Part shown: in pieces, positions 1-64,000 of the stretch
Position numbering within the stretch: the stretch's first letter is position 1
Layout: each line of letters opens with the position of its first letter
Assembly (NCBI RefSeq): GCF_009914755.1
Contig: NC_060926.1
DNA length: 64,000 nt
DNA from: the human T2T-CHM13v2.0 reference genome, Homo sapiens
Direction: 5' to 3' (one strand)
Notes under the pieces: model-generated
Told to the model about the DNA's origin: nothing
Seen by the model: only the letters and a program-made list of their open reading frames with translations
Databases searched by the model: none
Program-made: the position numbers and the translations under genes

Positions 1-2773
<2,773 letters not shown>

Positions 2774-2836
2774 TATGATGTTAGCTGGTTATTTTGCTCG
2801 TTAGTTGATGCAGTTTTTTCCTAGCATTGATGGTCC

Positions 2837-3859
2837 TTACAACTTGGCATGTTTTTGCAGTGGTTGGTACCGGTTGTTCCTTTCCATGTTTAGTGCTTCC
2901 TTCAGTAGCTCTTTTAGGGCAGGCCTGGTGGTGACAAAATCTGTCAGCATTTGCTTGTCTGTAAAGGATTTTATTTCTCCCTCACTTATGAAGCTTAGTT
3001 TGGCTGGATATGAAATTCTGGGTTGAACATTCTTTTCTTTAAGAATGTTGAATTTTGGCCCCCACTCTGTTCTGGCTTGTAGAGTTTCTGCTGAGAGATC
3101 CGCTGTCAGTCTGATGGGCTTCCCTTTGTGGGTAACCCGACCTTTCTCTCTGGCTGCCCTTAACATTTTTTCCATCATTTCAACTTTGGTGAGTCTGAAA
3201 ATTATGTGTCTTGGAGTTGCTCTTCTCAAGGAGTATCTTTGTGGCATTCTCTGTATTTCCTGAATCTGAATGTTGGCCTGCCTTGCTAGATTGCAGAAGT
3301 TCTCCTGAATAATATCCTGAAGAGTGTTTTCCAAGTTGGTTCCATTCTCCCTGTCACTTTCAGGTACACAAATCAGATGTAGATTTGGTCTTTTCACATA
3401 GTCCCATATTTCTTGGAGGCTTTGTTCATTTCTTTTTACTCTTTTTTCTCTAAACTTCTCTTCTCGCTTCATTTCATTCATTTGATCTTCAGTCACTGAT
3501 ACCCTTTCTTCCAGTTGATCAAATCGGCTACTGAAGCTTGTGCATGCGTCACGTAGTTCTTGTGCCATGGTTTTCAGCTCCATCAGGTCATTTATGGTCT
3601 TCTCCATGCTGTTTATTCTAGTTCGCCATTCATCCAATCTTTTTTCAAGGTTTTTAGCTTCTTTACAAAGGGTTCGAACATCCTCCTTTAACTCAGAGAA
3701 GTTTGTTATTACTGATCTTCTGAAGTCTTCTCTCAACTCGTCAAAGTCATTCTCCATCCGGCTTTGTTCCGTTGCTGGTGAGGTGCTGTGTTCCTTTGGA
3801 GGAGAAGAGGTGCTCTCATTTTTAGAATTTTCAGCTTTTGTGCTCTGAATTCTCCCCAT
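2837..3859 (-). CDS. L1 ORF1p, uninterrupted 340 aa
   Basis: Full-length open frame with coiled coil, REKG and YPAKLS motifs; the conserved ARREW reads ARTEW. Confidence 0.85.
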   Translation of the reverse strand: MGRIQSTKAENSKNESTSSPPKEHSTSPATEQSRMENDFDELREDFRRSVITNFSELKEDVRTLCKEAKNLEKRLDEWRTRINSMEKTINDLMELKTMAQELRDACTSFSSRFDQLEERVSVTEDQMNEMKREEKFREKRVKRNEQSLQEIWDYVKRPNLHLICVPESDRENGTNLENTLQDIIQENFCNLARQANIQIQEIQRMPQRYSLRRATPRHIIFRLTKVEMMEKMLRAAREKGRVTHKGKPIRLTADLSAETLQARTEWGPKFNILKEKNVQPRISYPAKLSFISEGEIKSFTDKQMLTDFVTTRPALKELLKEALNMERNNRYQPLQKHAKL

Positions 3860-4434
3860 CCTTGTGGTTTTATCTACCTTTGGTTTTTGATGATGGTGAT
3901 GTACAGATGGGGTTTTGGTGTGGTTGTCCTTTCTGTTTGTTAGTTTTCCTTCCGACAGTCAGGACCCTCAGCTGCAGGTGTGTTGGAGTTTGCTGGAGGT
4001 CCACTCCAGACCCTGTTTGCCTGGGTATCACCAGCAGAGGCTGCAGAACCACAAATATTGTGGAACGGCAAATGTTTCTGCCTGATCCTTCCTCTGGAAG
4101 CTTCGTCTCGGAGGGGCACCCGGCCATATGAGGTGTCCATCCACCCCTACTGGGCGTTGCCACCCAGTTAGGCTACTCGGAGGTCTGGGACCCACTTGAG
4201 GAGGCAGTCTGTCCGTTCTTAGATCTCGAACTCCATACTGGGAGAAGCACTACGCTCTTCAAAGCTGTCAGACAGGGATGTTTAAGTCTGCAGAAGTTTC
4301 TGCTGCCTTTTGTTCAGCTATGCCCTGCCCCCAGAGGTGGAGTCTACAGACGCAGGCAAGCCTACTTGAACTGCAGAGGGCTCCTCCCAGTTCGAGCTTC
4401 CCTGCCACTTTGTTTACCTACTCAAGCCTCAGCA

Positions 4435-4668
4435 ATGGCAGGTGCCTCTCCCCCACCCTCACTGCCGCCTTGCAGTTCAATCTCAGACTGCTGTGCTAGC
4501 AGTGAGCCAGGCACAGGATCTAATCTCCTGGTGTGCCATTTGCTAAGACCATTGAAAAAGTGCAGTATTAGGGTGGAAGTGACCCGATTTTCCAGGTGCC
4601 ATCTGTCACGGCTTCCCTTGGCTAGGAAAGGGAATTCCCTGACCCCTTGCACTTCCCGGGTGAGGTGA
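4435..4668 (+). CDS. L1 antisense ORF0 homologue (77 aa)
   Basis: gcaATGg start; MAGASPPPSLPPCSSISDCCAS-SEPGTGSNLLVCHLLRPLKKCSIRVEVTRFSRC... resembles primate L1 ORF0p with a 10-codon in-frame gap. Expression unknown. Confidence 0.55.
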   Translation: MAGASPPPSLPPCSSISDCCASSEPGTGSNLLVCHLLRPLKKCSIRVEVTRFSRCHLSRLPLARKGNSLTPCTSRVR

Positions 4669-5475
4669 TGCCTCGCCCTGCTTCAGCTCACACTCCGTGG
4701 GCTGCACCCACTATCCAACAAGCCCCAGTGAAATGAACCCGGTACCTCAGTTGGAAATGCAGAAATCACCCATCTTCTGCATCGCTCACACTGGAAGCTG
4801 TAGACTGGAGCTGTTCCTATTCGGCTGTCTTGTAACCTCCCCGACTTGTGGCTTTTTCAATTATCCATTTCTCTTTTCAGAAGTGTGGAAGCACCACCAA
4901 GTAAGATCCCAGCATTTTCAAAAGATTTAGGACAGAAAATGGAAACATGATCAATAAAGGTTAGTTTCCAATGCTGAATCTAGCAATCAGGGGCTTAGGA
5001 AATTAATTTACATATTGAAGAGATATGATCTTCTGTTCATGCTGATAATGCAGGTTTTACTGGTTAAGCTCAGAATAGGTAAAAATAAAAAGTATTTGCT
5101 GGCCTGAAGAAAGAAGTCTGTGGGAAAGTAAAGATGTAAGAAGTGGGAAAGACATGCATTCATTTCAGTTAGAAATACCAGCAAAGAGAAAAAGGAGATA
5201 GAAATCATTGGAGGCAAGGGAATTGAGGGAACTCCTTCTAGATGGCTTCCACTTCAGCAGACTAGGAGTCATGGTTACATGCAGAAAATGATGTTGAAAA
5301 GCATGGAAATTTCATACATTCATGTTGGAAAATCTAAGAGGAGGTTATTAGGAGGTAGCTTTCTTCTTAAGACACTTTTAATATTTTTGACATTTTTTAT
5401 CATTTTGCTTATACTCCATCCCGATTACAGTTCACCAACACCAGAGCTAACAGAGAAATTATAAACTTCCAGGGT

Positions 5476-5682
5476 AGTGTTTCTCAAAACATGGTTCCTA
5501 GCTATTAATGCAAGAATCTTTTAGGGAACTTGTTTATACAAAGACTTCTGAAACCCACCCAGGCCTATTCAACAGAATCTCTGGGGCCCAATGCCTGAGA
5601 ATCTGCACCTTTACGAGTTGCTCAGGTGATTCTGAAGCAGCAAGCCAGCATTTGACGGGAGGCTGCTGTTTTAGAACCACTA
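5476..5682. mobile_element. MER5-type hAT-Charlie MITE
   Basis: Terminal inverted repeats tagtgtttctcaaa / tttagaaccacta; internal cagaatctctgggg...aatctgcac...caggtgattctga. Confidence 0.75.
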
Positions 5683-5996
5683 GATTAGCTCATGTCTCAT
5701 CCAGGTAGTCTCATGCATGACTATTCACCCACATCCTGTTTTTAATCAGTGGTTCTGTCTGTAGTTTTGAAACTCAGAATAAAATGTCACATATTGTGGT
5801 GAGGAAATAACAACCATGTCTTCAAATACAGCTGGTTGGGATCAGATCCCTACTCATTATCATTTTCTATGTTTTTCCTATTTTTAGTTTATACTTTTAA
5901 AATTTACTTACATCATTTATTGATAACCAAAAATGGTAGAGTTATTATAATTAAGCAATTTTTATAATAATAAATAGCATTGTCTAGCAAGCTCAT

Positions 5997-7135
5997 TTCT
6001 TTTTTTTATTATTATACTTTAAGTTTTAGGGTACATGTGCACAACATGCAGGTTTGTTACATATGTATACATGTGCCATGTTGGTGTGCTGCACCCATTA
6101 ACTTGTCATTTAACATTAGGTATATCTCCTAATGCTATCCCTCCCCCCTCCCCCCACCCCACAACAGGCCCCAGTGTGTGATGTTCCCCTTCCTGTGTCC
6201 ATGTGTTCTCATTGTTCAATTCCCACCTATGAGTGAGAACATGAGGTGTTTGGTTTTTTGTCCTTGCAATAGTTTGCTGAGAATGATGGTTTCCAGCTTC
6301 ATCCATGTCCCTACAAAGGACATGAACTCATCATTTTTTAAGGCTGCATAGTATTCCATGGTGTATATGTGCCACATTTTCTTAATCCAGTCTATCATTG
6401 CTGGACATTTGGGTTTGTTCCAAGTCTTTGCTATTGTGAATAGTGCCACAATAAACATACGTGTGCATATGTCTTTATAGCAGCATGATTTATAATCCTT
6501 TGGGTATATACCCAGTAATGGGATTGCTGGGTCAAATGGTATTTCTAGTTCTAGATACTTGAGGAATCACCACACTGACTTCCACAATAGCTGAACTAGT
6601 TTACAGTCCCACCAACAGTGTAAAAGTGTTTCTAGTGTAAAAGAGGATTGCTTCACATCCTCTCCAGCACCTGTTGTTCCCTGACTTTTTAATGATCACC
6701 ATTCTAACTGGTGTGAGATGGTATCTCATTGTGGTTTTGATTTGCATTTCTCTGATGGCCAGTGATGATGAGCATTTTTTCATGTGTCTGTTGGCTGCAT
6801 AAATGTCTTCTTTTGAGAAGTGTCTGTTCATATCCTTCACCCACTTGTTGATGGGGTTGTTTGTTTTTTTTCTTGTAAATTTGTTTGAGTTCTTTGCAGA
6901 TTCTGGATATTAGCCCTTTGTCAGATGAGTAGATGATTGCAAAAATTTTCTCCCATGCCTGTTCTCTCTGATGGTAGTTTGTTTTGATGTGCAGAAGCTC
7001 TTTAGTTTAATTAGATCCCATTTGTCAATTTTGGCTTTTGTTGCCATTGCTTTTGGTGTTTTAGACATGAAGTCCTTGACCATGCCTATGTCCTGAATGG
7101 TAATGTCTAGGTTTTCTTCTAGGGTTTTTATGGTT
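5997..7135 (-). mobile_element. 5'-truncated L1PA (about PA4-PA5) 3' end
   Basis: Poly(T), then ttatactttaagttttagggtacatgtgcac 3'UTR; ORF2 C-terminal peptides ([23 protein letters not shown]). Confidence 0.93.
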
Positions 7136-7149
7136 CTCTCTCTCTTTTT

Positions 7150-9007
<1,858 letters not shown>

Positions 9008-9174
9008 CAAGTCGGCCAATGTTTTTAAAATAAAATTTTGTTTACATTTTATGTTAAATTTTACATAAAATTTAAAAAAGTATTTAAATTTTCTCAATTA
9101 ATTCAAATACTTTATTATTCCACTGTGGTTTTTATTTATTCGTTTTACTCTTTTTAGTTAATTAAAATGTGCTT

Positions 9175-12100
9175 ATTTTTTAGTAAACTTTATTTTTTAG
9201 AACAATTTTATATTTACAGAAAAATTGTGAAGATAGCACAGGGTTCCCAATATTAGATGTGAATAGGGGAGACTGAGCGCAAAAATACTTTGTACCCAGT
9301 TTCCTATTATTCACATCTAATGTGATTATGGTATATTTGTTACAAGTACTGAACCAATATTGGCACATTATTAACTAAAGTTTAAACTTTATTCAGAATT
9401 CCTTTTTACCTAGTGTCCTTTTCTGCTCCAGGTTGTTCTCCAGGATACCATGTTCTATTTAGTCATCATGTCTCCTTAGGCTTTTCTTGGCTATGACAGA
9501 TTCTCTCACTCTACTCATTTTTAATGATCTTGACAGTTTTGGGAAGTGCTGGCGGATATTTTATAGAGTATCTCTTAATTGGAATTTGTTTGGTGTTTTT
9601 CTCATGATTAGACTGAAGCTATGGGTACTGGGCAAGAGGACCACTGAGACAAAGTGTCATTCTCACTATATAATATCAAGGACACATATTAGCAACATAA
9701 ACCTATGGCAATTGATGTTGATCTCGATCACCTGGCTGGAGTAGTGTTTGTCAGGTTTCACTACTGTTAAATTACTTTTCCCCTTTTTCCATACCATACC
9801 CTTTGGAAAAAGGTCATCATATTCAGCCCACACTTAAGGAATGAGGAGTTCTGCTCCTCTTCCTTGAGGGTGGAGTATCTACATAAGTAACGGGAAATTT
9901 TTCCATACAGGAGGTTTGTCTCTTCACTCCATTTATTATTTACTCAGTCATTTATTTATATCGCTATGGACACATGAATGTATACTTATTTTATATTTTG
10001 GGTTATAATTTAATACTGTTTTATTTGTTGCTCCAAGTGTTTCATCTTTGGCCATTAGGAGCCCTTCTGATTGACTTCTATTTCCCTTTGACATATCTCA
10101 ATCTTTATAAGGTTTTTTAAAAATATTTTATTACTTTCTGACATTACAAGATGCTGCAGGCCCTTCTTGTTCATTCCCTGCCCCAGACCTAGAATAAGCC
10201 ATTTCTCCACGTAACTCTGGTTTATTTTATTGGGGAATGGTATTAGAAGCCAAGATCTTGGTGCTATGTGTGTTCATTGCTGCTAAAGTGTCATTACTTC
10301 CTTGACCTCTCAGCTGACAGAGCAAGGAAATAAGTGTGTATAAACTAATTCATGCATACACAGATATCTATAAATATTTATGTATGTAATCATCCATACT
10401 TTTATTAAGCTAATATTGAGTGCATACGGATGTCTAATCTAGCATTCTCCCTTACTTATCTGTGAACTTTGAATCCAACAGTAAGAAATCTGACTCCCAT
10501 TATCAGCCATAAGAATTTATTAACTCTTCAATTGCAGTATACATATGTAGCACTGTCAGAGTTATTAATTGTATTCATGTGGAAAGCAAGTTTTTCTGTT
10601 AAGTTTTTCTGTTAGAGCAGAATGTTTTTGTGTGTTTTATTTTGTCTTTCATTTTATAAACTCCAATCATTTCCAGAGCTACTTAGCTCAGCATCTTTTT
10701 TTTCCACGCTCTTAAGTTGTTTTATACATTTTTGATACAGTTAGATTGTTTTTGTCACATTCTTCATTCTATCCTGGGATCCCCCAACCACCTAAGTGGA
10801 TTTTTTGATAATTTGCATGCTTTAAGGATAACTCTTCATTCTGTAAAGTGCTATGGGTTTTGGCAAATGCAGAGTCATGTATCCAAGATTACAATATCGC
10901 ACAGAAGAGTTTCATCACTATATAAAACTCACCAGTCTTCCTCCTATTCAACCATCTCCATGCCTTCTTCCCAGCCCTAACTCCTTAAAACCACTCATAT
11001 CTTTACTATTGCTATAGTATTGCCTCTTCCACCATGTCATATAAATGGAAACATACAGTATTAGTCTTCTCAAACTAGTTTCTTTTACCTAACAACATGC
11101 ATTTAAGATTCATAGTGTCTTTTAATGACTTGATAGATTATTTCTTTGTAGCTGAATAATATTGCATCTTATAGATGTAACCGTTTGTATATCCATATTT
11201 TCTCACAGCCTATGACTTGTCTTTTGATTCTCTGAACAGTGCCATTCACAAAGCAGAAGTTTTAATTTTTATAAAGTCTAATGTATCAACTTTTTCTTTC
11301 ATAAATCATCCTTTTGATGTATCCAAAAACTCATTACGACACCAAAGGAAATCTAGAATTTCTCCTATGCTATCTTATAGAAGTATTATAGTTTTGTGTT
11401 TTATACCTATGTCTATGATCCATTTTGAGTCAATTTTTGTGAAACATATAAGAGCTTGCATATTGGACAGAACCATTTGTTGAAAACACTATCCTTTCTA
11501 CATTTAATTGACTTTACTTCTGTGTCAAAGATAATTACTATATTTGTGTGTGTCTATTTCTAGGCACTCTGTTCTGTTCCACTGATTTATCTGTCTATTC
11601 TTTTGCCAATACCATGCTGTAATGATGACTATATTTTATATTAAGTCTTTAAAAGGATATTGTAATTCCTCCAACTTTGTTGTTCTTCAGTATTTTCTTG
11701 GCCATTATATGTCTTTTGCCGTTCCGTATAAACTTTAGAATTAATTTGTTGATGTCTACAAAATAGCTTGCTAGAATTTTGATTGAGATTACACTGAATC
11801 TACAGATTAAGTTGGGAAGAACTGAATTGTAAAACTATGGAGTCTTCCAATCCATGAACACTGACTCTCTATTTAGGGTTATAGTTTACCATATTGAGAT
11901 CCTGTAATGTTTTGTTAGATTTATATCTAAGTATTTTATTTTTGTATGCTGTCAACATATTGTTTTTCCTTTTTCAAATTCCAGTTGTTCATTGTTGATA
12001 TGTAAGAAAGCAATTGACTATTGTATGTTAACCTTGTATCCCATGACCTTGCTATACTCACTTAGTAGTGCCAGGATTTTTTGTTGCACTGTTGATTCTT

Positions 12101-12375
12101 TGAGACTTTTCACATAAACAACATATCATCATAAAGAGTTTCTTTTCTTCCTTCCTAATTTGTGTATCTTTTATTGCTTTTCCTTGCCTTATTGCACTAG
12201 CGAAGATTTTTCATACAATGTAGAAAGGAGAAGTGAGAGAAAATGTATTTGCTTTGTAACTGATCTTAAGGAAAGTGTCCAGTTTGCCACCATTATAATA
12301 TTAGCTGTAGGCTTTTTGTAGATGTTCTTTATCAAGCTGAGGAAGTTATCTTTTATTTCTAAGATATACATTTTT
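9175..12375 (-). mobile_element. Old L1M (L1MC/L1MD-like) 3'UTR and ORF2 remnant
   Basis: aaactttattttttagaacaattt..atttacagaaaaattg 3' end; ORF2-like peptide LSLIKNIYKKPTANII near 12300. Confidence 0.8.
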
Positions 12376-12887
12376 TATTCTTTCAAACTTCTTTTTTTCC
12401 CTCAAGTTCTGATAATTTTGTGATATCGTCTAACTTTTGCTCATGGCTGATCATTTCCTTTTGTGCTTTGTAGTTTTGATAAGTGTTTTGTTTACTTTTC
12501 TGTGTAAAAGTTCCTACTATCATCTGCTTATGAAGATGCGCCTGCCTAGAAGTGGCAAACTTCAGTATGCCAATCACTATTCACTTAAATGCATTCAGAT
12601 TCAAGTAAAATTTGAAAGCAAGTAACTAGTTCATTCTTTCTTATTCTTTTTAAATCTTCTTTTATCACTTCACGCACCAAGGAGACAAAGTCAGGAGGCC
12701 AGAAAGTTTCTTAATCAACTTTTTGGCTAGTTATGCAATCTTGACCAGGTTATTTCATTCCAAAATTCACTAATGCTTCCATTTCTTTATGTGGAAATTA
12801 TTATGACAGTCACTAATTTTTACTCAAGGAGATTTAGAGACAGCTCAATACCCTTATATTATCAAGTCTGTGAACTCCTTGAATGGT

Positions 12888-13760
<873 letters not shown>

Positions 13761-13945
13761 GCAAAGTCTCAATTAAGTAAGTAGTGTCTTTTAAGGTCCT
13801 CAAAGAAGTAAATGTTGAGAATCACCCAGGTTTTTTAAAAAGTCTGCTTTTAAGACAATTATTTCTTTATGGTAGAGAGAAATGTAGGGAGAGAGAGAGA
13901 GACAGAGAAAGAGAGAGAAAGTCCTGACACTGAAAAATAGCATTC

Positions 13946-13951
13946 TTTATT
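13946..13951 (-). terminator. Candidate distal polyadenylation signal
   Basis: AAUAAA, a CA 14 nt downstream, then GUGU and a UC-rich tract (13886-13920). Confidence 0.4.
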
Positions 13952-15264
13952 TCATAAAGGCATCAAATTTTGATTTTGTAGCCCATAGGTATGTAAGGAA
14001 ATGGATATAAAATAACAATACTTTTATGATCTGAGGGGCTCAATATAGTTATGTATTACTTACTATTTTTAGTATGTATACATTCAAAAATGTCTGTACT
14101 TTGGTGATCAAGACACACATACTATTTCCAAGTTTGATCTATTCAGCGCAAACTGGGATTTTAAATGCTATCTGTATCTTAAGATATAAAATTATTACAA
14201 GGTAGAAAGTCATAAATAAAAGTTCACTTCCAAAAATATATTACTAATCTGTTTGTCATGGTTGTGTTCTTCAGCCACATGATAAAGTAATTCCCAATCT
14301 ACTTGATTCAAATTTGGTTTATCAAATGCCCTTCTAGAAAAATGCATTTTCATAACAGGTTGTCAATTAATGGAATTCACCAGTAATACATATTTGAGAA
14401 CTTTCAAGTTAAAAAAACACTTTTCAATTTTTTTCCTAGTAAATTATATCAGAATGAATCACTATGCACCAGAAGTTTCTTCTAAAGCCTGACTGAAGTC
14501 ATAAATTAGTCTGAAAGTTATACTGTGAGAAATTTACCCACATTTCTACTAAACAAAAGCTAATTTTCTTACAGCTTGTGAAATATAGAACATGACATAC
14601 CCTTCCTTCCTGTACTTTGGTTAACCAGTACTTTTTTCTTTATTCTCAGAACATACCTCGACTCTAATTCTTACCGCAAACTAAAGTGATGCTTGCTCCG
14701 TCCCTTCCCTGCCCCTTTTTTGCATTTGAGGTCTACTGTCATACAGCAGTGTTACACTTCTGTATTAAAGTCACAAGAAAAGCAAATGATCTATGGTCTG
14801 CTTTCCCGTATGACCTATGTCATTCTGTGTAGTTCTCAAAGCATTTTTTCACCTTGTAGAAGATTTCAAAGTCATCTTTCCTCAAATAAATGTGGTGTTT
14901 CCTTCCCCTGGACTTTGTGAAATAGGATAACAAGAAATGCTGAATTCATATAAGTAGACCTTTAACAGGATGATTCTAGACTATGATGAGAAATAAGCAA
15001 TACCAGTTGAATCATAACTGGTTTGCAAGCTCTTGTTGAAAATAAATGCACTGCTAATCATGTAGTTATTAAAGAACCTATGTCTGAAACTTGTGTATGA
15101 GGAACAGAGAAATGTTTGTTTTCCTATTTACCCAAAGAAATGCTCTTATCTGTGCAGCATCTATAATTGTACATTTTAAGTATTCCTGTTGGGTGGAATA
15201 AAAAGTACTGTGATGATCACTAAACAGAACCAAAAGAGTAAAAGATATCTGGAATAGACTAGAG

Positions 15265-15445
15265 CAAGGAAGAACTGGCTTCCAATTTTAGCCCTGCCAC
15301 TGACTAGCCTTGTGACCCTGAGAACATTTCCAAATTCCTGACTTGTTATCTGTATGCCTAACACCTACTATATAGTAATTGTGAGGATCATACGTAAAGT
15401 GTCTTTAGCCAACTAGGTACTCAGTAAATGGTAGACAGTATTGCT
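15265..15445 (+). mobile_element. MIR
   Basis: ccctgccactgactagccttgtgaccctg...ttgtgaggat...cgtaaagtg..tag...ggtactcagtaaatggtag. Confidence 0.7.
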
Positions 15446-15703
15446 ATCATTTCTGTGAAAGGTGTGACACCCTGCCTTTCATATGAGTGACTGTCATGCA
15501 CAGGCCACTGGATGTTTCTCAGTTCAAAGAGTTAATAGAAGGCAAGTCCCAACTAGAAATCTTTTCATACTTTATCATTTCTTTCTCGTCTTAGATGCTT
15601 CCTTACCCTACCCTCTTTTATCTCAAAATAACTCATTTCTTAAGCAGAAGTTTAATTAAATTTAGCAGCTCTACTTAAATTGAAGTGTTTCTATTTCTCC
15701 CAA

Positions 15704-15717
15704 ACACACACACACAC

Positions 15718-15758
<41 letters not shown>
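15704..15758. repeat. Compound microsatellite (AC)n(AG)18
   Basis: Read directly. Confidence 0.95.
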
Positions 15759-15759
<1 letters not shown>

Positions 15760-15760
<1 letters not shown>

Positions 15761-16818
15761 TTAAAATCAGCAGACTATTTATTACATAGTCCAGATTGTC
15801 TACTCTAGAATATAGGTTATGAATAGCTGTGCCACCAGAACAGAGAATTCATAGACTTCAATGGATATTAAATAAAACATGGAGTAATTGAAAGGCTAGA
15901 AGTAATGTGATACTAACATAACCAATAGGCAAAAGACTGCTGAGGTGATAGCTATTTAGAATATAAGATATAAAGTGAGAAGTAATATGAAAAAAACTAC
16001 AGGAGGGAAGTCCTTTTCCCAACCCTCAGTTTTGGATGTTAGACATTTGTAGAAAAAAAATTACAAAGCTGTAGGATTCGGAGAGTTCTAGACTTGCCAT
16101 TAATGTTCAGGCAGAACAAAAGCTGAATTGGGCAAAAAACATGACATCCCCACCCATTTTGTTTAGACTGTCTATAAAAATGACTTTATTATGATCTTTG
16201 CAGCACCCATCTCAGACCACATCTTTCCATGGTTCTCATGAACCTTAACCCCTCCTATTAAATCTTATACTTCCCGCTTTATTGTCACTATAGATGTGAG
16301 AAACAGCTGATGGTCATCTTTGTTTACAAGCCATTACAGGTTTGAACAAATTCAAAATTGCCTATTATTAAGCCTCCGCAGGAGCTACTGGGCATAAGCA
16401 AACCTAAGATTTTATAACCCAGCAATTATCCTATAGAAAATAGTCCAGATTATTATATTCTGCCACACCTTTATTCATACTTGACTCCAAAAAGTTCTCA
16501 ATTATTCACAGGGATAATCTAGAAAATAAATATTAGTTTTGCTTTCAAAGACATTACTGGAATGAGCAGGAACCTGCATCTTTGTTATATTAATTAACTT
16601 ATTATTTAGTTTTCCTGTCTGCTTAGAAATTGGCTGTTTAGGTTGAAAAATGATTTAAGAAGCATAAACTATAACACAACAATTTAAATAAAGGTCACTA
16701 TTGCTGTGAAATGGGATGTCAGTTTTGCAATTCTTCTGCACTTTCCCACCAAGCTGGGATCTGGGTGAGTCTAGAGATATTTGTGAAATAAGCTAATTTG
16801 AAAGGACACCACAATCCG
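15760..16818 (-). other. CYTIP: CYTIP 3'UTR (~1.06 kb to main predicted poly(A) site)
   Basis: AU-rich, repeat-free sequence after TGA; AATAAA (plus-strand tttatt) at 16470-16475, 16278-16283, 16185-16190 and 15778-15783. Confidence 0.75.
15778..15786 (-). terminator. Polyadenylation signal UGUAAUAAA
   Basis: UGUA overlapping AAUAAA, followed ~20 nt later by a (UC)n(UG)n tract. Confidence 0.7.
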
Positions 16819-17285
16819 TCAAAAGCGACTTTCTTCCTCTTCCACAGCACGATGAAGGCCAGGGATAAATTTCAAGAGTTGCTTTCGGACACTTCCCTTT
16901 CTGCTCTTCCGGGGCAGGGTCCCAAACATGCTTGATAAGTTGCCCTCCCACAAGGGAGACATGGATCCGCTGCTGGTGTTACTGATGCTCCGGTTCCTCC
17001 TTGAAGATGACCTCCTCAGAAAATCATCCCCCTCCTTGGGGATAAAGCACTCATCATCTGTACTCGTCTGCCGACTGAAGGCACCCCTGCTGGAGTCCTC
17101 AGACACACACGTCTGGTAGCCATCTTCACTGTCCATCGTCATGGAGCTCAGCCAGCTCTTACAGCTGCTCTCACTGGATAATCGATTCCGGTCCACAAGG
17201 GCTGGGCCTGGCCCAGGCAGGGGTCCAAACAAAGACAATTCATCCAAGTCCATGTTTTCCAAACTGGGGCAATTAGCTGCATCAC
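16819..17285 (-). CDS. CYTIP: CYTIP exon 8, coding part (467 nt incl. TGA)
   Basis: Acceptor ctctag|GT; [22 protein letters not shown]...[22 protein letters not shown]; matches ORF 16819..17262; ends in class I PDZ-binding motif S-R-F. Confidence 0.97.
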
Positions 17286-18105
17286 CTAGAGCACAAAGTC
17301 TACTGTGAAATGGATCTGTTCATTACTCCCTACAAATAAATACACTACATCAAAACTTCTCTTTGAATGACACGAGAAAGAGTAAGGGTGAAAAATACTT
17401 TTCACTGAGCTTTGGCGTGCTTGAATAAGTAACTGTTTATGAGACCATTTGATAAACCTTATAGTAGGGTTTCCTGAACTATTGTTCATAGACCAAGGTT
17501 CCATGGTCACAAAAATTATAATATTAGAATAAATTTAAACAAGATGTTTCATATGAGAACAGTTCAGCCCAATTGACAGTCTACCAGTGTGGCATCTGAA
17601 CCTCCAAAATGATCATTTCTTAAATTTAAATAACCCTGAAACCTTTTATTAAAATTCTCACAGAAATGGGGTTCCATAGAATACACTTGGGGAAATACTA
17701 TCATGATTTTCTCCACTTAGTTTCTCTGATTCTTAGGTACTGTCTTTTAAAAATAATTCTAAAATTATTATAAAACCATTTGAAGTAAATAGAAAACAGT
17801 TATGGAACAGGTAATTCAAAAGTGTTTCTTAGAGAAAGGATTTGTGAAATCAAATGTATCTTCCAACCTCAATATTCCCAGTTTCGTTTTGGAATACTTA
17901 AATTCTCTGGAATGATACTGTACCCAGAAATCATCCTTGTCCTCAAGTAAGTAATAATTTATTTGAAGAAATTGAATTTTATCTGCTTGGCTAAATTTTT
18001 TTCATTGATCCTTAACAACGTACATCTGGCTCTTCAAACTCTAATGTTAATCACATACCAATATGACCCTCCCTGCTTCCACACTAACTGAGTTGGTTGG
18101 TATCT

Positions 18106-18106
<1 letters not shown>

Positions 18107-18148
<42 letters not shown>
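18107..18148. repeat. Compound microsatellite (TG)n(AG)n
   Basis: Read directly; intron 7. Confidence 0.93.
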
Positions 18149-19664
18149 ACTTGTAATACCAGCCTTGGAAAAACGTAATCAGTAAGTGACTATGCTTCAG
18201 AAAAAATAATAGAATACTGTACACTCTAAAATGGTTTTATTTTGTACTGATTATCTCCACTGCTGCTGTCTTTTGTCCTCGGTTGACAATATAAAAAGAA
18301 ACTGTTCTTTCAGATGATTTGCAAGGTTGAGTACAGCCAGCCCCATGGTGACTAGTCATAATGCTTTCCTTTTTGCTAATACAACCTACTTCATTTCATC
18401 TTGCAATAAGTGATGAATTTCTTTTGATTGGAGAGCAATTGCCTTATAGAATCACATGCCCTGGATGTTTACTATACATCTAGAAAAAGCAGAACTCCTT
18501 CAATTGCTCAAAAAATATGTACAACAATGACTTTATGAGGATCCTGACCTAACAATGTTGTCTATACAAGGCTGTTTCTATAGAACAGCAAGAATTTATA
18601 TTCACTGGGCCATTCAGGATGCTCCAGAAGTGGAAATGAGGCTAAAAAGCCCTCATGTCTAAAGAAAGCAAGGAGGTGGCTGAATTTACAAGGCCATAAA
18701 GAAGTTTTTGTATTAAATATTTCTGCCTCTCTAACAAACTTCACTACCCAAAAGAACTATTATGAATTTTTTAAAAATATTAAATGAAGACATAAAAAAG
18801 AGAAGTAACTTGTACATAAGTTTCAAACACTTCAATTTAAAAAAAAAAAAACAGAAGTTCATACCAGAACTCTAAGCCATAAATTAGTGACTAGTTAAGG
18901 ATTAAATTGTTATCTTTTTTGGTAAACAAATTGATTATCACTTTTAACAGATATTCTAGGTTACAGACTTAAGCTTGGTGCTATTTAAAGAAGAGATAAG
19001 CTATATTTCACACCCACGTAGTGGTTTCAGTGAATTATTTGTACACAAAAGTTCATTCCTTTGGTTACATCTATCATACAACAAATAGCGAATTAACACA
19101 TTTTAAACTCAACCCTTCCCTTAAAAATGCACTCAATGGCAAGAGCTATGCATTTACTGTTGTATTCATCTTACGCATTTATGTCTTTGTCTTGGGGGCC
19201 ATGAAAAAGAATTTCTCTGCATAAATGCAACTTATGCAATTTAAACAAAAGACAGGAGCTCTACCCAATAAGTGTGCAACCATTCCAGCTTTAATAGCTT
19301 CTAAAAACTATACAGCCCCTTAGCCGTGATTGTTTTCAGAAATGTAATTCATTCACTGAAGTAGAAGGAAAGTTAGGCAATCTTCCCCAATGATTTTCTA
19401 AAATCTCCAGGTGCCTGTTTTCGAGCATGTGCATCTGTGTGCATGTGCATCTGCGTCATGATACGCAGTAGTGGATCTGACTTGCCTTACCCCTCCTCCA
19501 AATACAGCCATTCCAAAGCTCATGCCAAAGAAACACAGACCCATTTCCTTGACCAGCACTAGACAAATTTTTCTTATAATGATGATAATCTTAAACCAAC
19601 TTTGAGGCAGAAATACTGAAAGAAGTAATGTTAGTGTGGTTTCTGAACAGGAAATTGCATTTAC

Positions 19665-19731
19665 CATGAAGCAGACGATGTTCCTGTAACTGCAGAGATC
19701 TGTACTCCACCCATTTTTGTTTCAAAGTTTG
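19665..19731 (-). CDS. CYTIP: CYTIP exon 7 (67 nt, coiled coil)
   Basis: Acceptor (T)18aatctcacag|CAA; QTLKQKWVEYRSLQLQEHRLLH(G); donor ATG|gtaaat. Confidence 0.96.
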
Positions 19732-20183
19732 CTGTGAGATTAAAAAAAAAAAAAAAAAAGTTTTTATTATTAGGAAACCCCAGTGAAGCTAGCAATTTAA
19801 TTCTAGGTGTTGAGATTTGTCATTAAATTTTTTACCTTTCTTTCTAGTACTACCATTCCATCTCATCCATTTAAAATATTTTTGCTGTATAAAAGGAGGA
19901 TATTGAGAATACTATGCCCTCAAAAAATAATCTAGTAGTACCAACAAGCTTTCTTTTAAAAAACAAGAAAAACAATAAAATATACTTTTATTTAAACAAT
20001 TATTTTAATAAGATTATTTGGGTTTGTGAAAACGTACTTGCTGTTTAGGCAAGGATTTATACTCTAGGATTCCCACATCTGTAGGATGAAGACAATAATA
20101 GAGCCTAAACCCCAGAAATGTTATGAGGATTAGATGAGTGCATAGATGTAAAATTTTTAGAACAGTGACTAGAACTTAGTTAA

Positions 20184-20434
<251 letters not shown>

Positions 20435-21197
20435 TTGGACAGCTATTTATTTTCCACACAAAAAAGGAGAACAGAACTATCTGAAATGCTTCCTTAGCGG
20501 GCTAAACTTAGAACACTGCTAAGCACCCTAACTTCTTAACTGCCTCCCTTCTTGGCTGCCCCAGCACACGAGAGCTGAGACCCACAGTGGGAATTAAGTA
20601 GCTGCCACATGGGTCAAGACAGCACACAAGTCTTGGCCTATCCCACAGAGGGGACTGAGGCAATGGCAATCTAAAACAAACCAGGCAGAAGGCATCTGAA
20701 AAGACATAGCCATAGGCTCACTGTCTCCCATTATTTATTCTCTACTGTTCCCCTTCCTTTGCAAATTCAGGTCCCTATAGCAAGCCTAGCAAGTGGGCAC
20801 AGCTCAGGTTTGCCTGTGGACTCTTAGGCCAAAGGAAAGACAGCCTAGTTGAAACAAGCAATCCTTGCCACAAAGCAATCTGCAAGGAGTAGATGAAGGC
20901 TAAAAAGGAAGAGGCAAAAAATGTATATTTGGAGAAGGATTAAAGGAAAGAAAATAATAAAATTGCAAGAACGTCATTAAATGCTTAAGAGGAACATGGC
21001 TTGTTCCTCAGTCTTCAAAGATTGAACAATAACTGGGCAGAATTTTCCAAACTTTGATACTAGTAACAATTAACAGCAACCCTTATGGTTGCCAATATAA
21101 AATCGAGCAATAAATCAATCAAATGCTTGACTCAATCAACTTCTTGTTCTTTCTGTACCATAATATAGTCTAGACTAGCTTTAATACTGCTTTGAGG

Positions 21198-21818
<621 letters not shown>

Positions 21819-23526
21819 GGACTGCTATGCTGCCTTATTCCCAGCTTTTAACTGTGTAAATCTGTGGTTATATGAAGGTCAAAATTAGGGACGTAGGGAG
21901 TATAAGGCTAGCAAGTGCCTGGCATACATACCAACCTCTTTCATCTTTCTTAAAGAGATTTATTTCCTACAAGAGACTAGCGTCCAGTTGAGGAGCATAG
22001 GGATAGGTCAACAGTAAAAACTAGAGACAGAAAGAAGAGGAAGTTATATTTCTGCACTTACTATCTAAAAATACGAAGTCAGCACTGGCTGACTTTATAT
22101 ATACAGTCAATTTTTGGAAAAATACTGGTTTTGCAATATCTGATTTGTTGATTTGACCCAGTCATTTCAGTATGTCGTCACTTAAACCAAGAAAATACCA
22201 GTGTAAAGAGCAGATGTGTCAAAGTGACTAAGGGTTTTTCAACTGTAACCAAGCTTCCCTATTTTCCTTTGGGTCTGTTTCTGCCTGTGTTACTGACATC
22301 ACAATTGTTTATTTAGACATATCTGAGCTCTCATTGGATGAGAACTAAAGCACAAGTGAGATCTAACCCCACTGGGCAGCATCACCTCACTGTGCCTAGT
22401 TCAGTGCCAGCTACATAGCAGCTACTCAGTAAATAATGGTTGAATGAATACGTGAAAATAATGGCTTCCTAAAACAACTCTCAGCTATCACACATTTGTT
22501 CCAAAGAAGTTTCCAATGCTTTCAATCTACAGGAGACATACAGCTGAACATTTCCATGGCACTTTAGTACTTCAATTGTGTTTTCACTGATAACATGATA
22601 TTTAATTTTCATAACTTCCCTAAAAAGTTACAGATTCGAAAATGAATATTCAATGTAACAAAATATTTCCCAAGCAATATAAACCCAGTAAATAGCAGAA
22701 GTAGATTACAAACTAGCTTTCCCAGCTAGCCCATTGGATGTGCTGTTTTCATGTTGAACATTTGAATCATAGGTCAGAAGAAAGGGAATCCCTGAAAATG
22801 TGGATCAGAAAGGACCACTGTTTCTAAAGAAGAGCCCCTGGTGCAATGAAGAGTCTTTGAGGGAAAGAATGCTGACTTACACAGGATGCACAAAATAAAT
22901 GTCACTGTGTGGAGGGGAAACCAGCCTGACCTTGGCTATGGGTCAGACCAAGACATTTTTGGCTCAAGAGTTAAACGGAATCTCATAATTTCAAGATTAG
23001 AAACAGGACAGACATGCAAGATAGAAAACAGAATGAAACTTAAAGTCTTCTGGATATGGAGAAGCAGAAATAAATTCTATGGCAATATATGGTTTAAATA
23101 CACCTATCTGAAACACAGGTCTGAGACAGGTTTTCCGCTTAAGAAAAAAACATTGGCTGAAGCTCCATCACTGGGAAAGGAGGCTGAGAAAAGCTGATGC
23201 TGCTGGCTATGGCTCATGTAGAGCTTGTATGTTGAAAGGCAGGAATACCTAAACACAGCCTCGTGACCTGAGCCAAACAGCTCACTGAGTCTTCAGGAAA
23301 GGCACGGAAGCCCCCAGACCTGGCTCTGGATTGATAGCCTTGAAGTGCCAAGTGGGGGCAAGCATCCAATTATCACATTGTGCTGAAGGGAGAGGCTATA
23401 TGCCATGCAAGAGAAGTAGGCAATCTAAACCTCCAAACACAGATGTTTAATGATAAAAAAGATAATAAAATTGATAATTTGTGCATAGATTGTCTCTAAA
23501 CAAAATGAAAATAGAAAAGTGTTCAA

Positions 23527-23849
<323 letters not shown>

Positions 23850-24621
23850 TTAAAATAAGAATTTTTATAATCCTCTGAGAGATATAATCCTCTGAGAGAT
23901 CAATGTTTATAAGAACAAGAAATTTGAAATGACAAAACAAGAACAGATAGACATGAAAAAGAACTACAAGATAATAAGAAAGTAATTTTTATAACTCAAT
24001 AGAAATAACACATTCTGTACAGAACAGCTAGCAAGAACATTTCTGGAGATGTTACTAAAGAATTCAGAAAGAATATAACACAAAAATATAAATAAAGACC
24101 TATGAAATAGTCATTAGGAAGCATGAAAGATAAATCAAGAAACTATGCCTAACATGAATTCCAGAAGATAATACAAGAGTGGTGTAGAAGGTATATTCCA
24201 AAAAGATTGAGTTGATAGTTTTCCAAAGCTAAAGAAAGTCTTTAAACAGAAAGAGCACTATAAGATCTACACGGTATAAATTTAGAAATGAATCCAGAAC
24301 TAATTGCATTGTAGTAAAACCGTAGATCAATAAGGACAAAAGAATATCTTAAAGCAACCAGAAAAAGGATTAAAGATGGCCACAAATACTGGTTTTCTAG
24401 AAGATCCAAAAATAGAAAATCCCGTAGAGAAAGAGTTATCAAGAAAAAAAAAGAAGCATAAAAAGTGGTACAAACTGCAAGAAAAAAATGGGGGCACACT
24501 CAATTTTTGACAAAAATTTAAAACATCAGAATAATATTTTACTGTCAACTCAGTTAATAAATTTAAAAACTTTGTTAACAAAAACATAAGTCGCTAAAAC
24601 TGTCTTTAAAAAAAAACCAGA

Positions 24622-25006
<385 letters not shown>

Positions 25007-25997
25007 CTAAAACAAAATGATTCAGATGGTATTATTAAAATTCTGCCAGAAAATAAGAAGAGGAAAACAGTCCCCAGGTCATGCTAAGAGTCTAGTAAAC
25101 TTGATACCAAAACTTAAAAAGATAATCTAAGAAAATAAAATTACAGGCCAGTCTACCTGAAAAATGAAACTCTTTCAAAATCCTAAATACAATATTAGCA
25201 AATCGAACCTGTAATTACATTTACAAATTATAAATTTCAAGAATAAGCCAGCTTGGGTTTATCATAGAAATGAAATGGTAGCTTTATATTAGAATATATT
25301 TAAATTTCATTCACATATTGACAGAATTTTTTCAAATGAATAAATGAGAAGACCAGCTTAACAGATGCATAAAAAAAGTATTTGATAAAGTTTAATGGAC
25401 AAGCACTATAAACACTACCAGCAAACTTCGTATAGAAGGGAGTCTCCTTAATCTGAAAGATAGCTCATTCCTAGTGGAAAAGAAATTAGGAAGAATTTCC
25501 TTTAAAATCAAGAATAAAACAAGGATGCCTACAACCATAATTTCTATTCATTGTTGTATGGTAGCGCCTAAGCTGTGAAGCAAAGTAAGAAAAAGAACCA
25601 AAACTCATTCATAACAGATAGTTATTATCTCTACAGTAAATCCAAAATAATCTACAGATAATTCATTAGAGTTATTAGAATAGATATTACTATTCTATAA
25701 TTTAGCAAAGTGTTTGAATATAGTCACAGCACAGAAAAATTTATTTCACATGTCTATTAACGTCAATCAAAGCATTAGTTTTTGTAAAGAAACGATAATA
25801 AGAACAAAAAACATAAGGTACAGAGGACTAAGTCTAACAGAAGATGTATAAGACCTATATGCATAAAATTATAACTTTATTAGAAAGACTTTAAAGAAAA
25901 CAACAAAAAATGGTAAGATCATCTATCAATAAAAAAACAGAATACCATATGATGTTGTTTCCTCAAATTGATATATATATATATAATGTGCAATCAG

Positions 25998-26160
25998 AGC
26001 CAGGAATGGTGGCTCAAGCCTGTAATCCCAGGAATTCAGGAGGCTGAGATAGGAGAACTGCTTGAGCCCAGAGTTTGAGACTATAGTAAGCTATGATCAC
26101 GTTGCTGCACTCCAGCAAGGGCAATAGAGTGAGACCCTGTCTCCAAAAATAGATAAAAAA
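25998..26160 (+). mobile_element. Alu monomer (FRAM/FAM-like)
   Basis: gccaggaatggtggctcaagcctgtaatccca...gagtgagaccctgtctcc plus A-rich tail; single arm. Confidence 0.8.
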
Positions 26161-28804
26161 AATTTGAAATCAATCAAAACACCAACATTTATTTACATAT
26201 AATCTGCTTTTATAATTTATATAGATGATCAAAGGACCAAGAATAACTGTGCCCAATGTGATATCAAGATTCATTATAAATAGTTTGGGATAAACAAATT
26301 GACCCACGGATCATATTAGAAAGCCTATAAGCAAATCCATGCATATGTGGAACTTGCTTAAAAATAGAGGTTTTACTGCAAGTCAGTTGAAGGGGAAAGG
26401 GGGACTACAAAATAAATGGTACTGGAAGAACTGGTTATTCATATGGAAAAAAATTAAATTGGAATTTTCCCCATACCTCATAATATATATAAAAATTTAT
26501 TCTGGATGAATTAAGGACTTAAAGGAAAAAGGAAAAATGTTAAAAAGCTTTAGCAGAAAATATAGATTACCTGCCAAAAATAATTAGGAGCTCTCTCATA
26601 GACAAAAATATTAAAGGAGTAATATATTCAAAGTGCTAAGGGAGCTAAACACCTACTTAGAATAATTCAATTACCTATCAAAACTCTCTTCCAATAGTAG
26701 CAGTGAAATAAAAACATTTTTACACAAAAATCTACTTATCCCCACAGAAGGAAGGACTATAGCAAGAAAGAAAGTAAACCTAGAGGTAAGGAGTACAATG
26801 CAACAAACAACAGCAAACATATCAAAACGAACAAGTTGGTGTATTTCTTCACTACCAGCTATAGAACAAAAATCTGTATTTTGTACTTTAAAAAAATTGA
26901 TACAAATCCTCTAAAGTAAGTATAATAAGGAATATAGGGTCTTCAATGGGCATTTTAAACATTGTATGGTGCTCATGATGTTCTGGAAGAGGATGGAGAT
27001 ACTGAAAAATTCATACATTGGTAAGTATGTACATTAAAACTTAAGGCAAAAACATGCAAAGAATAGAAATTGCTTAAAGGCATCAAATAATGATTTGTGC
27101 AAGTTAGTACTTTATTCCATAGAATATAGCCCTATTTTTCATTCTTGTTTTCAATATTTCTTTTTTCTAAGAAAAGGTGAAAAAGTTAAACTTTTTTAAA
27201 AAGATGTTCACTAAGATTATCTTTCTTTTGCAAAAACAAATTAACTTTAAATTCAAGTACAATATGAACCACTGTTTACCCCTCATAAAAATGTAGCAAC
27301 AAAAATGTTAGAAATGTTTTCTTTAAAGTCAACCATAAGATTACCATTATTTACAGTATATTGATGATCCTAGCCAATGCTATAGGAGAGGAAAAATAAA
27401 TTAGTTTCAATAATTGAGCTAAAGGGGCAAAAAATTTTATTATCTGCAAATGATAAGAAATCTATATAGAAAATATAAGGAAATCTATAAAAATTATTAT
27501 TAGAATAAAGGGAGTTCAACAAAACTGGATTTTTTAAATTTAAACAAAATCATTAGCAATAAGTGGCTGAAAATTAAAAGATTAATATAGCAAGAACAAT
27601 GAGGAAGTAAACAAGAATGAATATAATAAATGATATGTAAAAATATAGGAAGATAATTACAAAATATTTTTTAAGTCCATAAAAGATCTGAATAAAAAGA
27701 TTGAGATCCTGAATTCAAAGTGAGAAAAGTGAAAGCCATAAAGATTTTAATTGCTCTCATTTATTTCATAAATACAATTCAATTCCTGTCAAAATTTGAG
27801 CAGAGGTTTTTTCAAGGAATTTTATAAATTGATTTAACAAAGCACAGAGATAAGCACAGTGGCAAGAGTATCCAAACCAATGTTGACAAAGAAAGCAAGA
27901 CTTGTTGATGAGTTGGATGTGGAGGAAGAAAAAGATACAAAATAAAATCCACTCTCTTGGGCTCAATAATTAATAAGCTCATATTTCATGAAGAAAACTA
28001 ACAAATGGCAGCTATTTCTAAATAAAGCCAAAGTAAGCAACCTGCTTAAAGTAAACTACAATCTCTGCTCAGATTGGCTACCTGGTTGCTCTGCAAGGGG
28101 GAGATTGGGATGCAGAGGTCACTGAGACAAACAGAGAGGTCTTTAGAACTATGACTCAGATGCATGAGTGAGGGTCTGGACTTCATGGCTTAGGAGACCC
28201 TCATCAGCCCAGAAAACTGAGATTTTTAAAAGCCTCAAAAGACCATCCCAGGGAATTTTCAATGGACCTCCTGCATTATTTACTATCTCTTGGACGCTAA
28301 TTTCTTCCTCCTTTGAATTTGCTAGTGTATTTGCCAATGAAAGCAGATTCAAGGACAGTCACAGGATTAGACGGATAAGGTTTTCGTTTTAAGGATGAGG
28401 CAGAAGAGAAGGACACCAAAAGAGGACACGGAAAAAGTGAAAAACCCAGGCCCTCCAACACACTTGGGAAAATAATGACCTTTTTTGTTTTAATTCCAAA
28501 CAAAATGTAAATCAATAGAGATCACAGGTGCACTAATGAAGAGTTCTTCAAGTGGCATGCCTTCCTGTTGCCTTTCTGAGCCTCATAGACACACAGAAGG
28601 AGGAAGGAAGAAAGTGATTTACACTGGTTTGCAGAATTTGATATTCCTCCAGAGGTAATTGTGCGGCTCTTGATAATTCAGCAGTTTAGATTCACCACGA
28701 CATTTCTTTTTCAAGGGCTATCTCAGTTCCTCAAATAGATCTTTATTTTACCACTCACACATTCAAGGATGAAAAATGTGCCTCACTGCATTAAATTAAA
28801 TTAC

Positions 28805-28874
28805 CTTTAAAACCTGCAGCTTTGCTTCAAGCTCCGTTCTTTTCAGAATCATTGTTCCATTAAGAGTCTCTATC
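28805..28874 (-). CDS. CYTIP: CYTIP exon 6 (70 nt, PDZ end / coiled coil)
   Basis: Acceptor aaacag|G; IETLNGTMILKRTELEAKLQVLK; donor AAG|gtaatt. Confidence 0.96.
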
Positions 28875-30399
28875 CTGTTTTAAGGAAAAAAAAAAGAAGA
28901 GGAAGGTGGGGAGTGAGTAACATGAGTGATTCGTTTAAATAAGTACCATACTACAGAGTACTACACTTTGAGCACATACTATACTAAAAACGAAATATAA
29001 ATGTTACAGTTCTCATGGCACTTCGAGTAGCTGGACCAAAGCCAAATCTTCTGATAACAGAGAAAGAAAATGGGGGAAAACTCCCCTTGAGAAGGTGGCT
29101 AAAAGAAAGGATCCTAGTTAATTTGTAAACTATAGCTTATTTTATAGAAGTCACTATGTGACAATGATGGCTGCTCTCTACTAGAATCTGTTCTTGTGGG
29201 GATGGGCTGAATGACCTCACTCATTTGGTAAATATTTATTGGGCATCTACTATGTACCAGATTCTAGAAACCATGCTGAACACAAGGGGCACAACAACAG
29301 AAATAATAGGCTCTAGGGGCTTTCACAACCATGGAATTAACATGCTACTTCTTGAAAGAGGGAGAAATCCTTTCCTCCATAGGATTCTAGGAGCCTTTAC
29401 CTCTGTAAATCTCCTTATAATTTTGGTACTAGAAGAAACAGAAGTACAACTACTATGACATAATAACCTTCATATGATTCTTTATCTCAAAACATTCAGT
29501 TTACAAACTCTAATCCTAGAATTATCAACTTACCAGTGTTCTGTTCTTCCCACACCACACACATTTCTAAAAATAAAATACTTGTTCTATTCTGAGTGAT
29601 TTGATTTGTTCTGTGTGTTCAAGTTAAAGGCTTTTATTTTGACTACTAAACCATCAATCTGAATATGATTTAAAAATTTCATTTGTGAATCACACACCAA
29701 TTTTTAAAGTGTTGGTTCAAGTTCCTTCTTGTAATTAAGCTGTACCTCTCTATAAAGATGCAAGGAATTTTTCAAGGCATGGTAAAAGCATTAAATGTGG
29801 AGATCAGTCTTCTACTTCTAATAGCATCATGCCAGGAATAATCAGGTGGTAGCAAGCTATATACTGTCTGTTTTCTCCTTAAGGTGATCTTGACTCTCTG
29901 AGAAATGGTGGGAATCCATATGAATCTGTTTCATTGGGATTGAATGTCAGTTTGACCTGCTGAAGCAATAGATGTGTATGGGCAAAACTGCAACCATTGA
30001 TTTGGCCATTTTCCTCAGTATTTGTACAGACTGTCTCCCATTTTCCCGGATTTCCAACAGTTACCTCCATCTACAACCCCTATTTACCTGTGGTCTACCC
30101 TCTTCACCCATGTGGAACATGCTTTCTGACTCTAACTACCAGCAGTTCCCCTCAGACTCTGCACGGTTCCTCTCCTTTGGATCCAGGGTTCTCTAGAGCA
30201 AAAGCACCTCATCCTTTACCCTGAACTCACAGGACCTATAGAGTTGGACCCAATTTGTTACCACCACCATCTTTCAAATCTGCTCTCACAAACACCCAAA
30301 GCATCCTTTGAAGTTTTACACCAGAATCACTGAAAAGCATCCAGCAGATTTTCTACTGGCAGCTTCCAAGGAGCAGCTGTAGCTGAAAAGGACAGATCC

Positions 30400-31080
30400 T
30401 GGCATCCAGAGCAGGTGGTCAAACCCCAGCCCTATCACTTACCAGTTATGTGACCTTAACTAAGCCCCCTCTAAGCTTCAGGCACTTCATCTATAAATAG
30501 GAATAAAATTAACCTCATGGGTGGCTGTGAAGAATAAATGACACAATATATGACCCACCTCAATCAGAATAAAACCCAAACTTGTTGGCATGTCCAAAGA
30601 GATCCATGGTCTGCCCCCAGGCCAACTCTCTGGCTTCATTTCTTATTATACCCTCTCTAATCCATCAAATACCAATTATACTGTCTTTTTCTCTTTCCCT
30701 TGTACATGCCAAGCCCATTGTGAGCACTCAGAGACCTCTCTCTTTGCCTGAAGTGCTCTTACGAGGAGTTCATTTGACCATCCTTCTCTTCATTTAGATC
30801 TCAACTCAAATATCGCCTCCCTAGAAAAGACCACTTTACACATCTAAGCCAAACTAGCAGCCTTCTTACCTAGCATGACAGGCCATTGCTGTTTTGCACT
30901 TTTCTCATAGTAGTTATCAATAACTGAAATATACACATTACTTAAATTTCAGGCTTTTCTGAGCCATTTCCTTCCATAACTATTAACGTACTAAGAGAGT
31001 CTTTATCTTCGTCTCTCCTGAGCCTATCACAGAGCTGGAAACATAGTATTTGCTCAATAAATATGATTTTAATGAATGAG
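30400..31080. mobile_element. MIR and L2 fragments
   Basis: cacttaccagttatgtgacctt..catctataaatagg (MIR); tctcaactcaaatatcgcctcc..acatagta..tgctcaataaatatg...aatgaatg (L2 3' end). Confidence 0.7.
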
Positions 31081-31195
31081 CGAATTTCATCATTTAACTA
31101 TCCTAATAAGATTTTATTAGGTGCTAGTATTGTTATGGTAGAAAAATCAGTCAAACCTCTAATTGGGAAAGCCAGTGTTCTATTAAGAAGTTTGG

Positions 31196-31673
<478 letters not shown>

Positions 31674-32012
31674 TCAACCATGAAAATTGGATCAGTTCTT
31701 CCCAGTTTAAAGAGAATGTGTGCCAGTTTAATTGAATTTGACATTAAAAAAATACATTTGTAAAGGCCATCCTTCCCACACAGACGTTTGGGCTATTGAT
31801 GTCCTCTGACTTCAGATGTTGACAGTATGTTCAAGTGTGAGGAATCTTGAGAAACAAAAGGAACTGATAATGTTTGTACCCCACTCTAAAGCTCCGGTGC
31901 ACTGCCTCACTCCGTCTTGTAATGCTGAACAAAAGGCCTATTTATTCACTCATCAGGCTTTATGAGAAAACATAACATTTTGAAGCCCCACGGGAACTAG
32001 ACAGATAGTTAC

Positions 32013-32106
32013 GTTAGCAGGTTTCCGGACGATCTGATCAGGTCAACGACTTGTTTGTAGGTAAAACCTTCTGTGCTCACACCATTGATATTTGCAAGGA
32101 CATCAC
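32013..32106 (-). CDS. CYTIP: CYTIP exon 5 (94 nt, PDZ)
   Basis: Acceptor tcccag|GT; [31 protein letters not shown](T); donor AAC|gtaact. Confidence 0.96.
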
Positions 32107-32313
32107 CTGGGAGATGCCAAGAAAAATGAGTGTTATGTTGGTTAGTTAAATAATCCCTCCTGACATGCAAATGAAACAAGCAGCTCCAAGTCTTAAAAAC
32201 ATAAAGGAGCCAAGAAAACTCAAAGCAACAAATACATCCTGACCTTCACTCTCAAAACATTTTATTTTCTTTCCATTTAAATGATTCCTAACATGAGCAA
32301 AAATTTAAGTTAC

Positions 32314-32416
32314 CAGCTTGCAGGCCAGCACAGTGAGCTGGGCTGTCCTCCTGTATTTTGCATATCAAAGTGAACATTTCCGAGGAGCAGGCATTCTGAT
32401 TCTGGGGCCTGTAAGA
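32314..32416 (-). CDS. CYTIP: CYTIP exon 4 (103 nt, PDZ)
   Basis: Acceptor ttttacag|TCT; [34 protein letters not shown](G) with the PDZ SPAxxAGL motif; donor CTG|gtaact. Confidence 0.96.
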
Positions 32417-35400
32417 CTGTAAAAATTAAGATGATATATAGTTACTATTTAACAACCTCAACATCTATTTGCCAAAATTTAAAATGATGTCAATTATCAT
32501 TAAGCAGTATAATAGGTAAGTTCAAAGGACAAAGGATTTCCACTATAAACTAAATCAAGGTATCAATTTTGCAATTCTACCAGACAATCTGTAGCCAACT
32601 CCATTCATAAAGACATCTGTCATGAGAAAGAAAGTGAAATGAGAGTGGCTCAAGATTTTATATTTTCAAGCCCAAGATATCACCTGATGCTATCACGATT
32701 TATTTTTAAAAATTGAGTTTCTCATTTCCCAATGGGATAAAACAACGATGGCCAAGTGCAATGAGAAAAATCCCTAAGTGGTTCTCCCAAGCTAAAACAC
32801 TCATTATAGGAGTATGAAATTGTACACATGCAGCAAGGAGACATGCCAACAATGATTATTTTAAATCAGAGTTCTGCACATAATGACAATCTGCCCTGCA
32901 TTTATTCAAAAGTACTATAATTGACTCAATTACCTTCATTTCTGAGCACCCTCTGGTATGCCTGTCCTGAATCCTCACCGGTTCATTAGTCACCCAACTA
33001 AATTAGAAAAAGTTAAGCTTCAACTCTTGCCTCAATTAGGCACAAGTAGTTTGGTGGTGGTGGGTTTTTTTATTTTTAATTATACCAAAACACTGAATAA
33101 ATGTTTGCTAGATATAGTGTCCCAATGACCTATAACAAATATAATTTTCTTTTTTTCACACATTTAAATTATGAAGTCTAGTTCCACTTAGAAGCAAAAT
33201 CAGTGTTCTGAGTAGAGTACGTCTTTTAAACATCTGATTCCTAAAATTAAGCTACATTAAAGTAGTACTTCCTTGTGAAAAAATTGATGTCTGATGTTCA
33301 TTCTTTCTTATTCAATAATCCCTGAGGCATCACAAGTCAGCCACATGCAAGCAACTTCTAGAAACTTGGGTCTGTTCACCTCTAAAGGACTTCTATCTAA
33401 TCTATAAGGCACTTAGAATCCCCATATCTTAAAGGTAGAAGGGACTTTAAAAGATCATGCACTATGTTCCCATCTATGTCAGAAACTTCATTGACAGCTT
33501 TCCTGCCAGGGGTCTTCTCAGTATAGCCTAGACCCTTCTGGAGATGAAAGACTGATCTAGTTCATGTGGTACATGAATAAAATATACAACTGACACTCCT
33601 TTGGGAAACCACTGTTCTAACAATTCTCATTAGCAGTGAGACTCTACCCTCCATTCCCAGAGATCAAAGTAAGTACAGTGCAGTAGAAACATGTTGATTT
33701 ATGTAGCTGGCACCTCCATATATGTTCACATTGGGTGTAAAATATGGTAGTTAGAAATAGAAAAAAACAGAAACCCCAAAGCTACAGAAAGTATTAATTG
33801 GATGCTTTTTTCTCTTACCCAGTCTTCTAGCTCCCATTAAGGGATCAGTGACACAATGATCACCTGCATTTCTTAGAGACACAAAGATCTCATTGTCCTT
33901 TCTCATGCCCAGTGACATTCATTCTAACACCTGTCATTTGTGGATCTTCTATTGGTAAGGCACATCACTAGGTACATTGCATGTATTATTTCATTTAAAA
34001 CTCCTAAGGACCCCATAAGGCATTAGGAGGATATGAATTCAGGTGTGCATGAGTCCAAAGTCTGCATTCCTATTGGGCTGCACGATTCTGATAAGCAGCA
34101 TAAAACTAGCTCCCATGGAGAACCATGGATCTGGTCTCTTCCAAAGTGTCATTCCTCTAGTAGGCCACATCCCAAACATGTACTCACACTGCATGCACAA
34201 TATGGGTACATGAGGTTCTATCTGATTTTCAAAAAGTTCCCAGAAGCATGTCTCCTATTTGTTAACTGCTGCAAATCTGATGAGTACTAGGGAATAGATT
34301 ATGGTGTGTATTTGACAATGGAGAGCATATACCAGAGGGAATTTACAGGAGTGTGGGTTCCTGCATCACTGAGATAACACCTACATGCTGCCATTTAGAG
34401 GTGCCATTAGTTCATGTTGATCTACAAAAGTTCAGTGGTGTTGTGGCCTGACATAGTTTTGACTCTTGCTCCACGGAGAGTAAGTGTTTATGGTATGGGA
34501 GAAAAACTTAAGAAAGTAGTGACATTATTATGGCAGTATAAGAAAAATAAAGAAAGGTGAGTAGTCGTTTATCCAGTTTTCAGTAGCCACTGCTGCACAT
34601 CCTTGAGGATAATTTTCCTTTAAAAAGAAGCAGTGACAAAAAGCAGTGTCTCTACAACAGAATAGGGAGTAGTTCATATGACCGGGGAGTAAGAGGGAGC
34701 ACTATGCTTCTAAAACCTATAGATTTCACCAGTTACTGTGGTGAATTACAGATTCCTCCAAATTTAAAAGTACAGGAGTTAGGAAAGTAGAAGTGATCCT
34801 CTTTTCAAAGTGCCTTCTCTGTCTTCATTGCAGCTAAAGTTCCATTTTGTTTCTTTACTCATAAAACATGTTTTTCTTAGCAGTTTCCTGTTCCTAATCT
34901 TAAAATAAACACTGACTTTCCAATTGTGGGGCTGATATCACACCAGAGTTTTCTGAAAGCAGCAGTAAAGCTAAGATCTAAAATCTGATATAGAGTGTAA
35001 GAATATGATTATGCAAAACACATCCAAAAGACATGCAAACGTACTATGGAAAAAAAAAACAGAAATGCTTAAGCTACTACTGTTGCACTTAATTGGGTTA
35101 GACTTCATTTGACCTACCTCACCCATTTTACAAATGTGCTCATGAAAAAGCAGACAGCTAATAAGCAATGAAATTCTTAGGCAATTATGCTGAAACTTAT
35201 AAAGACTTAAAAATTTCCTACAGCATGAGGCAATCTGCAAGTAGAGCCAAATGTTCTCAAGTGTTTCAAATAACAATTATAAAGCATTGTCATTAGGAAA
35301 AAAAGCTACAAATTGCTCATTATGTACAATATGAACTCTAGTTGCAAAACATACCAGGAGCTATCCATGAATATATGCATTCTATATACACAGATGTATA

Positions 35401-35823
35401 GTCTTTCGAGTGTCTCTTGAATGCCAAAGTAAATACTTAAAATCTGATACACAGTATAACAATATGATTATACAAAACACATGCAAATATATCAAGTACA
35501 CATCTGTAAAATGTATTTCACTCTCTTATCTAAGACCTAGCTGATACCAACCTAGCTGATCAGTCTGGGACTTAAGGGAAGACTGAAGCAACTAAGCACA
35601 AACTGCTGAGCATATCGCAGAGGTTTTGTTATCATCTTCAATGTTTTCTTTCCTTAATAGTACTCAACACACTGAAAAACTACCCCCAAACAGCCACACA
35701 CTGAATAAAAGTCATAGGCTCCATCATTCTCTAATCCTAACTTCATTTTTTCTTTGCACATAACATGACACTACCGGTGCCACTTTCTTCCTTGGAAGTC
35801 TAGAAAATGTGAAAATTGCCCAC

Positions 35824-35878
35824 CTGAATTTCAAATCCAAATGTTTCATTATCCTGCTTCTCCACAGTAACAAGCTTT
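35824..35878 (-). CDS. CYTIP: CYTIP exon 3 (55 nt, start of PDZ domain)
   Basis: Acceptor ttacag|A; KLVTVEKQDNETFGFEIQ with PDZ carboxylate loop TFGF; donor CAG|gtgggc. Confidence 0.96.
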
Positions 35879-36010
35879 CTGTAATAAAAATGTTTAAAAA
35901 AGAAACTGCATGAAAATTAAAGTATCACATTTGGCACAGATCTATCATTAAAAATAACTGTCACAATTAAAAATAACTGACATTTATGTAAATTGTAGTA
36001 TGTAAGATTC

Positions 36011-36084
36011 TGTGTGTGTGTCTGTGTGTGTGCGTCTGTGTGTGTGCGTAGAGAGAGAGAGAGAGAGAGAGAGGAAGAGAGAGG
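36011..36084. repeat. Compound microsatellite (TG)~19 imperfect + (AG)12, intron 2
   Basis: Read directly. Confidence 0.95.
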
Positions 36085-36153
36085 AAAAAACAGTCTGGAG
36101 AGCTATGTTCCTAAATATTTTGGGAGAGACACAAAATAATTCAATCTCTTTAC

Positions 36154-36203
36154 CTTTGAGACCAGGAAAAGTCACTTAAAGAACTTGATCTGGTCAAAGC
36201 AAG
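36154..36203 (-). CDS. CYTIP: CYTIP exon 2 (50 nt)
   Basis: Acceptor ttttcag|CTT; LALTRSSSLSDFSWSQ(R); donor AAG|gtaaag; phase 0 to 2. Confidence 0.96.
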
Positions 36204-36264
36204 CTGAAAAACACAAAAGACATATAGTTATCCCAGGGTCTTCAAGATACACTGTAAAATGTTC

Positions 36265-36268
<4 letters not shown>

Positions 36269-36357
<89 letters not shown>
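36269..36357. repeat. Compound microsatellite (TC)17(AC)27, intron 1
   Basis: Read directly. Confidence 0.97.
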
Positions 36358-36358
<1 letters not shown>

Positions 36359-38449
36359 CCTGTTCTTTACCACCTTCTTTGGCCCAGCTCCTGGGAAATT
36401 GTTGCATAAAGGCAGCCATTTCCATTCTCTACATTCTCTAGTGATAGCAGAGGAGAGTAGGGAGACAGGATTCTAGGCATTCCAGTTAAAAGATTGAAAG
36501 AGGTTTAGATAGTAATACAATGTGGCAAAAGAGTTAAAATAATGTGGCAAAACTCCAAAGCTTCCAAAGAGAACTTCCTCTCTGGTCTGTATTTAAAACA
36601 GCCTCTGAAAGATTAACCATAGCAATTTGTAATCACACTGAAATCCAAAGAAAAATAGCATACTTAGAATGGCATATGAAACCCAAATACTTTATAGTTT
36701 TTGGAGATGATGATGAAATGACAGTGTTTACTATAATAATTCAATACGTTACTGTTTTTAGTAGGATAAAATAATCTCTAAACAACCAACTCACACACAC
36801 AATTCAGGTAAAACCAGGAACTCAAAACCTCATTTCTGCTTATGATTTATTTTTGTAATAGTTTTGGAAGACTAACGTGAAATTTCCAGCCAAGAAAGGA
36901 AAGAAACCTCAGAATAGTATCAATGGTATAAATAATATCACCTTCATTCCTCTGCACTTTTGGAAAAGATCATATAAACATAAGCTTTCAGGACACATTC
37001 TACCACTGTAAACAGAAGCAGCATCAACAAAAGGTGACAACTTATTTTTTAGGAAAATTGCAGCAGGTTTTTGTGTTTTTTTGGTCGGTTTGTTTCTTTG
37101 TTCAGGAAATGTTTATTAGCCCTATTCTCAAATGTTGCTTCAAGGGCCCAAAACATAAGCTACTAGCTAACCCATGGTTTTTAATTGTCAACCTGAAATG
37201 GTTGTCATATATAAATGAACACATAAAATATCAAGAGATCAATGCATAGTCAGTCCAGACAAAGCAAAATAAAATAAGTAAAGGATGAAAACTAGAAGGG
37301 GGAAAATATGTAGGAGATATTAATGCTTATGTGACAAGTTACACAAATGAAATGCTTATTAAGACATTCATTAGGAGTGAAGCCTACATCACTGTAGGAA
37401 TTTTGAATTACCAGGTACCAAATGCCAGCATTTTCACAAATTTCCTGGAATGGACCAGTGTTAAGAATTCAGCCACCAGTCCATAAACTTAACGTAATGG
37501 AGAGGTGGTCTCTTCTTACCAATTTGCTGTAAATTAATTATATTTTCCTCTTTTGTTAGTTCTGGGCTTCAACTCACTTATATCGCAATGGAGACTGAAA
37601 TAAATTGCTCAGACCCAAAAAGATTCTCTAGTCTTGCTAAAAAGTATCTCTTTTCAATTTATAAGCACTAACTGTGGAATGCCTACAAGGATTGGTATGG
37701 TTTGTTGTAACCTGATTTTGTACCTCGTATGTACCGTTACCAAGGATAGGGACTATTCATCTATGTTAGTGGGCTTCCTTGCAGAAGAGAGCCACAAACT
37801 TGATATTTCCAAGCATTCTCAGTCTCTCCCTTATATTGTACTCATATTTTCTTAATCTATTTTTATTATCTTCAGCTGCTTGTTTTCCGCCCTTAAGCCA
37901 AATTACGTAATGATAACTAGGGCTTTTTTATTCTTTTTATAAAAGTTTCTTATACCTCTATAAATAAGGGCTTATATTTTTAAGGTATTACTCTTGCTAT
38001 CAGTATTCATCATATTATTCATATATCCATATAGAGAGAGCTATATATATATGTATACATATATGTATATATTTATATGAAATGCATACTGGATCAAATA
38101 CTTCACATCTGTACATAATCATCTGTGTGATTTGGACCTCTTGGGGAATGTTATTTGTTTTACTTTCTGCCCCAATGCCCAACACAGGGCCTGGAATAGA
38201 ATGGAAACTTAAAAATGGAGAAATAGATAAAAATAAATAAACTACTAAACGAAAATGGAAGCAACTGAGATGGTTGAAGAGCCACATTAAATATTCACGT
38301 TCAGGAGAAATATGTAAAGATAGTCTTCAACATTGTCCTTTATTAAATTCAATATCATAGGAAAAACTCAAGGATAATCACTAAAATACATAAAGTAAAA
38401 TTTAAAAATCTTAAATATGTAGCAAGATTTAAAAATGAAAGAAAACAGA

Positions 38450-40150
<1,701 letters not shown>

Positions 40151-41759
40151 CCAAAAAATTTTAAATGAAAGAAAACAGACAAGAACAAAAAAAAAAATTC
40201 AATCCGAAACAAGAAATGCAGAAAAAGTACTAACAGAAAACAAAGATAGTAGTGCCTTAGTACATAGCTGCTAAGTGGATGAATGGTGGCAAGAATTAAT
40301 AAATTATTAGTAAAATTTTGAGCCTTGTCAATTTTAAATACCCTTTTAGTATGCCGGAAATCAGTGCATCTATTAGGAACTTCAAGATTTCATCCAATCG
40401 GTCTTTTGAATCAAAAGTCATTCTGGATAGATTCAAATGTAAAATCTTTTAAACCACAGGACAGACCTGAAGCCTCTATAGATATTTCCCCCACCACTCT
40501 ACTTCTAACCTTTCTATCTAGCTAATTGACTAGTTAAAGATGAAAATATTTGTCTAGCACAACATGAGAAGCATAGCAGATTTTCAGTTCCTGTGGACTG
40601 ACTAATTTGGGTTATCAGCAACACCAAAAGTCAGATTAAGTCAAATTACAAATTAGTTTCCATTCGGTATTAGCTAAGAGGCTGTTTCAAGCATCTAACA
40701 CTTAAACAAAAAACAATTTAAATAAATTAAGTACCGTCAAATTCTCTGACACGTGCCACGTCTTGACACAAAGCCTGCTTGTTTTTGATCCGGGCTGTCA
40801 GACTCAGGCGATGTGGAAAGGAATGTTCCCAGGGTTCGAAACTAGCTCACACACCAAACTACCTGCCTAAAGTGAAATGAAGTGTGTCTAAGGTCTTATC
40901 AAGGGTTTTGCACTTTGAAAAAAAAAAAAAGTCTTTCCTGCCCCGCTTTCCCTAGGGCGAGCAGCCTTATTCAAGGATCTGACCAGTGGGGTCTATGTTC
41001 CCCAGACAGCCCTCCAGTCAGAGCCTTTTCTAAGGGTTGTAGTGATGGCGCCAAAAATCATGAATGAGGAACTGGTGTGCAATTCACAGCATATGCTGGC
41101 AACAGCTGTCTTTTATTACACATTATCTAATATGAGAAATCTAGGTTTAGCAATTTGGCAGGCTTGCAAACTACACATTCAATTATGACTGCTGAATAGA
41201 CAAAGCTTCTTAACTCCTTGCTAGCCATAATACACTGATACCTAGGGTTGGGCTTACGATCACTCTTCTGTTTTTAGTCAGATAACTTAAAAGATCAGGC
41301 ATTAATATTCAAAATTTAATTTCTTCTGCTCTGCAGTGATTCTACACATTCCTCTTCAGTGGGAAACCAAGACCAAATACTTCAGCTGTCAATTTCTGAA
41401 AGACAGGAGTACTTGGCAGCTCAGCCAGATAGCCAGCTCTCCTTAGAGAAGCTCAAAGTTCAACACTTTAGCCACTTCTGGGTTACAGAGGTTACTTCCT
41501 CCTGGTCCCCACTCTATATACTCATCTCCTGAAAGTGTTGGGGAGGGTGCGGGGGAGAGGTTACTGATTCCAGAGTGAGGTTTTTTGTCACTGTTACTTG
41601 TTTCAAAGGCCCCAAAATTATGTGCTCTGCTCCCTTTCCAGTCCCCTGCCTCACTCCCCAATTCTTCCATGCAACTCCCACCCACTTTTAAATAAGGAGC
41701 ATTAGGATATCAACGCTCCACAGACTATTCAAAGATGCAACAAAATAATGGAGCTGAAC

Positions 41760-41930
41760 TTAATTTCCTGACGTTAAGTGCCCGGAGAAACCGAAATACA
41801 ATACCGCCATTTCCAAGTAAGGTCTGATGGTGGGCTCACAGACTCTTCAAGAAAAATTATTGGATATTGACCATGCATGCCACAATACAGATTAAAGAAT
41901 AATTTTCAAAGTCTTTTCTAGTGAAATTAG
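41760..41930. promoter_or_regulatory. Candidate intron-1 enhancer (ISRE, ETS/CRE, YY1, STAT6-type)
   Basis: TTCCTGACGT 41765-41774, GAAACCGAAA 41787-41796, CCGCCATTT 41804-41812, TTCTAGTGAA 41916-41925; locally retained CpGs in unique sequence. Confidence 0.4.
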
Positions 41931-43014
41931 CACAGTTTTCTACCTAAAATTGTCATGAGGTGATTAAAATCCTTTGGTGTAGTTCAGGACAATTGGGAGT
42001 TACGGCACCTGATGGGTGTGCTGCCGGACACACCGTGAAAGCTCCTGCAGGGCAGAGCCCAGCCCAGCAGTGTACACATCCCAGAGCAGAGCACACATTC
42101 CCTATCTGAACTTATAGATGAAATCAGCCTGCCAGAAGTTGCCTATTTAGCAATAATGTGATAACTAAAAGAAAATTAGGAAAAGAGAGTCAGTCTGTGG
42201 TACCACTGAAGTTTGTGGACTTGTTTGTCAGGTCCCTGGTTCTCACTATAGCATTCTGTAAAAACTGCTTTCCAAAAGCAACGTACTACATTTATGAGAG
42301 TGGGTGGTAAGACAATCACTACTTCTTTGACATCATTGATAGAGACTGTCCTTAATTCCTCCTGTCTCCTTCCTACCGAGCTTTCCATTGCAAAGATTTT
42401 TTTTTTTTGTCCTAAAACTGTGTTCACAAGTAGAAGCCATACTGGGGTGTCTGACACTTCCTATCAGTACAGGTAGTGAGATAATATGCACACAGAGAAA
42501 TCTATCTTTAAATAATTCTGAATGTAAACACCCAATTGATTCTGAAGACTAATTTGAAACTACAAGCTAACCAGATATAGCTTTGCAGAAACCAAAGCCA
42601 ACAACAACAAGAAGTATGAGCTGTTGACGTCAGCCCTGAAAGTGTTGAAAATAACAGTAGGCAGAGAAACACCTGCTCATGTGATTGCCTCACAAGGATC
42701 TTGTTGCCTGCAATTTAGTCAGTGCCAAATGGGTGATTATTCTCTAAAAACCAGTTAAAGGAAATGAACATCCATTTGGAAGATTGTGAAATGTTGGGAT
42801 AAACTTGCATCAAGTCTCATTGATGATAATTGTACGGAATCAGAACTATCATGTACAAGAAGTTTTGTTTTGCTATTTTTTAAAGCAATTCTCACAACAG
42901 TAAGAAAAAGCTGTTTGAATATGGAAAGTCTACCACATGAAAGAATTTGAGAGAAGGGGAATGAGAAGACCTAGAAAAGATGAGAACATCTGCATAAATT
43001 AATTAGTATGGGGA

Positions 43015-43053
43015 TGTGTGTGTGCCTGTGTGCATATGTGTACATGTACATAT

Positions 43054-43090
<37 letters not shown>
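43015..43090. repeat. Self-complementary (TG)..(CA)n alternating purine-pyrimidine tract
   Basis: gtgcatatgt / acatatgcac inner arms flanked by (TG)n and (CA)n. Confidence 0.85.
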
Positions 43091-43092
<2 letters not shown>

Positions 43093-44569
43093 TATTTCAT
43101 ATGCCAAAATCCCTCTCTTTATCCTCCTCTGATAATCAGCCTCTCCTACTGATTGCCTTCTTTCAGTTCACGCTATCTTCACTCTGGCTTAAAACCAGAT
43201 GTGACTCCTCCGTCTTCAGTCCCTTTCATATTAAAGCCTTTCAGTCTCCTTTCTGTTCCCCCATTTCCTCTTTCTCCAACTACTGCAAAAGTTCCTCCCT
43301 CACCACTAGTCTCTACTCACTAATCCACTACATTTCTACAATAAGGTTCCTGAAATCCTCTACTTCTCAAACACGTTCAGTGGCCCTCGTGCCGGCTTTT
43401 TCAGGGGAAGTTGTCCAAGTGTTCTGTAAAGCAGCCCAGCGCTGAGATCTCCTCTCACCTCCTACACACTAACCAGGTTCTCCTGACACACTTAATATTG
43501 TGTTGTTACACAAAAAAGTCCTCCAGGCACCAGGATCTATGCCTCAGCTTCAATTTCTCCCTTGCTCTGGAATACCCTTCAATATCTGGAATACCCTTCA
43601 ATATCTCGAATATCTATTTCCAAGGCTATATTTACAGATGTTTCACTTCGATGAGAGTATTCATGTTGTTTTACTTTGCAGAAAACCCATTCTTTCTGCT
43701 TACTGAATTGTAAACAGTATATGGGTAGGAAACATTCCCTTCTCGTCTTTTTACCTCCTACACTTAGCATGATGTCTGTCTCCTTGTAGGTGCTCAGAAA
43801 CCATCTGTTGCATTGAATTGCATGGGCTAGAGAGTAGATCAAATGAGTAAGGTTGCAGGTATGGAGGACATAGAGGGTGGAAAGTTCCCACCCTGATTGA
43901 AAAAGTACCCACAGTCTCCAGCAAAAAAAAAAAAAAAATCATAGCCTAATCAAGTGAACCATAGTTGGTGTGATAGTGTCATGGCAAATATAAAGAAAAT
44001 CTGACTGCTTTATATCTGAAAACTGAAAAAAGATGTCAGCATTTCTCATGTTGCTTTATCTTCAGACAGGTTGTAGATTGATAAAATGTTCATCATTACA
44101 TTAAACTTTGTATCATAAAAGCACTTTAGATTGAGAACAATCAATAATCCAAATCATGGAAAATTGTGCCCTTATCTTCACTCTGAAAAATACCAAGGAA
44201 TCAGCTATTATACATCACTGAAAAAAGATCATGTCTCTCCCACTATGCCATACCTCTCTAATCCTGAATTTAGAAGGCTTACGAGAAGCACATGATTGTA
44301 CATGCAAGACTTAAGCGCAAAAATTCTTGCTCTAGGGCAATTCTAAATATTTTCTGTAGAAATGCTACATCGAAATTCAAATATGTACCTGGGGATTTAG
44401 AGCAAGTTGTTTAAAAAAAATCCTGAAGAGGTATTATGGTTAAAAAAAAATTTTTACATGTTAGAAATTGAAGAACGAAAAAATCAAAATAAATTCAGTT
44501 AGACATAGATTTTTCCAAATGAGTTTTCATCCCTAGAGACAAACTTTGCAATAAAAATATTAAAATGGC

Positions 44570-44790
44570 ATAATCTAGCATTTAATAAACACACACTGAA
44601 TGCCAGTCACTGTGTTAGGCACTGCACAGTTCCTTATTTAACCAACATAAGAACCCAATAAGGGTGGTTCTATTATTAACTCCATTTTAGAAAAAACAAA
44701 ACTGAAGCTTAGAGAGGCAAGTGGCTTGCTCAAGATCCCACAGACACTAAGTGGTGAGCTGATATTCAATCTGGCACTCATCTATCCAAA
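44570..44790 (-). mobile_element. MIR
   Basis: cactgtgttaggcact...tattattaactccattttaga..aaactgaagcttagagagg.aagtggcttgctcaagatcccacag. Confidence 0.8.
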
Positions 44791-45295
44791 AAAAAAAAAT
44801 CTTACTTTCCAATAGCCTGAGGTATGTGCCAGCAACCCAGAGCTGAAGATAATTAGTCAACAAAATTTGTCCTCAGAAAAAGTATTTCTTATTTGATTAT
44901 GAACTGAAATGACCATCAAGGACTGCAAGTAAGGATGGAAGGGAAAGAATCAGTGGAGACACAATGGGGAAAAGAGAATTAATTCTCATACTGGTTGTAT
45001 CTATATAAACCATCTTCAAGTTTTTTATGCTTAATGATGTTTATTTTACCTGAGCACTTCTTCAAATAAGAAAAACAATCTTAATTTTTGCCTTGAAAAA
45101 AAAGTTTGATTGTGGTCTCAAATCTTTGGACTGGTTCACCTAGCTCCCTGAGCATCTCACCTCCTTCACCCATAATAATCAGCCAGTAATTCCAAAGCCT
45201 CTAAAATATCACCATTAGTATGAAGTCAGACAAACATATCACTCTGCCCTCAAGAGAATGTGAACACTCTAAAGGGTACAAAATAGCAATCATAC

Positions 45296-45469
45296 CTGCT
45301 TTCGTCCCCGAGGCAGAGTAGCCACCGTGTCTGCTAGCATTTGAATCCTTCTATTATCGTCCATCGTAAGGCTGCCGGTGAGTGTGGAGTAAGAGCTATA
45401 CGCTGGCCCAGCGCAGAAGTCCGCCAAATTGCCATTGCTGCTGTGTTGCAGGAGCCTTTGTAAAGACAT
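45296..45469 (-). CDS. CYTIP: CYTIP coding exon 1 (174 nt, aa 1-58)
   Basis: ATG in ttcacaATGt context (cat 45467-45469); translates [58 protein letters not shown]; donor CAG|gtatga. Confidence 0.97.
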
Positions 45470-45574
45470 TGTGAATAAAGATCACTCCAGCTAGCACATG
45501 GTTGAGTGGCCTTGCAGCATGGGGGAAGCTAAAAGTACAACTGTGACAAGTAATCAAAAGTAGCAAAGCAGAAA

Positions 45575-45610
45575 GAGCCCATGTGACCTCTGTGGTTTGA
45601 GGAACTTGTT
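45575..45610. promoter_or_regulatory. CYTIP proximal promoter cluster: E-box, RUNX, PU.1/ETS
   Basis: CATGTGAC (45580-45587), TGTGGTT (45591-45597) and GAGGAA (45599-45604) packed within 25 bp, 110-135 bp upstream of the ATG; no CpG island or TATA box. Confidence 0.5.
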
Positions 45611-46924
45611 ACACAAACCCTATCTTGCTATTCACTCCCATTTCTCAAAGCTTTTTTTCTTTAAGCTCCTGAGAGAACCTGGAGCTAATTTTTACAATTT
45701 AAAGAAAAATCAACTTATTTTTTCACCTCAAACAGCCAGAATTCTTACGCTTTTATGTTCTGTGGCAAGTTGCATTCACACCACCATTTGCCATTTTTTT
45801 CTTTAGAGAAGAAAGAAAAATGTCCCCAAGTGCTACCATTTGTTTCCCATCCATTCTCTTACTTAACATTAGCAATGCAATGCAGAAGTCAGCACACGAG
45901 GACATTCAGTTCTTGTGAATATGGGCAAGAATTACAGGTGCCGGTCATAATGTTCTCTCTCGAAGTCCTTGTAATACTGTACTTTCCCTGAAGTATACCC
46001 TAGATCATTAATGTTCATCAAAAAGACATTATATCTGCCACTGAGGTTGTAACCATTCAGCATTCTTCTGGTTGTCCTTTTACTACTTTGTCCTTACAAA
46101 AATTACCCATGATCTTTACAAAGTACAATGGGAAGGGAAAGCCAGCACATTTAGGGCACAATGTTGCCATTTCTTAGACGAGACTTTGCGGCAGCATCAG
46201 CAAGTGGTCCCAGGGGAGGAAAGGAGTGGGCAGGAAGGTAACAGGCAAACCAAGGTGGCACCAAGAACATTGCCTGTTGGTCCCTGCATGTGCATATGGG
46301 TCAAGGGCACCATCACCAAGTACTCAAGATCACAGATGCTTTTTTTTTTTTTCCTTTGGCTGAGGTTGGGGGCAGGTAGTTTTGAGAGAACTGGTTTCAG
46401 TGGAGGAGTAGGGGAGGCAAGTAAAAGGAAGAATCGAAACAAAAGTCAAAAAGAGAAGTTTTATATGGCACAAAAAGTCAAATGTGCTTTTTAAAATCTC
46501 TGAAGATCAATACTAGCATTTGAAAGAGTTAGCAAATCTTTGAACTAAAATGAAATGTGTGTGTACTGGAAGTGAAGATGAATTCAACTCAAGTAGAAAT
46601 TGCCAAATATAAATAGTAAAATCTGAATTAATAGTGCTTCAAAAGTTGAAGCCAATTATAGATTTTAAAAACTCTATCACAGCATGACTCATTATACTGG
46701 AATTGAATTTTGACATGGACAAAGTGATATCACCACAAACATATAACGGTCTAAATCAGGAATTAAAAACACATACGTTTTCAGAAGCCAGGTAAGTAAC
46801 ATAAATGTGTAAGGCAAAAGGGAGTGGTAAATACCTTGGCAACTAAAGAATACATCAATTATAAAGATATTCACGTAAAATCTATATTTATAGATATGTA
46901 CAGATATGTATACAGGTATATGTG

Positions 46925-46927
<3 letters not shown>

Positions 46928-46966
<39 letters not shown>
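46928..46966. repeat. (TG)n microsatellite ~1.4 kb upstream of exon 1
   Basis: Read directly. Confidence 0.95.
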
Positions 46967-46968
<2 letters not shown>

Positions 46969-48526
46969 TAGGAAGACAGAGAGAGAGATTGATTTTAAAA
47001 ACATTTTCAGGCTAAGAGGCACATAAATTAAATCATCACTATTAATGGATGACAGCAGTCCACTGTACCCTAGGAATCTGATAAAGTTAGGTAAATATTT
47101 TTAATTTTTATTCTTAATATTTTAAAATGCCAAATGGAAATTATACATTTGCTTAATATAAGGCCACCCACTCAGGCCAACTGACTCACCCATTTTTATA
47201 AATGACTACTAAAATTGTACCAATTCATTGTAATACTGACCTTAAGCTGATGTAAATCATAGATCATCATTCAATTAAGAAACTGGAAAATACTTATTAC
47301 TTAACTCATGAAATGTGTTAAGTAAAATTTTTCAAATAATGGGATACCTGGATACAAAACAAGGGTCAAAAGTACCTCTGACATCCAGCCAGCCCATATC
47401 AATGTGGTCACACCTGTTAATTACAAATTTTTGACCTAGTCTATTTTTATTGGTCATTTCCCTGTTCTGTCAGTGCCTGTGTCATGCCAGTCACTAATAT
47501 CATGATCAAAAGTGTCCCTTGTGATAAAGGGTGGAGAAACAGTAATCTTTTAAGGGGAATGTGACTTCCAAACAACAAATCCTTGACTTACAAAGGTGTT
47601 CTACTGTTTAGAACATCTCTTTTCTTTTAGGATTTACCTTAGGAAAATTATAATAGACCAGACTCTCTTCCCCTTCAGCCTCCCATTTATTTTAGAGAGG
47701 TGATTCTGGAAATGAATTGGATCAAGCTACCTAGGTACTCAAAAGATTTCAGGAGTATCTCACTGTTCACAAAAAAATAAAATAAAATAAAAATTATTTT
47801 ATATTATCTGATTTCATTCTCTGAAATGTCATATCATTTTTTTAGATTCTTCTTTTGAGACTTAATATATTCTAGTTAGGGCAATAGTTAATTGTATACA
47901 AATCTGTTTCTCTGCTAATGTCCAATTTCCTTGAAAGCAAGGAACATCTTTTATCTTTAAATGTATACTTTATGTCCTACATACAAAAATTGTTCAATAA
48001 ATGTTAATAAAAAGAGAAAGGTAGATATTAAACAAAATGATTAAACAATAGTGTTCTGTGGTATTAATAAGGAAAAAAATTAATTTGGTAGGAAATGTAT
48101 GTACTACAAGCCCATATTCCAAAGTGCTACAATTTTCACTAAGGGGTGATCTGAGAGATGAGGACAGAGTCTCTTAAAAATACGTCTCATCTGCCTTTAT
48201 GCTCTAAAAGCTAATATTTGTTATGTGGGGCAAAGCTCTTATTTGGAACATTTTGTTCATAAATATGCAAATACCCTTGGAAGGAATTAATCTTTAGTAC
48301 AAATGAGATGAACACTGAGGGCCTACAACATGGAGATTTGGTAGAGTCAGGTGAGAGGAATATACCTAAAGCACGGAACAGAGAAAGAAAGGTGGAAAGG
48401 TTTGCAAGACAAACTGAGCCAACCTTACAATCATCCATGAAAATCTTAGGCAGCTGTAAGAGGGTTGACAACAGGGTTCCAGTGTCACACTACTTAGATT
48501 CAAGTCCTAGCTCTGCTGCTTTAAAG

Positions 48527-48921
48527 ACTATGGACTGAGTTGTATCCCCCCAAAATTCATACATTAAAGCCCTGAGCTTCAATGTGTCTGTATTTAGAGA
48601 TAGGGCCTATAAGGAGGTTAATGAATCATTTAAGGTTAAACGAAGTCATAAGGGTAAGGCTCAGATCTGATAAGATTAGTGCCCTCATAGGAAGAGGTGG
48701 CAGAGGACTCTCTCTCCACCATATGAGGACACAGCAAGAAGGCAGCCTCCTGCAAGCCAGGAAGAGATCCCTCACCAGGAACTGAATCTGCCAGCACCTC
48801 AATCTTGGACTTCCCAGCATCTAAAACTGTGAGAAAATAAATTTCTATTGTTTAAAGCCACCCAGTCTATGGTATTTGTTATGCTATGGTATTGGTTATG
48901 GTGGCTTGAACTGACTAATAC
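48527..48921 (+). mobile_element. MLT1A-like MaLR solo LTR, inserted in a MIR
   Basis: ctatggactga..tccccccaaaattcata...ttggacttcccagc.tc.aaactgtgagaaaataaatttct...gactaataca. Confidence 0.88.
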
Positions 48922-51440
48922 ACTCTCTAAACTTTAGTGTTCACATATCTAAAACAAAAATTTGCAGGAAAAAATAGACAGAATAGCCCATGAATAGCAC
49001 ATGGTATAAAGTAAGCTATATCTACTGAATTTTGCTTTAAGTAACAAGCCTTCAAAAGGAAAAGCTAAAAAAGGATATAACATGAATTCTATATGAATAG
49101 CCCTATTCATTACTAAGTGCCTCTATGTGCAGCAAGGATGCCCTTGTCACCCTGAAGAAGTCTAAAGGCTACACAATACATGTGAATTCCTTACCATCGA
49201 ATATCAAGATGTGTTTGAAAACCATCATCAGAGCCAATGTGTGAAATTTCTGGATTATTGTAAGACACAGAAGAAGAGTAACTGGTTGCTTAAAAAATGA
49301 GACTTCCTCTATGCCTTTCTGATCTTAAGATAGCTGTTGAGTTTTTTGTTTGTTTTATTTTTGCTATTTGCCTTTATTTGCACAAGAAGATTTTATCTGG
49401 CTTCCTGGAACATCACAGGATTTTGTTTTGTTGTGGTTTGGTTTGCTAATTTGTTTTATTTTGGCCTTTTGCCTTCATTTGGAAGGGAAGTTTTTATTTG
49501 GGTCTCTGGAATGATGTAGGAGATGTGTTAAAGTCATATAGACAATATTTGAATATTGTGCCTTTGAATTTATATAAGGTAAATTTGATTTAGTAAAGTT
49601 ACTCTCATATATGAGGATCCACTAACTGTGAAAACTGCTCTGTCCTATGTATCACCTTATTTGAGTGATGGAGCTGGGTAGACAGATGTCCTCATCCAAC
49701 TCAGTGTGGATCACTGGAATTATGAACACTACTCCCCAGAGAGTAATAGCCTTCTTCAGAAAAGGATAAACTAAAAATTTGTAACTAGGACAAGCCCTGA
49801 AAAATAGGCAGCTCAGGAAAGGAAAATAACAGAAACAAAGGTCATAAAGACCCTATATTAGAAATCCTAGTGTGATATAAGCCAAATATTGGCTTAGAGT
49901 TGTGACATGCATATTTAAAACAACACAAAGAAAAACTTTAAACCTAATATAAATAATAGCTAGCAATACATCAAATCTACTATGTTTTTAATACAAGTGC
50001 AAGGAAACAATTTTCTGATTTATTCAAGTTTAATTCAATCAAATCATGAAGCTATGGGTAGATTGCAATATCATTCAAGGGATTAAGCCACTAAATTCAA
50101 TTGGGGCTTTAAATAGATTATCTAGATCAGTGTTTCATGAAATAACTCAGTAAGATAATTTCAACACTCTTTTAGATATAAAAGTAGACACATTCATTTG
50201 GTGCACTTATCACCTAGAAACATCATTAACTGCACTTTTAAATATTCCTTTTGCAACTTTATCTATTTCAGGTTTAGGGGGAGTACTTTGAGCATGTTGG
50301 GCATATGGCAGAGATGGCTTCATGTTGAAGGGTCCATGCTGAAGGTACACAGTAGTATTGGGGCCACCTGGAAGCAGTCAGGATGTGCATAGGTTTTAAA
50401 AGGCAGCTTCTCCTGTGGACTTATCCATATATCTATACAAAATGCTCTGTGAATGCGGGTTGTTTGAGTCTTAAGAGGTAGTCTATGCAATGATTTTAAA
50501 ACTGTACTCATGAAAATGTAAGGAGATCCTTTGAATGTCCTGGGAAATAAGGGAAGAAGAAGAAAAAGAGAAAGGTATGAGAGGGGGGATTCTGAGACTT
50601 TCAGCCCTGACATCAACCATTGTAGTTGTAATTGCTTTGCTTTATATTGTGTTCCCATTCATACCACATAATTTAATCGGGTTAAAAATAAAACTGAATG
50701 AAAATACAGGCTTATAGAAAACAGAAAAGACTCTTCACATAGAGTGTGAAGAACAGTAGACTATTGAATCACTCTGTAAAAAAAAAAAAAAGCGTCAGCC
50801 CTCTAATGAGTTCCCCAATTTCTACAGACTATCACCTTTTTGGAGAGATAAAGCCCTAACAGCAAAAATCCCTTTAAAAAGAAACACAAAGTAACCAGGA
50901 TAACCAATAGTTAAAGGAACCCTAATTCTGGATTTGTTTAAAATTCATTCAAAACAAACTTTTGTTCATTAACCTATTAAGACAAAGGTAGAGAGGGTTT
51001 AACTCAACCGGAATGAACAACATTTTTGTACTAAGGGAATTGTTCTATAATATGAAGATGTCTTTCCAAGAAAGATTAAAGCTTTAAGAGAAATATATAA
51101 TTGGTTGACCACTTATTACCCGGAGTATTTTCCTTCTTTGAGGACTATTGTATTTTTTAAAAAGTAGCTATTTTTATTTTAAAGTTACTTGATTAATAAA
51201 ATATTTAAGAATATGTCCAATCAAGTATAAACGTCAAGATCAAGATATAGAGGCATATAGACCACCTGTCTATATAGAGAGATGGATAGATAATTTTCAT
51301 TTAGTTTTATTTTTAACCTGATGCATATATATCTTTATCTTGCTGCCATAACAACCATGAAATAAATGAATTGTATTCACCACACCCAATAGAAATTGGC
51401 TTCAGTGAAGAGGGCTGTTTCTATTTGAATATAGGAATAA

Positions 51441-51759
<319 letters not shown>

Positions 51760-51899
51760 AGGAATAATTTACTGAAATGAGTTCATTCAAATCTATTTGA
51801 GGCAAAGAGTATGACCTTAGGCAATAAAATAAAATCACTAAATTTCTGCATTAAAAAGAAATTAAATTCAATGTAATAGATGTCGCAGCTATTAAGATT

Positions 51900-54365
51900 G
51901 ATTTTTGCTTTTAAAAATTCCAAGTAAGCTGGGGATAGAAGGAAAAATACCTTACCATAATGAAGAGTATCTACCAGAAATACCCACCCAACATTAACCT
52001 TAATATTGAAATGTAAATGTTTTCATTATTGTAAAAAGGCAGACCACGATGACCATAACCATCATCACTCTTCACAATTTTACAGTATATCACAAACAAA
52101 AGATATTGAATTTATAAAGAAACACAATGAAACTGTCAAGTTTGTTGATTATATGGCTTCATAACTAGATTATCCAGGACAATTCATGAAGAACAAAAAC
52201 CTGGTGAGAATTTTTCTGAAGTATAGCATTCAAAAGACAACATACAAATATAAAGAAACAAGCTTCTTATACAATAACAGTTATGTTATATATTTGTTAA
52301 TATATTATACTATAATACTATCTTATTACAAAAGAACTTATAAGAATGGGAGAAAGACACATCAAAATAGCCAAAAAGTCATAAAACAGAAATGAATTTA
52401 GCAAGCATTCTTAAGATGTTATGAAGAAAATTCTAGAGTCCGGACTAAGGAAAGGTATGCCATGTTCTCATATGAGAAGAGCCCATCTTGTAAAGACGTT
52501 TATTATCCCCAAATGTTCTAAAATAGTTCACTGCAAGTCAAAATCTCTGTAGGTTTTGTGTGTTTGCTTGCTTGTTTGTTTATAAAGTTTGACACACATT
52601 CTCACACTCATCTGAAAGAGAAAGTGCACAAGACTAGCCAAGAAAAATCTGAAAATAAAAGAGGTAAGAGATGGAGGTAAGGATGGGCATTGGGAAATCT
52701 GTCTTTAATATTATATGGGTTAGAACTGTATTGTCAAACAGGAAAGGTCAATAAAAAGAATGTCTATAAATACAATATTATCAAAGAATAGAGACTCCCC
52801 AAACATACACATGCATATGTAGAAATTTATATTTCCAAGAAGTTATTTCAATGTATTAGGAAAAGAATATATCTTCCAATAAATAAGACTGGAACCCATT
52901 TGAAAAAAATTAAATCTTAGCTTTTTATGATAATATAATAGTAATTTCCAGGCAGCTTAAGGAGTTAGAAAAGTAAAAATAATTTAAAATCTATAAAAGA
53001 ATAGCAGAAAATATAGAATATTTAATATAATTAGGTTGGGAATGCTTTTCCTAACAATACATAAGAGCCCAGAAAGCATTAGCAATGTAAAGATGAAAAA
53101 CTTCTGTTCAATGAAAGCTATAATGTTCACAGGTGAAAGCTAAGTGAAAGATAGCAAGAAATTATTTGTGACAGAAAATTGCTCAATGGTTGTAATAGAG
53201 TTCTTAAAATTATACTTCTCAACAAAGTATTTTTAAATAGCAAAGGCTAGGAACAGATAATTTACAGGTGAAATACAAATTGTCGATAGATTTATTAAAG
53301 GAACTCACCCTAATTAGTAATCAGGAAAGCAAAAACTGAAATAGATACTACTTTTTGCTCACCAAATAAACAAAAATAATAAAGGTTAGTGAAATCCAGT
53401 ATTGGCAAAATTGCAAGTAAGTGAGCACTTAAACACTTTTGGTAGGAATACAAATCAATAAAGACATAATAACAGTGGGGTAATTTGACAGTATCCAAAT
53501 TTTAAATGTGCAACATGTAATGTGTTACACTTTTGACAGTTAATGGTAGTGAATCTTCTTTTAAGAATTGACCCTTAGGGCAGGGTGCAGGGCCTCACGC
53601 CTGTAATCCCAGCACTTTGGGAGGCCGAGTTGGGTGGATCACCTGAGGTCACAAGTTCGAGACCAGCTTTGCCAACATGGTGAAACCCCATTTCCACTAA
53701 AAATACAAAAATGAGCCAGGCGTGGTGGCAGGTGCCTGTAATCCCAGCTACTCGGGAGGCTGAGGCAGGAGAATGGTTTGGACCAGGAGGCAGAGGTTGC
53801 AGTGAGCCATGGTGGAGCCACTGCACTCCAGCCTGGGTGATGGAGCAAGACCCTGTCTCAAGAAAAAAAAAAAAAAAAGAGAGAGAATTGACCCTATGGA
53901 AATACTTCCATATGTGCAAAAAACAATTCAAGAATGACTCTTGTGGCATTGTTTGTGATTGCAAAAAACCGGAGTTTTAAATTTACATTAATAGGGAACT
54001 GGTTAAATAATTTATGGTAATTTAATTCAATGGAATACTGTGCACCTATTGAAAAGTATACAATAAACATTCATATGCTGATAAAGAGTTTTAAGACAAA
54101 GTGGAGAAAACGGTAGAATAATAGGTATGGTGTGATCTCATTTATACTTTTTTCTTAAAGTTCACATACATATATGTACACTAACATGTACAGACATTAA
54201 AAAAAAGACTAGTAAGATATATACCAGCCTGTTAATAGAATAGTGGTTACTTCTTGAACCATTGTGGGAGAAGATGGGTAGGAAAGTTCAAAGTGTATGC
54301 CATATATGGCTTGAATCTTTTATAGTAAGTACGCATTCATATATTATTTGGTCAACTTTAAAAAT
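51900..54365 (+). mobile_element. Degraded L1ME fragments
   Basis: ORF2/3'UTR-like segments (ccatgttctcatatgagaag, taattagtaatcaggaaagcaaa, gggaactggttaaataatttatggta). Confidence 0.65.
53578..53878 (+). mobile_element. AluS
   Basis: Full dimer; TSD agaattgaccct. Confidence 0.93.
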
Positions 54366-54849
54366 ATCAACAATTCACAAAGAATTTTAAAAAGCAAATC
54401 ACATTTAGTTCATAATGTCTTATGGTTTTAAAGGTCCTCATACCTCTGTTTATGCTTACCAATGAGAATTATTGGTTTACCCACTGGCTGTTTGGTGTTG
54501 GTTTACAGGCTAAGATTTTATTTTGCTTAATGTGATTTTGTTTTCATTCTTTTAGGCAATTCTTTCATATTTCTTTGTCTTTTTTTTTTCCTCCTCAAAA
54601 AGATCTACTGAAGTCTCCACAAAATAATGTAGTAGCAGAGAGTAGCCATTAATTTTTGTGATGGTAAAGGGCATTGGTGTGTTCTTTTGAAATCCACTGT
54701 TTCTAAAGTGGCAGTTTTCTAGTGTCTAATTCACTTATTACCCCCACCCTTCCCTACCACACACACAGTTCCATTTCGAAATCCAAATCTTCTGTCAAAA
54801 TTCAAGGTAAACAAGTGACAGAGTTCCTTCCTCTTCCCTTACTTAGCAT

Positions 54850-55566
54850 CCTGCGTCACACTCAGGGCTTGGCTTTTACTTAATCTTAACTCCTGCCCAA
54901 TGGGCGTGGACAGGCAGCCCCACAGAATCGGCAAGGGCTTCAGGGCTGTAGAAAGTAACTTCTTAGAAAGCAAGAAACCTGTTTGGGGACTGGAATTTTG
55001 TGTAATACTTGGAACAACAAAACACCAGCATGAAATCTAGGTGATTTTCCCCAGGGCTTCAAATAAAATCCAGACTCCTTACCCTATCCTTCAAGGTCCT
55101 GCATGTTCCAGCAGATCCTACAACTTCATATCACCCTGGTCACGCTGGCCTTCCTTCTGTTCCTCCAGCAGGAAGCAGTTCCTCCTGAGGGCTTTTGCAC
55201 TCACTGCTTCTTCTGCCCAAAACACTGTTCCCCTTGGCCTGTTTCATTTGTCTTCTCTCTCTCTCTCTCCAAATCCCAGTTCAAATATTACCGACTAGGG
55301 AGGTCCCAACTCAACCCATTGAATAAAGGTGATAAGTCACATCCAGATGTGGATGGACGAGCTCTAGGGAGAACTTTCACCTTAGTGTTCCCCAAATAGA
55401 CACTCCTCCACTCTGCTTACCTTCTGGAGCTGCCTGGATTCGCTCTGCCCCCTATAGGGGACTTGTCTTTGAGAATGGTAAGTGGATCGGCAGAGAAAGG
55501 CCAATAGGAAGCAACAGTTGGAATGTTCCTCACCTTCTCCACTTTTGTTTTCAGAGTCTAGAAAGT

Positions 55567-55613
<47 letters not shown>

Positions 55614-55670
55614 CAGAAGGAACTACAGAAGATCAGTAAGGTAACTTCTTAGAAAACCAGAATCCTCTAT
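54850..55670. promoter_or_regulatory. Candidate upstream enhancer / alternative promoter
   Basis: TGCGTCA, CCAAT plus GGGCGTGG (~54897-54909), TTCTTAGAA twice (54960-54968, 55646-55654), CTCF-like CTGCCCCCTATAGG (55445-55458), CCAAT 55501. Confidence 0.4.
55569..55611. repeat. (TG)21 microsatellite
   Basis: Read directly. Confidence 0.95.
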
Positions 55671-56050
55671 TTTATTTCTTTTCCTGACTGTTTACAATTT
55701 GTAAAAAAAGATATGAAACCTCAATTGTTTTGAGATTCAAATGTAACACAGGGAATAGTATACCAGTCATTTTTGGGTGCCCATAACCTAGCACAGAGCC
55801 TGACTTATAATAGGCAGCCATAAACGTTTCTCAAATTTTATTTAATTGACATAAGTCAAATATATACAGTTCAGGGTAGTAAGCACAGGAGAGAAACCAA
55901 TAACAATATAGCCCTCTAATAAATCCATACTATTTGTTAGACTCCTCAGTAAAGAATAGAATCGAGTATATATTGGTTTGCTATATATATCAAATACATA
56001 TATATATTTCTCTTTCTTTCTCTCTCTCTCTCTCTCCATCTGTATATCTC

Positions 56051-56387
56051 CAGTCATCCCTTGATATCTGTGGGGGATTGGTTCCAAGATCCCTGCAGAT
56101 ACCAAAATCCACACATGCTCAAGTCCCTTATATAAAATAATGTAGTACTTGTATATAATCTATGCGTATCCTCCCATATACTTCAGATCCTCTCTAGATT
56201 ACTCATAATACCTAATACAATGTAAATGCTATGCAAATAGTTGTATTGTTTAGGAAGTAATAACAAGAAAATAAAGTCTGTACATGTTCAATACAGCTAC
56301 AACCATCCATTTTTATTTTCTAATATTTTCAATCCATTGTTGATTGAATTCACAGATGTGGAACCCATGGATACAGAGGACTGACTG
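56051..56387. mobile_element. MER2 (TcMar-Tigger MITE)
   Basis: TIRs cagtcatccct.gatatc / gatacagagga.ctgactg; internal ggggattggttcca.ga.ccc..cagataccaaaatcc..atgctcaagtcccttatataaaa; 337 bp; followed by TA-rich low-complexity DNA. Confidence 0.88.
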
Positions 56388-57194
56388 CATATATATATAT
56401 ATATATATCTCTCATATATTTATTTCTGTATATGTATGTGTATATATGTATATGTATATACATATGTGTATATGTAAGTGTGTATATGTATTATTGAAGT
56501 CCTAAGAAGACACTAGCTGAATTTACAGACTGGAAGGGATCTTAGAGTCATCTCATCTACTCCCTTAGTTTGCAGGTAAACAAATGAAGGCTCAGAAAAG
56601 ATGGCAGTCTTGCCCAAAGGAATAGAGTAATTTAATGGCAGAACTATGACTAGACTGCTTGGCCTCCTTGAATTCAATTCTGCAAGCACTTACTGAGTAT
56701 ATATTTATAATAACAGGCAATATGCAAAATGTTTCCAATTTCATACAAACCGTAAGAAGAGTATGATATTTATCATTCTTTTCAGATGAGGATTCTGAAG
56801 CCAACATACTTGCCTAAGGTTAACAGCTAAGACCCAGAACAGCCAGAATTAGAAACCATATCATCATTTTCCAAACATGAGAAGGTTAGCCACTCTGCAA
56901 TACTGTCTCCTGTTAATTGTGCTAACCCTGTGAGAATGTAAAAATGAGCCAGATCCATGCCCTCATGGGGAAAAAAATCAAGTAGGAAAGATAGAGACTG
57001 ACAAAAAAGGTTTTGTGTGATTACAATTAAAACAATAATTCTAACAATACTATGGATTTACCAAAGAGGATCAAAGTATTTCTTCTATTAGAGCTCAGCT
57101 CATACGCCTAAGAAGTTTACAATCTTGAGAAAGTGATGACAAGTATATAGCTAACCTTAATAAAAGGAAGATTGTCAATTATTGGTTCTATCTT

Positions 57195-57578
57195 TTATGG
57201 ACTGAATTGTGTCCCCCTAAAAAGATACGTTGACATCCTTACCTTTGGTACCTGTAAGAGTAACCTCATTTAGAAATGGGGTCTTTTTAAGGTGAAGTCA
57301 TTACGGTGGGCCCTAATCCAATATGACTGGTGTCCTATAAGAAGATTAAAATGCCATGTGAAGATGGACACACAGGAAGAACCCCATGTGATGACAGAGG
57401 CAGATTTGGGATTGTAAACTTTGTAGCTGCTAGTCAAAAAGCACCAAGAATTGACAGCCACCACAAGAAGCAGAGAAGAGGGAATCAAGGCTTCTGTGCA
57501 GAGTCTCAGAGGGAGCATGCCCTGGTGACACCTCCATTTCTAACTTCTAACCTTTGGAACTGTAAGAAAATAAATTTT
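57195..57578 (+). mobile_element. MLT1B/C-like LTR, 3'-truncated
   Basis: tatggactgaattgtgtcccc..., gggccctaatccaatatgactggtgtcc.tataaga, ...aactgtaagaaaataaattt, then an abrupt end. Confidence 0.85.
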
Positions 57579-58151
57579 GGGGTTTCACCGTGTTAGCCAG
57601 ACACTGAGTTTCCAGAGGTAGCCAGCTAGGACTGCTCCCTACTCATCAACGGAAATGTACAGAAGCTACGGGACAAACACCTGACCTCCTGCTTCTGCTA
57701 ATGTCAGCCAGAGAATGGTCCACTTCTCTTGCTTGGTAAGAATACTATCTTCTGCTTAGGAGAACTGACTTGCAGTGTCAAGCAAACCTATCAGTTCTCA
57801 TACACATGCTCATTTACACCTCTGATTGTAAAAAGGGGGATTGTTGAGACAAAACCAGTAAAAAGAAGAAAGCGCCAAGGACTAAGCAGAAGACAGTAGC
57901 AATTATCCAGGCTCCAGATACCTTGTTTCTTTCCCTGGCTCCACCACCTGTCAGCCATAGAGCTTTGAGAAAATCAGTGCCAGTTTGGGGTACATTTCCC
58001 CTTATAACCAATACAGGAAGAAATGCCACATCATTATGAGAATCAAAATAAATGACATAGGCAATAGAAAAGGTCTTTGAGAATGCAAAGTCTTATGAAA
58101 ATTTAGGAGTTTAAATGTCCCCTGAAAGATGCTAGAATTTGACACACAATT

Positions 58152-58248
58152 TACACTTCCCTGGTACTATATTGCTGAAGACCATTATGGTTCAATTCTA
58201 CACTTTCCTGGTACCATATTACTAAAGACAATTATGGTTCAATTCTAC
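58152..58248. repeat. 47-bp tandem duplication, 2 copies
   Basis: 58152-58198 vs 58199-58245; 5 mismatches in 47. Confidence 0.92.
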
Positions 58249-59954
58249 TATACACACCATGATGATAGTGACATAGTGTTCCAAATCTAGATAATGCTGT
58301 CACTTTGGCTATAGAATAAACTTCAAACTCTTTAACATAAGTTTGCAACACCTCCCCTGACCTGTATTCAGCATTCTTTCATAGCTGAACATCACTGTGT
58401 GCGTGCTCTTACATGTGTCCTGCTTACGAAAGAAGTAAAGCCTACTGGTGATGCTTGGGCTCTTAGCCCCTTGCACAAGTTATTTAACTGTGCTTCTGTG
58501 TGCTCATCTGTAAAATGGGACCAATAACACTGCATATCACAAAGTAAAACACAACAGTGCCTGGTACATAGTAATTGCTCAGCAAATGCATCCTACAGTT
58601 ATCACTGTTATTGCTTATGGTTTACACTCCAACTACTCTGGACTGCTGTGTTCCCTGAACAAACATGGTCCTTTCCAGGTTCTGACCTCTAGCTACAGAA
58701 ATTCTCCCCACTCTCCTAGCCCAACTTAAATGCCACATCTTCCCTGAAGTCTCGTCTGATATTCCCAAGCAAACATGAGCATCCCCTCTTCAAATAATCC
58801 AAAGCACAACTTGGGGATCTCTCTTATGATAAATCACATTTTGCCTTGTTAAAATTATGTATACCTGTTTTTTCTTCTTGGGAGCTCCACCTCCAAGACA
58901 GAATTCTTTTCTCATTTATTTTCTGTCCCTCTAGCACCTAGAAGAGTGGCTTTTTCATGAGAGCTCATCAGTAAACATTTGATGAATACATTCATAATCT
59001 GCCCAAAGCTCTGACAGTTGACTTATTTTTACAGTGATTCTTTACTTTGGGCAATGTAGGTGTTTGTTGGATAATATTTACTGTGTCTTTAATATTTAAA
59101 TGTAATTTATGCATTCTAGGCTGTTTGGCTTAATTGCAAGACTATAGAATAATTTTGCTTGAAAAACAAAACCCAAAACAATAACTTTGTTTTGAAAGCA
59201 AAACCCAAACACAGCAATAATGTACACTTTATTTCTTTGATGATAAGGTACCATCAATTAAAATATGTACTGTTGATTTACTAACTGCCTTTCAAGAAAA
59301 ATTTCCATATTAAACACATCCATAGATGGTAAGACGTATCCTGATTTCAGAAATGTAAAGTTGGAGAAGATGAGCATTCAGAATGAAGAGTGTGCTTTGC
59401 ACAGCCCACTCCATGCTCCAAGATATGCACACATTGAAGTAGAGAAAGAACAAGATTCACCAGGACAATCCTGTAGGGTACACAGCTCCCATCTCATTTG
59501 TCTCAGACTTCTCTTTTTCTTTTCAGTTAGACTTCTCATTTTGTTACTTCTGCCTCTGGAATGTCTGATATCTCTCTCTTCTTTTCCATGACCACCAGCA
59601 GCTTCCTAGTTGAGGCCCAAAGTTCAGTCCTCAACACAACACAATAGATGGCAACTGGTCTCCCGTATATGGTCTTCCCAACCAAACTATTCCTATCTAA
59701 TAGTGTCAAGTTCCCATAACTGTTGATTTAGATTTAAACTTCTTAGCCTTGCATTCAAAATCGTCTACAATCTAATTTGTACCTAATTTTTCAGTCTTAG
59801 CTTTTAGTCTAAATATATTGGCTTCCTGCTGCAAGATATGACAGCCTTCCTCCTGACAATTCATCTAGCATTATCATATCTCTGTATCTTTGTTTAAACA
59901 GCTCTTTCTAAAACCCCCTCCCCATTCTCCCCATTTCTATTTTTTACCCCCTTG

Positions 59955-60245
59955 ATTTTGATTTTTTAAATTGACAAATAAAAATTGTATATATGTATGG
60001 TGTACAGCATGATGTTTTAAAATATATATACATTGTGGAATAGCTAAATCAAACTAACATGCATTATCACACATATTATTCTGTGGTGAGAATACTTAAT
60101 ATCTACCATTTTGACAGTTTTCAAGTATATAATGCATTGCCATTAACTATAGTCATTGTGTTGTACAATAGGTCTATTGAACTTATTCCTCCTGTGTAAC
60201 TGAAATTTTGGATCCTTTGACCAATATATACTCCACCCCATCTTT
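59955..60245 (-). mobile_element. L1MA 3' end within L2 remnants
   Basis: ttgacaaataaaaattgtatatat.tatggtgtaca.catgatgtttt...tgaacttattcctcctgt.taactgaaattttg.atcctttgaccaa. Confidence 0.85.
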
Positions 60246-63200
60246 GTTAAAATTTTTTTCACTTAGGAGCTGAGTTTAAATGCCACCTAATCTTTGAAGT
60301 ATTCCCTGATGGAAGCAACCAGAAATGTCTCGTTACCACTCCTGGACTCCTATAAGATTTAGTTTTTGCCCTACTCACATAGATCTTGACAAATCAGCAT
60401 ATATCGCAGTTATTTGTTTGCAAGGCATTCTTCTATTAGGACAAGAACCTCATTTTACATATATCTATGATATGTAAAAATTGCATAAATATAAATCAAA
60501 TAAATAAAATATTTGGAGCAGATAATTCAGTTAATTGAATGTCACATAATGGTTTCTGAGATAATATGGAGAAAGTCAAAGCTGATAAAAATGGCCAAAA
60601 TTAAAAATCTTATTCTAAACTATTTCATACCCTCACTGGGTGAAACACTCAAAAGTTTTGTAGATGTATGCTGGGCATGTTGAGAATGCATTGAGAGATA
60701 CAACAGCTATTGTTCCTGACAAATTTGTCTTCTTTAAACTAGGTAGAACCTGCGCAATGTGGAAATAATAAAACACTGAACATTCTTGGGTTCAGGGAAG
60801 GAGAAAAACCAAAGCATATGCAATCACCAAAATACCTTTGTTTTAGATTAGCAGTATCAGAAAACGACGCCCTCACCCATTTTACAGGAGGACTGAGGGA
60901 AGCAACTTATGCCCTTCCTGCTAATGGTACAACAAGCTCTGTAACAGAATTTCACCCTTCTTCATAACACTGGAGAAGAATAAAAATGAAGTATGCGTAA
61001 GAGATTTACATCTGGAAAGAGAGTAATTACTGGCCAGGACTGATTAAAATTCTTACTAGGACCTCAAAAAAGTACACTGATCATGGCTAAGCAAGGAAAG
61101 GAAAACATAACAGCTGCTCACCAGAGCACGCGCGGAGGGAGGAACAAAGACAGCAAAATATATCACTGGCTTCTAGCCACAAGTTAAGAAACTGAATGAA
61201 GGAAAAGCCAGATTGTATGGATCTGTCACTTCTATCTATGATATGATATTCAACTCCACAATCAGTGTGTAGGACAACACTTTCATTCGGTGATAAGCGG
61301 ATTGTTAATAGTTCCTAGTCTTTCTTATGCTGCTGTATTTTATCCCCCTAAGTAATTGCTATTTCTGGGTAAAATGCGTTTTCTCTTTTGTCTGATTTAT
61401 AACACCTCACAAAAAAATTCTGTATACAATACACACAAATGCATAATCACATAGGGAATGTTTCCTTCTCTCTTCACCCTGGAAAACAGACCCAAAGGCT
61501 TATACCCAGAACAAGCAGAGTGATTTTTTTTTTTTTTTGCCAAGTATTGATGCCCCTCTTTCCCTGGATTAGCGAGTCAGTTTATTAGCTGGATTTTAGA
61601 GATTTTTTTTTTTTTTAATAATAGATGCCTTTGAAATCCTTTCTAAAGTGCAAGGATTCCACGATCAATAAGTGTTCATTACAATTAACTTTGATTTGTT
61701 TTCCAACTACTGAAAACTGATAATATTATATTTATGCCTTTGAATTTTTCAAAAAGTAAAACTTCTCTTAAATACGAAATAGTTCATAAGCGCATAGACC
61801 ATTATAGATTTTTCACTCTACACTGTGTCCTTTGCTTATGGCTTGCTATTCTTTGCTTAATGGTTTAGCTTTTGAAACATGACTCACTCTCCCAAGCAAC
61901 TAGAAAACAAAAACCCACCTAAACTAGTGAACTCCCCAGGGGAGAAAATAATTGTATTTGTATGGAATGCCAGAGGTGTTTAGAGACATACTCAGAGGTA
62001 AAATAGCTTTTGTCATTTTTCAAATGAGCCACGCTAGCTTAGTCTAAACTTTCCTTTTCCCCACTTTTGAAATGTGATTTCCCTGAGGGCAGAAAACATG
62101 TTATGGAAACTTTGGACCACATAGGACGCTGAAGATCATCTAGTGCTTGCTCAACAAACCCAGAGGCCCTCTTTATCATACTTCAAGTAAAAGTAGTTAA
62201 TTATTTACTTATTTCCATGAGTTCCTGAAGGACTTGGGTGCAGAGGGGAATTCGCTCTTATTCTGCTTTTAAGTACTGGTAGCCTGTCAGTTTGATTTAG
62301 TTTTGTAATTCTCGTTCTTTTTTTAAACTTTTGTTGTTGTTGTGCAAAAACTCTAACAAGATTTGCAGAGAAACACAACACATTGGTATGCAAGCCAGGT
62401 TTGAGAAAAAGTAGGGCAAGCTGAGAGGAAACCAGTGGACTCCCCAGAAGAAATTGTACTTGCATTAATTTTTCTATTTTTATTCCTTTTTTTCTTTCCT
62501 AGAGCTTGTGTTTGAACACTGCCAAGAATAAGCAAGACACAATGGGCTTTGCGAAGGGAAAGAAAAGAAGATAAGCACTGAACCCAAATGCCAAGATTAT
62601 AAATGGAATAAAATTTCCTAAATTCTATGAGTGTTTCATCCCTAGCTTTAAAAATGCTGTATCTTTTTTTTCCCCCCTTAACAAGGCTAACTCAATACAC
62701 TCTGCATATTTCTTTTTGTTTTATATTCTTGGTAGAGGAAAGGCCATTATAAAGTTTGAGCTGGGAGGACTTTTAAAAAATCACGCAATACAGTGCCCTC
62801 ATTTGACAAATATGGACAATTTGACACAGGGGGTCATTGGGAGTAGCTGCGGTCAGGCACTGATCTTCTGTTTCCCAAACTGTTGCCCTTCCCACCAAAC
62901 CACACTACCTTTTACTGGAAGATCATGATTAGAACTTTGCCTTTTTAAAATTTTTCCTCATAAATTCAGCCTTCCAAACTTTTAATCATTCTTATTCCCT
63001 TTCAACTAATCTCTAAAATTTTCAACATGGCATAAGGCAACAGATAACTTTTCAATAAAACATAAAATAATTAGCTCATTTGTTCATAATGGTATCAAAC
63101 ATTCCCACTTTCTAGCTTTACTTTTAAAAAAAAATTCTAATAGAAGTACTTGTTTGCTATTTTCTGACTTGAGACCAAATTCTCATGCATATATCTGTTT

Positions 63201-63714
63201 TTGCTCTTTTCCAGCTTATTTTCACGTACTACAGATCAGATTGCTGTTTAATACTGAATCCTGCTGCCTACTTCCTGTCATCTGTCCATCAATTCAAAAA
63301 TGAATATATAGAGAGAGATGTATTTCATAGTATCGACAGGACAAATTTTCTAAAGACTGAATGACTTTAAAACCTTTTCCAAATTGCTTGAAATCTTCTC
63401 TGACAAAAAAAAAAAATCAATATTAAAACATAATTCTAGGTAAGCAACAACAAAAAAAATAGGTCATCACTCTTCACATACGTGGAAAAATCATTCTTCA
63501 GGTACATGGAAAATGTCCAAGGGAAAACATCACTAAATGAACTACTGATTTCCTTTTTCCTGTTCTTTGAAATCAAATAAATCTAAGACAACTTTGGTGC
63601 TTAGTTGTGTGGGATGGGGTAGCAAAGGAGATAGAATATAGGCTTAATCATGGTAACTGGACTTTCATTGAAAAATAAAATACGCATATCAAACCAGTAA
63701 AAATCCATTGCATT

Positions 63715-64000
<286 letters not shown>

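What the first reader, a model, noticed from the sequence alone, without database searches (positions are those of the whole stretch)
36011..36357. Inverted compound microsatellites clamp CYTIP exon 2: candidate STR-built RNA hairpin splicing switch
Seen: on the pre-mRNA the order is 5'-(GU)27(GA)17 ... exon 2 (50 nt) ... (CU)12 + imperfect (CA)~19-3'. The two compound repeats are reverse complements in matching block order. They can form a ~60-70 bp stem whose ~185-195 nt loop holds the whole exon, its acceptor region and its donor. Two of the interruptions (ACGC) become G-U wobbles on the transcribed strand; two (AGAC) are G-G mismatches. Skipping exon 2 shifts the frame to ...RKQ-KACYCGEAG* (TAA 35849-35851, 67 aa, NMD-type); skipping exons 2+3 (105 nt) stays in frame but removes the PDZ TFGF loop. 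Established: (UG)n binds TDP-43 (as at the CFTR exon 9 acceptor), (CA)n binds hnRNP L (a lymphocyte splicing regulator), (CU)n binds PTBP1, and flanking complementarity can drive exon skipping. Inference: competition between stem formation and these proteins, tuned by repeat-length alleles, could set CYTIP dosage.
Basis: partly seen in the sequence, partly recalled or inferred. Interest (0 to 1): 0.8.

Follow-up and report, generated by a model that had tools for sequence, protein, structure and literature searches.

The report
Inverted microsatellites bracket CYTIP exon 2
Two common dinucleotide-repeat blocks sit in opposite orientation on either side of a 50-base coding exon of the human immune gene CYTIP and could zip into a very long RNA stem, but nothing available here shows that this changes splicing.

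Summary
On the CYTIP strand the order is (GT)27-28(GA)17, 65 nt, exon 2 (50 nt), 70 nt, imperfect (CT)n, imperfect (CA)n. The arms pair junction to junction: 69 bp, a 186-nt loop, MFE -184 kcal/mol against -109 in shuffles, z -13.5.

The arrangement is rare. None of 68 sampled (GT)n(GA)n sites on chromosome 1 has a comparable partner.

Each arm belongs to the second commonest human compound-microsatellite class. The flanks share no homology. The window is unusually rich in such repeats.

The "switch" is untested. No exon-2-skipping isoform appears in the supplied annotation or in the papers searched. A trimming series shows the stem gain is saturated: -126 kcal/mol at 27 GU units, -123 at 19, -77 at 6. 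Thermodynamic tuning by repeat length is therefore unlikely.

Exon loop-out by flanking complementarity is a known mechanism, and simple-repeat stems have a Drosophila precedent. My best reading is a neutral accident that may cause a low-level, NMD-targeted skipping leak.

The parts
36303..36357 (-). Upstream arm, outer block: pure (GU)27-28 in intron 1
   Evidence: TRF gives 28.0 copies at 100% matches. A regex run finds 27 GT units at 36356-36303. It forms 37 pairs with the (CA) block in the MFE.
36269..36302 (-). Upstream arm, inner block: pure (GA)17 in intron 1
   Evidence: TRF gives 17.0 copies at 100% matches. It forms 32 pairs with the (CU) block.
36204..36268 (-). 65-nt end of intron 1 inside the loop, holding the branch region, the pyrimidine tract and the AG acceptor of exon 2
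   Evidence: The acceptor context is ...TGTCTTTTGTGTTTTTCAG|C. Mean P(unpaired) of the last 20 nt is 0.41.
36154..36203 (-). CYTIP exon 2: 50 nt, coding, not a multiple of 3
   Evidence: The position comes from the supplied annotation. The translation is consistent with a 359-aa ORF.
36084..36153 (-). First 70 nt of intron 2 inside the loop, including the donor AAG|GTAAAG
   Evidence: The donor region is predicted mostly paired locally (P unpaired 0.13).
36050..36083 (-). Downstream arm, inner block: imperfect (CU)n with a pure (CU)12 run at 36073-36050 and one CUUCC interruption
   Evidence: TRF gives 17 copies at 87% matches. The run is listed. C36074 is unpaired and U36050 is bulged.
36011..36049 (-). 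Downstream arm, outer block: imperfect (CA)~19, made of a 14-nt unit repeated 2.8 times
   Evidence: TRF gives period 14 at 96% matches, or period 2 at 82%. There are G-G mismatches at 36036 and 36022 and two U-G wobbles.
35824..35878 (-). Exon 3 (55 nt), which carries the premature TAA (35851-35849) if exon 2 is skipped. Intron 2 is only 275 nt.
   Evidence: One search gives the skip-2 product of 67 aa. One search gives the intron sizes.

Best explanation
Two separately born compound microsatellites lie in opposite orientation 65 nt upstream and 70 nt downstream of CYTIP exon 2. Both belong to the very common (GT)n(GA)n / (TC)n(AC)n class. In naked pre-mRNA they would zip into a 69-bp stem whose register is fixed by the block junctions, enclosing exon 2 and both its splice sites in a 186-nt loop.

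I judge the arrangement most likely to be a selectively neutral accident in a microsatellite-rich neighbourhood, not an evolved switch.

The inferred mechanism is as follows:
- The single-stranded arms are excellent sites for abundant nuclear RNA-binding proteins, so the stem forms only in a minority of transcripts.
- Where it does form, it isolates exon 2 and holds the intron-2 donor away from its branch site across a long rigid helix.
- That favours exon 1 to exon 3 joining, which gives a 67-aa frame-shifted product with a premature stop that should be removed by nonsense-mediated decay.
- The net effect would be a low-level constitutive leak.

Stem stability is far past saturation. Repeat-length alleles should therefore act, if at all, through protein occupancy or kinetics.
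For: Shown:
- The anatomy and the stem are established.
- The frame-shift and stop are as stated.
- Each arm is of the AC-AG couple class. Kofler 2008 Table 4 gives 5,456 in human, 173-fold over-represented, 28% in plus conformation and so about 72% in the conformation seen here, with genesis assigned to slippage (passages read).
- This genome has 1,410 exact (GT)8.5(GA)8.5 junctions.
- There is no similarity in the outer or inner flanks beyond the repeats (273 of 300 and 223 of 300 shuffles score at least as well). An inverted duplication is therefore not supported.
- The 64-kb window holds 13 GT/CA/GA/CT runs of 6 or more units. Among them are four AC-AG-type couples (36357-36269, 36083-36011, 18147-18106, 15757-15704). 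I calculate about 0.1 expected from Kofler's genome count.
- The upstream arm is pure. The downstream arm is decayed, and its interruptions are not compensated in the partner.
- The stem gain is saturated: -126.5, -123.3 and -76.7 kcal/mol at 27, 19 and 6 GU units.
- The supplied annotation's selected transcript includes exon 2, and no exon-2-skipped isoform was found in print.

Inferred: protein competition, a partial leak and NMD. These rest on established knowledge that I recalled, not on any call.
Against: - The arrangement is rare. 0 of 68 sampled sites of the same class have a comparable partner.
- From Kofler's count, uniform independent placement would give roughly one such inverted pair within 400 nt in the whole genome. 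By my own back-of-envelope estimate, well under 0.01 of these would bracket a coding exon.
- The GA and CU blocks are matched in length (34 nt each).
- The transcribed strand folds 28 kcal/mol better than the antisense strand (-184.2 against -155.9).
- Genome-wide, exons looped out by complementary intronic regions show lower inclusion, more so for more stable structures (Kalmykova 2021). A stem this strong might therefore have a real effect.
- I could test neither conservation in other mammals nor any expression data.
Confidence: 0.55

Rival explanations
1. The stem competes with TDP-43, hnRNP L and PTBP1 for the arms and acts as a regulated, allele-tunable switch. The switch sets CYTIP dosage through exon-2 skipping and nonsense-mediated decay.
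For: - The stem is very stable and persists in wider context.
- Skipping gives a premature stop.
- The arrangement is rare (0 of 68; 0 of 192 pseudo-exons).
- Looped-out exons have lower inclusion genome-wide.
- TDP-43 is the RNA-binding protein most enriched at splicing-associated tandem repeats, and a GT repeat in PLEKHA1 promotes skipping of a flanking exon.
- Deleting either of two complementary (CA)n simple repeats changed the splicing outcome in Drosophila Semaphorin-2b.
Against: - No exon-2-skipped transcript appears in the supplied annotation or in the papers searched.
- CYTIP is absent from the 10 searchable supplementary files of the splicing-repeat catalogue (file 1 not searched).
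- The stem energy is saturated over any plausible allele range, so a graded thermodynamic switch is unlikely.
- If an equilibrium stem blocked inclusion, the exon-2-containing mRNA could not be the main product.
- The interruptions in one arm are uncompensated.
- The flanks show no sign of a constrained element.
Confidence: 0.15
2. The arms act separately as single-stranded protein platforms, and no stem is needed. (UG)28 would recruit TDP-43 upstream of the acceptor. The CU and CA tracts would recruit PTBP1 and hnRNP L downstream of the donor. Exon 2 inclusion would then depend on repeat length, as at CFTR exon 9 or eNOS intron 13.
For: - The motifs and their lengths are present.
- Hamanaka 2023 describes the CFTR (TG)n/TDP-43 silencer and the PLEKHA1 GT repeat, finds TDP-43 the top enriched protein at intronic splicing-associated repeats, and cites Hui 2003 for hnRNP L at CA repeats (passages read).
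- Proteins can reach the upstream arm before the downstream arm is transcribed, about 260 nt later (distances; the kinetics are inferred).
Against: - The (UG) tract ends 99 nt upstream of the acceptor. It is not adjacent to the pyrimidine tract as at CFTR (the CFTR geometry is recalled).
- The CA tract is interrupted, with pure runs of only 5 units (own locus row).
- No CLIP or knock-down data for CYTIP were found (0 papers).
- CYTIP is not in the searchable part of the catalogue supplements.
Confidence: 0.2
3. The duplex matters as double-stranded RNA or as a back-splicing aid. It would be a substrate for ADAR editing or dsRNA-binding proteins, or a driver of an exon-2 (or larger) circular RNA.
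For: - A 69-bp near-perfect duplex is predicted.
- Flanking complementary simple repeats promoted circularisation in Drosophila.
Against: - A 50-nt single-exon circle is far below usual circRNA exon sizes (recalled, not tested).
- No paper names a CYTIP circRNA (0 papers).
- CYTIP together with A-to-I gave only two reviews, seen in the search listing only and not opened.
- The adenosines in the stem sit in GA or CA contexts (sequence). As I recall, these are not preferred by ADAR.
Confidence: 0.05
4. The effect is at the DNA level. (GT)n/(AC)n is Z-DNA-prone and (GA)n/(TC)n is triplex-prone. These tracts, or the inverted repeat itself, would slow RNA polymerase II near a very short exon or make the segment recombination- or deletion-prone.
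For: Long pure alternating purine-pyrimidine and homopurine tracts are present on both sides of the exon. Their non-B DNA propensity is established knowledge that I recalled.
Against: Nothing here tests it. The 186-bp spacer is long for cruciform extrusion (recalled). No RefSeq functional element is listed at these coordinates in the supplied table.
Confidence: 0.05

Closest known systems
Exon loop-out by complementary sequences in the flanking introns. Examples are artificial inverted repeats (Solnick 1985, Nasim 2002), the conserved flanking motifs of Miriami 2003, the PCCR exon loop-outs of Kalmykova 2021 and inverted Alu pairs.
   Same: Complementary intronic segments lie on both sides of an exon, and the predicted duplex encloses the exon with both splice sites. 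The expected outcome is skipping. Kalmykova 2021 reports lower inclusion for looped-out exons, more so for more stable structures. The class is described in a review.
   Different: The stem is built wholly from two-block microsatellites, so it is not conserved unique sequence. It is likely to be length-polymorphic. It is much stronger (-135 kcal/mol for the arms). It would have been excluded from that catalogue, which removed RepeatMasker and Tandem Repeats Finder tracks. No skipping has been shown. Solnick 1985 is recalled only.
Drosophila Semaphorin-2b circular RNA flanked by complementary (CA)n simple repeats (Kramer 2015)
   Same: Simple dinucleotide repeats in the two flanking introns pair across the exon. 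Deleting either one changed the splicing outcome in a plasmid assay (passage read).
   Different: That case has less than 30 nt of complementarity, a single motif, and back-splicing of a larger exon region as the outcome. This case has 69 bp, two blocks that fix the register, and a 50-nt exon that is too short to circularise plausibly. Nothing has been tested experimentally here.
CFTR intron 8 (TG)m next to the exon 9 acceptor, and the PLEKHA1 GT repeat (TDP-43-dependent exon skipping)
   Same: A long (UG)n tract lies upstream of an acceptor. This is a known high-affinity TDP-43 motif, and its length is associated with skipping (passages read).
   Different: Here the tract ends 99 nt from the acceptor and has a complementary partner across the exon. 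TDP-43 binding was not tested.
eNOS intron 13 (CA)n, an hnRNP L-dependent and length-dependent intronic splicing enhancer (Hui 2003)
   Same: A CA repeat lies in the intron shortly downstream of a donor site.
   Different: The CYTIP tract is interrupted (82% as a dinucleotide) and lies 105-143 nt from the donor. Hui 2003 was seen only as a citation. Its details are recalled.

Membership tests
Exon loop-out by flanking intronic complementarity | Complementary segments in the upstream and the downstream intron of one exon | tested here: met
   The arms at 36357-36269 and 36083-36011 bracket exon 2 at 36203-36154.
Exon loop-out by flanking intronic complementarity | Predicted duplex clearly more stable than controls, and kept in wider context | tested here: met
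   z is -13.47, and 0 of 100 shuffles fold as well. 71 arm-arm pairs remain in a 2.4-kb fold. 0 of 192 pseudo-exons reach the exon-2 flank score.
Exon loop-out by flanking intronic complementarity | The enclosed exon is actually skipped in some transcripts | tested here: inconclusive
   No exon-2-lacking transcript appears in the supplied RefSeq table. The papers found report only alternative promoters or start sites. No RNA-seq data can be reached.
Exon loop-out by flanking intronic complementarity | Disrupting one arm changes inclusion, and a compensatory change restores it | not testable with these tools
   This needs a minigene or genome editing.
Exon loop-out by flanking intronic complementarity | Conservation or covariation of the pairing in related species | not testable with these tools
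   No other mammalian genome is held. Within the sequence, the interruptions of the downstream arm have no compensating change in the pure upstream arm.
TDP-43 (UG)n intronic splicing silencer (CFTR exon 9 type) | An uninterrupted (UG) run of at least about 6 units | tested here: met
   There are 27-28 units at 100% matches. The threshold is recalled.
TDP-43 (UG)n intronic splicing silencer (CFTR exon 9 type) | The tract abuts the pyrimidine tract of the regulated acceptor | tested here: not met
   The tract ends at 36303, 99 nt upstream of the acceptor at 36204, with (GA)17 and 65 nt between.
TDP-43 (UG)n intronic splicing silencer (CFTR exon 9 type) | TDP-43 binding, and dependence of inclusion on TDP-43 | not testable with these tools
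   No CLIP or knock-down data are held.
circRNA-promoting flanking inverted repeats | Inverted complementary repeats in the introns flanking the circularised exon or exons | tested here: met
circRNA-promoting flanking inverted repeats | A detected back-splice junction, and an exon long enough to circularise | tested here: inconclusive
   The exon is 50 nt, far below typical single-exon circRNA sizes (recalled). 0 papers name a CYTIP circRNA. No junction data can be reached.
AC-AG compound microsatellite ('SSR-couple', Kofler 2008) | Two adjacent dinucleotide tracts, AC-type and AG-type, less than 10 bp apart | tested here: met
   In both arms the blocks abut directly.

The most novel reading that the evidence does not exclude
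A human coding exon is enclosed by a 69-bp intronic stem made entirely of two length-polymorphic compound microsatellites, with the register locked by the block junctions. In immune cells, stem formation against TDP-43, hnRNP L and PTBP1 occupancy would decide whether the 50-nt exon 2 is included or the transcript is sent to nonsense-mediated decay. The two repeats would then form a heritable, fast-mutating dosage control for CYTIP. This would be the first example of a class that existing long-range-structure catalogues cannot see, because they mask tandem repeats.
Probability: 0.12. Interest if true: 0.7.

Novelty: new variant of a known kind. Interest (0 to 1): 0.4.

Why it matters
If the stem acts in cells, it would link three things:
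- microsatellite length variation, which is among the fastest-mutating variation in the genome;
- RNA structure;
- dosage of an immune-cell adhesion and trafficking regulator, through splicing coupled to decay.

It would also point to a blind spot. The main catalogue of human long-range pre-mRNA pairings removed RepeatMasker and tandem-repeat tracks before searching, so repeat-built stems around exons have not been counted.

If the stem does not act, the locus is still a useful natural negative control. It would show that a duplex of about -135 kcal/mol around an exon can be tolerated by the splicing machinery.

Tried and rejected
- **Genome-wide count of inverted pairs.** Two gapped patterns sent to the own-genome search were not accepted. 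I sampled instead: the 8 loci plus 60 regions. These 68 come from the 100 places listed, out of 1,410 matches, and all lie on contig C1. 32 listed places were not fetched.
- **Inverted duplication as the origin.** The flank alignments are no better than shuffles, so I rejected it.
- **Processed pseudogenes as fossils of skipped mRNAs.** The last coding exon matches only its own locus.
- **Paralogue comparison.** A search with exon 4 (34 aa) found only itself and one weak match (E 2.7) on another contig. The paralogue was not reached and I dropped the step.
- **Known RNA families.** Only sub-threshold Rfam matches were found (35.2 bits against a gathering score of 80, and weaker). They are to two plant miRNA families and SCARNA7. 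I read them as low-complexity artefacts.
- **Literature.**
  - CYTIP with exon skipping gave 4 papers. I opened two, and both report only promoter or start-site events. The other two I saw in the search listing only.
  - CYTIP with tandem repeat and splicing gave 1 paper with an unrelated title, seen in the listing only.
  - Four spellings of a CYTIP circRNA gave 0 papers.
  - CYTIP with hnRNP L gave 0 papers.
  - CYTIP with A-to-I gave 2 reviews, seen in the listing only.
  - Dinucleotide repeats with flanking introns, complementary and circRNA gave 0 papers.
  - PMC10691357 gave nothing relevant.
- **A flawed control.** The 250 x 250 nt duplex score lets long interior loops chain together. 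Its absolute values are inflated, and only the ranking is used.

Full report
**1. What is in the sequence**

CYTIP is read on the minus strand. The region runs as follows:
- a pure (GT)27-28 tract (36357-36303);
- a pure (GA)17 tract (36302-36269);
- 65 nt holding the branch region, the pyrimidine tract and the acceptor;
- exon 2 (36203-36154, 50 nt);
- the donor AAG|GTAAAG and 70 nt of intron 2;
- an imperfect (CT) tract (36083-36050, 87% matches, pure (CT)12 at 36073-36050);
- an imperfect (CA) tract (36049-36011).

Tandem Repeats Finder describes the (CA) part best as a 14-nt unit repeated 2.8 times at 96% matches. They are largely one interruption pattern copied by tandem duplication.

Intron 1 is 9,092 nt and intron 2 is only 275 nt. 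The downstream arm ends 132 nt before exon 3.

**2. The hairpin**

- Folding 35990-36380 on the minus strand gives -184.2 kcal/mol. The mean of 100 dinucleotide-preserving shuffles is -108.75 (sd 5.6), so z is -13.47 and no shuffle folds as well.
- Within the repeats proper there are 69 pairs, 32 GA:CU and 37 GU:CA. The two block junctions face each other across a 1-nt bulge (U36050).
- The other unpaired positions in the downstream arm are C36074 and the two G-G mismatches at G36036 and G36022. Two of the three wobble pairs are U-G pairs at the ACGC sites.
- The arms alone give a duplex of -135.3 kcal/mol. The upstream arm alone folds at only -6.7 and the downstream arm at 0.0.
- The mean probability that an arm nucleotide pairs with the other arm is 0.78 (upstream) and 0.86 (downstream).
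- 71 arm-arm pairs survive in a 2.4-kb context.
- The loop is 186 nt.
- Because each arm has two different blocks, the junctions fix the register. A single-motif repeat stem would not do this.
- The antisense strand also folds well (-155.9, z -10.4). The 28 kcal/mol advantage of the sense strand is what G-U pairing on the GU-bearing strand would give in any case.

**3. Frame consequences**

The eight annotated coding parts give a 1,080-nt open frame. Skipping exon 2 gives ...RKQ-KACYCGEAG-stop, 67 aa. Skipping exons 2 and 3 stays in frame and removes the segment containing TFGF. Two points here are established knowledge that I recalled and did not test. One is that the stop would trigger nonsense-mediated decay. 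The other is that TFGF is the PDZ carboxylate-binding loop.

**4. Is it more than chance?**

Two questions must be kept apart.

*Question one: the fold.* The fold is far better than shuffles, but any inverted pair of repeats would be.

*Question two: the arrangement.* It is rare.
- The exact 34-nt (GT)8.5(GA)8.5 junction occurs 1,410 times in this genome (711 forward, 699 reverse). The reverse block order occurs 430 times.
- I examined 68 of the 100 listed places, all on contig C1: 8 loci and 60 fetched. I scored the best duplex between each array and its +/-1000-nt flanks.
- The best control value is -69.3 kcal/mol. Here it is -145.7. None of the 68 has an adjacent CT-plus-CA array.
- Within the gene, the flanks of exons 3-7 score -70 to -97 on a cruder measure, against -190.8 for exon 2. 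None of 192 pseudo-exons reaches that value (minimum -147.2).

Several facts lower the surprise.
- Kofler 2008 lists AC-AG couples as the second most abundant compound microsatellite in human. There are 5,456, which is 173-fold over-represented. 28% are in plus conformation, so most are in the conformation seen here. Their genesis is assigned to slippage after a point change (Table 4 read).
- From that count I calculate that uniform independent placement gives about one opposite-strand pair within 400 nt in the genome.
- Given two such couples in opposite orientation, matching block order is the likelier outcome, at about 77% from the 1,410:430 ratio.
- The window is locally rich in these repeats. 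It has 13 GT/CA/GA/CT runs of 6 or more units, including four AC-AG-type couples. About 0.1 would be expected from the genome-wide count.
- One of these, (CT)12(CA)9 at 18147-18106 in intron 7, is a second possible partner for the upstream arm.

That the pair brackets a coding exon so tightly remains an improbable coincidence under a uniform model. It was, however, picked out after the fact from a very large scan.

**5. Origin**

The outer and inner flanks of the two arms show no inverted similarity. 273 of 300 and 223 of 300 shuffles score at least as well. An inverted segmental duplication is therefore not supported.

The upstream arm is pure. The downstream arm is interrupted. By established knowledge of microsatellite decay (recalled), this suggests different ages or histories.

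**6. Does it work as a switch?**

Nothing reachable here tests splicing directly. What bears on it:

(a) *Annotation and literature.*
- The supplied annotation's selected transcript includes exon 2, and the only other listed exon is 40735-45290.
- The two papers I opened for CYTIP splicing report an alternative promoter event and a novel start site.
- Searches for CYTIP with tandem repeats, circRNA, hnRNP L or A-to-I editing found nothing relevant.
- CYTIP does not occur in the 10 searchable supplementary files of the 49-tissue splicing-repeat catalogue. One file was not searched.

(b) *Allele series.* I trimmed the pure tracts in a script. The table gives the energy gain from arm-arm pairing.

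| (GU) units, with (GA)17 | gain (kcal/mol) | (GA) units, with (GU)27 | gain (kcal/mol) |
|---|---|---|---|
| 27 | -126.5 | 17 | -126.5 |
| 19 | -123.3 | 15 | -121.6 |
| 15 | -106.4 | 11 | -112.5 |
| 6 | -76.7 | 6 | -91.8 |

The shorter, imperfect downstream arm limits the stem, and every allele is far beyond any threshold. A graded thermodynamic rheostat is therefore implausible. If an equilibrium stem prevented inclusion, the exon-2-containing mRNA could not be the main product.

(c) *Timing.* The upstream arm is made about 260 nt before the downstream arm is complete. Abundant proteins that bind single-stranded UG and GA-rich RNA can therefore occupy it first (inference). Before the 3' arm exists, the nascent RNA has only -54.2 kcal/mol of structure, and the GU tract forms a weak self-hairpin.

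(d) *Geometry.* If the stem forms, the donor of the 275-nt intron 2 lies in the loop and its branch site lies beyond a helix of about 69 bp. This should hinder exon 2-exon 3 joining (inference).

**7. Comparison with what is known**

- Exon loop-out by flanking complementarity is an established mechanism (review passages).
- In the largest human catalogue, looped-out exons show lower inclusion, and the effect grows with stability. That catalogue removed RepeatMasker and Tandem Repeats Finder tracks beforehand, so stems like this one were never assessed.
- Simple repeats can serve as such arms. In Drosophila Semaphorin-2b, complementary (CA)n repeats of less than 30 nt flank a circularised region, and removing either one strongly reduced circularisation.
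- Single repeats acting through proteins are also known. Examples are CFTR (TG)n with TDP-43 and the PLEKHA1 GT repeat, and TDP-43 is the protein most enriched at splicing-associated repeats.
- The CYTIP arrangement is therefore a new variant of a known kind if it acts at all. It is human, very long, two-block and register-locked, and it surrounds a 50-nt coding exon whose loss shifts the frame.

**8. Verdict**

My probabilities are:

| Reading | Probability |
|---|---|
| Neutral accident with at most a low-level skipping leak | 0.55 |
| Arms acting singly as protein platforms | 0.20 |
| dsRNA or circRNA role | 0.05 |
| DNA-level effect | 0.05 |

Interest is 0.4. The arrangement is rare and cleanly testable, but the mechanism class is known and there is no evidence of activity.

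Noticed in passing
window 18106-18147 (minus strand; CYTIP intron 7): A second (CT)12(CA)9 compound microsatellite lies in the same orientation as the downstream arm. It is a further potential pairing partner for the (GU)(GA) arm, about 18 kb downstream. Its flanks show at most weak similarity to those of the intron-2 array (12 of 300 and 44 of 300 shuffles score as well).
   Followed up: partly
window 15704-15757 (minus strand): A (CT)18 tract followed by a GT-rich tract starts 4 nt beyond the annotated CYTIP 3' end (15761). That is roughly where a GU-rich downstream polyadenylation element would be expected.
   Followed up: no
window 43060-43089 (minus strand; intron 1): A (GT)15 tract lies about 110 nt from the RefSeq enhancer segment 42848-42947. 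It could also compete for the (CA) block of the downstream arm from 7 kb away.
   Followed up: no
whole genome G000: The block order is asymmetric. The exact (GT)8.5(GA)8.5 junction occurs 1,410 times, against 430 for the same string read backwards ((AG)n(TG)n). I have no explanation for the 3.3-fold bias.
   Followed up: no
G000:C1 near 44.37-44.39 Mb, 103.26-103.28 Mb and 148.96-148.98 Mb (listing): Three pairs of exact junction matches lie on opposite strands 15-18 kb apart. Two same-strand pairs lie about 18 kb apart near 142.4 and 143.3 Mb. They may mark large inverted or direct duplications.
   Followed up: no
window 46928-46965 and 55569-55610 (minus strand): (CA)19 and (CA)21 tracts lie upstream of the gene. 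The second is about 170 nt from the RefSeq silencer segment 55350-55399, which is flanked by (GA)8 at 55254-55269 and (GA)9 at 56019-56036. The whole window is unusually rich in dinucleotide repeats.
   Followed up: no
window 36046-36306 (minus strand): There are sub-threshold Rfam matches to the plant miRNA precursor families MIR533 (35.2 bits, gathering score 80) and MIR408 (20.9 bits, gathering score 64). They span the GA:CU part of the hairpin and are best read as low-complexity artefacts.
   Followed up: yes
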